From assembly GCA_963765675.1 (NCBI GenBank), contig CAVXXK010000001.1, forward strand, positions 27,485 through 91,484: a DNA stretch of 64,000 nucleotides. Reading direction: 5' to 3'. The DNA comes from an uncultured delta proteobacterium. Lineage in GTDB: Bacteria; Desulfobacterota; Binatia; Binatales; Binataceae. Positions 1 to 64,000 of this stretch are shown here, one piece after another. The notes under the pieces are model-generated. The model made no database searches and had not been told where the DNA came from. It saw only the letters and a program-made list of their open reading frames with translations. The position numbers and the translations under genes were made by a program. The stretch's first letter is position 1. Every line of letters begins with the position of its first letter.

Positions 1-1302
1 GCGAATCGTAACCGCGGTCTGATTGTCCTGCGCGGTCGAGAACGTCTGGCTCTTGCGCGTCGGGATAGTTGTGTTCTTCTCGATAAGCTTGGTGAACACG
101 CCGCCCAGCGTTTCGATTCCGAGCGACAGCGGAGTCACGTCGAGCAACAGCACGTCTTTGACTTCGCCCTTGAGCACTCCGCCCTGGATCGCCGCGCCAA
201 TCGCGACGACTTCGTCCGGGTTGACGCCCTTGTGTCCTTCCTTGCCGAAAATCTTCTTGACCCGCTCCTGGACTGACGGCATCCGCGTCATCCCGCCGAC
301 CAGCACGATCTCGTTGACTTCGCTGGCCTTCAGGCCCGCGTCGCGCAGCGCGGTGATGCACGGCGCGTCCAGGCGATCGAGCAACTCGGCGCATAGCGCT
401 TCGAGCTTCGCGCGGGTGAGCTTGATATTCAGATGCTTCGGCCCCGACTGGTCCGCCGTGACGAACGGCAGATTGATGTCGGTTTCCATCACGGTCGAAA
501 GTTCGCACTTGGCTTTCTCGGCCGCTTCCTTAAGGCGCTGCAACGCCATCCGATCTTTACGCAGATCGATTCCCTGATCCTTTTTGAACTCGTCGGCCAG
601 GTAGTCGATGATGCGTTGATCGAAATCCTCGCCGCCCAGGAAGGTGTCGCCGTTGGTCGCTTTCACCTCGAACACGCCTTCGCCCAGCTCGAGAATCGAA
701 ACGTCGAAGGTGCCACCGCCAAGATCGAACACTGCGATCTTTTCGTCCTTCTTCTTGTCGAGTCCGTATGCGAGCGACGCCGCAGTCGGCTCGTTGATAA
801 TGCGCAGCACGTTCAGACCCGCGATTCGTCCGGCGTCTTTGGTCGCCTGGCGCTGTCCGTCATTGAAGTACGCGGGCACGGTGATGACGGCCTCGGTGAC
901 CTTCTCGCCAAGATAGTCTTCGGCGGTCTGCTTCATCTTCTGAAGGATGAACGCCGAGATCTCGGGCGGACTGTATTTCTTGCCGCGGATCTCGACCCAT
1001 GCGGCGCCGTCGTCGTTCTTGACCACCGAGTAGGGAAGAACCTTCTTGGCTTTCTCGACTTCGGGGTCGTCGTAACGCCGGCCCATCAGGCGCTTGATCG
1101 CGAAAACCGTGTTGGTCGGATTCGTGATCGCCTGCCGCCGAGCGATTTGCCCGACCAGCCGTTCGCCTGAATCCGTGAATGCCACGACCGAAGGAGTCGT
1201 GCGGCTGCCCTCTGAGTTGGCGATCACGACTGGATCGCCGCCCTCCATGATTGCAACGCAACTATTGGTGGTCCCAAGGTCGATACCGATTACTTTTGCC
1301 AT
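1..1302 (-). CDS. dnaK: Molecular chaperone DnaK (Hsp70), N-terminal ~434 aa; runs off the window start
   Basis: Minus-strand translation from the ATG at 1300-1302 reads [22 protein letters not shown]...[25 protein letters not shown]...[14 protein letters not shown]. These are canonical Hsp70 motifs. The gene is absent from the ORF track because it is truncated by the window edge. Confidence 0.95.
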
Positions 1303-1356
1303 GATTTATACACGTCCCCGAAAAACTTGTTCGCTCAAATAAAACGTAACCACTGC

Positions 1357-2007
1357 CTAATTGTTTTCAACGTCTGATGCGTCAGTTTCGCCTTCGCTTT
1401 GCCCGCCAGGTCCCTTTGAGACCGAGACGCGCGCGGGCCTTATCACCCGATCGCCAATCTGGTAGCCGCGATGGAACTCCTGCACGATCTGATTCGGTGC
1501 GTGAACCTCGCTCACGACATGATCGACCGCCTCGTGCCGACTCGGATCGAACGGCTGCCCGACCGATTCGAGCGAGGTCACGCCTTGCGCGCGCAGCAGG
1601 TCCATCATCGAGCGCAGAACCATCTCGACGCCGTCGATAATCGTCTTTGAGCCGGCGTCACCGGCGCGCGCTGCTTCCACTGCGCGTTCGAGATTGTCGA
1701 TTATCGGCAGCAGATCGCGCAGGATTGCCTCGCGCTGGATCCGCACAGATTCCTCGCTCTGCTGACGAATCCGTTTGCGCGCATTTTCATTGTCTGCGAG
1801 TGCTCGCAGGTACTTGTCCTTGAGCTCGGCCAGCTCCTGCTCCTTGGCCTCGAGCGCAGCCTGAAGATCGGGCGCGCCGTCGCCCTGAGGAGCGGCGCCG
1901 TCGGCCGCATCTTCGTGCTGCGCGCGATGCTCGTGGTCATGTCCTTGATGATGCCCGGGATGCGCTCCCGCGTGGCTATCGCTGTCGTCTTTATGATGCT
2001 TGTTCAT
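1357..2007 (-). CDS. grpE: Nucleotide exchange factor GrpE with an unusual His-rich N-terminal extension
   Basis: The 216-aa ORF contains the GrpE core (…LRALADNENARKRIRQQSEE…, C-terminal beta domain). It lies immediately upstream of dnaK on the same strand. The N-terminus reads MNKHHKDDSDSHAGAHPGHHQGHDHEHRAQHED. Confidence 0.9.
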   Translation of the reverse strand: MNKHHKDDSDSHAGAHPGHHQGHDHEHRAQHEDAADGAAPQGDGAPDLQAALEAKEQELAELKDKYLRALADNENARKRIRQQSEESVRIQREAILRDLLPIIDNLERAVEAARAGDAGSKTIIDGVEMVLRSMMDLLRAQGVTSLESVGQPFDPSRHEAVDHVVSEVHAPNQIVQEFHRGYQIGDRVIRPARVSVSKGPGGQSEGETDASDVENN

Positions 2008-2192
2008 TACGATGTTTGGCCCCCCAATACAGGGCTAACCACATAGAAGATAAGCACGATTTCCCCGCGCGCCAGTCGTCGCGAAGCTTAATTTGCCGCC
2101 GCGAATCTGTAGTATCTTGCGTGCGGCAACGGCTCAGGCCGAAAATACCTCCGCAGAAGCTCCGCCCCGGCGATCGATTTCGAGGATTCGCA

Positions 2193-3317
2193 ATGCGCAC
2201 AGCCCCATCCATCCGTCCGTCACTTTGGTTGCTCTCCGGCGCAATGGTTGTGCTGACCTGCGCACTCTGCGCGCCCGCGCGTGCCGCCAACGCGAAACCC
2301 TTTGCGCTTCAGGAAACCATCGCGGTGCCGGGCAAGCCGCTGACCGGCTTCGATATTTCGTGGGTCGATCCTAAAACCCATCAGCTCTATCTCTCCGATC
2401 GATCCAACAACTCGATTGACATCTTCGATACGCGCACCCTCAAGTTCATCGCGCGAATCGGCGGGTTCGTAGGCAATGGGCCGGGCGGCTACGATCACGG
2501 CGGACCCAACGGCGTCGTCGTAATCGACTCGCCACATGAGGCGATCGCCGGTGACGGCGACAGTACGGTCAAGATGATAGACCTCGACGCCAAGCCGCCT
2601 AAAATCGCCGCCACGATTCCCACGGGAGGCACGGAGCGCGCTGACGAGCTTTCTTATGACGCGGCCGACGGCCTCGCGATGGTTGCGAATCCGGGCGAGA
2701 AGCCGCCGTTCGTTTCGTTCATCTCAACCAAGTCAAACAAGGTCATTGGCAAGATCGACTTTCCCGACGCGACCGACGGCCTGGAGCAATCGGTCTGGGA
2801 TCCGAGCCGCGACCTTTTCTATCAGGTGGTGCCCGAGCTCAAGCACGGCGATGGCGCGATCGCCGAGATCGATCCCAAGACCATGAAAGTCACTCGCAAA
2901 TTTGTGGTCCGCGAATGTCACGGCGCCGGCCTGACCCTCGGTCCCGACGGCAAGCTCCTCATCGGATGCACCCGAAAACAGTCCGTCGTGATGGACGCGA
3001 TGACGGGCAAAGTCGTCGCTGAGACACCAAAAGTCTCCGGCTCCGACGAGGTCTGGTACAACTCCGGCGACGGCCGTTACTACCTGGCTGCGGTGCGGGA
3101 TCCGGCGGGTCCGGTGCTCGGAATTATCGATGCGAAGACCAACACCTGGGTCGAAAATCTCGCCACCGCCTATCCCGCCCACTCAGTCTCCGCCGATCCC
3201 TCGAATAACCGGGTCTTCGTCCCGATGGGCCCGAATCAAACGAGCTTCGACACCGATCCGGCAAAGCATCTCGACTGCGCAGGCGGATGTATCGGGGTGT
3301 ACTCGGAGAAGCCTTAG
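2193..3317 (+). CDS. Secreted YVTN/YncE-like beta-propeller repeat protein
   Basis: Start chosen at the ATG at 2193, which has GAGGAT 6 nt upstream. The N-terminus MRTAPSIRPSLWLLSGAMVVLTCALCAPARAANA is signal-peptide-like. Repeated …D..T.K.I..I… propeller blades match the YVTN repeat family. Confidence 0.6.
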   Translation: MRTAPSIRPSLWLLSGAMVVLTCALCAPARAANAKPFALQETIAVPGKPLTGFDISWVDPKTHQLYLSDRSNNSIDIFDTRTLKFIARIGGFVGNGPGGYDHGGPNGVVVIDSPHEAIAGDGDSTVKMIDLDAKPPKIAATIPTGGTERADELSYDAADGLAMVANPGEKPPFVSFISTKSNKVIGKIDFPDATDGLEQSVWDPSRDLFYQVVPELKHGDGAIAEIDPKTMKVTRKFVVRECHGAGLTLGPDGKLLIGCTRKQSVVMDAMTGKVVAETPKVSGSDEVWYNSGDGRYYLAAVRDPAGPVLGIIDAKTNTWVENLATAYPAHSVSADPSNNRVFVPMGPNQTSFDTDPAKHLDCAGGCIGVYSEKP

Positions 3318-3387
3318 CGCGCAGCACGGTGCGAACTGATCTGCTCTCTTCCAATGAGATTGGGAGAGGGAATAGGCGGCCGTGCCG

Positions 3388-4428
3388 CTAATGCTCGAGC
3401 AGCTTCGAGAGGGCTTTGGCGGTGTACTCTACCAGCGGGATCACACGGTCGTAGTCCATTCGCACTGGACCCACAATAGCGAGGCTGCCAACCGGCGTTG
3501 CTCCAGTGGCATATGAAGCCGCGATAACGCTGAGGCCCGCCAGGCGCGCGTCGTCGTTTTCCGAACCGATCGATACCGTAAGCCCGCGCCGGGCGAGACT
3601 GCGCTCTAGCAGATCGAGCAGCGCGGTCTTGTCGTCGAGCGCGCGTAGCAGCTCGCGCATCCGCTCGGGATCGGAAAACTCCGGCTGCTCGATAGCCTGC
3701 AGGCTGCCATCGACGTAAAGCTCCGTGCGGCTCGCATGTTCGGCGACCGCGCCGCCCAGAGCCAGCGCGTCGCGCACGAAACGGTCGTACACCGCGCGCT
3801 CCTCGTGCAGGCGCTCTTCGATCCAGCGCCGCGCTTCATCCAGCGTGCGTCCGGCCAGCGACTCGTTCAGATACCGCGCCATCCGATCGAGCTCGTCCTG
3901 CGAATGGTCGCGATCAGTCTCGACGATATGGTTCTGCACCTGTCCCGCCGCCGCGACAAACATCGCGAGCACCTGCCGCTCGCGCAGGCGCACAAAGTTA
4001 ACCCGCTCGAGCATCATCGATTCCAGCCGCGGGCCCATCACCAGCGCGGCCTGCCCGGTAAGGAGCGCCAGCAGCTTGGGCGTGTCGCGCATGATATCGT
4101 CCAAATCACGCGTGCGGGTCGAATAATGCAGCTCAATCTGCGCGCGATCCTCGAATCCGATCCGCGAGACCAGGCTGTCGACGTAATAGCGATAACCCTT
4201 GTCGGTCGGAACCCGTCCCGCCGAGGTATGCGGCTGTCGCAGGTAGCCCCCGTCCTCAAGCTCCGCCATCATGTTGCGCACCATCGCGGAGCGCACCCCG
4301 AGAGGATGCCGTGCGACGATTTGCTGCGAGCCCACAGGCTCCGCGGTCGCGATAAATTCCTGCACCGTCGCGAGCAGCAGCGCCTGTCGCCGTGCGGAGA
4401 GCGCTTTGGTTTCGATTTCCTGGGTCAT
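3388..4428 (-). CDS. hrcA: Heat-inducible transcriptional repressor HrcA
   Basis: MTQEIETKALSARRQALLLATVQEFIATAEPVGSQQIV… is a typical HrcA winged-helix N-terminus followed by the GAF-like C-domain. The start was taken at the internal Met at codon 39 of the track ORF. No recognisable CIRCE (TTAGCACTC-N9-GAGTGCTAA) was found in 4429-4587. Confidence 0.85.
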   Translation of the reverse strand: MTQEIETKALSARRQALLLATVQEFIATAEPVGSQQIVARHPLGVRSAMVRNMMAELEDGGYLRQPHTSAGRVPTDKGYRYYVDSLVSRIGFEDRAQIELHYSTRTRDLDDIMRDTPKLLALLTGQAALVMGPRLESMMLERVNFVRLRERQVLAMFVAAAGQVQNHIVETDRDHSQDELDRMARYLNESLAGRTLDEARRWIEERLHEERAVYDRFVRDALALGGAVAEHASRTELYVDGSLQAIEQPEFSDPERMRELLRALDDKTALLDLLERSLARRGLTVSIGSENDDARLAGLSVIAASYATGATPVGSLAIVGPVRMDYDRVIPLVEYTAKALSKLLEH

Positions 4429-4587
4429 CTGATTGCGGCTTGAGTTTTCACAAGATGTAAACGCCGGCAAGCCGCAGTCTAACTGCTTCAATTCTGACCC
4501 CTCATAGTGGTGGTTATCAAGCGCTGTGGGGTGCAATCGCACCGGAAGGTCGGCTAATCTTCCACAGGAGGGGATGCGTCAAGGACG

Positions 4588-6198
4588 ATGGCGAAAGCGC
4601 GAAAGACAGCCAAGCCGCGGAAGATTTTCGTTCCGGTGGTTCCACAAGGCGCGACTTGGATCGAAAGCGACAGCTACGACCGCCGCGCCTGGAGCGAGAT
4701 TCTGTCCGGCACTCCTGCGTTCAAGGACCTGACCGAGGCGGGCGGCGCGCTGGTCCCGCACTTCGACGCGCTGCTCGCGGATTTTTTCCTCGCGCTGTTC
4801 AAGTTCAACCTCGTATGGCACAAGCCCGGCGCCGTGCGCCGCGCGGCTGCCCTCAACCGCACAATCCTGGATGAAATTTTGCCTTCGCCCGCTTTCGAGG
4901 CGCTGAAAAACCGCACTCTGCTCGAAGAAGACAAGGCCGCGATCGCGGCGATTGTGCTCGGCGAGCGGGCGCTCGAAATGATTCGCAGCGAACGCTTCCT
5001 GAATCGGCGCGAGATGGTCGATCTGTGGGATCTCGAGCATCAGGAACAGGACCTCGCCGCGCGCGCCGACGCGCTCAAGACGATCCAGGAGATGACCGAG
5101 AAGCCCGAAGAGGAAGGCGCCGGCGGCAATCCCAAGGCGAGCGACGACGCAAAAAAGAAGATGGCTGCGATGCTCGAAACGGCGGCGCGCGCCGCGCAGG
5201 TCTCCGAGGCGCGGCTCAATCAGAAATCACGGCAGGTCGAGAGCGATCTCAAGAATAGCGATCACACCGAACTGCGCCGGATGCAGCTCAAAGCCGGAGA
5301 ACTCGCCGCCGAGATCGATCGCGCCGCCGAGGACAGCCACGATTTCAGCCGCGAGTTCGGGCAAGGCGGACGGATGAACGCTGGCGAGCGGCTCGAGCTG
5401 GGACGCCATCTGGCGAAAAGCCGCAAGCTCGGCGAGCTGGCGCGGATGGTCGGCCGCATGAAACAGGACGCGCGCGCGATTCGCCACAAGACGCTCGAGC
5501 GCGGCGTCGCCGAAGCCTACGATATCGAGCGCGGCGCCGACCTCGGCAGGATGATCCCGTCGGAGCTGGTCGCGATGCATCATCCAATTCTCGCGATCGA
5601 TTTCCGTCGCCGTCTGCTCGAATCCGATCTTCTCCAATACCGGCTGCGCGACGACGAGCAGAAGGGCAAGGGCCCGATGATCGTTTGTATCGACGTCAGC
5701 TCCTCGATGCAGGGGGACAAGGAGCTGTGGGCGAAGGCGGTGGGGCTGACGCTGATGGATATCGCGCGGCGCGGGCGGCGCCTTTTTCGCGCCGTGATGT
5801 TTTCCTCGGGCGACACGAGCCTCAAGGTGCTCGATCTGAATCGCGAGCGGCGCTATCAACCCGAGCTCGCGAAGGTGATCGAGATGGCCGAATATTTTCC
5901 GGGCGGCGGCACCGATTTTCAGCAGCCGCTCGACGCTGCCGTGGCGCTGCTCGAAGAGCGCAAGCTGAAGCGCGGCGATATCGTGATAATCACCGACGGA
6001 GAATCGCAAGTCGCGCCCGAGTGGCTCGCGCATCTGAAAGAGCGCAAGGAAGCTTTGCAATTTTCGATCTTCGGCGTGCTCGTCGATGTCGGATCGTCGG
6101 AGATGTCGTCGCTGCGGCAATTCGCCGACCGGATCACGTCGGTAAAAACGCTAAGCGACTCCGCCACCCGCGACATCTTTCTGCACGTGCAATCATGA
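4588..6198 (+). CDS. von Willebrand factor A (VWA) domain protein (CoxE/ViaA-like)
   Basis: 536 aa with a C-terminal VWA fold. It carries the MIDAS motif D-V-S-S-S-M (…MIVCIDVSSSMQGDKELW…) and …IVIITDGES…. GGAGG lies 9 nt upstream of the ATG. No MoxR-type ATPase partner is present in the window. Confidence 0.75.
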   Translation: MAKARKTAKPRKIFVPVVPQGATWIESDSYDRRAWSEILSGTPAFKDLTEAGGALVPHFDALLADFFLALFKFNLVWHKPGAVRRAAALNRTILDEILPSPAFEALKNRTLLEEDKAAIAAIVLGERALEMIRSERFLNRREMVDLWDLEHQEQDLAARADALKTIQEMTEKPEEEGAGGNPKASDDAKKKMAAMLETAARAAQVSEARLNQKSRQVESDLKNSDHTELRRMQLKAGELAAEIDRAAEDSHDFSREFGQGGRMNAGERLELGRHLAKSRKLGELARMVGRMKQDARAIRHKTLERGVAEAYDIERGADLGRMIPSELVAMHHPILAIDFRRRLLESDLLQYRLRDDEQKGKGPMIVCIDVSSSMQGDKELWAKAVGLTLMDIARRGRRLFRAVMFSSGDTSLKVLDLNRERRYQPELAKVIEMAEYFPGGGTDFQQPLDAAVALLEERKLKRGDIVIITDGESQVAPEWLAHLKERKEALQFSIFGVLVDVGSSEMSSLRQFADRITSVKTLSDSATRDIFLHVQS

Positions 6199-6698
6199 AA
6201 TCGACCGAATCGAAAATCGTGCTCGAGCCTATCGATCGCGGGAACTATCGCGCGCTGTTCAGGATGCAACTGCGGCCAGAGCAGGAGAACTTCGTCACTC
6301 CGCCGCGATGGACCCTCGCGCGATGCTACGTGCGGATGTTCGGCGACAACTTCGAGCATCTGCCGCATCTCATCCGCGCGGAGGGTAAAGTCGTCGGCTA
6401 CTGTACCACCGTGTGCGATGCGGCAAGCGAGGAAGAGTACTGGATCGACGACATCATGATCGACGCCGTGCATCAGAGAAAAGGCTACGGACGCGCCGCG
6501 ATGCGCGATACGATCGCGATGATCGCGGCGCGCTATCCGCGATGCCGCGCCGTCCAGCTCACCTGTTTCCGCGACAACCTCAACGCAGCGGCGCTGTACA
6601 AGAGCCTCGGCTTCGAGCCAACCGGCGCAGTAGATAACGAGTTCGGCGAACCAAACTACATCCTGCGCGGCGCAGCCCTCGACGCCTTCCGCCGCTGA
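6195..6698 (+). CDS. GNAT family N-acetyltransferase
   Basis: The ATG at 6195 overlaps the VWA stop (ATGA). …IMIDAVHQRKGYGRAAMRDTIAMIAARYP… is an acetyl-CoA binding motif (Q/R-x-x-G-x-G/A). Confidence 0.8.
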   Translation: MKSTESKIVLEPIDRGNYRALFRMQLRPEQENFVTPPRWTLARCYVRMFGDNFEHLPHLIRAEGKVVGYCTTVCDAASEEEYWIDDIMIDAVHQRKGYGRAAMRDTIAMIAARYPRCRAVQLTCFRDNLNAAALYKSLGFEPTGAVDNEFGEPNYILRGAALDAFRR

Positions 6699-6713
6699 GC
6701 CTCGCCCTCTGTC

Positions 6714-6885
6714 TGATTCCTCGCCCAGTATGGGAGAGGTTAGGTGAGGGACCTTATTCAGCGCGGCGCTCGAGCGCCGCGCGATTATAAAGAAAGCTCT
6801 GAGCAAGGCCGCCCTCACCCACGCGTCACGATGCTTGCGAAAAGAATCGCAAGCATCGCGCCACGCCGCCCTCTGCCGGGGGAGC
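6714..6885 (+). repeat. Structured dispersed repeat, copy 1 of 3 (MITE/REP-like, ~175 bp)
   Basis: CTGATTCCTCGCCCAGTATGGGAGAGGTTAGGTGAGGGACCTTATTCAGCGCGGCGC…CCCTCACCCACGCGTCACGATGCTTGCGAAAAGAATCGCAAGCATCG… is nearly identical to the reverse complement of 22160-22348. Its first ~75 bp recur at 34219-34294 in reverse orientation. It contains internal palindromes (GATGCTTGCGA…TCGCAAGCATC; GCGCGGCGC…GCGCCGCGC). Confidence 0.85.
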
Positions 6886-6920
6886 GTACCCAGCAGCGAT
6901 CCGCAGCAGAAAAAATAAAA

Positions 6921-6951
6921 GGGCCGGCGATTTGATCGCCGGCCCTTTTCC
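6921..6951. terminator. Rho-independent (bidirectional) terminator between the GNAT gene and the convergent diiron-protein gene
   Basis: GGGCCGGCGAT-TTG-ATCGCCGGCCC is an 11-bp perfect stem. It is followed by TTTTCC and preceded by AAAAATAAAA. Confidence 0.8.
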
Positions 6952-6973
6952 TGACATTTCGCGAACTTCGCGC

Positions 6974-7972
6974 TTACGCCGCTGAGGCCATCTCCATCAC
7001 GCCGAGCTGCTTATACCAGGACTCGGTGCGATCGTTGATCAGATCAAGCTGGCGCAGGCACGGGATGATCGTGTCGACGAACAGGAACGAGTTGAACTGG
7101 CGATCGAGCTGGCTCTCGGCCTCGGCCCACGCCGGATTACGATGCATCTCGTCCTCGATATCTTTCATCGAGATACCGACCTCTTCAAACACTGAGCTGC
7201 CCGACAGGAAGCCGTCGCGCGGCACGCCGTCTTCGACCTTGGTCACCATCAGATCGCACGCGGTGAAGGAAAATTCCTCGAGCTCCTTCTTTTCCTTGCC
7301 GTGAAGCTTGCGGACCGCGTCGCGCAGCGCGAGCATCCCGAAGCCCACGTGGCGCGACTCGTCCTTCATGATGTACTCGAGCAGCTCCTTGAGCAGATCG
7401 TCCTTGGTCTCGCGCTGCATGAAACGGAACGCCGCAATCGCCAGCCCCTCGGCGACAATCTGCATCCCGACGTACTTCGGCTCCCATCGCTCGTTCTTCA
7501 TGATCGCAGTAAGCAGCTTTTCCAGCGTCGGATCGATCGGATAGATGCGATCGAGCTTGGTGATGTACTTGCGGAAGCCCTCGACGTGGCGGGCTTCATC
7601 GAAGACCTGCGCCGCGGCGTTCATCTTCGCGTCCAGGTCGGGAACCGCATCGACGAGCTGTCCGCATACCAGCAACGCGCCCTGCTCTCCGTGCAGAAAC
7701 TGCGACAGCCGCCATGCCGCGAATTTGCGGTTGAGCTGAAGCTTCTTCTCCTCGGACAGCGAGCGATAAAGCTCCGTCTGGAACATCGGCATGATCGTCA
7801 TGTCGAGAACTTCCTTCTCGATCGGCCGGTCCCAGTTGATCGTGGTCGAGACGTTCCACTGATCGCGCTTGGCGTTCTCGTACAGGCGGTCCATCTGCGG
7901 AAACCGCACTTCGTAGTTCCAATCGAACACGCTGTCGAGCGGGGTGTGTACGTCAGTCCGTTCGTGAGCCAT
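6974..7972 (-). CDS. Ferritin-like diiron-carboxylate protein (AurF/R2-like oxygenase family)
   Basis: 332 aa with two E-x-x-H containing motifs (…FDEARHVEGF… and …KDESRHVGFG…) spaced as in diiron oxidases. It is adjacent to a TetR regulator. Confidence 0.55.
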   Translation of the reverse strand: MAHERTDVHTPLDSVFDWNYEVRFPQMDRLYENAKRDQWNVSTTINWDRPIEKEVLDMTIMPMFQTELYRSLSEEKKLQLNRKFAAWRLSQFLHGEQGALLVCGQLVDAVPDLDAKMNAAAQVFDEARHVEGFRKYITKLDRIYPIDPTLEKLLTAIMKNERWEPKYVGMQIVAEGLAIAAFRFMQRETKDDLLKELLEYIMKDESRHVGFGMLALRDAVRKLHGKEKKELEEFSFTACDLMVTKVEDGVPRDGFLSGSSVFEEVGISMKDIEDEMHRNPAWAEAESQLDRQFNSFLFVDTIIPCLRQLDLINDRTESWYKQLGVMEMASAA

Positions 7973-7989
7973 AAAAAATCCTCCAGTAA

Positions 7990-8604
7990 TTAACGGTTCT
8001 CGAGACGAACAGCTCGTTCGAGTCCGCCTAATGCGAAGTTAACGGTCGCGTCCTTGAGTTCGTCGAGCGGCAGATCGCCGCGTTCCAAAAGCCACGAGAT
8101 CGCTTGCGACAGCATCCCGATCGTCAGATTAGCAACCACTTCCGCGCGCGCGCCGATCGCCGGCGCGAGTTCGTCGCGTAAGTCGTTGATAAAAGTCTCA
8201 TGCACCCGAACCATCAGGTCCAGGAATGCCGGGCTATGCCCAAATACGATCCGGAAGCCCTCTGGATTCTCGGCGGCGGCGTCGAGAATCGTGCTGATCG
8301 TGATGCGCAGCATGTCCGCCGGGCTGTCGAACCCCTTTTTTGCTTCGGCCAATTTCTCGCGCAGCGACTGCGCGCCGTTCGCGGTGAGCTCGATGAAGAT
8401 TTCGTTTTTGGTCTTGAAGTGAAGATAGAAGGTGCCGAGACCCACGTCGGCGTCGGTCGCGATATCGGCGATCCGCGTGTCGTGGTAGCCCTTGCGCGCG
8501 ATTACACGTTCGGCAGCCTCCAAGAGATCAACCCGCGTCTTCTCACGACGTCGATCAAACCGGGTCGGTGCCTGCTCACTCGCCTTACGTGCAACTTCCG
8601 CCAT
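7990..8604 (-). CDS. TetR/AcrR family transcriptional regulator
   Basis: N-terminal HTH …RRREKTRVDLLEAAERVIARKGYHDTRIADIATDADVGLGTFYLHFKTKNEIF… is the TetR_N signature. Confidence 0.85.
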   Translation of the reverse strand: MAEVARKASEQAPTRFDRRREKTRVDLLEAAERVIARKGYHDTRIADIATDADVGLGTFYLHFKTKNEIFIELTANGAQSLREKLAEAKKGFDSPADMLRITISTILDAAAENPEGFRIVFGHSPAFLDLMVRVHETFINDLRDELAPAIGARAEVVANLTIGMLSQAISWLLERGDLPLDELKDATVNFALGGLERAVRLENR

Positions 8605-8605
8605 T

Positions 8606-8700
8606 AACTGAATATGTACTCGATTATGAATCTTGAGTCAAACACGACCGCGACTTCAATTATGAAATATTATTCAGTTATGAGCTGAGACTCGGCAAAA
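8606..8700. promoter_or_regulatory. AT-rich promoter region upstream of the tetR gene with short palindromes (candidate TetR operator)
   Basis: GATTATGAATC and TTCAATTATGAA palindromes, plus CTGAATA…TATTCAG inverted pair, in a locally AT-rich stretch between 8604 and the convergent gene end at 8755. Confidence 0.25.
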
Positions 8701-8754
8701 GTTCCGCGTAGTAGAACCGTTGTCTAGGCTTAGGCCCAATCGATCGGGAGTAGG

Positions 8755-9483
8755 CTAATTGCCGCCGGGAGGCTCGTCGGGCGGCTGGTCCGAGGTACCC
8801 GGACTGTCAGGCGAGCTTTCGTCGGGTGTGACTTCTTCCGGGACGATTACCGGCTCGGTGAAATCGGCCGCCAGGTTGCAGCACATCACGTAACTCGAAC
8901 CCGCGCGCGGCTGAGCGGCGTAGGCCTCGAGCGATCCATCGGCAAGGACCTTTACCGCCTGGTAGCTGGTCGAACCCGACGCGCGTTCGATCGTGAAGAC
9001 ATAGAATGAGCCGCGGTCGAGTGGTTCCGGCGGCCCTTCGTCCGGAATCATCTGCTGGTAGTGCGAGGGGAGTTTTCCGTACTCGAGGTTCTTCGGCGCG
9101 TAGTCTGCCTTTCCGAATGCAGAAATCTCCTCGGTGATGCCGCGGTCAGATTTTATATCCCAGATGGGCACACCGCCGTCGAAGCGGACCACCGAGGCGA
9201 CCTTGCCGCCGCTTCCCGCCGCGTTCGCGATAATCTCGGCGCCGAAGAATTTCGTCACCGTCGCGCGCACAAGCGTGTCGCCGCTCTTGTGATAGGTGAT
9301 TTCGACGGTGGCCTTCGGCGGCGGCATCGGCTCGCCCGGTCCGGCGTCGGCGGTGTCGTCGGTGTCGTCGTTGTTGGTTGTCGAGCAGCCCGCGACCATG
9401 AGCGCAACCATCAGAATGGCGGCGATCGCGCTGGCCCATAGGCGCCGTCGTGCACTGGCGCGCAGTTCATTATGCATCAGCAT
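8755..9483 (-). CDS. Putative lipoprotein of unknown function
   Basis: N-terminus MLMHNELRASARRRLWASAIAAILMVALMVAGCSTT has a positively charged n-region, an h-region and a lipobox (L-M-V-A-G-C). No recognisable domain. Confidence 0.5.
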   Translation of the reverse strand: MLMHNELRASARRRLWASAIAAILMVALMVAGCSTTNNDDTDDTADAGPGEPMPPPKATVEITYHKSGDTLVRATVTKFFGAEIIANAAGSGGKVASVVRFDGGVPIWDIKSDRGITEEISAFGKADYAPKNLEYGKLPSHYQQMIPDEGPPEPLDRGSFYVFTIERASGSTSYQAVKVLADGSLEAYAAQPRAGSSYVMCCNLAADFTEPVIVPEEVTPDESSPDSPGTSDQPPDEPPGGN

Positions 9484-9509
9484 ACCGATCGGCTAGTCTC
9501 TGCGGCCGG

Positions 9510-10886
9510 GTGGACATCGGGGATAAAAGCGAAAAGATCGGGCTCCGGCCTCTTCTAATCTACGCACAGGGACAGACCGGCCTCAACCTGTGCGCGACGC
9601 TTTCCGCGATGCATCTGCTGTATTTCTACAGCGATCGGCGCGGATTGTCGCCGGCGCTGGCCGGACTCGCATTTTTTATCGCGCTGGTGCTCGACGCTCT
9701 GACCGACCCGCTGGTCGGCAATATTTCGGACAGTGCGCGCTTCAAGTCGGGACGCCGGCGGCCGTTTTTTCTGACCGCGATCCCGATGGGTATCTGCTAC
9801 TACCTGCTGCTCTCGCCGCCGGCGTTGAACAAGGGACTGTTCGCGTGGTTCCTGGTTTTCTACTTCCTGCAACTGACCTCGCGGAAGTTTTACGAGACCG
9901 CGTACGGCGCGCTGATGCCCGAGTTGACGCTCGACTACGACGAGCGCACCCGCCTTTCTACCTATCGGCAACTGTTCGGTACGGCGGGCGATATCAGCGG
10001 AGCGCTGCTGCCGTTCGCCGCCGCCTGGATTTTCGCGAAGGGACTCGATTTCCAGATCACCGGCGGCGTCTGCGCGGTGATCGTCGCGGGCGGTGCTCTG
10101 TTCGCCTACGTCAATCTGCGCGAGCGACCGGGCTTCGCCGACCGCGAACGCTTCAACCTGCGCGAGTCGATGAAGAGCGCGCTCGCGAACCGCCCGTTTA
10201 TCATCCTGATGCTCGCGACCACGCTCGCGATCATGGCGATCAATATCCCGACCGTCCTGATCCGCTTCCTGGCGAAGTATTGGGTGCATGACGAAAACGC
10301 GGCCGCACGGTGGCTTATCGCGTACTTCGCGGGCTCGATGGTTTCGTATCCGTTCTGGTTTCGGATCACGGTGCGGTTCGAGAAAAAGCCCGCGTACGTC
10401 GTCGCGATGCTCGCCAATGCGAGTTGCTCGCTGATGTTCATGCTGCTCACTCCGCGCAACACGCTGTGGATGCTGGTGCTGATGGTGCTCAGCGGATTTT
10501 CCGCGATCGGAATCTGGGTGACGCAGATGTCCGCCGCCGCCGACGTGATCGAATGGGACGAAGAGCGGACCGGACGCCGGCAGGAAGGCGCGTACGGCGG
10601 AATCACCTCGATGGGAATAAAAATCGCGACCGCGCTCTCACTGGTCCTGGTCGGTCCGGTGATGGGATGGATCGGCTACCGGCCCGGGATGGCCGAGCTG
10701 CCGCGCGCGGCGGCCGAAAATCTGCGCACGCTGTTCGCGGTCGCGCCGGCGATAATTTATGTGCTGAGCGCGATCGTGTTTGCGCGCTATCCAATCACCC
10801 GCGCCAGCCATCGCGCGATGCGCGATCGCCTGGCCGCCCGCGGCGCTCCCGGCGAAGAAGCACCCGCCGAAAAATCGATCGCGTGA
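9510..10886 (+). CDS. MFS transporter, glycoside-pentoside-hexuronide (GPH) cation symporter family (MelB-like)
   Basis: …SEKIGLRPLLIYAQGQTGLNLCATLSAMHLLYFYSDRRGLSPALAGLAFFIALVLDALTDPLVGNISD… matches the GPH N-terminal signature, with ~12 TM segments. The track ORF starts at the ATG at 9450, but that overlaps the divergent lipoprotein start. The GTG at 9510 is proposed instead, so the start is uncertain. Confidence 0.75.
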   Translation: MDIGDKSEKIGLRPLLIYAQGQTGLNLCATLSAMHLLYFYSDRRGLSPALAGLAFFIALVLDALTDPLVGNISDSARFKSGRRRPFFLTAIPMGICYYLLLSPPALNKGLFAWFLVFYFLQLTSRKFYETAYGALMPELTLDYDERTRLSTYRQLFGTAGDISGALLPFAAAWIFAKGLDFQITGGVCAVIVAGGALFAYVNLRERPGFADRERFNLRESMKSALANRPFIILMLATTLAIMAINIPTVLIRFLAKYWVHDENAAARWLIAYFAGSMVSYPFWFRITVRFEKKPAYVVAMLANASCSLMFMLLTPRNTLWMLVLMVLSGFSAIGIWVTQMSAAADVIEWDEERTGRRQEGAYGGITSMGIKIATALSLVLVGPVMGWIGYRPGMAELPRAAAENLRTLFAVAPAIIYVLSAIVFARYPITRASHRAMRDRLAARGAPGEEAPAEKSIA

Positions 10887-10975
10887 AAGGTCTGCTTGAG
10901 CCTGTTCGCCAGCGGCGGTAAACAACGTCAATCCGCCAGCACATGAGCCCGCACAAACGCAGGCACCGCCCTACT
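10807..10975 (+). repeat. Direct repeat DR1 (3' end of the MFS gene plus ~90 bp downstream), left boundary of the Rhs island
   Basis: CCATCGCGCGATGCGCGATCGCCTGGCCGC…GGCGAAGAAGCACCCGCCGAAAAATCGATCGCGTGA…CGGCGGTAAACAACGTCAATCCG… recurs at 15153-15320 at ~85% identity. That second copy includes a remnant encoding …GHRAMRDRLAARGAPGEEASAEKSIA*. Confidence 0.85.
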
Positions 10976-10989
10976 GCGCCAACGGCAAC

Positions 10990-12549
10990 GTGACCACCTA
11001 CACTTACGATCCGATGGATCGCCGCGCATCAAGGACCGATGCGCTGGGCGCCGTGGAGAGCTACGCCTACGACGGAATGAGTAACCTTACCAGCCACACG
11101 GATCGCAATGGGAACGTAACCAGCTACAGCTACGACGGGCTGAACCGCAGGACGTTTGCGGGTTTTGGATACAACGGCAGCGGGTATCAGAGCACGATTA
11201 ACTATACGTGGGACGGGGGCGACCGCCTGACGCAGGTGGTGGATTCAATTGCGGGAACCATCTCGCGGACTTACGACGGGCTCGACGACCTGACCGACGA
11301 GCAGACGCCGACGGGCGAGGTCAGCTACGCGTATGACAACGCGAGGAGGCGGACGTCGATGACGGTGGTGGGGCAGCCTGCGGCGGCCTCCTACGCGTGG
11401 GACAACGCCAACCGATTGACCGGAATTACCCAGGGGAGCGCGTCGGTTGCGTTCAATTATGACAGCGCGAGCCGAAGGACTACGCTGACGCTGCCCAACG
11501 GGATCGAGGTGGGGTATAGTTACGACAACAACTCGCGGATAAGCGGGATGACCTGGACGTTGGCCGGCAACCAGATCGGAGACCTCGAGTACGATTACGA
11601 TGCGGATGGGCGCGTGGTCGAGAAGACGGGGAGCCTCGCGCAGACCAACCTGCCGCAGCCGGTGACCGGAAATACCTTCAATGCCGATAACGAGATGACG
11701 GCGTTCAACGGCACTCCGATGACTTACGACGCAAACGGCAACCTGCTCAACGATGGGAGCAACGCCTACGCTTGGGATGCGCGCAATCATCTGAGCGCGA
11801 TCAGCGGTGCGAATGCAGCCAGTTTCGTCTATGACCCGTTGGGGCGGCGGATCAGCAAGACTATCGGGAGTACGACGACGAGCTTCCTGTACGATGGGCT
11901 CAACCCAGTACAGGAACTTCAATCGGGCGCGCCGAGCGCGAACATGCTGACGGGGCTCGGGATCGACGAATACTTCCAGCGCAGCGATGCCTCGGGTGCG
12001 AGCAGCTACCTGACAGATGCGCTGGGCAGCACGCTGGCGCTCGCAAACCCGGCGGGCGGCTTAGCGACCAGCTATACGTATGATCCGTTTGGGACCACTG
12101 CGGTGTCGGGTTCGGGTACAAATCCCTTCCAGTTCACCGGCCGAGAAAATGACCTCAACGGTCTTTATTATTTGCGTGCCCGTTACTACAACCCAGCGTT
12201 GCAGCGATTCCTGAGTCAGGATCCCATAGGAGTCCGAGGCGGGATGAATCTTTATGGCTATGTCGGAAATAACCCTGTAAACTCTTTCGATTTGTTGGGA
12301 TTGGGCGGTACACCCTCGACGACGCCCACGCCGACCAGTTGTCCAACGCCGATTCCCGTGGATCCAACCCAGGCACCAACAACATGCCAAAAGCACCTAG
12401 CCTGTGAAATAGGATGGGAGGGCACATGTGACCAGTGCAACGAATTCGAGAATCCCCAGCCGGTATTTGTTTGTCACGTTGGCTGTGTCATTACAGGGGC
12501 GGTAGTATGCGAGATTGAGTTTCCCTGCAGCCTCCGGGGTAATGACTGA
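10990..12549 (+). CDS. Rhs/YD-repeat protein fragment (5'-truncated): YD repeats, RHS core end (…DPxGL) and an ~80-aa Pro/Thr-linker plus Cys-rich C-terminal tip
   Basis: Repeated YDxxGR/NxxSYxYD motifs and the core signature …GLYYLRARYYNPALQRFLSQDPIGVRGGMNLYGYVGNNPVNSFDLLGL. The C-terminal tip reads GGTPSTTPTPTSCPTPIPVDPTQAPTTCQKHLACEIGWEGTCDQCNEFENPQPVFVCHVGCVITGAVVCEIEFPCSLRGND. The reading frame opens at 10900 inside DR1 and has no N-terminal Rhs region. The first in-frame start is the GTG at 10990. Confidence 0.85.
   Translation: MTTYTYDPMDRRASRTDALGAVESYAYDGMSNLTSHTDRNGNVTSYSYDGLNRRTFAGFGYNGSGYQSTINYTWDGGDRLTQVVDSIAGTISRTYDGLDDLTDEQTPTGEVSYAYDNARRRTSMTVVGQPAAASYAWDNANRLTGITQGSASVAFNYDSASRRTTLTLPNGIEVGYSYDNNSRISGMTWTLAGNQIGDLEYDYDADGRVVEKTGSLAQTNLPQPVTGNTFNADNEMTAFNGTPMTYDANGNLLNDGSNAYAWDARNHLSAISGANAASFVYDPLGRRISKTIGSTTTSFLYDGLNPVQELQSGAPSANMLTGLGIDEYFQRSDASGASSYLTDALGSTLALANPAGGLATSYTYDPFGTTAVSGSGTNPFQFTGRENDLNGLYYLRARYYNPALQRFLSQDPIGVRGGMNLYGYVGNNPVNSFDLLGLGGTPSTTPTPTSCPTPIPVDPTQAPTTCQKHLACEIGWEGTCDQCNEFENPQPVFVCHVGCVITGAVVCEIEFPCSLRGND
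11150..12075 (+). repeat. Internal direct repeat (Rhs core-encoding segment), copy 1
   Basis: ~925 bp at ~90% identity to 13603-14525. Similarity ends at …GCGACCAGCTA (protein …LATSY). Confidence 0.8.
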
Positions 12550-12734
12550 TTGAGTATAGGCTCCTACCAGCAGACGCTATCCATGGCTATCACACGAAAG
12601 CAGTATTACTAAGAGGTGGCTTGCCGTTTCCCATAGATGGGCACGAGTGATTAGCAACTATCAAGTGCTAAGTTGTTTATGAGAATAGATCTCGTAAGTA
12701 TTAGTGGTTGTAAACGTAGCTTATAGGCATTGAA

Positions 12735-13151
12735 ATGCGGGGTGAGAAGAAATATGTCGGCAAGCATGTAGCACTTTTCATTGGTGTAGTGTACGCGATT
12801 ATCTGGTATCGAATTCCATATATAGCGGCTGGAGAAGGCTGGCTTAGTGTCTACTTGCCAGCCATTTCTCTGCTATTTGCGGTAATGCTCGTGCTCACGC
12901 TCTATTCCGATGACACGCCATGGTTGAATCTGACATACTTTTTCCCGGGCGTGATCATCGGCGTATCTATCGATACTCTAGTGTTCCACAGCAAGGCCTC
13001 GAGAATTGCGTGGCTATTCGAATCCCTAAGCCTTTGCGTGTTTCTAGCACCGATCGCTGTTTTGGCGACAGCGCTTGGTCGCTGGATTAGCAGGAGACGG
13101 AAAAGGCCTGGCAATGAAATTCCTGTTCATGATGAAAGCGAGACTCCATGA
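12735..13151 (+). CDS. Small multi-pass membrane protein in a low-GC segment; candidate Rhs immunity protein 1
   Basis: 138 aa, 3-4 hydrophobic helices. The GC content is markedly lower than the genome. It lies immediately downstream of the Rhs tip. No recognisable domain. Confidence 0.4.
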   Translation: MRGEKKYVGKHVALFIGVVYAIIWYRIPYIAAGEGWLSVYLPAISLLFAVMLVLTLYSDDTPWLNLTYFFPGVIIGVSIDTLVFHSKASRIAWLFESLSLCVFLAPIAVLATALGRWISRRRKRPGNEIPVHDESETP

Positions 13152-13602
13152 GATCGGCGGGGGAACGGAGTGATCATCCTCCAGTGCGTTGACAAAGCAA
13201 GCGAGAAGGTTCGACCGGTGCGCGTACGCGACTGGCGATCACACTATACGTTAGAAGCCTAGGGCGGACGGTGAACGGTTACGATCTCGTCGAGATGTTC
13301 TCTGAGGTTGGTAAAGTCCTGAGTTCGCAGATCATCTATGACCGCAAGACGAATCGTTCGCGGGGATTTGGCTTTCTCTTCGCGATCCGTTTTCTCGCGG
13401 CGTTTTCTCTGGTTGCTCTCGTGAGACCCAGCGATATCATTCGAAGTTGGAGATACCGTCCAGGCGATCCGCTCTGAGAAGGAACTCGTAGCAGTCGTGG
13501 TGCGCTCGAGAAGCACCCTGGCTAGCGAAACATGTTCCGGCGAATAATGCTAGGGTTCGACGGTCTTCCAGAACGGGTTAGAAAATATTCCTTACAAACT
13601 CA

Positions 13603-14525
13603 CAGTTGCATTCGGCTACAACGGGAGCGGCTATCAGAGCACGATCGGCTACACCTGGGACGGGGGTGACCGTCTGACGCAGGTGGTCGATTCAATTGCG
13701 GGAACGATCGCGCGGACCTATGACGGGCTCGACGACCTGACCGACGAGCAGACGCCGCCGGGCGAGGTCAGCTACGGGTATGACAACGCGAGGCGGCGGA
13801 CGTCGATGACTGTTGTGGGGCAACCTGCGGCGGCATCATACGCGTGGGACAACGCGAACCGGCTGACCGGAATTACCCAAGGGAGCGCTTCGGTTGCGTT
13901 CAATTATGACAGCGCGAGCCGAAGGACAACGCTGACGCTGCCCAACGGAATTGTGGTGGCGTATAGTTATGATAAAGATTCGCGGGTAAGCGCGATGACC
14001 TGGACGTTGGCTGGCAACCAGATTGGAGACCTCGAGTACGATTACGATCCGGACGGACGCGTGATCGAGAAGACGGGGAGCATGGCGGCGACCAATCTGC
14101 CGCAGCCGGTGACTGGAAACGCCTTCAATGCGGACAACGAGATGACGGCGTTCAACGGTACCGCGTTGAGCTACGATCCGAACGGCAACCTGCTCAACGA
14201 TGGGAGCAACACCTACGCCTGGGACACGCGCAATCATCTGAGCGCGATCACGGGCGCAAATACCGCGAGCTTCGTCTATGACCCGTTCGGGCGGCGGATG
14301 AGCAAGACGATTGGAGGAGCGGCGACGAGTTTCCTCTACGACGGCCTAAATCCCGTGCAAGAGCTTCAAGCTGGAACGCCGAGTGCAAACATGTTTACGG
14401 GACTGGGGATCGACGAATACTTTCAGCGTACCGACGCCTCGGGTGCGAGCAGTTATCTCACAGATGCGCTCGGCAGCACACTCGCATTGGCAAACTCGGC
14501 AGGCAGCCTCGCGACCAGCTACAAC
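13603..14525 (+). repeat. Internal direct repeat (Rhs core-encoding segment), copy 2
   Basis: See 11150-12075. Confidence 0.8.
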
Positions 14526-14672
14526 AAGGCCTTGGTTAGCTGTCTTGAAGGTTTGCGTGACGATCCGCACAACTGGCCTTTCCCGCCGGATCCAAGTGAC
14601 GATCCGGGAGACATTGGCGCACATGAGTATAGAGAAGGCGCAATCTATATATTCCAGCATGGGGTGTGGTGA
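13683..14672 (+). CDS. Second Rhs/YD-repeat fragment (truncated at both ends; no RHS core end; short divergent tail)
   Basis: The frame opens at ~13549 with no start until the ATG at 13683. Its protein is ~90% identical to residues ~60-360 of fragment 1 up to …LATSY. It then diverges into NKALVSCLEGLRDDPHNWPFPPDPSDDPGDIGAHEYREGAIYIFQHGVW*. This is probably a recombinational remnant (pseudogene-like). Confidence 0.7.
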   Translation: MVDSIAGTIARTYDGLDDLTDEQTPPGEVSYGYDNARRRTSMTVVGQPAAASYAWDNANRLTGITQGSASVAFNYDSASRRTTLTLPNGIVVAYSYDKDSRVSAMTWTLAGNQIGDLEYDYDPDGRVIEKTGSMAATNLPQPVTGNAFNADNEMTAFNGTALSYDPNGNLLNDGSNTYAWDTRNHLSAITGANTASFVYDPFGRRMSKTIGGAATSFLYDGLNPVQELQAGTPSANMFTGLGIDEYFQRTDASGASSYLTDALGSTLALANSAGSLATSYNKALVSCLEGLRDDPHNWPFPPDPSDDPGDIGAHEYREGAIYIFQHGVW

Positions 14673-14704
14673 TCTATCAATCGAACGGAAGGAGGGGGCT
14701 GACT

Positions 14705-15028
14705 GTGGGGGCCGCTGACGATAAGCAAATGTTAGTATTTAATGCGTTTCTAGCGGCGTTGGCGGCGCTATTGCCCTTTTGGTTTTATCATATTGGGTTA
14801 GAGTATTCGTTCCTCCAGAAGCTGCCCTACATGTTCAGAGGCTTGGCGTGGGATCCAATCGCCTTGAACGTTCTGCTATCAATTCCTTTCGTATTTCTAG
14901 CAATTCGCGCTCTCAGGTTGGCCGGCTCATTTCGGAGGAGCGTTCGTCTGCTAATTATAGCAGCTCGGGTTTGTGTGTTTCATTTACATTTTGCGAACAT
15001 TGTTCCTGTTGATAGTCTGGTCAATTAA
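14705..15028 (+). CDS. Small membrane protein, low GC; candidate immunity protein 2
   Basis: GGAGGG at 14690-14695, then GTG at 14705 (or ATG at 14729). …MLVFNAFLAALAALLPFWFYHIGLEYSFLQKLPYMFRGLAWDPIALNVLLSIPFVFLAIRALRLAG… is a hydrophobic AT-rich ORF immediately after Rhs fragment 2. Confidence 0.35.
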   Translation: MGAADDKQMLVFNAFLAALAALLPFWFYHIGLEYSFLQKLPYMFRGLAWDPIALNVLLSIPFVFLAIRALRLAGSFRRSVRLLIIAARVCVFHLHFANIVPVDSLVN

Positions 15029-15152
15029 TGGCTTCGCGCCCTAACGGCTGCATCGAAGTCGCGCCCGCAATATAAACACGCCGCCTCGAATGCGTGGTTG
15101 AGCGCGAGACCGAGCGTCCCGCTCACGATGCTGGCAGCGGAATAGGGTACGG

Positions 15153-15320
15153 CCATCGCGCGATGCGCGATCGGCTGGCCGCACGAGGCGCGCCCGGCGA
15201 AGAAGCATCCGCCGAAAAATCGATCGCGTGAGAGTCGGCTTGAGACTGTTCGCGAGCGGCGGTAAACAACATCAATCCGTTGGCACGTGAGCTCGCACCA
15301 GCGAAAGCAGCGCCATACTG
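15153..15320 (+). repeat. Direct repeat DR2 (degenerate copy of the MFS 3' end), right boundary of the Rhs island
   Basis: See DR1. It lies immediately upstream of the flavoenzyme gene start at 15329. Confidence 0.85.
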
Positions 15321-15328
15321 GACCTACA

Positions 15329-16471
15329 ATGCAATTCGACTCGATAGTGGTGGGCGTCGGCGGGATGGGCAGCGCAGCCGCCTATCATTTGGCGCACCGC
15401 GGACAACGCGTGCTTGGACTTGAGCGCTTCGACATCCCTAACGCGATGGGTTCCTCCCACGGCGTCACGCGCATCTTCCGGCTGCCGTACTACGAGGACC
15501 CGGCCTATGTCCCCCTGCTGCGCCGGGCGTTTCAGCTATGGCGCGAAATCGAGACTCGCGCGGGTGAGCCTCTTCTGTTCGTGACCGGCTCGATTGATTC
15601 CAGCCTGGAGGACGACGCGCTGTTTGCAGGCGCGCTTGCCTCCGCGCGCCAGCATAAGCTCCCGCACGAGGTGCTGACCGGCGCGGAAGTGAACCAACGT
15701 TTCCCAGGCTATCGTCTGCCGCCGCGTCATCGCGCGGTGTTTCAGCGCGACGGTGGGTTTGTTGCGAGCGAGCGTGCGATCGTCGCGCATGTGTGCGCCG
15801 CACAATCCGCCGGCGCCGAGATTCATGCGCGCGAGCGCGTGCTCGGCTGGGATGCCAGTAGCGGCGGGGTGCGAGTGACTACCGACAAGGGCCGCTATGA
15901 CTGCGCGCATCTGATTCTCGCCGCGGGCGCGTGGATGAGCGAGCTTGCCAGTCCGCTCGGACGCCTTGCGATTCCCGAGCGCCAGGTTCTCGCGTGGTTC
16001 CAGCCTCTTCGGACCGAGTTGTATCAGCCCGATCGGTTTCCAGTCTTCAATCTATCGGTCGAGGAAGGGCGTTTTTACGGATTGCCGATCTTCCAGGTCC
16101 CGGGATTCAAGGTGGGCCGCTACCATCACCGCGAGGAAACCTCCCCTGCTGACGAGATCCGGCGCGAGATCGACGCGGAAGACGAACGCATCCTGCGCCA
16201 GTTCACCGAACGCTATTTCCCCGCGGCCAGCGGCTCGACGATGGCACTGCGGACCTGCATTTTTACCAACACGCCTGACGAGCACTTTGTGCTCGATCGT
16301 CATCCGCAATTTCCGCAGGTGATCATCGCGTCGCCATGCTCGGGGCACGGGTATAAGTTCTGCAGCGTCATCGGCGAGATAATCGCCGACCTCGCAACTG
16401 GTGACGGAACCACGCGGCACGAGATCGGTTTCCTGAGATTGAATCGATTTACACGGGCCGCCAAAAGTTAG
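15329..16471 (+). CDS. FAD-dependent oxidoreductase, monomeric sarcosine oxidase / N-methyltryptophan oxidase (SolA/MTOX) family
   Basis: MQFDSIVVGVGGMGSAAAYHLA… is a GxGxxG dinucleotide fold. The C-terminal …SPCSGHGYKF… matches the covalent-FAD cysteine region of MSOX/MTOX. Confidence 0.8.
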   Translation: MQFDSIVVGVGGMGSAAAYHLAHRGQRVLGLERFDIPNAMGSSHGVTRIFRLPYYEDPAYVPLLRRAFQLWREIETRAGEPLLFVTGSIDSSLEDDALFAGALASARQHKLPHEVLTGAEVNQRFPGYRLPPRHRAVFQRDGGFVASERAIVAHVCAAQSAGAEIHARERVLGWDASSGGVRVTTDKGRYDCAHLILAAGAWMSELASPLGRLAIPERQVLAWFQPLRTELYQPDRFPVFNLSVEEGRFYGLPIFQVPGFKVGRYHHREETSPADEIRREIDAEDERILRQFTERYFPAASGSTMALRTCIFTNTPDEHFVLDRHPQFPQVIIASPCSGHGYKFCSVIGEIIADLATGDGTTRHEIGFLRLNRFTRAAKS

Positions 16472-16503
16472 CGATCGGCCGCCAGGCAACACCGAGTCAC
16501 AGC

Positions 16504-18165
16504 ATGAGCGCAATCACGGTTTTTCAGGCACGCAAGATCATCACGATGGATCCGGGCCGCCCGGCCGCGGACTCTATCGCGGTCAGAGACGGCCGAATCG
16601 TGTCGGTTGGCACGCGCGACTCGATCGGACCGTGGTTGCGGCGTTATGAACACGTATTCGACGACTCTTTCGCCGACCGGATCATCGTGCCGGGTTTCAT
16701 CGATCCGCATACTCACTTGAGCCAATCAGGCGGTTACATGCTGCTCAACTACGTCGGTCCGATACCGTCTCCGGGAGCCGAAGGAATAAATCCCGCGCTC
16801 CCGACTCGCGAGGCGGTGTGCAATCGGCTGCGCGAGCTGGATTTGGAGTTGAAGGATCCGGACGAGCCGCTGTTCGCCTGGGGCTACGACGCCGCGATGC
16901 AGGGTGGTCATCTGGATCGCGGCGCGCTCGACACGATCTCGAGCGAACGTCCGGTCTCGGTGCTCTCGTACGCACCGCACTTTGTGTACACGAACAGCGC
17001 GATGCTGCGGCTATTGGGGGCGACGCCGGAACTCAAGATTCACGGCGTCGGACGAACCGATGACGGGCGACTCAATGGTGTCTTCACCGAGATCGAGGCA
17101 ATCGGATATGCACTGGCGCCATTTCACGGAAAAATTCTGCGGCCCGAGCAGGCGCGGCAGGGACTTCGGCGGCTGGCTGACGTCGCCAAAGCCGCGGGCG
17201 TCACCACCACCGCCGATATGCTGTTCGGGATGAGAAATTTCGAATCCGAGTGGCGGACTCATCAAGAGGTCGTTGGCAACGAGTCGTTTCCGCTGCGGAT
17301 GCTGCTGGTGCCGTGGGAGGCGCCGATTCGAGAAAAGTTCGCCGCAGACCCAGGCTCATTCATGTCCGACCTCGAATCACGCGCGAGTGAGAAGCTTCGC
17401 TTTCACGGGGTCAAGTTTTTCAGCGACGGATCGTATCCTTCGATGTCGCTGCGGCTGAAGTACCCGGGTTATCTCGACGGCGGCAATGGACTGCGCGCCG
17501 ACATCCCATGGGATCAGCTCGCGCAGCGGATGTTGCCGTTCTGGAAAGCGGGCGTGCAAATTCATGCTCACGCCAACGGCGACGAAGCGATCGAGGCAGT
17601 GCTCGACGCACTTGCGCGCCTGCAATCAATCCATCCGCGCTTCGACCATCGCTTCACCATCGAGCATTACTGCATCAGCTCCCCCGACCAGGCCAGACGG
17701 CTGAAAGCGCTCGGCGGCCTCGCCAGCGTCAATCCATATTTCGTCCACTATCGAAGCCAACTTCATAGCGAGCACGGATTTGGGCCCGACCGCTCCGAGG
17801 CGACCGCGCGCCTGGGCTCGCTCGAACGCGAGGGGGTTATCTTCGCGCTGCATTCCGACTTCTCGCTCGTGGTGGCGCCGATACATCCATTGACGGCCGT
17901 CTGGATCGCGGTAAATCGAATCGCCGCTGATGGAACGACGGTCCAGGCGCCGGGCGAACGTATCGGAGTGGAGCGGGCATTTCGCGCGATCACGATCGAT
18001 GCGGCCTATGTGCTGGGGCTCGAACGCGAGCTCGGGAGCCTCGAAGCCGGCAAGCTCGCTGACTTCACGATCCTTGATGATGATCCGTTCACCTGCGACG
18101 TCAAATCGATTCACGAAATAGGGATTTGGGGCACGGTCCTGGCCGGCCGCAAACAACCGGCCTGA
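16504..18165 (+). CDS. Amidohydrolase family protein (Amidohydro_3-type metal-dependent hydrolase)
   Basis: 553 aa. …IVPGFIDPHTHLSQSGG… is the HxH metal-binding motif. It has C-terminal …HSDFSL… and …AVNR… regions typical of the family. Confidence 0.8.
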   Translation: MSAITVFQARKIITMDPGRPAADSIAVRDGRIVSVGTRDSIGPWLRRYEHVFDDSFADRIIVPGFIDPHTHLSQSGGYMLLNYVGPIPSPGAEGINPALPTREAVCNRLRELDLELKDPDEPLFAWGYDAAMQGGHLDRGALDTISSERPVSVLSYAPHFVYTNSAMLRLLGATPELKIHGVGRTDDGRLNGVFTEIEAIGYALAPFHGKILRPEQARQGLRRLADVAKAAGVTTTADMLFGMRNFESEWRTHQEVVGNESFPLRMLLVPWEAPIREKFAADPGSFMSDLESRASEKLRFHGVKFFSDGSYPSMSLRLKYPGYLDGGNGLRADIPWDQLAQRMLPFWKAGVQIHAHANGDEAIEAVLDALARLQSIHPRFDHRFTIEHYCISSPDQARRLKALGGLASVNPYFVHYRSQLHSEHGFGPDRSEATARLGSLEREGVIFALHSDFSLVVAPIHPLTAVWIAVNRIAADGTTVQAPGERIGVERAFRAITIDAAYVLGLERELGSLEAGKLADFTILDDDPFTCDVKSIHEIGIWGTVLAGRKQPA

Positions 18166-18256
18166 AAATCCTGAACAAATAAGAGGCGCGCGCCCGTGAG
18201 CCACCGTATGGGATTAGATTCTTCGGGGCGAGGATCTGTTCTCCGTTCGCGCGCGC

Positions 18257-19102
18257 CTATTTGATCGGCGGCAGAAAATCCGGGAAATCTTTCGACGGCT
18301 TCATCTTCCATGCTGGCTTGCGTTTTTGCAGGAACGCAGTGACGCCCTCATGCGAGTCCGGCTGCTTGCCGACCCACCAGAAGGCGTTCGAATCGACCGC
18401 CTGCGCCTTCTCGATACTGTCCTCGGCGAGCAGGCCCCACGTGAGCCGCTTGGTCATCGCGACGGAAACCGGCGCGGTATTCTCGGCGATATCGAGCGCC
18501 ATCTCGCGCACCTTGCCCATGAACTCCGCGTCGGGCCATACGTGGCTGACGATTCCGAACTCGAGCGCCTCTTTGGCGTTGATAATCTTCCCGGTCAGCA
18601 GCAGCTCGTTGGTTTTCGCAAGCCCGATCTGCCGCGCGACGGTCCACAGGCTCAGCGCCTCCGGGATAATTCCGCGGCGCACGAAAACGAACCCAATTCG
18701 CGCGCTCTCGGCCGCGACACGAATATCCCACTGCATCGGCAGCGTGATTCCCATTCCGACCGCTGGACCGTTGATCGCCGCGATGATCGGCTTCTTCATA
18801 TTCCAGGGACGCACCGCCGGACGCCGCGGCGTCTCGCCACGTTCGGCGCGTTTATCGGCGTTGAAAGTGTCGCCGCCGCCACCCGAAAGATCGGCGCCGG
18901 CGGAAAACGCGCGGCCCGCGCCAGTCACGACGATCACGCGCACGCTGTCGTCGCCATCAAGATCGGCGAACGCCTGGTAGAGTTCGCCACCCATCGCGGC
19001 GTTGAACGCATTAAGCTTCTCCGGCCGGTTGAGCGTGATCGTTGCCACGCTCTGCTTGATGTCGACGAGAATTGCTGTCTGAGCCATCGCACTAGCCTCC
19101 AA
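18257..19102 (-). CDS. Enoyl-CoA hydratase/isomerase (crotonase) family protein
   Basis: …ATITLNRPEKLNAFN…VIVVTGAGRAFSAGADLS… is the crotonase signature. The true start may be the Met at 19087 (MAQTAIL…). Confidence 0.85.
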   Translation of the reverse strand: MEASAMAQTAILVDIKQSVATITLNRPEKLNAFNAAMGGELYQAFADLDGDDSVRVIVVTGAGRAFSAGADLSGGGGDTFNADKRAERGETPRRPAVRPWNMKKPIIAAINGPAVGMGITLPMQWDIRVAAESARIGFVFVRRGIIPEALSLWTVARQIGLAKTNELLLTGKIINAKEALEFGIVSHVWPDAEFMGKVREMALDIAENTAPVSVAMTKRLTWGLLAEDSIEKAQAVDSNAFWWVGKQPDSHEGVTAFLQKRKPAWKMKPSKDFPDFLPPIK

Positions 19103-19318
19103 TATGATCGCGCCCGCCCTGTCCCGCTTATACCGCGCATCGGCGGCGCTCGAAAAGCCGCAGCGTCCGGGATTCCTCGCGCGCCAGCCACGCGCGGGAA
19201 TGACACGCGAACTGCTTCACACGATCTCAGATCCACCGCCTCTTCGTAGGACCGCGCCGAGACGCGCCCTTCTGATGACATCCCGTTAGTACGCCACTAC
19301 AATCGCATTCGAACGGAT

Positions 19319-19828
19319 TTGCAGGATGCGGAGCACGCAACCGACGATCATCTCACCGCAAGAATCCTCGGTGCTGAAGCCAAGTTGAAAATACAAACGG
19401 CACAGGCGATCGGCTTTCTGGTTGGCGCGGTGGGGGGACTGGTGGGGTTTTCACCGGCCAGCCGAATTGGAGCGGTGCTGTGGGGATTTCCCCCCACTAG
19501 TCGCGGGGGTTGGATGGCCGTCTCGGTCGTTATTCTAAGCCTTGCGACCGCCCATGGGATCGCCGCGATCTTAGCGTTGAACCAGCGACCGGCAGATTGG
19601 CACGGCAGCTTCCGGTCTCAATGGCGCCAGCTTCGGCAGGTCACCGACAAGTGCTCGTTGGGTTTCTTCCTGGCGGTGTTGGGGTGGCTTACGTACAACA
19701 GATTCACGGGCGACATATCGACAGAAAACTTTGTTGTGTCAGGTTCAATATTCCTTCTGATCGTGCTGTTTCTAGGCGGCGGGGTGAACAGCTTTCTGCC
19801 GCATCGACGAGAGAGGGTGCGACGGTGA
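19319..19828 (+). CDS. Hypothetical membrane protein (lower-GC segment)
   Basis: 169 aa with several hydrophobic helices (…AIGFLVGAVGGLVGF…, …FLAVLGWLTYNRF…, …IFLLIVLFLGGG…). No recognisable domain. The region 19300-20080 is AT-richer than its surroundings. Confidence 0.35.
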   Translation: MQDAEHATDDHLTARILGAEAKLKIQTAQAIGFLVGAVGGLVGFSPASRIGAVLWGFPPTSRGGWMAVSVVILSLATAHGIAAILALNQRPADWHGSFRSQWRQLRQVTDKCSLGFFLAVLGWLTYNRFTGDISTENFVVSGSIFLLIVLFLGGGVNSFLPHRRERVRR

Positions 19829-20079
19829 CGCAAAACTTCCTGTCTATAGTACTTCTTTTCGCGGTCGCCGCATTTTCCGCCGTGCTCTGGTATGGCACCT
19901 ATCGGCGATGGCGAGGGCTATGCGACCCTCCTGTCAAAGCTTGGTACTTCTATTCGCACTCCGCGATCAAAAAATTCTTTGGATCGCGAGCAGTCGTTGC
20001 TTTCAACTATTTCCTGGTTTTGTGGGGTATCGGATTCTGCGTGATCATCGTGGTGTCGCTGCTCCACCCGTCGCGCTGA
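19825..20079 (+). CDS. Hypothetical small membrane protein
   Basis: GTG at 19825 overlaps the upstream stop (GTGA). …TQNFLSIVLLFAVAAFSAVLWYGTYRRW…FFGSRAVVAFNYFLVLWGIGFCVIIVVSLL… is hydrophobic. The part of the track ORF upstream of this start is Arg-rich junk. Confidence 0.3.
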   Translation: MTQNFLSIVLLFAVAAFSAVLWYGTYRRWRGLCDPPVKAWYFYSHSAIKKFFGSRAVVAFNYFLVLWGIGFCVIIVVSLLHPSR

Positions 20080-20095
20080 GCGGTTTCCCCTAAAA

Positions 20096-20578
20096 CTACT
20101 TGGTGAATTCGATTGGCTGGCCGCAGGCGTTGCCGCCGGCGTTGTAGTCGTAGACCATCCGGCCGCCATAGTCGGCGCCGCGCGCGAGTACTGCGCACAT
20201 CACCAGCAGGCCTACAAGGAATGCCCACCGAAACCGCGAGGGCATCGGGCGCGCCGCGAGCGCCCAGATTGTCAACGCGGCGGCGATCACGCCGGTTGCG
20301 ATCATCAGATGCTCATGATGCTCGAGCAGCGCGGTGCGCACCGACTCGGCGATCATCACGCCTTCGCCCGCTTCTAGGCCGGTTGCGATCGCCACGGCGC
20401 CGCCCACCGCGCCGAGTATCAGCGACCAGAACGCCGCCCACTTGAGCGACTCGCTGCCGATAGCTGCGGCAAGAAAGTACAGGAGCGCCGCACCACACAG
20501 AAACGCGATCGGAAAATGAACTACGATCGGGTGAAAGTTCTGTAGATGCGACGCTCCGGGAAAGACCCGTTCGAGCAA
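20096..20578 (-). CDS. DUF2231-like integral membrane protein
   Basis: …NFHPIVVHFPIAFLCGAALLYFLAA… is the characteristic DUF2231 N-terminal helix. It has 4 TM segments. Confidence 0.55.
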   Translation of the reverse strand: MLERVFPGASHLQNFHPIVVHFPIAFLCGAALLYFLAAAIGSESLKWAAFWSLILGAVGGAVAIATGLEAGEGVMIAESVRTALLEHHEHLMIATGVIAAALTIWALAARPMPSRFRWAFLVGLLVMCAVLARGADYGGRMVYDYNAGGNACGQPIEFTK

Positions 20579-20582
20579 ACCC

Positions 20583-20948
20583 TTACTTCACGGAATCGAC
20601 GGTCAGGAAATTCACGCCGCCCTTGCTGTATTCCTTGCCCGACACGGTGACCGTGTCTTCCATCTTGCTGATGACGTCGTCGGGCAGTGACTGCGCGTTC
20701 TTGGCCGGGAGCAGGATGTAGATCTTCTTGGTGTCCGATTCGACCAGCGAAACCGGGATTCCCGCCTTGGCGCATCCGATCGCGCACTTCTGATGGCTCG
20801 CGCCGTGCGCGCCCATCGTGCCGTAGCAGAAGCTGTCCTCGAGCGTGCCGGTTACCGACTTAGAGGTTCCGGTCTCCGCCGCCATCGCTACCGACGCGAG
20901 GCCGACTGACAGTATCAAGCCCAGACCAGCAATAAGAAATCGTTTCAT
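20583..20948 (-). CDS. Small secreted protein of unknown function (Cys-containing; possibly a metal/redox partner of the DUF2231 protein)
   Basis: MKRFLIAGLGLILSVGLASVAMAAE is a signal peptide. …CYGTMGAHGASHQKCAIGCAKAG… Its stop is 4 nt from the downstream gene start, so it is probably co-transcribed. Confidence 0.45.
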   Translation of the reverse strand: MKRFLIAGLGLILSVGLASVAMAAETGTSKSVTGTLEDSFCYGTMGAHGASHQKCAIGCAKAGIPVSLVESDTKKIYILLPAKNAQSLPDDVISKMEDTVTVSGKEYSKGGVNFLTVDSVK

Positions 20949-21098
20949 GAGAGTCCTCCCAGGTTACTTGCCCAGCTACTTGTTTGTCGCGACAACGCCC
21001 GCAAAGGCGCCTCAAACTCAAAGCGGAACTCGGATGCGGGTAACTCGTCGATTATTGCGGAAATGGGGCCTTCCCGCCAAGAGAGAAGATTGCGCTCT

Positions 21099-22025
21099 TT
21101 AACGGCGCGCCGAGGGCGCTTCGACCCGCGGATCGACTTCGCCGATCATCTCGCGCCATCGCGCGCGCTTGCCGGCACTGCGCGGACGCGCGCCGAGCTT
21201 CACCAAATGATGCTCGAGGACCTCTTTCAGATCCTCGGCCAGGCGCTCGATCTCGACTTCCTCGGGCATCTTGGGACGTGGTTGTCCCTCGGTCAGGCCT
21301 CCGCGCCGCCGTCCATAGAGCTGCTGGAGCCGCAACTCCGCCTTCGCCAGCATCGCCTTGTACTTGTAATCAAGCCGGCTCAGATCTTCGGACAGATTCG
21401 CGAGCGCCACATAGCGCCGGCGCATCCGCCACCATTCGAACAGTGTGACGATCATCACCCCGAACATCAGCACCGCCGCGACGGTGGTTGAAACCGCAGT
21501 CGCGCGCCACCACGGCATTATTCGCAGGCTCGAGGTCAGGGATTGGTTGTCTTCGCCCAGCTCCTGATTCTTTTCCTGCAGCGCGTTCAGATCGTGCTGC
21601 TCGGTTTCGGCCTTCTGCTCGGCGGTCTGCGCCTCGGCGGCAAGCGAATCGATCTGCTTTTGCATCGATTTCGCCTGCGCTTCGTACGGATTGGGCACTT
21701 TCAACTCGTCGCCGGCAATTAGTTCCTCGTCGGGACTGATCCGATTTGTATGCGCCAATTGCTCGGCCGTGAGCCCGAACATCGCCGCGACGGTTCCGAG
21801 CGTGTCGCCCGGACGAATCGTGTACGGAATGATCGCGCGCGGATGCGGCGGCGGTTTTGGCGCGGTGTCGGCCGCGGCGGCTGGTGCGGCAGGAGCGCTC
21901 GACGCCGGAATATCTTCGTCGGAGAAGCTGCCGCTCTGCGCGAACGCGGGCGCAGCTATAGCGAAGGCAAGAATCGCCGCGAGGCAGATTCGCGAGGTTT
22001 TATCGATTATCCGTAGCGCGGGCAT
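21099..22025 (-). CDS. LysM domain protein with coiled-coil and TM segment
   Basis: Signal peptide MPALRIIDKTSRICLAAILAFAIAAPAFAQ. The LysM domain reads …YTIRPGDTLGTVAAMFGLTAEQLAHTNRISPDEELIAGDELKVP…. A Gln/Glu-rich coiled coil follows, then the TM helix …AVSTTVAAVLMFGVMIVTLF…. Confidence 0.8.
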   Translation of the reverse strand: MPALRIIDKTSRICLAAILAFAIAAPAFAQSGSFSDEDIPASSAPAAPAAAADTAPKPPPHPRAIIPYTIRPGDTLGTVAAMFGLTAEQLAHTNRISPDEELIAGDELKVPNPYEAQAKSMQKQIDSLAAEAQTAEQKAETEQHDLNALQEKNQELGEDNQSLTSSLRIMPWWRATAVSTTVAAVLMFGVMIVTLFEWWRMRRRYVALANLSEDLSRLDYKYKAMLAKAELRLQQLYGRRRGGLTEGQPRPKMPEEVEIERLAEDLKEVLEHHLVKLGARPRSAGKRARWREMIGEVDPRVEAPSARR

Positions 22026-22159
22026 AAAGCGCCACCGGGGGGCTTGACAAACAGGCTATTATAAGCGCGCAGCTAAGCAAATGGGTTAATTTTGCGCCAG
22101 TTCATCGGGGCGTAACTATCGGATGGCGCCGCCGAAAGTGCCATTGGCACGCAAGCGGC

Positions 22160-22348
22160 GCGCCTGCCGATACCCTCTCCCACCGGGAGAGGGCGACGCG
22201 GCGCGATGCTTGCGATTCTTTTTCGCAAGCATCGTGACGCGTGGGTGAGGGTGCTGCTCCGCTCTTCACTTTTATAATCGCGCGGCGCTGCGCGCCGCGC
22301 TGAATAAGGTCCCTCACCTAACCTCTCCCATACTGGGCGAGGAATCAG
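22160..22348 (-). repeat. Structured dispersed repeat, copy 2 of 3 (inverted relative to copy 1)
   Basis: The reverse complement matches 6714-6885 almost base for base. It contains an additional palindrome CCCTCTCCCACCGGGAGAGGG. Confidence 0.85.
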
Positions 22349-22376
22349 ACGGCGGATGCGCGTGCCGGAGGCGTGG

Positions 22377-23345
22377 TCATCGATGCGCGGGGTTCATCGC
22401 CGCGTAGGCGGCGCCTACTACGCCGCCGATCGGGCCTAGCGCTGCGCGGACGATTCGCGCCTGAGCGGCGATCGCGGTGAAGGCGCGCAGGCGAACCTCG
22501 GCGGTCATCGTTTTGCGCATGTAGGGAAGCGCTCCCGCGACTCCTCCGCCGATCACAACCAGGTCGGGATTGAAGACGTTCAGCAGCGACGCGATCGCGA
22601 TCCCCAGGTAGCGTCCCGACGCCGCAAACGTCTCGAGTGCGAGCCGATCGTGCGCGCGTGCACAAACCGTCATCGCGCGCACGCTAAAATTTCCGTCGGC
22701 ATCGAGATACTTCGCCGGAATTCTCCTGCGCGCGCCGATCCGCCGCGCGACCAGCCCGCGTATCCCGCTCGACGACGCGTACGCCTCGACGCATCCGCGC
22801 GATCCGCAATCGCACGGCATCCCGTCCGGCTCGACCGTGATATGGCCCATCTCGCCCGCCATCCCGCTGCGTCCGTGAAAGATCTTTCCGCCGACGATCA
22901 GCCCGCCGCCGATTCCGGTGCCGAGCGTCAGCAACACAACGTCGCGATGACCCCGCGCGGCGCCGCGCCAGAACTCGCCGAGCGCCCACGCGTTGGCGTC
23001 GTTCTCGACCACGACGCGCCTGCCGAGTTCCGCTTCGAGCTTCGCTCTGAGTGGAAATGCGCGCCACGCCTTGACGTGCGGCGCCGCCATCACGATGCCC
23101 TGGTAGACGTCGAGCGGACCGGGAACGGCGACTCCGATCGCGCCCGGCGCGCCCATCCCGCGCCGTCTCGCGTCGGCTTCGAGCGCGCGAACCTGCCGCG
23201 CGATATTCGACGCGACCGCAGGTCCATTCGAGTCCGCCTGCGACGGCGCGCGCCGCATGAACAGCACGCGGCCGTCGTGCGATACTGCGGCGCAGCGGAT
23301 ATTGGTTCCGCCCATGTCGAGTCCGATCACGTAGCGCGCAGGCAT
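22377..23345 (-). CDS. ROK family protein (sugar kinase / NagC-like)
   Basis: MPARYVIGLDMGGTNIRCAAV… matches the ROK N-terminus. …VVENDANAWALGE… and …CDCGSRGC… form the ROK zinc motif. Confidence 0.85.
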   Translation of the reverse strand: MPARYVIGLDMGGTNIRCAAVSHDGRVLFMRRAPSQADSNGPAVASNIARQVRALEADARRRGMGAPGAIGVAVPGPLDVYQGIVMAAPHVKAWRAFPLRAKLEAELGRRVVVENDANAWALGEFWRGAARGHRDVVLLTLGTGIGGGLIVGGKIFHGRSGMAGEMGHITVEPDGMPCDCGSRGCVEAYASSSGIRGLVARRIGARRRIPAKYLDADGNFSVRAMTVCARAHDRLALETFAASGRYLGIAIASLLNVFNPDLVVIGGGVAGALPYMRKTMTAEVRLRAFTAIAAQARIVRAALGPIGGVVGAAYAAMNPAHR

Positions 23346-23406
23346 AGCTCCTCTTCTCACCACGCCGCTCCAGCGCCGCGGGATTTTCATCGTTCGATCC
23401 GTGCGG

Positions 23407-24138
23407 TTATCGCCGCATCACCGCCAGGTACTCGCGATTCCCCTTCGCGCCCTCGATCGGCGATTCGAGCGGGCCGTCAACCGCAAGTCCGAGACCGCGA
23501 GCGAATTCGATGATCCCCGCGACCGCTGCGATCCGCACCGTATCGTCGCGCACGATTCCGCCCTTGCCGACTTTTCCCTTGCCGACTTCGAACTGCGGCT
23601 TGATAAGCGCGATAACTTCGGCCTTTGGGGCGGCAAGTGCAAGCACCGCCGGAATCACGAGTTTCAGCGAGATGAAGCTCGCGTCGATCGTCACGAGTTC
23701 CGGCGCATACGGAAGCTCGCCGGGATTGACGCGCCGAATATTCGTCCGGTCGAGGACGGTCACGCGCGGATCGACGCGCAGGCGTTCGAGAATCTGCCCG
23801 TAGCCGACGTCGAGTGCGATCACGTGCGCCGCGCCGCGCTTGAGCAGCACGTCGGTGAAGCCTCCCGTCGATGCGCCGACATCGAGCGCCCGGCGGCCCT
23901 CAACCGGCACCGCAAAATGATCGAGTGCCGCGATAAGTTTGTGCGCGCCGCGGCTCGCCCACTCGGGCGGCCCGGCCAACACGACGATCTCGGCCTCCGC
24001 GGTGACGCGCTGATCGGGTTTACCGGCGGGACGCGAGTTCACGCGCACGCGCCCCGCCATGATGAGCCGCTGCGCAGCCTCGCGGCTGGGCGCAAGTCCG
24101 CGCCGCGCCATCGCCGAGTCCAGCCGCTCACGCGTCAT
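23407..24138 (-). CDS. tlyA: TlyA family rRNA (cytidine-2'-O)-methyltransferase
   Basis: S4 domain …RLDSAMARRGLAPSREAAQRLIMAGRVRVN…. FtsJ-like MTase …ALDVGASTGGFTDVLLKRGAAHVIALDVGYGQ…. Confidence 0.85.
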   Translation of the reverse strand: MTRERLDSAMARRGLAPSREAAQRLIMAGRVRVNSRPAGKPDQRVTAEAEIVVLAGPPEWASRGAHKLIAALDHFAVPVEGRRALDVGASTGGFTDVLLKRGAAHVIALDVGYGQILERLRVDPRVTVLDRTNIRRVNPGELPYAPELVTIDASFISLKLVIPAVLALAAPKAEVIALIKPQFEVGKGKVGKGGIVRDDTVRIAAVAGIIEFARGLGLAVDGPLESPIEGAKGNREYLAVMRR

Positions 24139-24187
24139 CGTCGGAAGCCTCGGCGCGCGCACGAAATCGCGATAGAAGCTGCGCTAT

Positions 24188-24466
24188 TCAGAACGGAATA
24201 TCGTCGTCGTCAACAGGGGCCCGGCGCGGGGCGGGTTCGCCGTCGTCGAGCAGGCCGGTTGCGAGCTTGCCCTCGGCGTCGCGGGTCAGTACTTCGACTT
24301 TGCGTTCGACCTCGTCGAGTTTCTGGCTGAGCGACTTGACCAGCGCGACGCCGCGCTCGAATGCGCCGATCGATTCGTCGAGCGAGAGCTCTCCGGAATC
24401 GATCTGGTTGACAATCGTCTCGAGGTCTTTCAATTCGTCTTCGAATTTGTTCGTCTTCGCAACCAT
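24188..24466 (-). CDS. xseB: Exodeoxyribonuclease VII small subunit
   Basis: …FEDELKDLETIVNQIDSGELSLDESIGAFERGVALVKSLSQKLDEVERKVEVL… is the XseB signature. Confidence 0.9.
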   Translation of the reverse strand: MVAKTNKFEDELKDLETIVNQIDSGELSLDESIGAFERGVALVKSLSQKLDEVERKVEVLTRDAEGKLATGLLDDGEPAPRRAPVDDDDIPF

Positions 24467-24488
24467 CGAGAGTCTCCCGAAGATCTCG

Positions 24489-25796
24489 TTAATTTCTTCG
24501 CGCAGTTACGCGCGCCGTGAGGCTGCCGTGCATCAGCCTTATGTCCAGTTCGTCGCCCAGCTCGACCGCTGCCGAATCGACAACCACTTTCGCGGTGCGC
24601 AGATCGGTGACGACGGCGTATCCGCGCTCGAGCACCTTGAGCGGCGACATCGAATCCATCCGGCCGGCGAGCTCTGCTACCCGAGATCGCCCCGCCGCGA
24701 TCGTTTTCGCGCCTGCCGCCGCGAGCCTTTGTGCGAGGGCATTTGCGGCGAGTTCATCTTCACGCGCCCGCGTGCGCATCGCACGCGCCAGCGAGAGCAC
24801 GGCGCGCGCGAGATTCTCGCGCGCCTCGATGAGCATCGCACCCGGATGCCGCAGCCTGACCGTGAGATCGTCGAGCGTCTCGCGTAGGCCGTCGAGCGTC
24901 CGCTCCATCGCAACCGACAGCGACTCAGCCGCGGCGGCGACGCGTTCGGCGAGTTCGGCCTTGGCCGCGATCACCATCTGCGCGGCGGCGGTCGGCGTGG
25001 GCGCGCGAACGTCGGCCACGAAATCGGCAATCGTGTAGTCGATCTCGTGGCCGACGGCCGAGATGATCGGAATTACGGAACGAGCTATCGCGCGCGCGAC
25101 GATCTCTTCGTTAAACGCCCACAAATCTTCGAGCGAGCCGCCGCCGCGGCCGACGATCAGCACATGGGCGCGGCCGTCGCGGTTGAGATCGTCGATCGCC
25201 TCGGCGATGTCACTCGCCGCGAATTCGCCCTGCACGATCGCGGGGCGGAAAATCAGATGACGGTCGGGATAACGATCACCGAGCACGCGCAGGATATCGC
25301 GCAAACCGGCGCCCGAGCGCGCGGTGACGATTCCGATCACCGTCGGCAAAAACGGAATCGGGCGTTTGCGTTCGGCGGCGAACAGGCCCTCAGCTTCGAG
25401 CCGCTTCTTGAGCTGCTCGAAGGCGAGCTGCAGTGCGCCCGCGCCGCGCGGCTCGACCGCGTCGGCGATAACCTGCAACTGGCCGCGCGCCTCGAACAGG
25501 TTTGCGCGCCCTCGCACCAGGATCGCCATCCCGTCAGCGACGCGGAATTTGGTCCTCGCGTACGCGCTCTTGAACATCACGACGCTGATCGAGCTGCGGT
25601 CATCCTTGAGCGTGAAATAGAGATGCCCGGAGCCGGGGATGCGCGTGTTCGAGACCTCGCCGGTCACCCAGAATTCATCGAGGCTGGCTTCGAGGGTGCC
25701 GCTGATGAGCCGCACCAGCTCGGTGACGCCGAGCGCCTTGCGCGGCGCGGGAGCCGCGGGCGGCAGCGTCAAATTGAGTTGTGCGTCGGTCGGCAT
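24489..25796 (-). CDS. xseA: Exodeoxyribonuclease VII large subunit
   Basis: OB-fold N-terminus …VTELVRLISGTLEASLDEFWVTGEVSNTRIPGSGHLYFTLKD… and catalytic region …IVTARSGAGLRDILRVLGDRYP…VGRGGGSLEDLWAFNEE…. Confidence 0.9.
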   Translation of the reverse strand: MPTDAQLNLTLPPAAPAPRKALGVTELVRLISGTLEASLDEFWVTGEVSNTRIPGSGHLYFTLKDDRSSISVVMFKSAYARTKFRVADGMAILVRGRANLFEARGQLQVIADAVEPRGAGALQLAFEQLKKRLEAEGLFAAERKRPIPFLPTVIGIVTARSGAGLRDILRVLGDRYPDRHLIFRPAIVQGEFAASDIAEAIDDLNRDGRAHVLIVGRGGGSLEDLWAFNEEIVARAIARSVIPIISAVGHEIDYTIADFVADVRAPTPTAAAQMVIAAKAELAERVAAAAESLSVAMERTLDGLRETLDDLTVRLRHPGAMLIEARENLARAVLSLARAMRTRAREDELAANALAQRLAAAGAKTIAAGRSRVAELAGRMDSMSPLKVLERGYAVVTDLRTAKVVVDSAAVELGDELDIRLMHGSLTARVTARRN

Positions 25797-26036
25797 ATGG
25801 GCAGAGCGCGATTACGCATCGTTCGCCCTAAACTTACCAGATGAGACAAGTGCACTCCTACTGGGATAGCGACTCTGATGTGTCATTCCCGCGCGCGTTG
25901 CTGCCGCGTGCGAGGAGTCCCGGATCTCTTGCGATTACGGCAGACACGCCGCCGGTTGAAGACTTGCGGCGTTCGCAGAGTCCGGGCTTTCTCCCTTCGG
26001 TCGAAATGACGAATCGAGTCTCACTGGGCAGCAAAG

Positions 26037-27185
26037 CTACCTGCCGATGCCAAGGCGGACGCGGGCGTAGGTTTCGGCGGACGAATCGAAATCGATACTG
26101 GCGTGCTGCGCGCCTACGTTGATGTTGCGGAACGCGGCCTGGAGTGGACTCGACTCGTACACTGAATGCGCTCCCGATCCGGAATAGAGCCGCGCGACGG
26201 CGCGACGGCATAGCTCGGCTGAATATGCAGCGTTCCACTTCACCCGCGCACGCTCCGCGAAGTTCATGCCCGCGCCTATTTCCATCAAACGCTCGAACTC
26301 GTTTTGCGTGTCGCCCTCGAGCAGCTCCGCACTGCGGATTTCCGCCGCCGCCTCAGCCAGGCGTATCTGGGTCGGGGCGTGCTCGGCCTTGCTCGCGCCG
26401 GTCAGGATCACGCGGCGCTCGCGCGTTCGCTCGATAAATTTGTCGAGCGCGAATTTCGCCGAGCCCAGCACCGCGGTCGCGACCGAATTCGAGAGCATCG
26501 CCTCGGCCGACAGCCGGTAGAGATTGCTCGCGTGATTGCGCGCGTGCGGACTCGATCCGCCGAACAGCACGCGCGTGTCGATCGCGCGATACGTCGGCAC
26601 AAAGACTCCGTGCGCGACCAAATCCTTGCTGCCCGAGCCGCGCAACCCGAGCACGCGCCAGGTATCGTCGACCTCGATCACATCGCGCGGGATCACGACG
26701 TGAACTTTGGGTCCGCGCGTCTGCGAATCGGCGCATCCGAGCATCACCCAGTCGGCATGGTCGATCCCGCTGCCGAATTGCCATCGCCCATCGATACGGT
26801 AGCCGCCATCGACGTCGCTCGCCGTCCCCTGCCACGAGAGCGTACCCGCGACCAGACCGTCGCTGCCGCCCGTGAAGACGTCATCCTGCGCAGCTTCGGG
26901 AAACGAGCCCATGCACCAATGATGCGCCCCCATCACCATCAGCACCCATCCGCTCGACGGACACGCCATCGAGATCGTCGTGACGGCGTCGGCAAGGGTG
27001 CGGAGCGTAAGCTCGTAGCCGCCGGCGCGCGCGGGAATCGGGATCCGGAACATTCCCGCGTCGCGCAGGATGCGCATGCTCTCGGGCGCGAGCATCCGCG
27101 CCTCGTCGGACGCGCGCGCATTGCGCTCGAGCGCGGGCGCAATCTCCGCGACCCGGCGCAAAACTTCCGCGCGATCGATTTTCAT
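26037..27185 (-). CDS. Acyl-CoA dehydrogenase-like flavoenzyme (ACAD fold; SfnB/HpaH-type monooxygenase-like)
   Basis: 383 aa, start at MKIDRAEVLRRVAEIAPALERNARASDEARMLAPESMRILRDAGMF…. It has the ACAD N/M/C domain architecture but lacks the classic catalytic Glu context. Confidence 0.65.
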   Translation of the reverse strand: MKIDRAEVLRRVAEIAPALERNARASDEARMLAPESMRILRDAGMFRIPIPARAGGYELTLRTLADAVTTISMACPSSGWVLMVMGAHHWCMGSFPEAAQDDVFTGGSDGLVAGTLSWQGTASDVDGGYRIDGRWQFGSGIDHADWVMLGCADSQTRGPKVHVVIPRDVIEVDDTWRVLGLRGSGSKDLVAHGVFVPTYRAIDTRVLFGGSSPHARNHASNLYRLSAEAMLSNSVATAVLGSAKFALDKFIERTRERRVILTGASKAEHAPTQIRLAEAAAEIRSAELLEGDTQNEFERLMEIGAGMNFAERARVKWNAAYSAELCRRAVARLYSGSGAHSVYESSPLQAAFRNINVGAQHASIDFDSSAETYARVRLGIGR

Positions 27186-27295
27186 CGCGGTATGGTTCCT
27201 CCCTGCACGATTCACTCCTAACCCGCGCGCGACGCGTCCGGCAACTGCCGCGGGTGCCTCGCGCGGCGCGGCGGCGGTGTGCTAACAAGCCGCGT

Positions 27296-28657
27296 ATGGC
27301 GTCGATGAAATTTCCTGAGGGATTTTTGTGGGGCACCGCGAGCGCCTCTTACCAGATCGAAGGAGCGTGGGACCACGACGGCAAGGGCGAATCGATCTGG
27401 GACCGCTTTTCACACACACCCGGCCGGATCAAAAACTCGTGGACCGGCGACGTCGCGTGCGATTTCTACCATCGCTTCAAGGACGATATCGCGCTTGAGG
27501 CCGAACTCGGGCTGAATGCCTCGCGCATCTCGCTTTCGTGGCCGCGCATCATGCCCGAAGGCAAGGGGCGCATCAACCAGAAGGGAATCGACTTCTACAA
27601 ACGCGTCGCCGACGAATTGCTCGCACGCAAGATCCAGCCTTGGGTCACGCTCTATCATTGGGATCTGCCGCAGGCGCTCGAGGAGCTCGGCGGATGGACC
27701 AATCGCGATCTCGCGGGCTACTTCGGCGACTATGCCGCCGCGTGCGCCGACGCGCTCGGTGATCGGGTCAAGCATTGGATGGTCTTCAACGAGCCGTGGA
27801 TTTTTACCATCTTCGGCTACCTACTCGGTAATCATGCGCCCGGCCGGCGTGACGGCGCGCAGGCGATCCGGGCGACGCACGTCGTCAACCTGGCGCAGGG
27901 ACTCGGGGTGCGCGCGCTGCGCGAGTCGCGTCACAAGCCGGCGGCGGTCGGAACCGCGTTCAGCATGTCGTCGGTCGAGCCCAACACCAATTCGCCCGAA
28001 GATAAAAGCGCCGCCGAACGATGGCATAGATTCAATAACCTGTGGTTCCTCGACACGGTGATGAAGGGTGAATATCCGAGGATCTACGACACCGGCGACG
28101 TCGCCGACCGGGTCGATATGCGGCCCGGTGATATGGAGACGATCAAGGCGCCGCTCGATTTTATCGGAATCAATCTCTACTTCCGGAGCATTGTCGCGCA
28201 CGACAACAACGCCGCGACACTCAACGTGCGGCAGATTCATCCGGAAACCAAGGAGCTGACCGATTTCGGATGGGAGATTTCGCCGCGCGCGCTTTCGGAC
28301 ATGACGAAGACGATCGCCGCCGACTATCCCGGCCTGCCGATCTATATCACCGAAAACGGATGCTCTTACGGTGACGCGCCGGGCGCCGACGGACGGGTGC
28401 ATGACACGCGGCGGATCGATTTCACCCGGCGCTATCTGGCGGAGCTATGGCGCGCGATCGAGAAAGGCGCCGACGTGCGCGGCTACTTCCATTGGACGTT
28501 GACGGACAATTTCGAATGGGCGGAAGGCTTCGCGCAGCGCTTCGGAATCGTCTACTGCGACTTCGATACTCTTGCCCGGACCGTCAAGGACAGCGGGCGA
28601 TGGTACGGGCAGATCGCGCGTAACAACGCGCTCGATCGCGACCCGGGCGCGCAATGA
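27296..28657 (+). CDS. GH1 family beta-glucosidase
   Basis: MASMKFPEGFLWGTASASYQIEGAW… is the GH1 N-terminal signature. It carries the catalytic acid …MVFNEPW… and nucleophile …YITENGCSY…. Confidence 0.92.
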   Translation: MASMKFPEGFLWGTASASYQIEGAWDHDGKGESIWDRFSHTPGRIKNSWTGDVACDFYHRFKDDIALEAELGLNASRISLSWPRIMPEGKGRINQKGIDFYKRVADELLARKIQPWVTLYHWDLPQALEELGGWTNRDLAGYFGDYAAACADALGDRVKHWMVFNEPWIFTIFGYLLGNHAPGRRDGAQAIRATHVVNLAQGLGVRALRESRHKPAAVGTAFSMSSVEPNTNSPEDKSAAERWHRFNNLWFLDTVMKGEYPRIYDTGDVADRVDMRPGDMETIKAPLDFIGINLYFRSIVAHDNNAATLNVRQIHPETKELTDFGWEISPRALSDMTKTIAADYPGLPIYITENGCSYGDAPGADGRVHDTRRIDFTRRYLAELWRAIEKGADVRGYFHWTLTDNFEWAEGFAQRFGIVYCDFDTLARTVKDSGRWYGQIARNNALDRDPGAQ

Positions 28658-29256
28658 CGCCCGCAATGAACGGCGCGGAAATCCTGGTCTGGATCCACGT
28701 GCTCGCCTGGGCCGCCTACTTCGGCGCTCAGTTCGCGGTCATCTATATGCTGATGCCCGCGGCCGAGGGCGCGCCCGACGAGGCGCACCGCCGCGCGAGC
28801 TTGATAACCGGCTTCAAATTTTACAATCCGTTTTCGATCGGGATGCTGGGGATCGTCGTGATCACGGGCGCGATGCGGCTGACCGATCTCAAGGCGGAGA
28901 TGAAGTTCGATTACTTTGCGCGAATCGGAGAGCCGCTCGCGATAAAGCTAGGGCTCGCGTTTCTGCTGATCTTCATCCAGACCTACATCACGTTCGGCTT
29001 ATCATTCAGAATCGGCCGGCAGGAAGAGGTTGCCGCACACGGCGACGGACCTGCGTTCACGGTCGAGCAGTTGAACTCGATGCTGAAGCGGATTCGCGCG
29101 ATGATCTGGGTAACGATCGTACTGACTGCCGCGGTGGTACTCGTGTCGCTGACTATTGTGCGGCGCGCGGCGGATGAGGCGACTACTGAGTCGCGCATCT
29201 CCGCGCGCGCCGCATTGGATTTGGACTTTACCCGGCCGCAGGTTCCAGCCGGTTAG
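28654..29256 (+). CDS. Hypothetical integral membrane protein
   Basis: Start overlaps the bglucosidase stop (ATGA). It has 4-5 TM helices (…ILVWIHVLAWAAYFGAQFAVIYMLM…, …LAFLLIFIQTYITFGLSF…). No recognisable domain. Confidence 0.45.
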   Translation: MTPAMNGAEILVWIHVLAWAAYFGAQFAVIYMLMPAAEGAPDEAHRRASLITGFKFYNPFSIGMLGIVVITGAMRLTDLKAEMKFDYFARIGEPLAIKLGLAFLLIFIQTYITFGLSFRIGRQEEVAAHGDGPAFTVEQLNSMLKRIRAMIWVTIVLTAAVVLVSLTIVRRAADEATTESRISARAALDLDFTRPQVPAG

Positions 29257-29293
29257 GCGGCGCGCGCGTCGCAGGCGACCCTTGCCAGATCGC

Positions 29294-29473
29294 TCAGGCG
29301 AGCGCGAGGAACGAGCAGACGAGATAGGCGAGCGTGATGAGCCCAAACGCCACGCCGGGAAGCTCGGTAAGGAAGCTATTCTGCGCGTAACGGATGTAGT
29401 CAGTCGGCGCCGCCGTCTCAGTCGCGGGCGTCAGTCCTGCAAACCGGGTACGGTTGGTGGTCGTCGCATTCAT
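29294..29473 (-). CDS. Small tail-anchored membrane peptide, paralog A (59 aa) of a tandem triplicated family
   Basis: MNATTTNRTRFAGLTPATETAAPTDYIRYAQNSFLTELPGVAFGLITLAYLVCSFLALA*. RBS GGGAGA lies 11 nt upstream of the ATG. It is below the 60-aa cutoff and so is absent from the ORF track. Its differences from paralog B in the C-terminal half are almost all synonymous (gcg/gcc, aat/aac, ctt/ctg, acc/acg, ccc/ccg). Confidence 0.7.
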   Translation of the reverse strand: MNATTTNRTRFAGLTPATETAAPTDYIRYAQNSFLTELPGVAFGLITLAYLVCSFLALA

Positions 29474-29506
29474 GGTCGTAATTCTCCCGTGAGTTATCTT
29501 TTCGTG

Positions 29507-29686
29507 TTATGCCAATGCCAGCAGGGACATCGCGATGTACGCCAGCGTGATAATTCCGAACGCCAGGCCCGGAAGCTCCGTCAGGAAGCTGTTCTGGGCG
29601 TAACGGATGTAGTCGATCGGCGCCGCCGTCTCAGTCGCGTGAGTCAATCCTGCAATCTCGGTACGGTTGGTGGTCGTCGCATTCAT
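29507..29686 (-). CDS. Small tail-anchored membrane peptide, paralog B (59 aa)
   Basis: MNATTTNRTEIAGLTHATETAAPIDYIRYAQNSFLTELPGLAFGIITLAYIAMSLLALA*. It has its own RBS (GGGAGAAGA). Confidence 0.7.
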   Translation of the reverse strand: MNATTTNRTEIAGLTHATETAAPIDYIRYAQNSFLTELPGLAFGIITLAYIAMSLLALA

Positions 29687-29717
29687 GGTCGTCTTCTCCC
29701 TTCGATTGTTTCGGTTG

Positions 29718-29897
29718 TTATGCCAAGGCCAGCAGGGAAGTCACGATGTACGCCAGCGTGAGCAGCCCAAACACGAGTCCCGGCACTTCGTCGAGCCAGC
29801 TGTACTGCGCCAGCCGAACGGCATCGGTCGACGCCGCGGCTTCTGCCACTTCCTCATACCCAGCCAGCCTTGCCTCATTGGTCGTCGTCGCGTTCAT
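29718..29897 (-). CDS. Small tail-anchored membrane peptide, paralog C (59 aa; most divergent)
   Basis: MNATTTNEARLAGYEEVAEAAASTDAVRLAQYSWLDEVPGLVFGLLTLAYIVTSLLALA*. RBS GGAGGA lies 7 nt upstream. It is the first gene of the array, next to the AT-rich control region. Confidence 0.65.
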   Translation of the reverse strand: MNATTTNEARLAGYEEVAEAAASTDAVRLAQYSWLDEVPGLVFGLLTLAYIVTSLLALA

Positions 29898-30209
29898 TTT
29901 AAGTTCCTCCGAAACTTGACTTCGGGAGGTAAAGCAGGACCTGTGCCATTGGAAAAACTCTCGATTTCAGAAGGATTTTGCTTTCGCAGCCTGTGCATAA
30001 TCTCAGTCAAAAGCCAAATAGTTAAGGATTTGTAAGGATTTTTCTGGAATCGCGTTTTGCGATACGCAAATTTCTTGTTTTCGACATTCGCGTGAATTTT
30101 CGGTTTTTGCGAAACACTGCAAGCAATCCAATGCAGTAAACTGATTGCATTAGACCCTCCTTCACGGAGTCTTTTAACCGTCATCACAATCTGCGACAGT
30201 GCCTTCATC
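29898..30209. promoter_or_regulatory. AT-rich divergent control region between the peptide array (-) and the ICMT-family methyltransferase (+)
   Basis: GC content is far below the genome average. It contains palindromes and repeats (TTGCGATACGCAA; TTTTGCGA x2; CAATGCAG…CTGATTGCATTAG). Confidence 0.5.
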
Positions 30210-30971
30210 ATGGACGACACGCCACCTGCTCCTTCGCCTCGCACGACCGGCGAGCTAATTGCTCCGACCGCAATCGCATCCGACGCGCCCCAGAGCGACC
30301 ACCGGACCGCATTGACCCGCGAGTCGATTGTGCGCTTCGGCGAGCAAATCATTTTCGTCACGGCGGTCGTCGGCGCGGTGGCGCTCGGGCTCGGTATCAC
30401 CGACTACTTTCGCGACCACCGGTACATCTCGGCCTATCTGATCGCGTACATCGGATTTCGTTTTGCGGAACTGATGGTCGGCGAGGATCCGCGGCATCCG
30501 GCCGAGGCTGCCCAGGCGCACGCGCAGCGCATCCAGACCCAGATCGCGGTGCTGATATTGTTTGCGGCCGCTCCGTTCGAGCGGACCTATCTATACGGCG
30601 GCGACCCGGAGAAATGGGTTGGCGCACTTGGACTGTTGCTCGAGCTTGGCGGCCTGTGGCTCGCGCTGGGAGCGCGTATCCAGTTGCATTTTTTTTCGTC
30701 CGACAAAAGCGGACGCGAACGGATGATCCTCGTAAAGACCGGATTTTTCCGCTACGTGCGCCATCCGGTTTACGCCGGCGTGCTGCTGGTGATGCTCGCG
30801 TGGCCGCTCGTGTTTGCGGCGCCGATCGTCGCGATCGCGACGCTGGCCGTGGGACTCACTATCGCGCGGCGTCAAATTCGCGCCGACGAAGCGATTCTGG
30901 CCGCGCGCTTTGGCAAAGAGTTCGAGGAATACTGTCACACGACGGACGCGCTCATCCCGAGCATCTGGTGA
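30210..30971 (+). CDS. Isoprenylcysteine carboxyl methyltransferase (ICMT) / phospholipid methyltransferase (PEMT) family membrane protein
   Basis: C-terminal …ERMILVKTGFFRYVRHPVYAGVLLVMLAWPLVF… and …EEAILAARFGKEFEEY… are ICMT/PEMT signature regions. It has an ~55-aa hydrophilic N-terminal extension followed by multiple TM helices. Confidence 0.75.
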   Translation: MDDTPPAPSPRTTGELIAPTAIASDAPQSDHRTALTRESIVRFGEQIIFVTAVVGAVALGLGITDYFRDHRYISAYLIAYIGFRFAELMVGEDPRHPAEAAQAHAQRIQTQIAVLILFAAAPFERTYLYGGDPEKWVGALGLLLELGGLWLALGARIQLHFFSSDKSGRERMILVKTGFFRYVRHPVYAGVLLVMLAWPLVFAAPIVAIATLAVGLTIARRQIRADEAILAARFGKEFEEYCHTTDALIPSIW

Positions 30972-31001
30972 GCTTGGCAAAAACCAATTCGCGATACGTG
31001 A

Positions 31002-31574
31002 TTATGCGGTGCGGGCGCGGCGCTGGCAGCGGACTTGATTGCAAAACTTCTCGTCGGCGCGCGCGGCGATGAATTCGCTGCCACATCGCGCACACTTCAC
31101 GATCGATTCTCCCGCCGCGAGCTGCGGCGGGGGCGCGGATTGCGCCACCGCGGCGGTCATGCTCTCGGTCGATTCGCCGTGCGCGCCGAGAGTTGCCAGA
31201 GCGTCGGCGCGTTCGTTGAGATCGTCGCCGGCGTGGCCGCGCACCCATTCGAATTCGACCTTGCGCTGCGCAGCTTCGGCGTCGAGCTGGCTCCACAGCT
31301 CCAGGTTCGCTTTGCGTTTCCATGCGCGCGTCATCGTGTTGACGACGTACTGGCTGTCGCTGCGCAGGATCACGCGCGCGCCAGGCTGGATCGCGCGCAA
31401 GGCCTGAATCGCCGCGGTCAGCTCCATCTGGTTGTTGGTGGTATGGCCGCCGTGGCCGTTGATCTCGCGGCGCGATCCGTCGGGCGCAATAATCACGACG
31501 CCCCATCCGCCGCGCCCGGGATTTCCATGGCACGCGCCGTCGGCGTACGCGAGATAGGCATCGCGAGAGGGCAT
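31002..31574 (-). CDS. rnhA: Ribonuclease HI with a C-terminal Cys-rich (zinc-ribbon-like) extension
   Basis: …AYADGACHGNPGRGGWGVVI…HGGHTTNNQMELTAAIQALRA…DSQYVVN…WVRGHAGDDLNERADALA… are RNase H catalytic motifs. The tail reads …CARCGSEFIAARADEKFCNQVRC…. Confidence 0.85.
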   Translation of the reverse strand: MPSRDAYLAYADGACHGNPGRGGWGVVIIAPDGSRREINGHGGHTTNNQMELTAAIQALRAIQPGARVILRSDSQYVVNTMTRAWKRKANLELWSQLDAEAAQRKVEFEWVRGHAGDDLNERADALATLGAHGESTESMTAAVAQSAPPPQLAAGESIVKCARCGSEFIAARADEKFCNQVRCQRRARTA

Positions 31575-31583
31575 CGTGAGATT

Positions 31584-33042
31584 CTACGCTGCGCCCCGCG
31601 TACGAGTTAAGGCGTCGAACCAATCGAGATAGCGGCGTGCGGATTGCGCCCAGGAAAAATCCTGCGCGAAGCAGTTCGTCACGAGCTTGCGCCACGCCGG
31701 CGGCTTCGCGAATGCGGCGGTCATCCGCGTGATCGCGGCGACCAACTCGTCGGCGGTCATATTTCTCGAACACAAAACCGGTTCCGCGTCCGGTCGCGGG
31801 ATCAAATTCGGTGACGGTGTCGCGCAAGCCTCCGGTCGCGCGGACGATCGGCGCGGTGCCGTACTTGAGCGCGTACATCTGGGTCAGCCCGCACGGCTCG
31901 AACCGCGACGGCATCAGGAACGCGTCGCAGCCAGCCTGGATGCGATGCGCCATCGGGTTGTCGAATTCCAGAATCACGCGGAACTGGTCCGGGAAGCGTT
32001 TGCGCGCGGCGCTGAAAAATTCCTCGAGCGCCTTGTCGCCACTCGCCAGCATCACGAGCTGCACCCCGAGCGCCATCACCTCGTCGAGCGCGTCGCGCAA
32101 CAGGTCGCAGCCCTTTTGCGTGGTAAGCCGCGTGACCATCCCGATAAGCGCGCGATCGTCCCATCCCGGCAGTTCGAGCGAGTCGCGCAGGTCGCGCGCG
32201 CATACGCGCTTGCCGTCGGGCATCGCCGGCGTATATTGCGCGGCGATCAGATCGTCGTGCGCGGGGTTCCATTCGCGATAGTCCGCACCGTTCAAGATTC
32301 CCACAAAGCGCTCGCCCTTGTTCCGCAGCACGCCTTCGAGGCCAAAACCGAGATCAGGATCGGCGGTGACTTCGCGCGCGTAGCTCGGGCTGACGGTCGA
32401 GACACCATCGGCGAGGATGATTGCGCCCTTCATCAGATTCATGCGGCCGAAGAATTCGAGCCCGTCGATTCCGAAGTACGCGGGATCGATTCCGAGCAGC
32501 GGAAATTTCGCGGCGTCGTAGATTCCCTGGAAGGCAAGATTGTGAATCGTAAAGGCGGTCGTGGCGCGCGCAAAACGTTCGCGTATCGCCGCGTCGGCGC
32601 GCGCAACGATCGGCGCGACCGCGGCATGCCAGTCATGCGCATGCAAAACGTCGGGCCTGATAATTTCGGCGGCCGCCATCGCAGCGGCTTTTCCGAAGAA
32701 GGCGAAGCGGCGCAGATTGTCGGGAAAGTCGCCTTCCTTGTCGCCGTATACTCCGTCGCGCGCGAAGAACTCCGGATGGTCGATCATAAAGATCGGCACG
32801 CCGTGGGAATCCTCGGCGCGCAGCACGCGGAACCGATGCGCCTCAGCGCCGAGATGCGCCGTCATCGCGGGGCCGACCGGCTCCGCCTTGAGCTTCGAGG
32901 TGATTGACTTGTAACCGGGAACGATAACGGCAGCCTCGGCGCCCGAATCTTTCAATGCGGCCGGCAGCGCACCGATGACATCGGCGAGTCCGCCGACTTT
33001 CGCCCACGGAGAAATTTCTGCTGCGACGATCGCGATCTTCAC
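31584..33042 (-). pseudogene. glgA: Glycogen synthase GlgA, reading frame interrupted by a 1-nt insertion near 31755-31768 (possible sequencing error)
   Basis: The N-terminal frame MKIAIVAAEISPWAKVGGLADVIGALP…GTGFVFEKYD then becomes junk. The authentic C-terminus (…TADELVAAITRMTAAFAKPPAWRKLVTNCFAQDFSWAQSARRYLDWFDAL) is in the +1 frame (track ORF 31584-31805). The track's 696-aa ORF is an artefact of read-through. Confidence 0.8.
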
Positions 33043-33126
33043 TACATGATCAGTAAAACATCAGAAGCCATCGCGCGCCAGAGAATCATATGAGGCGCGG
33101 CTCTTTCTGAAACCCTCTCCTTCGAA

Positions 33127-33975
33127 TCAGGGATAGAGCTTTACCGACTCCACATCCGAGCGAAATGCTGTGGTAGACAACGCGAAGCGCGGCGACGATG
33201 AGCAGTTCAATGCGGGCGCATGCAGGATCATCGGATGCACGAGGATTACGTCGCCGGGTTCGCCGGTCATCTCAACCACCCGCACCTCGACTCCGTCAAT
33301 CACCGTTCCCTCACTCATAAACCTCTGAACCCGATTCCCTGCCTCGTCCATCGAGCACAGCTTCTTCACCCAAGGATGTGCGCTGATCAGACGCTTGCGA
33401 GCATCATGAGAAGAGAGACGTTCGTCCTCGCGCACGAGCTTTTGGACGAGCCGATGCGAGCCGGCCACGAAGAGAGTCCCGCCCATCATCGGCGACAATT
33501 TCGCCAGGCATGTGAAGATCCGCACCGCCGTGAGTCCCAATGAAGAATGCGATGCGGGAAGATCCAGGTGCCAGGCGCTGCTCGGAACGTCCCACTGGCC
33601 CGTGGATTCCGGAAACGTGACGAGAAGCGATCCCCATCGCTTCGGTCGTTGCCACTGTCCCGAGCCCAGAAGTTCATCAATCGCGCCACAGACAACAGCG
33701 TTACCGACTTGTTCGAACGTCACCGACTTGGGCAGGTGACGAGTGCCAAGGAACCCATGAGTTGCGCGAGTCTGCTCCATCCGAGTGCTTCCAGCCTTGG
33801 GTTCCGGCCAGGTATTCGGTGCGTCGCGGTGGATGTAGTGTCGGTCGCGAAGGCAGTTCCAGATCGTCCGCAGCATATCCTCGGCGGCAGATTCGGCGAC
33901 GGCGCCGCGCATTCGGACAATTCCGCTTCGATCGAATTCCTGCCGCTGTTCAGTCGTAAGCATTGAGCACCTCAC
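33127..33975 (-). CDS. Phytanoyl-CoA dioxygenase (PhyH) family Fe(II)/2-oxoglutarate oxygenase
   Basis: …RDAPNTWPEPKAGSTRMEQ…WHLD…AGSHRL…LVHPMILHAP… is the HxD…H facial-triad arrangement typical of PhyH. The start may be the Met at 33963. Confidence 0.6.
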   Translation of the reverse strand: MRCSMLTTEQRQEFDRSGIVRMRGAVAESAAEDMLRTIWNCLRDRHYIHRDAPNTWPEPKAGSTRMEQTRATHGFLGTRHLPKSVTFEQVGNAVVCGAIDELLGSGQWQRPKRWGSLLVTFPESTGQWDVPSSAWHLDLPASHSSLGLTAVRIFTCLAKLSPMMGGTLFVAGSHRLVQKLVREDERLSSHDARKRLISAHPWVKKLCSMDEAGNRVQRFMSEGTVIDGVEVRVVEMTGEPGDVILVHPMILHAPALNCSSSPRFALSTTAFRSDVESVKLYP

Positions 33976-34007
33976 TTTTGATTATTTACATCCGCTCCAA
34001 CGAAAAC

Positions 34008-34063
34008 GCCCCGTGCTTGCCCATTTTTGATCTGGATGGGCAAACACGGGGCATCCCCGTGTT
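34008..34063. promoter_or_regulatory. Nested perfect palindromes upstream of the PhyH-family gene
   Basis: GCCCCGTGCTTGCCCAT-(11 nt)-ATGGGCAAACACGGGGC is a 17-bp inverted repeat with 1 mismatch. It overlaps ACACGGGG-CAT-CCCCGTGT (perfect 8-3-8). Confidence 0.45.
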
Positions 34064-34218
34064 CAGGCCTGCTTCGATACCGCGGAACAGGCGCAGATAT
34101 TTATTTTACAATCTAGCGGGAATTATGAAGCCCGCTCGATTTCAGAGATCATTTCTTCCAGAGTCTCGGCGCCGCGTCAACTCCGAGAACGATAGCCCGC
34201 GTTTTCAAGGCACCTTTT

Positions 34219-34294
34219 AATCGCGCGGCGCTGGCACGCCGCGCTGAATAAGGTCCCTCACCTGGCCTCTCCCTTTCAGGGCGAGGAATCAGAG
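34219..34294 (-). repeat. Structured dispersed repeat, partial copy 3 (left-end ~75 bp only)
   Basis: The reverse complement CTCTGATTCCTCGCCCTGAAAGGGAGAGGCCAGGTGAGGGACCTTATTCAGCGCGGCG…GCGCGATTAAAAG matches the first ~75 bp of copies 1 and 2. Confidence 0.75.
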
Positions 34295-34295
34295 A

Positions 34296-35048
34296 TCACG
34301 ATTTGCGGGACTTCGAGGTGAATGCTGCTATGCGCTCGCGCATGTCGGGGCCCACTCCGGCGCTGCGATAGACTTCGTGCGCGAGGCCCGCTTCGAGCGG
34401 GAGCGCGTCGGTCTCGATTAGCAGGCGCTTGTTCGCGCGATGACTATGCCACGAGTTGGCGAGGATCATCTTCGCGAGTCCAGCGAGCTCGCGATCGAAT
34501 GCGTCGTCGGCGACGCAAAAGTTCGCAAGGCCGATCGCAAGCGCCTCGGCGCCGGGATATGTGCGGCACGTGAACATCATCTCGCGCGCCTTCGACGGAC
34601 CGACGCGACGCGGCAGCCGCTGGCTCATCCCCCACGCGGGAGTTAGCGCCCAGCGCGCATGCGTGTCGGCGAACTTCGCGGACTCGGCGGCGAAAATAAT
34701 ATCGCCGGCCAGCGCAAGCTCGAGCGCGCCGGTGTAGCAATGCCCATGCACCGCCGAAATGACCGGTTGCGGAAGATTAGCCAGACGCTCGATCGTGTCG
34801 GCCTGAAAGTTCGGGCGCGGAGGCCGCTCACCAGCCGCGATATCGGCCAGATCGTGACCCGCCGAGAAACACTTGCCCGCGCCGCGCACGACGACCAGCC
34901 CGACGCGATCGGTCTCGCCCGCGATCGCATCGACATGCTCGCGCAGCTCTACGAACATCGGCACGTTGAGCGAGTTGAGTTTCTCGGGGCGGTTCAGCGT
35001 GAGCGTCGCGAGCCCGTCCTTGTCTTCTCGGAGCACGAGTCCTGCCAT
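34296..35048 (-). CDS. Enoyl-CoA hydratase/isomerase (crotonase) family protein
   Basis: …LATLTLNRPEKLNSLN…VVVRGAGKCFSAGHDLADI…AVHGHCYTGALELAL…. Confidence 0.85.
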   Translation of the reverse strand: MAGLVLREDKDGLATLTLNRPEKLNSLNVPMFVELREHVDAIAGETDRVGLVVVRGAGKCFSAGHDLADIAAGERPPRPNFQADTIERLANLPQPVISAVHGHCYTGALELALAGDIIFAAESAKFADTHARWALTPAWGMSQRLPRRVGPSKAREMMFTCRTYPGAEALAIGLANFCVADDAFDRELAGLAKMILANSWHSHRANKRLLIETDALPLEAGLAHEVYRSAGVGPDMRERIAAFTSKSRKS

Positions 35049-35156
35049 GGCGATTCCTCCCGCAAAATTCGACTCTACCTGAGCATCGGAAACCGCGTCG
35101 AGGGTCGCCGCACCGCGCCGCGTCTGCGCTATAGATGCAGGTTGAGGAATAGATCA

Positions 35157-35949
35157 ATGACAGCCCCGCACTATGGCGACGTATCGATCGCCGTGAATGA
35201 AACCGACCATGTCGCACTCGCCGAGATTCATCGGCCGCCGCACAACTTTTTCGATCATCAATTGATCAAGGATCTCGCCGACGCGTTCGAAGCCCTCGAC
35301 ACCGACGCCGGATGCCGCGCGATCTTGCTCGCAGCGGAGGGGAAATCATTTTGCGCAGGCGCGGACTTCAGCAAGCGTCAGACGCCCGCGGCCGGCGCCA
35401 CGCCCGCGACCGGGAATCCGCTCTACTCGGAAGCGGTGCGGCTCTTTCGATGCAAGAAGCCTGATAGTCGCGGCGATCCAGGGTGCCGCGATCGGCGGAG
35501 GCTTCGGCCTTGCAATGGCCGCCGACTTTCGCGTCGTCACTGCCGACGCGCGCTTCGCAGCGAACTTCGTCAAGCTCGGAATCCATCCGGGCTTCGGACT
35601 GACCTATACGCTGCCGCGGATTATCGGTATCCAGAAAGCGAATCTGATGTTCTACACCGGGCGCAGGATCAACGGCGAAGAAGCGCTTGCGTGGGGACTC
35701 GCTGATTCGATCGTCGCGCCAGAAAAGCTCCGCGAGACCGCTCGTGCACTCGCCGCCGAAATCGCGGAGAACGCGCCGCTTGCCGTCCTCTCGACGCGCG
35801 CGACGATGTGCGCGGGCCTCGCCGACGCGGTCAAGGCGCAGACCGATATCGAGTTCCGCGAACAGAGCTGGCTGATGCGTACCGAGGACCATCGCGAAGG
35901 CGTCAAGGCTGTCTCCGAGCGCCGCCCCGGCCGCTTCCAGAGCCGCTGA
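35157..35949 (+). pseudogene. Enoyl-CoA hydratase/isomerase family gene with a 1-nt insertion frameshift near 35460-35470 (possible sequencing error)
   Basis: ATG at 35157 with GAGGAA 8 nt upstream. MTAPHYGDVSIAVNETDHVALAEIHRPPHNFFDHQLIKDLADAFEALDTDAGCRAILLAAEGKSFCAGADFSKRQ…RLFRCKKP is followed by junk. The +1 frame continues …IVAAIQGAAIGGGFGLAMAADFRVVTADARFAANFVKLGIHPGFG… (track ORF 35515-35949). Confidence 0.8.
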
Positions 35950-36277
35950 ACGCGCAGAGGCCAAGCGCATCGTCGTTGCTGCTGATGCGTCATTCCTACG
36001 CGGGGCTGCCGCGCAATTGTAAGCGAAGTCTGCAAGTGCTACGAATACGCCATTCCATTGAGGGAGGTGCGTTTGATGGTCCTTGAACATAAAGAACTTG
36101 CGCCCGAATTCCGCGAAGCGCATCTGCCGCCTCGTTGCCGCTGACCATTTCGCGCCATTCGAAGATCGGCTGAGCGTTTCGCGCAGGCCCCGCTGCGTCC
36201 GCGGTACGCGGTTTCGCATCAATGCGCAACCGCTCCGCGCAAGAGAAACGACCGATGATCACGAATGGTGCAGAGAA

Positions 36278-36976
36278 ATGAGCAATCCTTTTCTTGAATT
36301 GAAAGATCGCGAACCGTGGGGGCCTGGATCCTTTGAGATGGCGTTGCCGCTGGTCGAGGATGTGGGAATCGCCGGCGGGATGCGCGTGCTCGAAGTCGGT
36401 GGAGGCTCGGGACAAATCGCCGTCACGCTCGCCAAGCATTGGAACGTCACCGTTTTCACGCTCGAGCCGTGGTTCGGTGGTGAGCAGATCCAGGCGCGGG
36501 CGCAAGCCGCGGGCGTTTTCGACCGCGTGATCGCACTCAAGACTCGTGCGCAGAATCTGCGCTTCGCCGACGCGACGTTCGACGCGGTTATCAGCATCGG
36601 CTCGTTCGAGATGATCGCGGAGGATCGCGCCGCCGCGCTCGCGCAGATGGTCCGAGTCGCGAAACCGGGCGCGCGAATCGGAATCGCGGAGCCGATGTGC
36701 CTGCCAGCGCCGATTCCGGAGGCTGTCCGCGAGCTCGATCGCGTACGGTTCCCCGACGGCCGGGGATTCGAGTTTCACTTCCGCTCGGTGGATTGGAATG
36801 CGGAGCTTTTCGAGCAGGCCGGTCTCAGCGTGATCGAGCGCCGATATTTTCCGGAAGCCGCCAAATGGTGGCGTGAGTACAGCGAGCGTGTTTCCGAAGC
36901 CGAGCGCGCGCTGATCAACGCCGACGCCGGCGGATGGGCGACCCTCGGAATGGTGGTCGGGGAAAATCGAGGTTGA
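36278..36976 (+). CDS. Class I SAM-dependent methyltransferase
   Basis: …MRVLEVGGGSGQIAVTLAKHW… is motif I (E/DxGxGxG). …FDAVISIGSFEMI… is motif II/III. The start is at MSNPFLELKD. Confidence 0.75.
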   Translation: MSNPFLELKDREPWGPGSFEMALPLVEDVGIAGGMRVLEVGGGSGQIAVTLAKHWNVTVFTLEPWFGGEQIQARAQAAGVFDRVIALKTRAQNLRFADATFDAVISIGSFEMIAEDRAAALAQMVRVAKPGARIGIAEPMCLPAPIPEAVRELDRVRFPDGRGFEFHFRSVDWNAELFEQAGLSVIERRYFPEAAKWWREYSERVSEAERALINADAGGWATLGMVVGENRG

Positions 36977-37013
36977 CAAAAGAAACTCGCGGCGAGTCCC
37001 GCCGCGAGTTTCC

Positions 37014-39459
37014 TCAGTTCAGAATCGTGCGTTCCGTGCGCGGGCCTGTCGCAGGCTTTTCTGGCGCAGGCGCGGCGGCTTGCGCGGCGTCGCCATTGAC
37101 CAGCGCGGCGGCCAGGACTTCATCGACGGTGTCGACGAAGATCATTTTCAGCTCGCCACGGACCTCTGCGGGTATGTCCTCGAGGTCGCGCTCGTTTCGA
37201 CGAGGCAGAATGATCGTCTTGATTCCTGCGCGACGTGCCGCGAGCACTTTTTCTTTGACTCCGCCGACCGGCATCACCTTGCCCCGCAGCGTGATCTCGC
37301 CAGTCATCGCGACTTCCGCCCTGATCGGACGGCCGCTCAGGAGCGACGCGAGCGAAGCCGCGAGCGTCACACCAGCGGAGGGACCGTCCTTGGGAATCGC
37401 GCCGGCGGGAACGTGAATGTGGATGTCCGACTTTTCGAAAAAGTCGGCCGGGATTCCAAGTCGCTCGGCGCGCGAGCGCACGTAGGACATCGCGGCCTGC
37501 GCCGATTCCTTCATCACGTCGCCCAGCGACCCGGTCAGCATAAGACCCTTTTGCCCCGCCATCCGGGTGGCTTCGATAAACATGATCTCGCCGCCGTTGG
37601 GCGTCCATGCAAGCCCGGTTGCGACACCGGTTTCGTTGGTGCGTTCGGCGACTTCGGAGAAAAACCGCGGCAGCCCGAGATAGCGCGAGACGTCTTCCGC
37701 CGTGACCTGCGTCGGCATCGCACCGCCTTCGGAGGTGGCGCGTGCGATTTTGCGGCATACGCGCGCGATCTCGCGCTCGAGGTTGCGCAGCCCCGACTCG
37801 CGCGTGTAGCTGCGGATAATCTCGGCGATCGCGCCGGCGGTGAACTCGATCTTCGACTCGCCGAGTCCGTTTTCTTCAAGCTGCTTGCGAATCAGGTGGC
37901 GCTCGGCGATTTGCAGCTTTCTCTTCCTCGGTGTAACCCGGCAGCTCGAGCACTTCCATTCTGTCCCGCAGCGCCGGCGGAATCGGATCGAGCATATTGG
38001 CCGTGGTCAGGAACAGAACCTTCGAGAGATCGAACGGCACATCGAGATAGTGGTCGGAGAACGAATTGTTCTGCTCGGGATCGAGCACTTCGAGCAGCGC
38101 CGAGGCGGGATCGCCTCGGAAATCCATCCCGAGCTTGTCGACCTCGTCAAGGATGAAGAGCGGATTGTTCGAGCCCGCGTTGCGCAGCCCTTGGATAATC
38201 CTGCCGGGCAGCGAGCCGATGTAAGTGCGGCGATGGCCGCGGATCTCGGCTTCGTCGCGGATACCGCCGAGCGACAGGCGCACGAACTTGCGTCCGAGCG
38301 CGCGCGCGATCGATTTGCCCAGCGAAGTTTTGCCGGTTCCCGGGGGGCCGACGAAGCATAGGATCGGACCCTTGGTGTCTTTCTTGAGCTTGCGCACCGC
38401 GAGGAATTCGAGGATGCGCTCCTTAATCTTGTCGAGGTCGTAATGATCCTCGTCGAGCACCTTGCGCGCGTTGGCGATATCGAGGTTGTCCTCGGTCGAG
38501 ACGCTCCACGGCAGGCTCACCAGCCAATCGATATACGTGCGGACGACGGTATGCTCCGCCGATTCGGGCGGGATCATGCGCAGGCGTTCGAGTTCCTTGT
38601 CGGCGGCCTTGCGCGCCTCGGGGGGCATCTTGGCCTCTTCGATTTTCTTCTCCAGCTCGTCGATCTCGCTGGTGCGCGCATCGCCTTCGCCGAGTTCTTT
38701 CTGGATCGCCTTGAGCTGCTGGCGCAGATAGTACTCGCGCTGATTCTTGTTGAGCTCGGTCTGGACCTGCGACTGGATTTTGTGGCCAAGCTCGAGCAGC
38801 TCGATTTCGCGGCCCAGGATAGCGATCAGCTTTTCCAGGCGCGCGCGTACGTCAACCGTGCCGAGCAGATCCTGCGATTCCTCGACCGCGATCTTCAGAT
38901 ACGACGCGACCATGTCGGCCAGCCGCCCCGGCTCGCGAACCTTCATCGCCTGCACCTGCAATTCGTCAGGCAGGTACGGCACGAGCGAAACGAACTTCGA
39001 GAATTGGCTCACCAGATGCGCGTGCAGCGCTTCGATTTCCTTGTCGGGTGCGGATTGATCGACCACGCGGGTCGCGCGCGCGATAAAATATGGCTCGGCC
39101 TGGATATAGTTGGTCAGCTCGATCCGCGCGATTCCCTGCACCAGCACCCGAACGCTCTGATCCGGGTAGCGCAGCATCTTGAGAATCTGCACCGCGGTGC
39201 CGTATTGGAACAGCCCGTCGGCGTGAGGAGATTCCTCTTCGGGATTCTTCTGCGCCGCGAGCGCGATAATCTTTTGCGTCTGTCCGACATCCTCGATCAA
39301 CTTGAGCGAAGACGCGCGAGAGACCAAAAACGGATGAATCTGGTTAGGAAAGATTACGATACCGCGCAGCGGCAGTACCGCCAGGACATCGGGGATCTCA
39401 ACCTTGCTGAGATCTTCCTCGATATCGAAACCTTTTTCCCCTTTGGGTTTATCCGCCAT
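37014..39459 (-). pseudogene. lon: ATP-dependent Lon protease, frame interrupted by a 1-nt insertion in an A/T triplet at ~37915-37923 (almost certainly a sequencing error)
   Basis: The LON N-domain plus AAA+ domain (…CFVGPPGTGKTSLGKSIARALGRKFVRLSLGG…, …LFILDEVDKLG…) runs to …PGYTEEEKA and then junk. The C-terminal proteolytic domain (…[58 protein letters not shown]…, catalytic Ser-Lys) is in the +1 frame (track ORF 37014-37718). Removing one A of GAGAAAGCTG restores …[22 protein letters not shown]…. Confidence 0.85.
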
Positions 39460-39609
39460 AGGACGATTGAAACCTCATTCAGGAGGGGACGCCGCCGCCC
39501 GTCGCTTCCACCCAATCCACATTTTACCGTAGTATATGGATGCCGGGCAGACAAGGTAGCCTCTCTTTATTTGAAGGTAACCACGGTTTATTCCGGCGCC
39601 ACTGGCGAG

Positions 39610-40041
39610 GTGATCTTGTCCAAATCCCGGTTCGAAAAGCTTTTCAGCCCCGACGAAGCGAACCATCTCATCCCGCGGCTCGAGATCATCATGCGCGACC
39701 TCCAGCTCATGGCGAATTTCGTCCGCGCACGTATCAACGAGCTTGCAACCGAGGATCCCGACCTGCTCAACCATACGCTGCCGGAGATCGTCGAGCTTCA
39801 TCCCGACCTCGACGAGCCGAGCACGCGGATGGCGCAGGCGGTGGAGCAGATCGAGGAGCTCGGGTGCTTTCTCAAGGATATCGATCAGGGCCTGGTCGAT
39901 TTCCCGTTCGACAACGGCGAGGAAGTGGTCTTCCTGTGCTGGCAGTTCGGTGAGCAGAGCGTGATCGCATGGCATCCGATCGAAGGCGGCTTCGAGGGCC
40001 GGCGTCCGCTGCCGGGCGCGCCCAAGCCGTGGCTCAACTAA
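39610..40041 (+). CDS. DUF2203-like protein
   Basis: GTG at 39610 (or TTG at 39616), preceded by GGCGAGG. …SKSRFEKLFSPDEANHLIPRLEIIMRDLQ…ELGCFLKDIDQGLVDFPFDNGEEVVFLCWQFGEQSVIAWHPIEGGFEGRRPL… The upstream ~390 codons of the track ORF are antisense lon. Confidence 0.5.
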   Translation: MILSKSRFEKLFSPDEANHLIPRLEIIMRDLQLMANFVRARINELATEDPDLLNHTLPEIVELHPDLDEPSTRMAQAVEQIEELGCFLKDIDQGLVDFPFDNGEEVVFLCWQFGEQSVIAWHPIEGGFEGRRPLPGAPKPWLN

Positions 40042-40099
40042 GTCGGTAGCTAAGTCTCGATGCTCCGCGCGGCGAAATGCGCGGGCGGAAATATCAATC

Positions 40100-40567
40100 A
40101 TGATTGCACTCTTCGTCTATCTGGTCGCGATCGCATGCTGGCTTGGCGGAATTGTGTTCTTTTCGTTCTTCACGGCACCGGTCATCTTCACCCAGCTCCC
40201 GATCGCGGAGGCCGGCAAGGTCGTGCACACGATCTTTCCGCGCTACTACGCGCTGGGTTACGTCGCGGGGACGATCGCGCTGGCGCTGGCAATCTACTTC
40301 ACGGCGGTTCGCGATTCACGGCTATGGTGGGGCTTAAGCGTCGTGGCGCTCGTGCTTGCGCTGGGACTCACGTTCTATGCGGGCGCGGTCGTGCGGCCGC
40401 GAGTTGACGCGATCCGCGGCGTCGCCGAAGAGCAGAACCCCGATCCCACGCGCAAGGCGGAGTTCGATCATCTGCATCACCTGTCGGTTTACCTGAACGG
40501 CGCGGTGCTGCTGCTCAATCTCGCCGCGCTGGTTGCGACAGCAGAGGCGCTGACTCGCCGTGGCTGA
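40100..40567 (+). CDS. DUF4149-like integral membrane protein
   Basis: 155 aa, 4 TM helices. …WLGGIVFFSFFTAPVIFTQLPIAEAGKVVHTIFPRYYALGYV…. Confidence 0.5.
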   Translation: MIALFVYLVAIACWLGGIVFFSFFTAPVIFTQLPIAEAGKVVHTIFPRYYALGYVAGTIALALAIYFTAVRDSRLWWGLSVVALVLALGLTFYAGAVVRPRVDAIRGVAEEQNPDPTRKAEFDHLHHLSVYLNGAVLLLNLAALVATAEALTRRG

Positions 40568-41315
40568 CCCGCGCTTCAAGGCTATCGTCCTGGACCTGTT
40601 CGATACGCTCGTCACGTGGAACCCCGCGTTGCTGCCGATGGTGAATTGGCGCGGACGTGAGTTCCGCAGCACCACCCCTCTGTTGTATCCGATCCTCGAA
40701 GATTCGCTCGGTGCGCGCTTTGACCGCGAGGCGTTCATGGACGCGCACAGCAAAGTGTACGAGGAGATTTTCGACGCACGCTCGCGCGACGAGATCGAAA
40801 TCTCGTGCCTGGATCGCTTTACGCGCACGCTCGTGCGAACCGGCGTCGAGCCTGCTCTCGCCGCTCCTCTTGCCGAGCGCCTGCGCCGCACGCATATGGC
40901 GCGCGTGCGCGAAGTCACCGCCGCGCCCGCCGCGCGACTGGAAGCGGTGCGCAGGCTGCACAAGCATTACCGGCTCGGCCTGCTCTCGAACTTCGACGAC
41001 GCCGCGACCGGCCACGAAATCATGCACGACACCGGAATTCGCGAGCTGTTCGACGTCGTCGTCATCTCGGCCGAGCTGGGCCTGCGCAAACCGCATCGCG
41101 ATATCTTTCGCCACACGCTCGACGCGCTGGGGCTGAAGCCCAGCGAGATCCTGTTCGTCGGCGACACGCCGCACGAAGACGTTCTCGGGGCCAAGCGGAT
41201 GGGAATCCATGTCGCGTGGATCAACAAGCATGGCAAACCGTTTCCAGAAGGAATCGGTGTGCCCGAAATTGAAATCGGCGACCTGACCGAGCTGCCGGAG
41301 CGACTCGGATGCTGA
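40560..41315 (+). CDS. HAD-superfamily hydrolase (subfamily IA)
   Basis: …FKAIVLDLFDTLVTW… is motif I (DxD). …GLLSNFD… is motif II. …KPHRDIFRHTLDALGLKPSEILFVGDTPHEDVLGAKRMG… covers motifs III/IV. Confidence 0.85.
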   Translation: MADPRFKAIVLDLFDTLVTWNPALLPMVNWRGREFRSTTPLLYPILEDSLGARFDREAFMDAHSKVYEEIFDARSRDEIEISCLDRFTRTLVRTGVEPALAAPLAERLRRTHMARVREVTAAPAARLEAVRRLHKHYRLGLLSNFDDAATGHEIMHDTGIRELFDVVVISAELGLRKPHRDIFRHTLDALGLKPSEILFVGDTPHEDVLGAKRMGIHVAWINKHGKPFPEGIGVPEIEIGDLTELPERLGC

Positions 41316-41333
41316 CGCGGCGCTGAAATCGCG

Positions 41334-41744
41334 ATGTCCGCAAAAGATCGCAAAGCCTCTTTCGAGTCGATCGAGCGCGCGCCCTTCGCCGCGATACTCG
41401 CGCTGCGGATCGAATCGTCCGAGGACGGCGTGGTAGTCGCGCGGATGCCGTTTCGTCCGGCGATTCTGAATCCCGGCGGCCCGTCGGCACCCGTTCATGG
41501 CGGCGCGATCGCGACACTCGCTGATTTTGCGGCGTGCGCTGCGGCCTGGACGCTCGAGCAGACGGTGCGCAGCGCAACAATCGCGATGTCGATAAATTTC
41601 ACCGGCCCCGCGATCCAGAGCGATCTCATCGCGCGCGCGACAGTGAAACGCGCGGGCAGACGTATCGCGAGTATCGCGGTCGAAATTCGCGACAGCACGG
41701 ACGCGCTGATTGCCGACGCGCTCGTGACCTACAAAATCAGCTAG
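41334..41744 (+). CDS. PaaI/YbgC-type hotdog-fold thioesterase
   Basis: …NPGGPSAPVHGGAIATLADFAACAAAW…. Confidence 0.75.
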   Translation: MSAKDRKASFESIERAPFAAILALRIESSEDGVVVARMPFRPAILNPGGPSAPVHGGAIATLADFAACAAAWTLEQTVRSATIAMSINFTGPAIQSDLIARATVKRAGRRIASIAVEIRDSTDALIADALVTYKIS

Positions 41745-41745
41745 G

Positions 41746-42516
41746 GTGACAATGCCCGCTGCGATAATTATCGAGAAGATCCGCCGCGCCGGCGCGCCCT
41801 ACGGACTCAACCTTGTCGCGACCGCCGCGGTCGAGCGCTATGACGCCGCGGTAACAGAACCCTATCGCGCGCGCGCAATCGCTCCAGACGCGCGCACGAT
41901 CATCGTGGTCGCCAATGGCGGCGGTGAATTATGGGCCGCGCTGAAGCGCCACGCCGACAGCCATCCCGGATGGTGGCAGCGCGCCAATCCGCTCGACGAC
42001 TTCACGCACGAGATAGTCGAGCACGAGATCGCACCCGCCGCACGCGCCGGCGGCGCAAACGTGCGCATCGTTTATCCATTCATGAACAACGCCGCGACGC
42101 TTAATTTTATCGAGCTCGGAAAAGCCGCAGGCCTTGCCGGGCCGAGCATCCTTGGCGTCGTCGTGCATCCGGTATACGGACCGTGGATCGCGTTTCGCGC
42201 GGCAATCCTGATCGATCAATCGATCGACGCGCCGGGTGCCGCGGTCGCGTTCGATCCCTGCCCCTCGTGCACCGTGCGCAGTTGCATTCCCGCCTGCCCG
42301 GTTGGCGCGGTCGCGTTTCCAACCGGATGGGACATCCCCAGATGCCTAACGCATCGCGTCGAAGACGAACCCGACTGCGCGCCGCGATGCCACGCGCGCG
42401 CGGGATGCGTGCTCGGCCCCGAGCATCGCTATCCCGACGACGAACTCGCCCATCATCAAGCGCGCGCCCTGCGCGCGATGCGCCCGTGGTACGAGAAGAA
42501 CGTGAAGCCGAAGTAA
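41746..42516 (+). CDS. Putative Fe-S cluster-binding protein (Cys-rich ferredoxin-like C-terminal region)
   Basis: …DPCPSCTVRSCIPACPVGAV…CLTHRVEDEPDCAPRCHARAGC… are cysteine clusters. Function unknown. Confidence 0.4.
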   Translation: MTMPAAIIIEKIRRAGAPYGLNLVATAAVERYDAAVTEPYRARAIAPDARTIIVVANGGGELWAALKRHADSHPGWWQRANPLDDFTHEIVEHEIAPAARAGGANVRIVYPFMNNAATLNFIELGKAAGLAGPSILGVVVHPVYGPWIAFRAAILIDQSIDAPGAAVAFDPCPSCTVRSCIPACPVGAVAFPTGWDIPRCLTHRVEDEPDCAPRCHARAGCVLGPEHRYPDDELAHHQARALRAMRPWYEKNVKPK

Positions 42517-42556
42517 AACAAAACCCAACCGGCCACAAAGACACCAAGACACGAAG
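42513..42556 (+). repeat. Left inverted repeat flanking the GxxExxY gene
   Basis: GTAAAACAAAACCCAACCGGCCACAAAGACACCAAGACACGAAG. The reverse complement of 42964-43013 (CTTCGTGTCTTTGTGTCTTAGTGGCCGCCCGG…TTGTTTTTTAC) matches it with few mismatches. Confidence 0.75.
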
Positions 42557-42952
42557 ATGAAAGGGTTTGATCCGATTCCTGCCGCGACCGAAGAGGCTGC
42601 TGCCATCGTGATCGACGCTGCCTTTGCCGTTCACCGCTCACTTGGACCGGGATTGTTGGAATCGATCTATGAGGCATGCCTGGCGCACGAGCTCTTTCTC
42701 AGACACATTCCGTTTCAAACGCAGGTCTCGCTTCCGATTCAATACAAAGACCTGAAATTGGAAAGTGCGCTCAGATTGGATCTTTTGGTGGCGGATTCTC
42801 TCGTCGTCGAACTGAAGGCGACCGAGAGAATGTTGCCCCTATATAAAGCGCAACTGCTGACCTATCTAAAGCTATCGGGACTCAGGCTCGGTCTCCTGAT
42901 CAATTTCAATGTCGGTATAATCAAAGAAGGAATTAAACGAATCGTGCGTTAG
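42557..42952 (+). CDS. GxxExxY family protein (PDDEXK-like nuclease fold)
   Basis: …AAAIVIDAAFAVHRSLGPGLLESIYEACLAHELFLRHIPFQTQVSLPIQYKDLKLESALRLDLLVADSLVVELKATERMLPLYKAQLLTYLKLSGLRLGLLINFN… carries the eponymous G-x-x-E-x-x-Y. The stop overlaps the palindrome CGTGC-GTTA-GCACG. Confidence 0.8.
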   Translation: MKGFDPIPAATEEAAAIVIDAAFAVHRSLGPGLLESIYEACLAHELFLRHIPFQTQVSLPIQYKDLKLESALRLDLLVADSLVVELKATERMLPLYKAQLLTYLKLSGLRLGLLINFNVGIIKEGIKRIVR

Positions 42953-42963
42953 CACGATTCGCC

Positions 42964-43013
42964 TTCGTGTCTTTGTGTCTTAGTGGCCGCCCGGTCTTCG
43001 TCTTGTTTTTTAC
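42964..43013 (+). repeat. Right inverted repeat flanking the GxxExxY gene
   Basis: See 42513-42556. Its 3' end overlaps the hemB stop codon. Confidence 0.75.
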
Positions 43014-43984
43014 CGCCCGAGCTTGCGCGCCACTTCCTTCGCGAAGTAGGTCAGGATCAAATCCGCGCCGGCGCGGCGGATGCTGGTCAGCACTTCCATT
43101 GTCGCGCGCTCTTCGTCGATCCAACCGTTGATTCCCGCCGCTTTGATCATCGAGTACTCCCCCGAGACGTTGTACGCCGCAACCGGAACATTGAATTTCT
43201 GCTTCACCCGCCAGATCAGATCGAGATACGGCAGAGCCGGCTTGACCATCACGATATCGGCGCCCTCCTCGAGATCGAGCGCGACCTCGCGCAGCGCCTC
43301 ATCGCCGTTTGGCGGATCCATCTGGTATGAGCGGCGATCACCGAACTGCGGGGCCGAATCGGCCGCATCACGAAACGGACCATAGAAAGCCGATGCGAAC
43401 TTCGCTGAGTACGCCATTATCGCGACATGCGCGAAGCCGTTTTCATCCAGCGCGCGGCGAATCGCGCCGACGCGCCCGTCCATCATATCCGACGGCGCGA
43501 CGATATCGGCGCCGGCGCGCGCGTGCGAAAGCGCTTCGCGCACGAGCAGCTCGAGGGTCGCGTCGTTATCGACGTCGCCGCCTTTGACCGCGCCGCAATG
43601 CCCGTGGTCGGTGTATTCGCACATGCATACGTCGGTGATAACCGCGAGTGCGGGGACGCGTTCCTTGACTTCGCGAATCGCGCGCTGCACTTCGCCGTCG
43701 TCGTTCCACGCCTCGCTGCCGATCGCATCTTTACGCTCCGGGATTCCGAACAGGATCAGCGCGGGCACGCCGGCCGCGTGAAGCTCGCGCGCCTCGGCGA
43801 CAATATTGTCCACCGACATCTGCGCGACTCCCGGCATCGAGGGGATCGGCCGCTTGATTCCGCGGCCGGGGCATACGAAGAGCGGCTGGATCAGGTTGTC
43901 GGCGGCGAGCCGCGTCTCCCGCGTCATCCTGCGCAGCGTTTCGGTGCGCCGCAGGCGCCTTGGGCGATTTATCGGAAATGCCAT
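43010..43984 (-). CDS. hemB: Porphobilinogen synthase (delta-aminolevulinic acid dehydratase)
   Basis: …[20 protein letters not shown]…[17 protein letters not shown]… is the active-site Lys/zinc-Cys region. Confidence 0.92.
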
Positions 43985-44041
43985 TTTTGAACTGACCCCG
44001 CTTGCGAACCCAGCGGACGGATTATATCGCGCGCGCGAGTC

Positions 44042-45616
44042 TTAAAAAGCCCCGCGGGCTCGCGGCCTGGCCGCGGTTTCGTAGTGTTCGCGAATCGCCC
44101 CGATCAACGCCGGAACCGTGTATTCCGAGGGCTGCACCACAACTTTGAACCCGCGCGCGACCGCGGTCGCCGCCGTGATTGGACCGATCACCGCAGCGTT
44201 GAGTCCGCGAGCAGAGGCGCCGACCAGGTCGCAAAAATTCTCGACCGTGCTCGAGCTTGTGAATGCGACGAGATCGATCTCTCCGGCCGCCACCATCGCG
44301 CGGATCCTCGCGGACTGCGCGCCCGATGGTTTGACTGTGCGATAGACTGGCGCAACTTCTACCATGCGCGCGCCCTGCTCGAGCAGAATTTTCGGCAGAA
44401 TCTCACGCGCTACCTGCGCGCGCGGAATCAGGATACTCGCACCGCGAATCCGGCGCGCGCCGATCGCCGGGATAATCGCCTCGGCGCGGTACTCGGACGG
44501 CACCGCCGCGACGCGCAGCGCGTAATGCTCGAGCGCGCGCGCCGTCGCGGGACCGATCGCGCACAGGCGCGCACGTCCGAGGCCGCGCAGATCGTGGCCG
44601 AGCGCGCGCAGGCGCGCGACGAAGCCATCGACCCCGGTCGCACTGGTGAAGATCACCCAGTCGAATTTCTCGATCTTGGCGATCGCGCGGTCCAGCGCGG
44701 AGTAGCTTGACGGTTCCGCAGTGGCGATAGTGGGAAACTCGATCGCGTCAGCTCCGAGGGCGCGCAACTCCATCGCGAATGCGCCGCCGTGGGCGCGCGA
44801 CCGCGTCACAACGATCCGCCGACCGAACAGCGGCATCTTCTCGAACCATCCGAGCTCGCCGCGCAGCGCGGCGCATTCGCCCACAACCAGGACGGCCGGT
44901 GCGCCGAGCTTTGCGCGTTCGCATTCAGCCGCCAGCGTCTTGAGAGTCGCCAGTACCGTCGCCTGCGCGGCGGTCGTGCCCCACTGGACGGCGGCGGCGG
45001 GTGTCGCGTCGGGAAGGCCTGCGGCTGAGAGGCGTGCAAGCACTGAGCGCATCCGCGAGGTGGCCATCAGGATAACGATCGTCCCGCGATTTTTCGCCGC
45101 GCGCGCCAGATCGGTCCACGGTATCGAGCCGCGCGCCGTCTTCGACTCGTCCTCGTGTCCCGTGACGAACGCGACGAACGAACCTAACCGGCGATGCGTC
45201 AGCGGGATACCCGCGAATGCGGGCGCGGCAATCGCGGACGTGATTCCGGGAACGATCTCGAATTTCACTCCGGCTTTCGCAAGCGCCTGCGCCTCTTCAC
45301 CGCCGCGGCCGAAGATAAACGGATCGCCGCCTTTGAGCCGCACGACCTGATGTCCCTTGCGCGCACGCTCGATAAGCATCCGGTTGATTTCGGCCTGCTC
45401 GACAATTTCTCCGCCACCGCTCTTCTTTCCGGCGTAAATCAATTCCGCGCCGGAGGGCGCGAGTTCGAGCAATTCGGGATTCACCAGATTGTCGTACAGA
45501 ACCACCTCGGCGCGCCCGAGGCACTGCGCGCCGCGAACGGTTATCAGGTCCGGCGCGCCGGGTCCGGCGCCAACCAGATATACTGTGCCGGCGCGCGCGC
45601 TCCCGCGCTCACTCAT
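44042..45616 (-). CDS. Bifunctional uroporphyrinogen-III C-methyltransferase / uroporphyrinogen-III synthase (CobA-HemD fusion)
   Basis: N-terminal …VYLVGAGPGAPDLITVRGAQCLGRAEVVLYD…VVRLKGGDPFIFGRGGEE… is a SUMT. The C-terminal ~250 aa have the HemD fold. Confidence 0.88.
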   Translation of the reverse strand: MSERGSARAGTVYLVGAGPGAPDLITVRGAQCLGRAEVVLYDNLVNPELLELAPSGAELIYAGKKSGGGEIVEQAEINRMLIERARKGHQVVRLKGGDPFIFGRGGEEAQALAKAGVKFEIVPGITSAIAAPAFAGIPLTHRRLGSFVAFVTGHEDESKTARGSIPWTDLARAAKNRGTIVILMATSRMRSVLARLSAAGLPDATPAAAVQWGTTAAQATVLATLKTLAAECERAKLGAPAVLVVGECAALRGELGWFEKMPLFGRRIVVTRSRAHGGAFAMELRALGADAIEFPTIATAEPSSYSALDRAIAKIEKFDWVIFTSATGVDGFVARLRALGHDLRGLGRARLCAIGPATARALEHYALRVAAVPSEYRAEAIIPAIGARRIRGASILIPRAQVAREILPKILLEQGARMVEVAPVYRTVKPSGAQSARIRAMVAAGEIDLVAFTSSSTVENFCDLVGASARGLNAAVIGPITAATAVARGFKVVVQPSEYTVPALIGAIREHYETAARPRARGAF

Positions 45617-46604
45617 CGGCGATCAACGCCTTCGCGCCGCGCGCGAGCATCCGCTCGGCCAGCGCCCGTCCGGCGCCAGCCGCGATCGGTGGCGACAGAT
45701 TGAACTCTACCGGCGCTTCCAGATCGTCGGCGATCGACTGCTTGCCGTCCGGGCTGAAGAGGATCGCGCGAATCGAGAGCTTCTCGTCGTCGGCGATCGC
45801 GCGCACTCCGAGCGGCGTGGTGCATGAAGCTCCAAGCTTTGCCAGAAACGCACGCTCGGCCGCAGTCTCGTAATGCGCACGCGAATCGTCGAGAGCTTCG
45901 AGCGCGCCGCCAAGCTCTGCCGAAATTCCGCTGGAACGGATTTCGATCGCAAGGGCGCCTTGCCCTCCGGCCGGTATGAAATCGCGCTCATCGAGGATCG
46001 TGAATTTGATCTCGGCCGCCCGCCCGAGGCGATTGAGTCCCGCAGCCGCGATTATGATCGCATCGAAGGTGCCCTCAGCCACTTTTTTGAGCCGCGTATC
46101 GACATTGCCGCGCAGCGCAACGATTTCGAGCGCGGGATTTTTTCGCAGCGCCTGAAATCGCCGCCGCATTGAGGAGGTTCCAACCCGCGCGCCCGCCGGC
46201 AATGCGGCAAAATCGCCACCCGCCGCCGACACCAGGATATCGCACACGTCCTCGCGCTCCGGCACCGCCGCAATTCGGAAACCGTCGGGAAGCACCGCGG
46301 GTAGATCCTTCATCGAATGCACCGCGAGATCGATCTTCCCGTCGGCGAGCGCCTGCTCGAGCTCGCGGATGAAAAGCCCCTTGCCTCCCACGCGTGCGAG
46401 CGACGCGTCCTTCATTTTGTCGCCACTGGTGCGAATCGGAGTGATCTCGATCGCTTTGCCCGGCATAACCGCCGCCAGGCGCGACTTGACGTACTCGGCT
46501 TGTGCTGTCGCGAGCGCGCTCGGACGCGTCCCGATTCTGATTGTGGCAAGTTTTGACGCGCGCGCGCCCGGACTAGAACTCATCGTCCTGGTCGTCCTGA
46601 TCAT
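45609..46604 (-). CDS. hemC: Hydroxymethylbilane synthase (porphobilinogen deaminase)
   Basis: …IRIGTRPSALATAQAEYV…KGLFIRELEQALADGKIDLAVHSMKDLP… The start may be the Met at 46583, which overlaps the hemA 3' end. Confidence 0.9.
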   Translation of the reverse strand: MIRTTRTMSSSPGARASKLATIRIGTRPSALATAQAEYVKSRLAAVMPGKAIEITPIRTSGDKMKDASLARVGGKGLFIRELEQALADGKIDLAVHSMKDLPAVLPDGFRIAAVPEREDVCDILVSAAGGDFAALPAGARVGTSSMRRRFQALRKNPALEIVALRGNVDTRLKKVAEGTFDAIIIAAAGLNRLGRAAEIKFTILDERDFIPAGGQGALAIEIRSSGISAELGGALEALDDSRAHYETAAERAFLAKLGASCTTPLGVRAIADDEKLSIRAILFSPDGKQSIADDLEAPVEFNLSPPIAAGAGRALAERMLARGAKALIADE

Positions 46605-47925
46605 CCTGATCGTCGGCGCCTAATGCTTCCAGCTCAGCGCTGGCGGCGGAGATCTCGCCGCACAGAAGCTTGCGCGCGACTTCGGCCGCGTATGCGCCCT
46701 CGGCGGCGTTTGCGCCGCTGGTACGCAGGCCCTGCAAAATCCGATGCAGCAGCTTGTTGGTGAGGCCGCGGGTCAGCACCTCGACCCGCTCGCGCTCGGC
46801 AGGTTCGAGCGCCGAGAGCCATCCGCGATGCCGCCCCATTTCGAGGTCGCGCAGACGGTCGATACTGTAGCGGATATCCTTGATCGTCGGCACGAGATCG
46901 AGCCCGTTCATCCAGCGCCAGAACGCTTCGAGTTCGAGTTCGACGATCTCCTCGGCCTTCGCGGCTTCGCGTTCGCGTTCGGCGCGCGATTTGTGCACCA
47001 CCTGCGCGAGATCGTCGATATCGTAGAGGTAAACGTTTTCGAGCGAGTTCATCCGCTCGTCGAAGTTGCGCGGCACGCCGAGATCGATCAGGAAGATCGG
47101 CTTGTAGCGCCGCTCCTTTATGATCGTTTCGAATTCATCGAGTGCGATTACCGGACGCGTCACCGCGACCGAACCGATCACGACGTCGGCAATCTTGAGA
47201 TAGGGCCTGTAGTTGTCGAACGGGACCGCGGTGCCGCCAAGCTCGCGCGCGAGCGCGACCGCGTGATCGAAAGTGCGCGAGGTGATGATGAGCGATTCGA
47301 TTCCGATCGCGCGCAATTGCCGCGCGGTCAGCTCCGCCATCTTTCCCGCCCCCATCAGCATCACGGTCTTGTCTTTGAGCGAGTCGAAAATCTGTCCGGC
47401 CAGCGCCACCGCAGCCGCGCTCACCGAGACCGAGCCGTGCCCGATGAGAGTTGCCTTGCGAATTCTCTTGGCGACCGTGAAGCCCTTGTGGAATGCGCGA
47501 TGCAGCACCAGCCCGACGGTGCCCGCCTCCGCCGCGTTCGCGTACGCGAGCTTCACCTGGCCCAAAATCTGCGGCTCTCCGACCATCATCGAGTCCAGGC
47601 TCGCGCCGACGCGAAACAGATGCCGCGCGGCCTCGCGCCCCGTCAGGCGATAGAGCGCGGGGGCGAACGCCTCGAGCGCGACTGCGCGATCAGTCGCGAT
47701 AAATTCAGCCGCGTCCGCCAGTGCGCGCTCGCAATCCGCGGCGACGCCGACAATCTCAACCCGATTGCAGGTCGAGAGGATTGCCGCTTCGCTGATCGAC
47801 GCCACGCGCTCCCTCAGGCGCACGAGCGCCGGCGCGATATCGCCGTCCGCGTACGCCAGCCGCTCGCGCACCGCGACCGCGGCAGTGCGATGGTTCAGCC
47901 CGAGTATGAAGAGATTCTGCTCCAT
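46573..47925 (-). CDS. hemA: Glutamyl-tRNA reductase with an acidic DDQ-repeat C-terminal tail
   Basis: …LFILGLNHRTAAVAVRERL…STCNRVEIV…. NADP domain …VMLMGAGKMAEL…. C-terminus …GADDQDDQDDQDDEF. Confidence 0.92.
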   Translation of the reverse strand: MEQNLFILGLNHRTAAVAVRERLAYADGDIAPALVRLRERVASISEAAILSTCNRVEIVGVAADCERALADAAEFIATDRAVALEAFAPALYRLTGREAARHLFRVGASLDSMMVGEPQILGQVKLAYANAAEAGTVGLVLHRAFHKGFTVAKRIRKATLIGHGSVSVSAAAVALAGQIFDSLKDKTVMLMGAGKMAELTARQLRAIGIESLIITSRTFDHAVALARELGGTAVPFDNYRPYLKIADVVIGSVAVTRPVIALDEFETIIKERRYKPIFLIDLGVPRNFDERMNSLENVYLYDIDDLAQVVHKSRAEREREAAKAEEIVELELEAFWRWMNGLDLVPTIKDIRYSIDRLRDLEMGRHRGWLSALEPAERERVEVLTRGLTNKLLHRILQGLRTSGANAAEGAYAAEVARKLLCGEISAASAELEALGADDQDDQDDQDDEF

Positions 47926-47928
47926 CGC

Positions 47929-48756
47929 CTAACCGAAACTGCCTCCGTGCTTGCCCGGATAAATCAGCGACACGCCCACGAACGAACCCACCAGTACCAC
48001 GAAAACGACGATTGTCAGCGCAGCGGCGCGCCGCCCGCGCCATCCTACCGTCAGCCGCGATTCGAGCAGGCCGGCGTAGAGGATCCAGATCGCGAGCGAC
48101 CACGACTCGACCGGCTCCCATGACCAGAAATGGCCCCAGGTCGCATCCGCCCAAATCGCGCCGGTCACGATCGCGAGGCTCAGCAGCGCGAAACCCCATC
48201 CGAGCAGCGAATAGTTGATCCGGTCAAGCTTCTCGAGGCTCGGCAGCCGCTCTGACGGCGGACCGAGCGGGCGCTTGGCCTTGAGCCGCGATTCATACGC
48301 CAGATACACCAAGCTCACGCTGGCTGCCAGCACGAACATCGAGTAGCCCAAAATCGCGAGCGTGACGTGGATCGGCAGCCACACGCTTTGCAGGGTCGCG
48401 GGCAGCACGATCCTGCCGCCTTTCATAATGATTGTCGACGCACCCAGGGCGAGCGCCACTGCCGCGGCCGTGTACGCGCCGATCGCGGCCATCTGCAGCC
48501 TGACGATCAAAATCAATCCGGCCAGAGCAGTCAGCCACGCCAGAAACGACAACGCCTGCGGAAAGTTCGCGACCGGGATATTGCCGGCCTGGAGTCCGCG
48601 CGTCGCCAGATCGAACGCGTGAAAAACCGCGCCCGCACCAAGCAGCAAGGTGGCCCATCCGGACGCGCGCGAGACTCGCGCGACCCGGCCAACGATAAAA
48701 ATCGCCGCCGCGAGCGCGTAACAAACCAGCGCCGGTGCGAGCCACAACGTTTCCAT
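47929..48756 (-). CDS. Cytochrome c assembly (CcsA-like) / HemX-type membrane protein
   Basis: 275 aa, ~8 TM. The conserved Trp-rich region …WGHFWSWEPVESWSLAIW… is the WWD-like motif of CcsA-family proteins. Its position between sirC and hemA matches hemX in hemAXCDB operons. Confidence 0.7.
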   Translation of the reverse strand: METLWLAPALVCYALAAAIFIVGRVARVSRASGWATLLLGAGAVFHAFDLATRGLQAGNIPVANFPQALSFLAWLTALAGLILIVRLQMAAIGAYTAAAVALALGASTIIMKGGRIVLPATLQSVWLPIHVTLAILGYSMFVLAASVSLVYLAYESRLKAKRPLGPPSERLPSLEKLDRINYSLLGWGFALLSLAIVTGAIWADATWGHFWSWEPVESWSLAIWILYAGLLESRLTVGWRGRRAAALTIVVFVVLVGSFVGVSLIYPGKHGGSFG

Positions 48757-48782
48757 AATAATCAGACGGCACTCAGCGGCGA

Positions 48783-49496
48783 TCAGCCGCCGCTCGAGGC
48801 CTCATGCGGCGCGAAGCGGAACCACTCGCGCGCGTCCTCGCCCGTGCCCTTCGCGAGCGTATCAAGCCCTACGCCAAGATGTGCCATCAGAATCCGCTCG
48901 ACAGCCGCGCGATCGCCGGCGCGCAACTGGCCGGTGAGATCCGACGCCGCCAGCGCCGCGAGCTTTCTTCCGCGCGAAGAAATATCGTCGTCGTTCGCCA
49001 ACAGAAACTCGCGCGCGACGCGCAACAGCTTGAGCGCCACTGCGTATTCCCATCCGAACTGATCCTCGAGCTCGCGCCGGATTCGCGCCGCCGTGGCGGG
49101 ACTCGCGCCCGAGGTCGACACTGCTATTTGCAAATCGCCGCGCCGCACGACCGCGGGCGCGATAAAGTCGCACAGCTCGGGCTCGTCCGCGACGTTGAGC
49201 ATGACGCCAAGCTCGCGCGCTTCAGCCGAGATCTCGCGATGCACTCCCGGATCATCAGTAGCGGCGAATGCGAGGTCGAATCCGCGCAGGTCGCCGCGCT
49301 TCCATTTGCGCGCGTGATAAGTGATCGCCGCCGATTCGGCCAGGATCGCCAACTCCCGCACCAGCCGCGGGCTGATGACGGTGACCTGCGCTCCCGCCGC
49401 GAGCAGTTGCGTGACCTTGCGCGCGGCAATATCGCCGCCGCCGACCACCACGCATCGGCGCCGTTCCATCGCGAGAAATATCGGCAGATAGCCCAT
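48783..49496 (-). CDS. Precorrin-2 dehydrogenase / sirohydrochlorin ferrochelatase (siroheme synthase N-domain, SirC/Met8-like)
   Basis: …LPIFLAMERRRCVVVGGGDIAARKVTQLLAAGAQVTVISP… is a Rossmann fold. …VSTSGASPATAARIRRELE…. Confidence 0.85.
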   Translation of the reverse strand: MGYLPIFLAMERRRCVVVGGGDIAARKVTQLLAAGAQVTVISPRLVRELAILAESAAITYHARKWKRGDLRGFDLAFAATDDPGVHREISAEARELGVMLNVADEPELCDFIAPAVVRRGDLQIAVSTSGASPATAARIRRELEDQFGWEYAVALKLLRVAREFLLANDDDISSRGRKLAALAASDLTGQLRAGDRAAVERILMAHLGVGLDTLAKGTGEDAREWFRFAPHEASSGG

Positions 49497-49607
49497 CGAA
49501 TCAGGCTGATTCTAGTACAGGCGGTAAATCCTAGACAGTCCCGCCGCAATGCCCGTATTGACGACCCTGCCGCGCGCGCCGACAATCTGGCGGGTTACAC
49601 AGCCATC

Positions 49608-49988
49608 ATGGAGCATCCGCTGCGCGCGATTAATCGCACTCGGAGCACCGTCGTGTGCGAATTCCTGGAGGACGCGGGCGGCCTGAGCGGACAGAGCCGC
49701 GGGCTGCTCGGGCGCGAGCGCCTCGATCCGGGCCACGGGTTGCTGTTCAACAATGGCCGCTTCACGCCGTTCATGTGGATGCACATGTTCTTCATGAAGT
49801 TCGCGATCGACATCGTATTTCTCGGCCGCGGCGGACGGGTGCTCAAGATCAGCCACGTGCTTAAGCCGTGGCGAGTATCCGCGATGGTCTTTGGCGCGCG
49901 CCAGGCGCTCGAAATCGAAGCGGGCGCCGCGGCCGCGAGCGGCACGCAGATCGGCGACATCGTCGAGCTCGAGCCGCGCACCGCCTGA
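49608..49988 (+). CDS. DUF192 domain protein
   Basis: …GLSGQSRGLLGRERLDPGHGLLFNNGRFTPFMWMHMFFMKFAIDIVFLGRGGRVLKI… The upstream 268 codons of the track ORF are antisense sirC. Confidence 0.6.
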   Translation: MEHPLRAINRTRSTVVCEFLEDAGGLSGQSRGLLGRERLDPGHGLLFNNGRFTPFMWMHMFFMKFAIDIVFLGRGGRVLKISHVLKPWRVSAMVFGARQALEIEAGAAAASGTQIGDIVELEPRTA

Positions 49989-50044
49989 GCCTCTCGCGAT
50001 TCACTTTGGATCAACCCTGCGGGAATCCGCTATGCTCGCGCGTC

Positions 50045-50968
50045 ATGGGGATCGCGGACACTACTGACAGCGAGCCGTGGCATTTTGAGAAGCTCGTCCT
50101 CGCCTCCGGACTGAACATGCGGATCGCGCGTGCGGGCGCCGTCGGAGCGCCGATGGTTGTGATGCTGCACGGATTTCCGGAGTGCTGGTACTCGTGGCGG
50201 CATCAGCTACGCGCACTGTCGAGCTCGTTCGATTGCGTGGTTCCGGAGATGCGCGGCTATGGCGAGACCGACGCGCCGCACGGAGTTGCGAATTACACCC
50301 TCGACAAGCTGGTTGGCGACGTTGCCGATCTGGTGCACGCGCTCGGGCGCGAGCGTGCCGTGATCGTCGGACACGATTGGGGCGGAGGCGTCGCGTGGGC
50401 GACCGCGCTCAAGCGGCCCGAGGTCGTCGAGCGGCTAATCGTGCTGAACTGCCCGCATCTGAAGCGGATGTCCGAGGAGCTCCGGCACAACCCGCGCCAG
50501 ATGATGCGGAGCTGGTACATGGCGTTCTTCCAGCTTCCGTGGCTGCCGGAGGCGATGTTCCGTGCAGGGAATTTTCGCGCACTCGACCGCGCGCTTAAGG
50601 GCAACTCGATCCGCAAGGACGCGATCACCGACAACGACCTGCGCTACTTCCACGAAGCGTTTCGCAATCCTTACTCGATGACCGCCGCGATCAATTACTA
50701 TCGCGCCAACTTCCGCTCCGGGTTCATGGCGCGGACCGGAAGCGACGACTGGATCGATCGCAAGATCGCGGCGCCGACGATGCTCATCTGGGGCGAGCAG
50801 GATTTCGCGCTCGGCAAGGAGCTCACCTACAACATGGAGCCGCTGTTCACCGGACCCTTCGAGATCGACTATATCCCGAGCGCGGGCCACTGGGTGCAGC
50901 AGGAAGAGCCCGAGCTGGTGAGCGCCTACATGCGCGAGTTTCTCAAACCGCTGCTCGCGTCCAGGTAA
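50045..50968 (+). CDS. Alpha/beta hydrolase fold protein (epoxide-hydrolase-like)
   Basis: …VVMLHGFPECWYSWRHQ… contains HGxP. …VIVGHDWGGGVAWA… is the nucleophile elbow (Sm-x-Nu-x-Sm with Asp, as in epoxide hydrolases). C-terminal …SAGHWVQQEEPE…. Confidence 0.85.
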   Translation: MGIADTTDSEPWHFEKLVLASGLNMRIARAGAVGAPMVVMLHGFPECWYSWRHQLRALSSSFDCVVPEMRGYGETDAPHGVANYTLDKLVGDVADLVHALGRERAVIVGHDWGGGVAWATALKRPEVVERLIVLNCPHLKRMSEELRHNPRQMMRSWYMAFFQLPWLPEAMFRAGNFRALDRALKGNSIRKDAITDNDLRYFHEAFRNPYSMTAAINYYRANFRSGFMARTGSDDWIDRKIAAPTMLIWGEQDFALGKELTYNMEPLFTGPFEIDYIPSAGHWVQQEEPELVSAYMREFLKPLLASR

Positions 50969-50991
50969 ATGCTCTCTGTGAGGTACTGACG

Positions 50992-51372
50992 ATGGAAAAG
51001 GTGATGGCGAAGTTCGACCACATGGGTCTGCCGGTCACGAATCTGCGGCGCTCGCGCGACTGGTACGTCAAGAATCTGGGCTTCACGGTCGAGTTCGGAC
51101 ACGCCGATGTGATCGCGATTCAGGATAGCGCCGGCTTCACGATCTTCCTGACCAAGGCGGCCAAGCGGCTTACGGGCGCCAAGTGCACGCTGACGATTCA
51201 GGTCAAAGACGTGGACCAGAAATCGCGCGAGCTCGAGCGCAGAGGCGTTAAATTCGTCAATACTCCGCGCCGATTGTTCTGGGGCTACGGCGCGGAGCTC
51301 CTCGATCCCGACGGCTACATGATCAACCTGTGGGATCGCGTCTCGATGCGCCGCGCGTCACGAATGCCTTAG
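50992..51372 (+). CDS. VOC (glyoxalase/bleomycin resistance/dioxygenase) family protein
   Basis: …FDHMGLPVTNLRRSRDWYVKNLGF…YGAELLDPDGYMINLWD…. Confidence 0.75.
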   Translation: MEKVMAKFDHMGLPVTNLRRSRDWYVKNLGFTVEFGHADVIAIQDSAGFTIFLTKAAKRLTGAKCTLTIQVKDVDQKSRELERRGVKFVNTPRRLFWGYGAELLDPDGYMINLWDRVSMRRASRMP

Positions 51373-51378
51373 CACGCG

Positions 51379-52980
51379 TCAGATCTTCGGCGCGGCTCCC
51401 GAGCGCTGCATCTCCTGATCGAAGCCTGGCGTGATTGCCTGCACGAACGCGTTGCGCACCAGCTCTACGATTGCTTCCCAGGTGCTGACGTCGGGCTGAT
51501 CGACTTTTCCGGACAGCTGCACTTCGGTGGCGACGTTGCCGGTCGAGCGATTCTTGAATAGGTGAGCCGCCCCACCAATTAACAATTTGTATGCCTGGGT
51601 CGTAAGCGGCTTTCGTTTATCCTGTTCCCAACTGTAAACCTGCAGGTTGCTGAACAGCGGCTTCACGTAGCCGTGAATCTCGCCCTCGCGCACACCCATC
51701 TGCGTATACAGCGAGAGCGTTCCCGAGGCGACGTCGATTTTTTCATACGCGCGCAGCACGTCGTTGAGCGATACCAGGTTCACATTTTCCGCGCGCGCGT
51801 CGATATCGAAATCAGGCCCGCTCTTTACCGAACGGAAATCTCCGGAAATCGTGGTCGCGCCGGTCCCCATGAGTTTTCCGGTGAGATCGAAGTGCGTAGG
51901 CTGCGGCTCGCTGCGATTCGAGATCGAGGTCGCCTTCACATTCAGGCTGGTGACGAAAATCTTGTAATTGGGATCCTTGGTCTGGTCGATGTAGGCGAGC
52001 GAGCTTCGTCCGATATCAAATTCGTCAACCGCGAGCTCCATGGTCTGCGACTTGGCGACTTTTTTCGCACTTTGCTTGACCTCGTCGATTCGGCGCTGCT
52101 CGCCGGCTTCAGTTTTCGGCGAGTGCGTGTAGTCGATATCGACTCCGTCGAGAAAGGCGTATTTCACGCGGGCGCGCTGGACCTTGGGTCCGTACTCGAA
52201 CTTGCCGTCGCTGGCGAGAGTTCCGCCGCGAATCGAAAAATTGGCGCGCTTGATCTCCGGCTCGAACTCCGCGAGCGGAACCTGGCGCATCGAGTAGTTT
52301 GCTTTGACTGACGCGAACGGCTTCTCGAGAAAATTCGCGTGGCCGTCAAGCCGCATCCTGCCGGTTCCGAACGCAACCATCGTCGCATGGATCGGCGACG
52401 GGTAGGCGTCCGACGCCGCGTGGACGTTGCGGATATTGTCGGCATTAAGCTCGAGCTCCGTCACATGCAGCGCGTGATGCGGATCGGTATCGACGTAGAC
52501 TAAATCGCCATCAACGATACTCATACGATTGATCTTGAATGGATATACCGCTTGCAGCGCGTCCTGCCATCCGACCTTTGATAGCGAAACTTTGGCCGAC
52601 GCCTGCTCTTGGAGCTGCGGCAAATCGATATGTACCTTCGGCCGCGTGAGCGTCACGTCGGCCACCACGTGCAGCGAAACCAGTTCGCTCCACTGGATAT
52701 GCACGTAGAGAATCGGAAGATCGGCGACCGCGGGATGCGGATGCGCGTCCTGGCGCACAATCAGATTGGACAAGGTGAGCGCTCCGCCGAGCAATTGCAG
52801 ATGCGCGTGGCCGAGGGTCGTGTGGTAGCCGGTCAGCTTCGCATTCATCGCGCTTTCCATCCGTCCGCGCAGAAATGGATCGATCAGGTACGACGCCGCA
52901 AAAATCGCGACCACCAGGACGACGACAGCGACGATCCAGCGCGCGGCGCGCGTTGGAGGTGATTGCGGTGACGAACTCAT
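51379..52980 (-). CDS. DUF748/AsmA-like envelope protein with N-terminal TM anchor
   Basis: 533 aa. N-terminal helix …WIVAVVVLVVAIFAASYLI…. It has a long beta-rich body with repeated …LTLSNL…, …VDGDLVYVD… segments. Confidence 0.5.
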   Translation of the reverse strand: MSSSPQSPPTRAARWIVAVVVLVVAIFAASYLIDPFLRGRMESAMNAKLTGYHTTLGHAHLQLLGGALTLSNLIVRQDAHPHPAVADLPILYVHIQWSELVSLHVVADVTLTRPKVHIDLPQLQEQASAKVSLSKVGWQDALQAVYPFKINRMSIVDGDLVYVDTDPHHALHVTELELNADNIRNVHAASDAYPSPIHATMVAFGTGRMRLDGHANFLEKPFASVKANYSMRQVPLAEFEPEIKRANFSIRGGTLASDGKFEYGPKVQRARVKYAFLDGVDIDYTHSPKTEAGEQRRIDEVKQSAKKVAKSQTMELAVDEFDIGRSSLAYIDQTKDPNYKIFVTSLNVKATSISNRSEPQPTHFDLTGKLMGTGATTISGDFRSVKSGPDFDIDARAENVNLVSLNDVLRAYEKIDVASGTLSLYTQMGVREGEIHGYVKPLFSNLQVYSWEQDKRKPLTTQAYKLLIGGAAHLFKNRSTGNVATEVQLSGKVDQPDVSTWEAIVELVRNAFVQAITPGFDQEMQRSGAAPKI

Positions 52981-53145
52981 CGTGATGCTGTCGCCGTCAT
53001 TGCATCGCTCTGCTTATTTCTTTTCGGGCCGGGCCGAGCCCGGAAATTTCTGCCGGTTTCCATATTCCTGATAGCCGCGCATCTGCGATTTGATAGGTTC
53101 GATCGCAACTCGCGGCTGATTACTCGCGGATGGCGCTTTGGTATC

Positions 53146-54054
53146 GTGCAGGGCGTGCAAAAACCGAACCATCGCTATTACCGCTCGTTTCCCGGCATTT
53201 TCTGCCCTCGCACGAACCGCCTCGCGGTATTCGCGCTGCTGATTGCGTCCTCGGCGCTGATGCTTTCGCTCGCGGCCGCGCCGTCCGCGTCCGCCGACGA
53301 CAGCGTGCCCTCGCAGACGCTGCGCAATGTCGCCGGAATCGTGGCGCATCGCAATGGCCATTCGGTTCCGATCGGCACAGCATTTTTCGTCTCGGTACCG
53401 AGCAGAGTATTCGAGGGTCGCTCGTTTGTTTACGTCGTGACCGCGCATCACAACCTGCTCGATTCCGCCGGCCAGCCCGCCGCCGGACTGTTCCTCACGC
53501 TCGAGGATTCTGGCACCGGCGCGATGCGCGAAGAGGCGCTGCCGCCGGAATCACGATGGGTCCTTGATCCGGTGACGCAGAATTCCGACGTCGCGGCGAC
53601 TCCGCTGAATCCCGCGGGCGCCCGAATCGCGCCGATCTCGCTCGATTCGATCATGGTATCGAGCGCCGAGATGAACGCTCTCGCCGACACCGGCGCGCAG
53701 GCCTACTACCTGACTGCCGCGAGCGCCGGGATCGCGCATCCGCGGTTCGAAGCGCTGGCGAGGTTCGGGCGCGTGTCGGTCTCGCGTCCCGTCGACGCCG
53801 AGGTTCCGGGCGCCGGAACGCAGCAGCTATGCTTCATGGACGGCGGCATCACGCCCGGCTTTTCGAGCGGCGCGCCGGTGTTCGTGCAGGCTGGCCTGCG
53901 CTTCGTGCTGTGGGGAATCCTGGAATCGTCCAACTCAGCCAGCGATTCGCCGGTGTTCGAGGGACTCTCCGGAGTGCTGCCGGCGAGTTACGTCGCGGAG
54001 ACGGTGATGGCGATGGCGGAGGCGCAGGAGAAAGGCCTGCAGAAGAAGAAGTAG
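53146..54054 (+). CDS. Secreted trypsin-like (S1 family) serine peptidase
   Basis: Signal peptide, …VVTAHHNLL… (catalytic His) and …GITPGFSSGAPVF… (G-x-S-G-x-P catalytic Ser). Confidence 0.65.
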   Translation: MQGVQKPNHRYYRSFPGIFCPRTNRLAVFALLIASSALMLSLAAAPSASADDSVPSQTLRNVAGIVAHRNGHSVPIGTAFFVSVPSRVFEGRSFVYVVTAHHNLLDSAGQPAAGLFLTLEDSGTGAMREEALPPESRWVLDPVTQNSDVAATPLNPAGARIAPISLDSIMVSSAEMNALADTGAQAYYLTAASAGIAHPRFEALARFGRVSVSRPVDAEVPGAGTQQLCFMDGGITPGFSSGAPVFVQAGLRFVLWGILESSNSASDSPVFEGLSGVLPASYVAETVMAMAEAQEKGLQKKK

Positions 54055-54136
54055 AGCCGCGCGCGGTTTTATCGCGCCACGGGGCGCGCCACTTGATTTG
54101 GTTCGCCAAGCTGGATAGCAAAGAAGGTTCCGGTTG

Positions 54137-55432
54137 TTATCTGAGTGCTCCCCGGTAGCTCAGTCGGTAGAGCAGACGGCTGTTAACCGTCGGGTCGCTG
54201 GTTCGAATCCGGCCCGGGGAGCCAATCCTAAGTGATTGATATTCCAAGCTTTTGTTATCGCTCTGGGACAAAGCAGTAGATCCGTTAGCAGGCGACTGTG
54301 TGGACTTTTGTGGGGACCCGCTCCTTGGACCGGAATGATCCACCGTTACGTCCGGTTCAAGCGTTGCGATCGCATCGCGGCGCGCCTGCACGCGAATGTG
54401 CGCATACCGACCGAGCATTCGCGGACTGACGTGCCCAGCCAGTTGACGAATCGTTTCCTCCGAGACGGTCGGATTCTCCGCGAGCCGGGTAACGAACGTA
54501 TGGCGGGCGTCGTAAAAACGGATGTTGACGCCCGCCTTCGCGCGAGCGGTATCGAACGCCGTCCGATAGCTCGAATAACTCATGGGCCGGTCGGCATTAA
54601 CGCCATAGATGTGCGGGATGCGGTCGTTTCCTGCGATTGCGACATGATGGAACGGGAACACAAACGATTCTGGATTGGCGTCCGGAAAATGCGACAGCCA
54701 GAGCGTCAGCGCGGCGCAGGCTCGTTGGGTCAGTGGGATCATGCGACCGGTTCCCGCCTCCGTCTTCGAGCGTCCAACTACGATTTCACCCTTGGCGATC
54801 ACGGCATCGCGCCATTCAAGCAGAAGACTCGAGCGGCGCAGCGCGCGAGTCTCGGACGGCCGCAGGCCGGCGTCGATCGAAAGAACGAAGAAGGGATATA
54901 GCGAAGCCGAGCGGCTTTGCCTGATCGCATCAAGCAGCCGCTGCTCATCTTCTCGGCTAAGTGCCTGGCCCACATCCGATCGCTGACGTAACATCCTGAC
55001 GCGACCAGAGATGTGGGACCAAATACCGAAGTGGCGAAGTATCGCGCGAAGCGTGCCGACTTCGGCATTGATCTGGCGCCCGGAAAGCCCCTCAGCTTGG
55101 CGTTTGCGCTGAAGGTCCGCAACATCATCAGCCGAAAAGTCGGTAACCAGCCGGCTCCCAAACTGGCGTGAAAGCTTCGCGATGTATTGCCGGTAATAAC
55201 GTTCCCCCAGAGGTGAGAGGCCGGTCTTGGATTGAAACCATTGGCGCGCTGCCGCCGAGAAGAGCGGTCTTTCCCGTTTCGTCAGACCGTTAACGCCGAG
55301 TTCGAGATCGCGTCGGCGGGCAAGCTCCGCCTGACGGGCAATTGTCTTCGAGTCGGTGCGTGTGCTCTCTCGAATTCGAGCGCCGTCGAATTCAAACTCG
55401 AACCACCAAATATTTCCTCGCTTGTAGAGCAT
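54137..55432 (-). CDS. Tyrosine-type site-specific recombinase/integrase (tRNA-Asn-associated)
   Basis: MLYKRGNIWWFEFEFDGARIRESTRTDSKT… is an integrase SAM-like N-domain. The catalytic region reads …LRPSE…R…YDARHTFVTRL…HVSPRMLGRYAHI… (R…HxxR…Y). The ORF has no stop before it reads through the tRNA 3' half, so the true 3' end is probably earlier. Confidence 0.85.
   Translation of the reverse strand: MLYKRGNIWWFEFEFDGARIRESTRTDSKTIARQAELARRRDLELGVNGLTKRERPLFSAAARQWFQSKTGLSPLGERYYRQYIAKLSRQFGSRLVTDFSADDVADLQRKRQAEGLSGRQINAEVGTLRAILRHFGIWSHISGRVRMLRQRSDVGQALSREDEQRLLDAIRQSRSASLYPFFVLSIDAGLRPSETRALRRSSLLLEWRDAVIAKGEIVVGRSKTEAGTGRMIPLTQRACAALTLWLSHFPDANPESFVFPFHHVAIAGNDRIPHIYGVNADRPMSYSSYRTAFDTARAKAGVNIRFYDARHTFVTRLAENPTVSEETIRQLAGHVSPRMLGRYAHIRVQARRDAIATLEPDVTVDHSGPRSGSPQKSTQSPANGSTALSQSDNKSLEYQSLRIGSPGRIRTSDPTVNSRLLYRLSYRGALR
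54149..54224 (+). tRNA. tRNA-Asn (anticodon GTT)
   Basis: 76 nt. Acceptor TCCCCGG/CCGGGGA, D-arm GCTC-AGTCGGTA-GAGC, anticodon arm GACGG-CTGTTAA-CCGTC (GTT), T-arm GCTGG-TTCGAAT-CCGGC, discriminator G plus CCA. Confidence 0.92.
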
Positions 55433-55539
55433 GGCGTCACCTGTTTTTCGCGATCCGGGTGGATCGCTCCGCCCTGAGGTCACGGGATTTTAGGATGAAG
55501 GAAATGATTCTCGGAGAGCATCGGGTTAAAGCATTTCGG

Positions 55540-55773
55540 TTAATGCACGCTGCTTGCCTCAGCGACGTAACGGCGGACTTCGGGATCTAGCACGACGACT
55601 CGACGGCCAAAATGGGCGGCTCGCAGGTGGCCGCGCTTGATCTCAAGACGCAGGAAGGGAACCGAGACGCTCAGGCTCTGAGCCAGATCGTTGAGGGTCC
55701 ACCCCAGTTTCGGAGCAACGTGCCGGGCGGCGTCGGAATTGGATGGGATTGGAGAATTGGTATGAACAAACAT
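55540..55773 (-). CDS. AlpA/excisionase-family helix-turn-helix DNA-binding protein
   Basis: …LNDLAQSLSVSVPFLRLEIKRGHLRAAHFGRRVVVLDPEVRRYV… It lies between the integrase and relaxase genes. Confidence 0.7.
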   Translation of the reverse strand: MFVHTNSPIPSNSDAARHVAPKLGWTLNDLAQSLSVSVPFLRLEIKRGHLRAAHFGRRVVVLDPEVRRYVAEASSVH

Positions 55774-56000
55774 GATGACAAAAAACCTCGGAGATTGCTT
55801 TCACCGGACGGAAAGAGCGTTTCAGTGGAGTTACTAGCTACATAGCTATATCCACGCATTATGTCAAGCCCCGCTGCACCAGGTCGCGCGTGCGAACCGC
55901 GATGGCAGGGAACGGCACGCGACTGTCCGCGCCCGCGTCCCGAAGGGAAGGGCGCTCCGATACCTGCTTGGGTGCGCAGCATTTTGAAAGCGCCGCCCTC

Positions 56001-58985
56001 TCAACCGAGTCTGGAGGGCGGCGCAGGATTCTGAGACGCGTGTGGCGGAGCGTAGCAACCGTGCCGAGCGCAGCGTCCGGCGCGGGTGCCGGCGGCGCGG
56101 TTGCCCGCGGAGCGCGCGCCACCTTTACAGCGGCGCGAAGCGGAGCGCGAGGCGTGCGATGCACGCCGTGTCCGAGCGGCGAAGCTTGCGGAGCCCGAGC
56201 GTCCGCGCTCATAGCGAAGCGCCGATGAAAAAATGATTCGACGACAGCGTTCGGCAAGACCAGTCACCTTCTGATGCCGTGGGCAGGGGTGATGCTCTGG
56301 CGCGGCGGTTCTGGAACCATCTTGAGGTCTCGCGCCCAGGTTTAGGTTGAGCCGTTCCAGGGCGATCGACTTTTCGCGGTTGCGGCCGACCGCGTGCCGG
56401 AGGGCGGAACTGTCGTCGGTGTAGACGGTGACCCCGTGGCGCGCGCGGCTGATCGAGACGTAAAACTGTTTGCGGTTCACGAGTTCAGCCGAGCGAGCGG
56501 TATCGATGTTGACGATGACGCGGTCGACCGTCGCGCCCTGGCTGGAATGCGAAGTCGAGGCGTAACCGTAGTCGATGTGGCGGAGCCGACTGGCCGCGGC
56601 TTTGACTTCGCGCCCGTCGTCCATCCGCAGCGCGGCCTTTCGGTCGTCGATTGCAACGACCGTCGCAAAATCTCCGTTCGCGACGCCGAGCGCGCGGTCG
56701 GGTGCGCGGAACTGGATGCGGTCGCCCTTGGCGATGACTCTGCGCTCCTCGCGGAACAGATCGACGCCGGTGAGCCGCGCTGGGTTGTATTCAACTGCTC
56801 GACCGTCTTCGGTGCGCACGGTGATCCGGTTGAGATCCGAGTCTGTACTCTCGACTCGTGCGTACGTGTCCTTGCCGAGCCCAAGATGGCGGCTGCCACG
56901 GCGGTAGCGAATCACGTCGCCAACTTCGTAACTCTGAGCGCGCTGGCGCTGTGCGGTGGTTAGGTTGCGGTTGACGAGGATGATCTGCTCTTTCCCTTCG
57001 GCGCCGACATGGGAGCGCTGCTTCAGGAGTTCGCGAATGGCGGAGTTGAGTTGCCGGCGCTCGTCGTTGGCAGGACTGACGACCAATACGCGCTCTCCGG
57101 CCTCGTGCGCGGTGACGTATTCCTGTGCGATGGATTTATATCGCGCATCAGGATTGTCGATCTCGCGGATGCGGTCATGCTGCTCGAGCAGCGCGAGCGC
57201 GCGATCGATCTCTCCTTTGGCCGCAAGCTCCACTGCTTCGCGAAGGATAGGGTCCCGCTGGCGGCGAATCGTGTCCAGCCGCGCCACCGCATCCCGGCCT
57301 GCTGCATCTGGTGGATCGGGTCGTCCCGCCTCGATCGCATGGTGCTGATGCTGGTCGCCGACGAACACGATCCGTTCCACGCCTGCGTCGCGGGCCTGAT
57401 GAAGGAGGCGGTTGACCTGGCGCGTCGCGAGCAAACTCGACTCATCGACGATCCATAATTCCTGACGGCCAGAAGCGGAGATTTTATTTTCGATCAGACT
57501 TGCCACGGTTCGGGACTCGACTCCGGCTTCGGATAGCGCCTTGACCGCGCGCGTGGTCGGAGCAAAGCCGCGCACGGCGTAGCCGTGCTCTTCGGCGAAC
57601 TCGCGGATCGCTCCGACCGTGGTGGTCTTCGCGCTGCCGGCGCGGCCTTCGATCGAGGTGAGCCAGTCGGGCGTCGTGAGGATAAGTTGCGCGACTTCGA
57701 TTTGATCGGCGAACAATCCTCGGTCCGTTGCCCATCGGCGAATCTCTGTGTCATTCGCGATGGGCAGAATTTGGCCTTGGCCCGCGCGCATCAGGTCGAG
57801 GTTATCGCGCTCAAGGGCGAGCATCTCGGAAGTGGTGAAGGTGCCGCCCGGTGAGGCGATGGAAGCGTCCAGGACGATCAGCGCGCGGCGTTGTTCCCAA
57901 GCCATGCCCTCGCGGCGCAACTGGTCGAGATCAATTACTCCCATCGCGTGCTGGAGGGCGGTTGCTTCGAGCGCGCGACGGTCGATCACCGCCTCGCGCT
58001 CGGTGCTGTGCGCCACGGCGAAGCGAAGCGCCTCCTCGATCCTTGCCTGGGTGGAGACCCGAACGGCGGCCTGGGTGTGGGAATGGCCCTCGAAGCGGAT
58101 TCCGTAATCTCGCGCGCGCATGCGCCACTCCTCGCGAAGCTCGCCCTCGTCGCGCTGCTGCTTTGAGAGCCGGCTCTGATGAGCGATATTCTGCGCCGCG
58201 GCCGCTCCGCTGAGGCCGTTTCGCGCGAGCGTCTGCTCGATGTCCCGGCGGCGGCGCGAGAACGCCATCACCTGTTCTCGGCTATAACCTTCGAGCTCCC
58301 AGCGTCCATCGCCGCCGGTAACCGTGATGCCGTAGCCAAGTGAACGTACTTCGCGAGCCAGCTCGGAGCGATAAACCGCGCTGGCGAAGCTCTGTGAGCG
58401 ATAGATCTCGACCGGGTCGAGCCCACGCCATGCGCCGTCGGGCCGGCGAGTCATGTTGGCGATGACGACGTGGGTGTGGAGATGCGGATCGGGACCGTAG
58501 CCGTCATCTGCACCTTTGGCTGGACGCGCCGCGATATGGTCGAAACGCGCGGCGACGATGTTCCGGGTGAGTACCCATTCGCTGCCGCCCTTCTGACGCG
58601 ACAGCGCGTAATGCTCCAGCTCCGTCAGCGCGGTGCTGACCGCGCGGCGATGCGCATCGGTCAATCCGGCGTCTCCACCCGCCAGCGCCTGAATGCTGAC
58701 CGACTTGGGCGCGTTGAAGGTCGCGTCCCATCCCGCGCGGCGTTCGGTTCGTCCATTGGCGTTGCGGACGAGAACTTCGGCAGTGCCCGGCTGTTGGCCG
58801 CGAAGTATCGCGCGAAAATCTTCGGGAGCGACTTCGTCAGAGAGCCCGAGTGCGTCGGCGCCCTGCCCGAACCATTGACCGACGACTCGATGTTCTTCGG
58901 TGTAGTAATCGTCCTGCGAGTACTTCTCTTCGTAGTAGGTCTCGGCCTGACCGGCGCTGAGCGCCCCGCTCGACATGACCAGCAT
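56001..58985 (-). CDS. Conjugative relaxase-helicase, MobF family (TrwC/TraI-like)
   Basis: N-terminal …AETYYEEKYSQDDYY…NAPKSVSIQALAGGD…HLHTHVVIANMT… is the 3-His relaxase motif. The central/C-terminal RecD-like helicase carries the Walker A motif GRAGSAKTT. The ORF tail beyond ~residue 850 is low-complexity. Confidence 0.9.
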   Translation of the reverse strand: MLVMSSGALSAGQAETYYEEKYSQDDYYTEEHRVVGQWFGQGADALGLSDEVAPEDFRAILRGQQPGTAEVLVRNANGRTERRAGWDATFNAPKSVSIQALAGGDAGLTDAHRRAVSTALTELEHYALSRQKGGSEWVLTRNIVAARFDHIAARPAKGADDGYGPDPHLHTHVVIANMTRRPDGAWRGLDPVEIYRSQSFASAVYRSELAREVRSLGYGITVTGGDGRWELEGYSREQVMAFSRRRRDIEQTLARNGLSGAAAAQNIAHQSRLSKQQRDEGELREEWRMRARDYGIRFEGHSHTQAAVRVSTQARIEEALRFAVAHSTEREAVIDRRALEATALQHAMGVIDLDQLRREGMAWEQRRALIVLDASIASPGGTFTTSEMLALERDNLDLMRAGQGQILPIANDTEIRRWATDRGLFADQIEVAQLILTTPDWLTSIEGRAGSAKTTTVGAIREFAEEHGYAVRGFAPTTRAVKALSEAGVESRTVASLIENKISASGRQELWIVDESSLLATRQVNRLLHQARDAGVERIVFVGDQHQHHAIEAGRPDPPDAAGRDAVARLDTIRRQRDPILREAVELAAKGEIDRALALLEQHDRIREIDNPDARYKSIAQEYVTAHEAGERVLVVSPANDERRQLNSAIRELLKQRSHVGAEGKEQIILVNRNLTTAQRQRAQSYEVGDVIRYRRGSRHLGLGKDTYARVESTDSDLNRITVRTEDGRAVEYNPARLTGVDLFREERRVIAKGDRIQFRAPDRALGVANGDFATVVAIDDRKAALRMDDGREVKAAASRLRHIDYGYASTSHSSQGATVDRVIVNIDTARSAELVNRKQFYVSISRARHGVTVYTDDSSALRHAVGRNREKSIALERLNLNLGARPQDGSRTAAPEHHPCPRHQKVTGLAERCRRIIFSSALRYERGRSGSASFAARTRRASHASRSASRRCKGGARSAGNRAAGTRAGRCARHGCYAPPHASQNPAPPSRLG

Positions 58986-58988
58986 GAC

Positions 58989-60800
58989 TCATGCCCTCAA
59001 TCTGCGGGGAGGACGTGGCGGTCGCGGGCCGCCGCTTCCCGGCGGCACAAGGAGCGGCCCGCTGCTGTCGTTTGGCGAGTCCGGCGGCAAGTCAGCGGGT
59101 TCAGTCCGGCAGATGAACCCCGGATGACGCCGGAGCGGCGCGAGATACGGAATCGTGACTTTCGCTCGACGGTAGCCGGTGATGCAGAGATAACCCTCGA
59201 ACGGGCGCAGCATCTGAACCTCACTCGCGAGCGCGACGCTCTCCACCTGCCGATGCGGGTGGATAGTAAAGCCGTCGCGGGAGTCGCCCAGCCGGGTGCT
59301 CTGACCGACGAGACCTCGGCTGACTTCGCGCTCACCGATCTGCGCACTCGACCACCGCGCGGTCTCGGCCTCGCCGGTACGCAGGATCAGCTTGGTGGCG
59401 GGCGCGGCGGCCAGAGTTGCGGTCTGGTCGTGCCCGTAGATGGCGCGAAGCTGGGTGATGGCTTGAAGGCCCAGCACCGCGCAGAGCCCGCGCTTGCGTC
59501 CGCGCACCACCAGCGTTTCGAGCTCGGCCTGACGGCGGAGCACGGGCAGCTCGTCGGCGATGATCCAGACTTTGCCGCGTGATCCGTCGTCGGTCATCAG
59601 ACGTCGCACGATGCAATCTAGCCAGACGCTCTGGAGCGGCAGCGCCGCCTCGCGCGAGTCCTCGGTTGAGCTGAGAAACAGCCACCCCTCACGGGTTCGC
59701 GCCCATTCGAGCGCGCTCCAGGCGTGGACGGCGGATCGCGGAAGATGCCGAAACGAACTGGTCGCGTTGAACGCCGTCGCGACGATTCCGGCGCCCTGCT
59801 CGTGCGCGCCTGGATCGATGAGGACCTCGGCGGGAGTCCCTCGGAGCGCTTCCTTCAGCTTGGCGCGGGGCAGCGCGAGCAGCTTCGGAAGCTCGCCCGG
59901 TTCCCTGGACTTGGCCGCGTCGAGCAGGCCGACGATGAGCGTGCGGGCCGACTGCCGGAAGAAGAAGTCGGCGCCGCCCTGACCGAAGGTATTCGCCGGG
60001 TCGGGAACCAGCGCCGCCGCGAGCGCTTCGGCGTCCATCGCCTCGCTTCCGGGTCTGAGCTCCGACCATGGTGTCCACGCCGGGCAGCGGGTATCGAGCG
60101 GGTTGAGGATCAGATCGCCGCGCTCGGGCCGGAAGAACTCAGGCAGGTACTCGCACTCGGGATCGAGCACGACCGCACTCTCTCCGCGTGCTTCGATCTG
60201 CCGGAGCATCCGCCGGATCGCGGTGGACTTGCCCGAGCCGGGCGCGCCGACCAACAGAAAGTGTTGCGACTCCAGCGCGCGGGGAATCAAGACGCCGCCG
60301 AGTTCGACGCCGTCGCCGCTTAAGTCCCGGCGCAACCGCCGGCTCGGGATTACATCGGTCCCGCGCACGTACTCGTCTTCATCTCCTGCGCCACGGGGCG
60401 GAAAGATGATCAGGAGGCAGGCTCCGACTATCAGAGCGGTGATGACCGCGCCCCAAGGTGCATAATGCCAGAACCAGCCCGCGAACGAGCCGCCGAGGTA
60501 GTACCTGCGGTTGAGGAAGTCGTACATGCTGGCGATGGTGTAGCGCTGGCCGCGGTACGGCAGTGACGCGAACGTTAGTAGAATCTCCTGGGTTAGAAAC
60601 CACGCCAGGAACCATCTCACGAAGTACCGGTGCGCCGCGGTCCCGCCGTAGTGGCCAGTCCAGTACCAGACCAGCGCAACCGTCAAAAGCGCCCACAGAA
60701 GCGCGATGAGGAGCACCGCGCGGAGCGCCGTTTGCGCCCAGACATGCAGCGATGCGAGGTCGGCGCGTCGTCTGACCGCCCGATCAACATATGCGTTCAT
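58989..60800 (-). CDS. Type IV coupling protein (TraD/TrwB/VirD4 family)
   Basis: N-terminal TM helices. Walker A …FLLVGAPGSGKSTAIRRML…. Walker B …VWIIADELPVL…. The start ATG overlaps the upstream stop (ATGA). Confidence 0.88.
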   Translation of the reverse strand: MNAYVDRAVRRRADLASLHVWAQTALRAVLLIALLWALLTVALVWYWTGHYGGTAAHRYFVRWFLAWFLTQEILLTFASLPYRGQRYTIASMYDFLNRRYYLGGSFAGWFWHYAPWGAVITALIVGACLLIIFPPRGAGDEDEYVRGTDVIPSRRLRRDLSGDGVELGGVLIPRALESQHFLLVGAPGSGKSTAIRRMLRQIEARGESAVVLDPECEYLPEFFRPERGDLILNPLDTRCPAWTPWSELRPGSEAMDAEALAAALVPDPANTFGQGGADFFFRQSARTLIVGLLDAAKSREPGELPKLLALPRAKLKEALRGTPAEVLIDPGAHEQGAGIVATAFNATSSFRHLPRSAVHAWSALEWARTREGWLFLSSTEDSREAALPLQSVWLDCIVRRLMTDDGSRGKVWIIADELPVLRRQAELETLVVRGRKRGLCAVLGLQAITQLRAIYGHDQTATLAAAPATKLILRTGEAETARWSSAQIGEREVSRGLVGQSTRLGDSRDGFTIHPHRQVESVALASEVQMLRPFEGYLCITGYRRAKVTIPYLAPLRRHPGFICRTEPADLPPDSPNDSSGPLLVPPGSGGPRPPRPPRRLRA

Positions 60801-61176
60801 TGCCTAATACCTCCGTCGCCTCCGAGGCGGTCGATGTAGTCGCGCGCGGCCTTCTCCGACGCCTCGATGATCTCGTCCACCGCAGACTCGCTCAGGCTCT
60901 GGTCGAGCGCGTGCAGGAACGCCGAGCGAGTCTTCACCACCTCGAATAACAGCCGCGTGAATCTCTCCGAGCGTTCTGTTCGAGCCGTTCGCAGGCTTTG
61001 CTGAGTGCGGCGGAGCCGCCAACTGCTGTTTCGGCGAGGTGCATGTACGTATCGACGACCAGCGACTGAATCAGCGTGGTCGGCGATAAGCCTGAACTTG
61101 CCGCCTGCTTTTCGACTCGCGCGGCGAGCGTCTCAGGCAGCCTGATCGTGTAGGTTCTCTTGCTCTCCTGGCTCAT
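60797..61176 (-). pseudogene. TrwA-like relaxosome accessory protein (ribbon-helix-helix), frame interrupted near 60985-61000
   Basis: The N-terminal frame MSQESKRTYTIRLPETLAARVEKQAASSGLSPTTLIQSLV… is an RHH fold, then terminates. A second frame with no start codon continues …FTRLLFEVVKTRSAFLHALDQSLSESAVDEIIEASEKAARDYIDRLGGDGGIRQ* and ends in ATGA overlap with the T4CP start. This implies a single-nt indel. Confidence 0.6.
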
Positions 61177-61415
61177 CTGACTGGACCTCCGCGCTGCAAG
61201 CATCTGTTTGCAATGGAAAATCAAGGGTTTCCGACGGTTCGCTGATTCGCTTCCACGTCTGTGTACACGTCGCGAAGCACGCGTTTACGCTGAAAGATCG
61301 CGGGCTTTTCTCCATCTCCGTACTCGTTGCTGCAAGCAGGCTTCATTCGCGAATGAGTGACGTGTCATCAACTCACACGCGCAAAGCGCGTCTGCGCATT
61401 TGGTACTGCTGCGAG

Positions 61416-61691
61416 TCAGCCTTGTGACTTGGCGTCGCCGTTGGACAAAGAGGAACTGGGGCGGCGATGATGACTGCCGCCGCCGCTGGAACGTGACCAG
61501 GTCTGGAACTCACGGTCAGCTTGCAGGAAGGCACTGAGAATCTCCGGAATCAGCGCCTTCGAATCCACGGCGTCGCCGTGAACGTGCTCGTAGTAGCGCG
61601 CGTAGCCCTCGAGCGCGGCATTCAGGTCGCCGGCCAGCGTCACGCGCACCTGTAGGGAACGAAGCGGCTTTGCGATGCGTGCGAGTTTCAT
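61416..61691 (-). CDS. DUF2274 domain protein (ICE-associated)
   Basis: MKLARIAKPLRSLQVRVTLAGDLNAALEGYARYYEHVHGDAVDSKALIPEILSAFLQADREF… is the characteristic DUF2274 found beside T4SS genes in ICEs. Confidence 0.75.
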   Translation of the reverse strand: MKLARIAKPLRSLQVRVTLAGDLNAALEGYARYYEHVHGDAVDSKALIPEILSAFLQADREFQTWSRSSGGGSHHRRPSSSLSNGDAKSQG

Positions 61692-61728
61692 ATCGGACCT
61701 CCATTAATGGTTACTCGGAAAGGACTGC

Positions 61729-62058
61729 TCAGAAGGGCGCGAGGTAAGTCAGCAAATGGACCGCAATCAGCGCGGCCCAAGCTGCTACTCCGCCAGCCAG
61801 CAGGCGCCCTGCTCGCGGGTAGCTGCCGATCGCGTACAAGATCGCCGACAGCGCGAAGTTCAGCGCTATCGCGGCGTGAGCCACGGGGCCGACCAGGATG
61901 CCTTGAATCGCGCCGAGCGTCTGGTCCCATGGCATGGCACCGGCGTATTGTGCGGCCCACGATGGCTCGGCTCGAAGCGCGAACAGCGCGGCGGCACAGG
62001 CGGCGATGAGCCATCTGACGTTCGATTTCGGCGCTTGCTTTACTGCGACTGGGATCAT
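61729..62058 (-). CDS. TrbC/VirB2-family T4SS pilin-like protein
   Basis: 109 aa. Signal-like N-terminus …WLIAACAAALFALRAEPSWAAQ…, then two hydrophobic segments (…ILVGPVAHAAIALNFALSAILYAIG…, …AAWAALIAVHLL…). Confidence 0.55.
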   Translation of the reverse strand: MIPVAVKQAPKSNVRWLIAACAAALFALRAEPSWAAQYAGAMPWDQTLGAIQGILVGPVAHAAIALNFALSAILYAIGSYPRAGRLLAGGVAAWAALIAVHLLTYLAPF

Positions 62059-62169
62059 GGGGAGTACTTTTGCGTGGCTACGTGACTAGCTCGCTATGTA
62101 GCGAGATATCGGACGAGTGTCAAGCGTGAAGATCGATCAGCGCGAAACGGTCGGGAGCTTGTTGGCGGG

Positions 62170-62836
62170 CTACTCGGTCAGATAGCCGAGCTGGGAGAGC
62201 CGCACGGTGGCGGCTTCGACGGATACATCGAACGCAAGCGAAATACGCTGGCAGAGCGCTGACGCTTCAGGCGATCCCTTGGCCACCGGCGGGCGCTCAG
62301 AGCGATTCTGGAAATAAGCCTCGACCGCGCGCCGCGCGAAGCTCTCCGGCATCAGCAAGGCACCCGAGGCATAGCCCGCCTGCCATTCAAACCAGTCAAC
62401 GACCGCGCTCGGTCGGAAGCAGGCTCTGCCAGTAACAGCGGTGCGGACTGCGGGCAGCGCCGTACTTGTCGTACAGCCAAGCGTGGAGCATCACGTGGCC
62501 ATATTCGTGGGTCAGGGTCGTGCGCAACCGGTTGTTACGATGCCGTTGCTCCCACAGTTCCCGCGCGATTGTGACCCGCGGCTTTCGGCCGCGCTCGAAC
62601 TGGGTGAAACCAAAGACCTCGTGAATGTCATCGGAAAGATCCGTCGCCAAGTCGAGGTCGGCGGCGTCACGCTCGATCAGCATCGTGACCGCCTCGGTCG
62701 GCACCGGGATGCGTTCAAATCCGAAGTGCTGGCGCAGAAAGGAGGTGATCGTCTCCTCGCACATCTGCTCAAGCTCGCCGATCTCCCAGTGCGGACGCTC
62801 CGGAAAGCGCCCGGTCCTGTCCGGTATCATCTTCAC
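62170..62836 (-). pseudogene. ImmA/IrrE-family metallopeptidase (HEXXH), frame interrupted by a 1-nt insertion near 62420-62460
   Basis: …LTHEYGHVMLHAWLYDKYGAA… contains the HEXXH motif, then the frame is lost. The +1 frame continues …AVVDWFEWQAGYASGALLMPESFARRAVEAYFQ…VEAATVRLSQLGYLTE (track ORF 62170-62358). Confidence 0.7.
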
Positions 62837-63156
62837 GGCTTCTTCCTGCGCTTTACTTCCCGCCGGAACGCCTTCCAGCCTGCGGCGAGTTCCTGCGCAC
62901 TGTTGACGGTCGTCGCGCTGAGGTCGGCTGGAAACCGCCCTGCCAGAAAGTAGAGCACATCCGAATCGACCTTGAGAACCTTGGCGAGTTGTTCAAGGAC
63001 TTCGTCGGAAGGCTTGCGCCGGTCGTGTTCGAGGTCAACCAGGAACGGAATCGAGATCGGCTTGCCATCGGAGTTGCGCACCTCCGCCACCACCTCGCGT
63101 CCCGCCAACCCCAGCTCCTTGCGCCGCTCAACGATGAACTGTCCGAGTGTCTGCAT
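62833..63156 (-). CDS. XRE-family HTH transcriptional regulator (ImmR-like repressor partner of ImmA)
   Basis: MQTLGQFIVERRKELGLAGREVVAEVRNSDGKPISIPFLVDLEHDRRKPSDEVLEQLAKVL… is an HTH_XRE. It overlaps the immA start by 4 nt (ATGA-type coupling). Confidence 0.75.
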   Translation of the reverse strand: MQTLGQFIVERRKELGLAGREVVAEVRNSDGKPISIPFLVDLEHDRRKPSDEVLEQLAKVLKVDSDVLYFLAGRFPADLSATTVNSAQELAAGWKAFRREVKRRKKP

Positions 63157-63279
63157 TAATAGCTATGTAGCATAATGGAATGTGATTAGGAAGATATGCT
63201 GCTCACATCATCCTCTTGCCGTAAGTGTGACACAACTATTCGACTTTTAAACAGTCTCCGCTCCGCTTTGTCTCAAAAC

Positions 63280-63375
63280 CTAATTCTTCTTTTTCCTCTT
63301 CTTTCTTTTCTCCCCCTCCCCCCTCTCCCCCCCTCACCCCCTCCCCCCCCCTCTCCCCCCCGGAGATCTCCCCGA
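63280..63375. repeat. ~95-nt polypyrimidine (C/T) tract with multiple C5-C8 runs (poly-G on the transcribed minus strand)
   Basis: CCTAATTCTTCTTTTTCCTCTTCTTTCTTTTCTCCCCCTCCCCCCTCTCCCCCCCTCACCCCCTCCCCCCCCTCTCCCCCCCGGAG contains only three purines. It explains the spurious Pro-rich +strand ORF 63196-63408. Confidence 0.9.
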
Positions 63376-63565
63376 TCCGGTGCTTGTCACGTTGCGTCTA
63401 AACATTGAGGTATGGAAGGTTGGCCGGACCCCGTCGCGCGTCGGACGACCCGACGTGCATCAATTGTGGCAGCAGCGCGTATCCCATTGCTGAACAAGCT
63501 GGCCGATCGGTCATCGAGTTTCGTTGAAGCCGCTCGCGCAGAGAATTTCGCACAATATCGGCTCC

Positions 63566-63579
63566 CCCCCCCCCCCATA
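63566..63579. repeat. C14 homopolymer (G14 on minus strand) in the immR-upstream intergenic region
   Basis: GGCTCCCCCCCCCCCCCCATATAT. Confidence 0.9.
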
Positions 63580-63581
63580 TA

Positions 63582-63941
63582 TCAGGCCAGGTTCCATCGA
63601 CATTGGATTTCCTGACTGTTCAAGACGTCGATCACGCGCACTGGTTCGCCGAGATCGCTCCATTCGCATCCGTGAACCGGAAGGACCGCAAGATTCGTCG
63701 GACGCCTCGCCAAAACGTCCCGTGAAAAGTCCGTGTCATAGGAAGCGTACAGGATCTCGACGAATCGCTCCTCCGAGCTGGTCAGGAGTGCTCGACTTAC
63801 GCGTGCGAAGGAGCGGTAGAGTTCCGGCGCCGATACCATGATAAGTCCCAAGAGCGTGGACAAACCAGCCACCATCACGAAGCTATTCCAGAGGCACGCG
63901 CGCTCCAGAAGTGTTTTGGCCAACTTCGGCGACGGTTTCAC
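63582..63941 (-). CDS. Hypothetical protein (within the ICE, upstream of immR)
   Basis: 119-aa ORF with one hydrophobic helix (…FVMVAGLSTLLGLIMVSAP…). No recognisable domain. Confidence 0.3.
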   Translation of the reverse strand: MKPSPKLAKTLLERACLWNSFVMVAGLSTLLGLIMVSAPELYRSFARVSRALLTSSEERFVEILYASYDTDFSRDVLARRPTNLAVLPVHGCEWSDLGEPVRVIDVLNSQEIQCRWNLA

Positions 63942-64000
63942 ATCGCGAATGCCGGTATAATCCGCACCTACAGCCGGCCCCGGTTCGATCCAGCCGTAGG

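Follow-up and report, generated by a model that had tools for sequence, protein, structure and literature searches.

What is the long pyrimidine tract that lies between an integrative mobilizable element and its host chromosome in an uncultured Binataceae genome, and does it control the element together with a nearby homopolymer of C? Both sequences were analysed within a stretch of 64,000 nt (the window, to which all positions refer unless another locus is named). The initial annotation had assigned them to the control region of an ImmR/ImmA operon and proposed a switch, in which slippage or formation of a G-quadruplex (G4) or i-motif in the tract or the homopolymer sets expression of the XRE and ImmA genes and thereby gates excision and transfer of the element.

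On the plus strand, two runs consisting of C and T only, 63284-63335 (52 nt) and 63337-63361 (25 nt), are split by a lone A at position 63336 and together form a tract of 78 nt (63284-63361; 50 C, 27 T, 1 A, 0 G) with the C runs C5, C6, C7, C5, C9 and C7. The annotated 95-nt polypyrimidine tract is therefore present, at a length of 78 nt with one A under a strict C/T-only definition; the best 90-nt segment is 93% pyrimidine, and the figure of 95 nt thus applies loosely. The homopolymer, recorded as C14 at 63566-63579, was found to be C13 at 63564-63576 (G13 on the minus strand). As the genes in this region are all encoded on the minus strand, the polypurine/polypyrimidine tract, delimited by composition and run statistics, reads G/A-rich in gene sense, with a gradient between a G-rich half (~63312-63361) and an A-rich half (~63284-63311). 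TRF resolved imperfect tandem repeats with unit lengths of 8, 10 and 18 nt and 2.7-4.6 copies, a sub-structure that fits slippage. No minus-strand ORF of at least 40 aa crosses the tract; the sole ORF across it, on the plus strand at 63196-63408, is proline-rich and was judged spurious.

Both features lie far beyond chance, and the earlier description of the stretch as highly unusual was well founded. Outside the tract, the longest stretch of pure purine or pure pyrimidine in the window measures 15 nt, and in 100 shuffles of the window the longest pure run averaged 16 nt with a maximum of 21 nt; for runs of at least 52 nt, the expected number is ~2e-11. Apart from the C13, the window holds just one homopolymer of at least 7 nt, a T8 at 30689. 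A scan of ~830 kb from related Binataceae and other loci turned up a single C/T run of 25 nt and a single G9.

The mobilizable element (54242..63176, minus strand, ~9 kb) adjoins a tRNA-Asn gene and encodes an XRE protein, an HExxH protein, a TrbC-like pilin, a DUF2274 protein, an RHH protein, a TrwB-type coupling protein, a MobF/TrwC relaxase and a tyrosine integrase. At its end facing the tract stands the intact gene of the XRE-family HTH repressor (62833..63156, minus strand, 107 aa), with sub-threshold matches to HTH_3 and HTH_31 and identical protein copies on three JGI metagenome contigs. The long tract is located 128-205 nt upstream of the XRE ATG (63156), on the XRE sense strand, and to this extent the annotated position upstream of immR is correct. 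The C13 lies ~410 nt from the same ATG and 5 nt past the stop codon of an NTP-transferase gene, within the first codons of a dead, degenerate universal-stress-protein (USP) gene of the host and not in the XRE leader to which it had been assigned. The tract is separated from the conserved XRE module by an A/T-rich spacer of 107 nt (63177..63283), for which no match was found in the window, the fetched loci or a JGI metagenome scan.

Proteins identical or nearly identical to this XRE are encoded on many contigs. For comparison, 13 other copies of the element were used, from JGI metagenomes (L001-L003), ENA assemblies (L088-L090, L094-L099) and an NCBI Binataceae MAG (L100). Each of the 13 shows 82-95% nucleotide similarity to the window, ending at 63174-63176, and the shared DNA before the XRE ATG comprises the last 20 nt only. 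Beyond this point the DNA differs from copy to copy, with some copies sharing upstream variants of their own for 60-130 nt, and purine or pyrimidine runs of 20-22 nt or G/C runs of 8 nt near XRE were found in none of the 13. The placement of tract and homopolymer in the control region of the repressor operon is not supported by these copies, and on the same grounds the tract was rejected as a part of the XRE promoter. The element is widespread in Binataceae metagenome assemblies, where it occurs in many different genomic contexts, and its XRE-proximal end exists in several sequence variants (L088-L090, L094-L100).

The last sequence common to all other copies is the 10-mer GCTACATAGC (63162..63171, minus strand), which lies 6-15 nt ahead of the XRE ATG. 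The window contains exactly three occurrences of this motif, always in intergenic DNA of the element, the second one (62093..62102, minus strand) being upstream of the trbC-like gene and the third (55837..55846, plus strand) between the relaxase gene and the xis/integrase region. GCTACATAGC was found at equivalent places in other copies (L001, L088, L090 and others); a search of unrelated loci totalling ~898 kb gave zero occurrences. The motif is probably an operator of the XRE repressor; given such a putative operator, we infer that the control region of the element is compact and self-contained and does not involve the tract.

The partner gene in the proposed switch, a HExxH metalloprotease-like gene regarded as ImmA-like (62170..62836, minus strand), overlaps the XRE gene by 4 nt. 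When intact it encodes 221 aa; comparison with four intact homologues shows that the gene is frameshifted in the window, with 1 nt inserted at ~62405. The protein has an HExxH motif and a SprT-like match below threshold only, and even the intact 221-aa homologue gave no match to ImmA/IrrE (PF06114) or to an NCBIfam model; it is not recognisable as an ImmA by these models. With this gene frameshifted, an ImmA-dependent switch would probably be broken here. The gene has been inactivated repeatedly: it is split into separate ORFs in L094 and L096, and three tyrosine-recombinase genes are inserted into it in L095 and L100, at the equivalent of 62496/62497 of the window. In L003, homology to the window is also lost at 62496.

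In ICEBs1, ImmR and ImmA constitute a repressor and anti-repressor module. The arrangement here is similar in that an XRE gene is followed by a HExxH gene with a 4-nt overlap at one end of an integrative element, and in that a repeated operator-like motif precedes transfer genes and integrase genes. It differs in the protease-like protein, which is outside the ImmA/IrrE models and frameshifted, and in the type of element, a mobilizable element of ~9 kb that encodes a MobF relaxase and a coupling protein of the TrwB type, instead of an ICEBs1-type ICE.

A switch of the proposed kind would be consistent with the position of the tract upstream of XRE on its sense strand, with the high G4 potential described below, and with the intrinsic tendency of long G/C runs to slip during replication. 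It is opposed by the absence of the tract from all 13 other copies, by conserved control DNA that ends 20 nt before the ATG and contains a motif of its own, and by the state of the partner gene. In addition, no sigma-70-like promoter was found in 62800-64000, and the C13 belongs to a dead gene that needs two reading frames whatever the length of the run. We consider the switch extremely improbable; a bearing of the tract on control of the mobile element is, on present sequence evidence, not supported.

The position of the C13 directs attention to the host side of the junction. The first part of a USP gene is retained there as a pseudogene 5' stump (63365..63578, minus strand), colinear with the first ~200 nt of an intact tandem-USP gene in the relative L004, which matches PF00582 (Usp, 6.6e-57) and follows the same NTP_transferase gene. 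No fewer than two reading frames are required to translate the stump, which breaks off at about codon 68, at the G-rich tract; its USP homology ends 3 nt short of the tract. A tblastn search of the window with the USP protein missed the stump because of its frameshifts, and homology was instead demonstrated at the DNA level, with a local alignment score against the L004 gene of 28 versus 9.4 ± 1.3 (maximum 17) for shuffles, and of 37 versus 19.2 ± 2.2 under a second scoring scheme. The C13/G13 run (63564..63576; G13 on the minus strand) has as its first G that of the stump ATG and represents an 11-nt insertion at codon 2 relative to homologues (ATGGCGG-CGATATT in the homologues, ATGGGGGGGGGGGGGAGCCGATATT in the window). 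A G run at the USP start was absent from all relatives compared, and a degenerate scan for the junction of NTP-transferase and USP genes returned four relatives, 0/4 with a G run or tract. Two further origins were rejected for the DNA next to the stump: the tract or the A/T-rich spacer (63177-63361) as a corrupted continuation of USP, for which no alignment scored above shuffles, and the spacer as a copy of the integrase-side end of the element or as carrier of an att repeat, for which scores equalled those of shuffles.

The adjoining NTP_transferase gene (sugar-phosphate nucleotidyltransferase; 3' part at 63582..64000, minus strand, stop codon 63584-63582) is a Binataceae host gene with 76-77% identity to Binataceae MAGs, and its full-length counterpart in L004 matches PF00483. 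In the source record it is represented by a C-terminal half of 176 aa (P0281), compared to 350 aa in L004. Relative to L011, it is 95% identical over 63822-64000 and ~65-75% identical further on; this drop suggests a recombination breakpoint inside the gene. With a truncated USP gene, a half-length NTP_transferase gene and a mobile element around it, the tract is situated in a zone of gene decay.

Comparison of relatives identifies the USP start as a rearrangement hotspot. The gene is intact in L004; L005, L011, L084 and L087 diverge after ATGGCG(G/A)CGA(T), within the first 10-18 nt of USP, and L085 and L086 keep a frameshifted USP stump of ~130 nt. The G13 of the window lies within a few bases of the rearrangement point in the four diverging relatives. 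Serine-recombinase genes were noticed ~100-400 nt past the truncated USP start of L084 (read by eye, without a family library) and beside the element in L099 (6778-8463 of that locus; Pfam Resolvase/Recombinase), and from these occurrences other integrating elements may use the same hotspots.

Homopolymers at such positions recall contingency loci, which include the poly-C tracts of fim promoters in Bordetella and the 5'-terminal poly-G tracts of genes in Neisseria, Haemophilus and Campylobacter. The likeness consists of a 13-nt G/C run right after a start codon and of long C runs upstream of a regulator gene. In contrast to contingency loci, the run belongs to a pseudogene that is truncated and has multiple frameshifts, the tract is outside the conserved promoter/operator DNA with no recognisable -35/-10 elements around it, and the relatives have neither a homologous tract nor length polymorphism. 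A contingency locus has its repeat within the coding frame or core promoter of a gene that is functional, and neither the C13 nor the tract is so placed.

At the opposite end of the element, next to the integrase gene, lies the tRNA-Asn gene (54149-54224, plus strand). The integrase ORF (54137-55483, minus strand) reads through the entire tRNA-Asn gene on the opposite strand, and the last ~30 codons thus come from the integration site. To the left of the tRNA gene, the DNA is ordinary Binataceae chromosome (a heme-synthesis operon, a DUF748 protein and others), 91% identical over 11.2 kb to the relative L091, which is part of a 1.88-Mb contig; the ten host genes at 43-54 kb are all intact, and their coding indels relative to L091 are nearly all multiples of three. 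After its own tRNA-Asn, L091 carries a 112-nt scar of the integrase end of the element (tRNA-Asn and scar at 10986-11173). The 3' half of the tRNA is repeated directly over 52 nt at a distance of 5.8 kb (16834-16885), where it bounds a PqiA/MlaD island. The scar and the repeat characterize tRNA-Asn as a recurrent integration site.

An element that targets a tRNA gene is expected to be bounded distally by a direct repeat of the tRNA 3' end. This repeat is seen in L091 (52 nt); neither right of the element in the window nor upstream of XRE in the other copies was a repeat of the tRNA-Asn 3' half found, and an attR of this form was rejected. With the repeat missing at the far end, the junction, as judged from its sequence, is not a simple integration product.

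We favour a reading, to which we assign a probability of about one half, in which the tract is genuine slippage-prone filler in a decayed recombination junction, with a predicted capacity for G4 formation and no function demonstrated. The junction would join the XRE end of the MobF-type element, on the left, to the stump of the host USP pseudogene, on the right. Short C-rich units (CCCCCTCC, CCCCCCTCTC) would have arisen at the breakpoints and would then have grown by replication slippage in DNA free of selection. In support of such filler, the tract adjoins the end of USP homology and the G13 sits at codon 2 of the dead USP gene. Against it, the growth from GGCGGCG to G13 together with a new tract of 78 nt is unusually large for a bacterial genome, and slippage is inferred in a setting where neither the G13 nor the tract is present in any relative.

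The principal competitor of the filler reading is an artefact of assembly or base calling at a weak or strain-variable join, or at least an error in run lengths, with the true sequence being ordinary or rearranged. The junction is known from a single contig of 2.44 Mb, and no second assembly of it was found in the collections searched: exact-protein look-ups of two local ORFs gave no independent copy, a 22-mer adjoining the tract had 0 matches in the JGI metagenome scan, a part of the tract had 0 matches in a viral-contig scan, and a plasmid megablast gave no match. The nearest relatives are Nanopore-only Flye assemblies with one Medaka polish (PMC12313526), and the source assembly is probably Nanopore as well. 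Homopolymers of more than 10 nt are rare in bacteria, and in R10.4 Nanopore consensus sequence homopolymers are reliable only below 11 nt, a length that the C13 exceeds (PMC9262707); if this limit of the probable chemistry applies, the run lengths reported here are untrustworthy. Both anomalies are found at synteny breakpoints, the att repeat is absent at the junction, and the element, as a repeat common to many genomes in the samples, is prone to mis-joins.

Several observations stand against an artefact. The flanks are of high quality, with an XRE protein identical to independent JGI proteins and with intact host genes, and a comparable tract is absent from loci totalling ~300 kb in assemblies of the same type. 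No similarity to Illumina, ONT or PacBio adapters was detected, and adapter contamination was rejected with best local scores within the range of shuffled adapters. A fold-back repeat is absent; the purine-only composition, the gradient from A to G and the tandem units are unlike a poly-G dark-cycle artefact; and the 185 nt of additional DNA do not fit a mis-join through the element, which would leave the junction clean. We regard an artefact as unlikely, although it is to be taken seriously, and put the chance that the tract is real DNA at about two in three. The caveat that the homopolymers may be assembly artefacts was apt. In practice the tract serves chiefly as a warning that long homopolymers and low-complexity DNA in long-read MAGs require confirmation at the level of reads before interpretation.

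As sequence, the tract is an extreme case of known simple sequence prone to non-B DNA, its biology being unproven, and in principle it could form a G-quadruplex, an i-motif or a triplex. With the canonical G4 criterion of at least four G runs of at least 3 nt and loops of 1-7 nt, two motifs were found on the minus strand, at 63312-63341 and 63343-63361, and these are the only two in the window. The mean G4Hunter score over 63296-63379 is -2.12 (plus-strand sign), and the minimum free energy computed for the RNA drops from -22 to -85.7 kcal/mol once G-quadruplexes are permitted; the annotated G4 potential of the G-rich strand is thus borne out and extreme in silico. The tract also includes a mirror repeat (63327-63361) whose 14-nt arms contain one mismatch and are 4-5 nt apart; it is compatible with H-DNA (triplex), in agreement with the potential proposed earlier for such a structure. 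H-DNA-forming polypurine/polypyrimidine mirror repeats are characteristic of eukaryotic genomes. This tract shares with them the purine/pyrimidine asymmetry and the mirror repeat, from which a triplex is predicted, and differs in being bacterial. An Rfam search of 61000-64000 on both strands gave no match with E up to 1.

Structures of this type may also have been a cause of the rearrangements. In such a scenario, a real G4- or H-DNA-forming tract would have helped to cause them as a fragile site, by stalling replication or by R-loop/G-loop formation. It would agree with the extreme G4 potential and the mirror repeat, with the location of both G runs on the same strand and at breakpoints (63361/63362, where USP is truncated, and the hotspot at the USP start shared with L005, L011, L084 and L087), and with read-through from the NTP-transferase side, which leaves the G-rich strand as the non-template strand. 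A positional coincidence derived from sequence cannot separate cause from consequence, however, and relatives are rearranged at the same USP site without G runs, which shows that the hotspot does not need them. We consider a fragile site quite improbable. Very improbable is also a combination of the two ideas, in which G-rich filler would be laid down or expanded specifically at hotspot breakpoints and would then, as a fragile site, drive more rearrangement beside the element; if it were true, genome instability associated with G4 would have a bacterial counterpart in such breakpoint filler.

A proven example of a G4 with a role in recombination is that associated with pilE in Neisseria gonorrhoeae, a 16-nt sequence that initiates recombination for pilin antigenic variation. 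Both there and here a G4-forming sequence is placed beside a recombination site, with the G-rich strand as the non-template strand for transcription of a neighbouring gene. The pilE sequence is short, precisely conserved and genetically proven, whereas the present tract is 78 nt long, irregular, predicted to form a G4 and known from one contig. G4 motifs have also been reported in or near pathogenicity islands and near the tRNA insertion sites of genomic islands, as a statistical and correlative association (PMC10942614) that is in line with a fragile site, and the tract at the edge of an element beside tRNA-Asn would be a far stronger G4 candidate of this kind; unlike that survey, the present case is one locus of one uncultured Binataceae genome, and its tract is much longer and purer.

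The composition of the tract (50 C, 27 T, 0 G in 78 nt) would also be suited to a transcriptional insulator, with C/U-rich RNA from the plus strand as a loading site for Rho, or a G4 in RNA from the minus strand, stopping read-through between host and element. In line with this, no intrinsic terminator was found in the 425 nt that separate the stop codon of the NTP-transferase gene from XRE. Composition by itself is the argument, however; no plus-strand gene reads into the tract, as the element genes are all on the minus strand, and the tract is present in no other copy or relative. An insulator is in our view scarcely credible.

If the tract is real DNA, it is among the longest and purest G4- or triplex-prone stretches reported in a bacterial chromosome, and its position at a rearrangement junction could make it a natural test case for non-B DNA and bacterial genome instability. 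The by-products of the analysis probably have more to offer than the tract itself: a mobilizable element of ~9 kb that is widespread in Binataceae, its conserved GCTACATAGC motif, and a protease-like gene in it that has been inactivated repeatedly.

Elsewhere in the window, ORFs with RHS repeats at 10990-14672 coincide with its lowest G+C content (0.51-0.56). This coincidence points to an acquired toxin cassette; in L090, RHS/YD-shell genes are likewise found on the flanks of the element.
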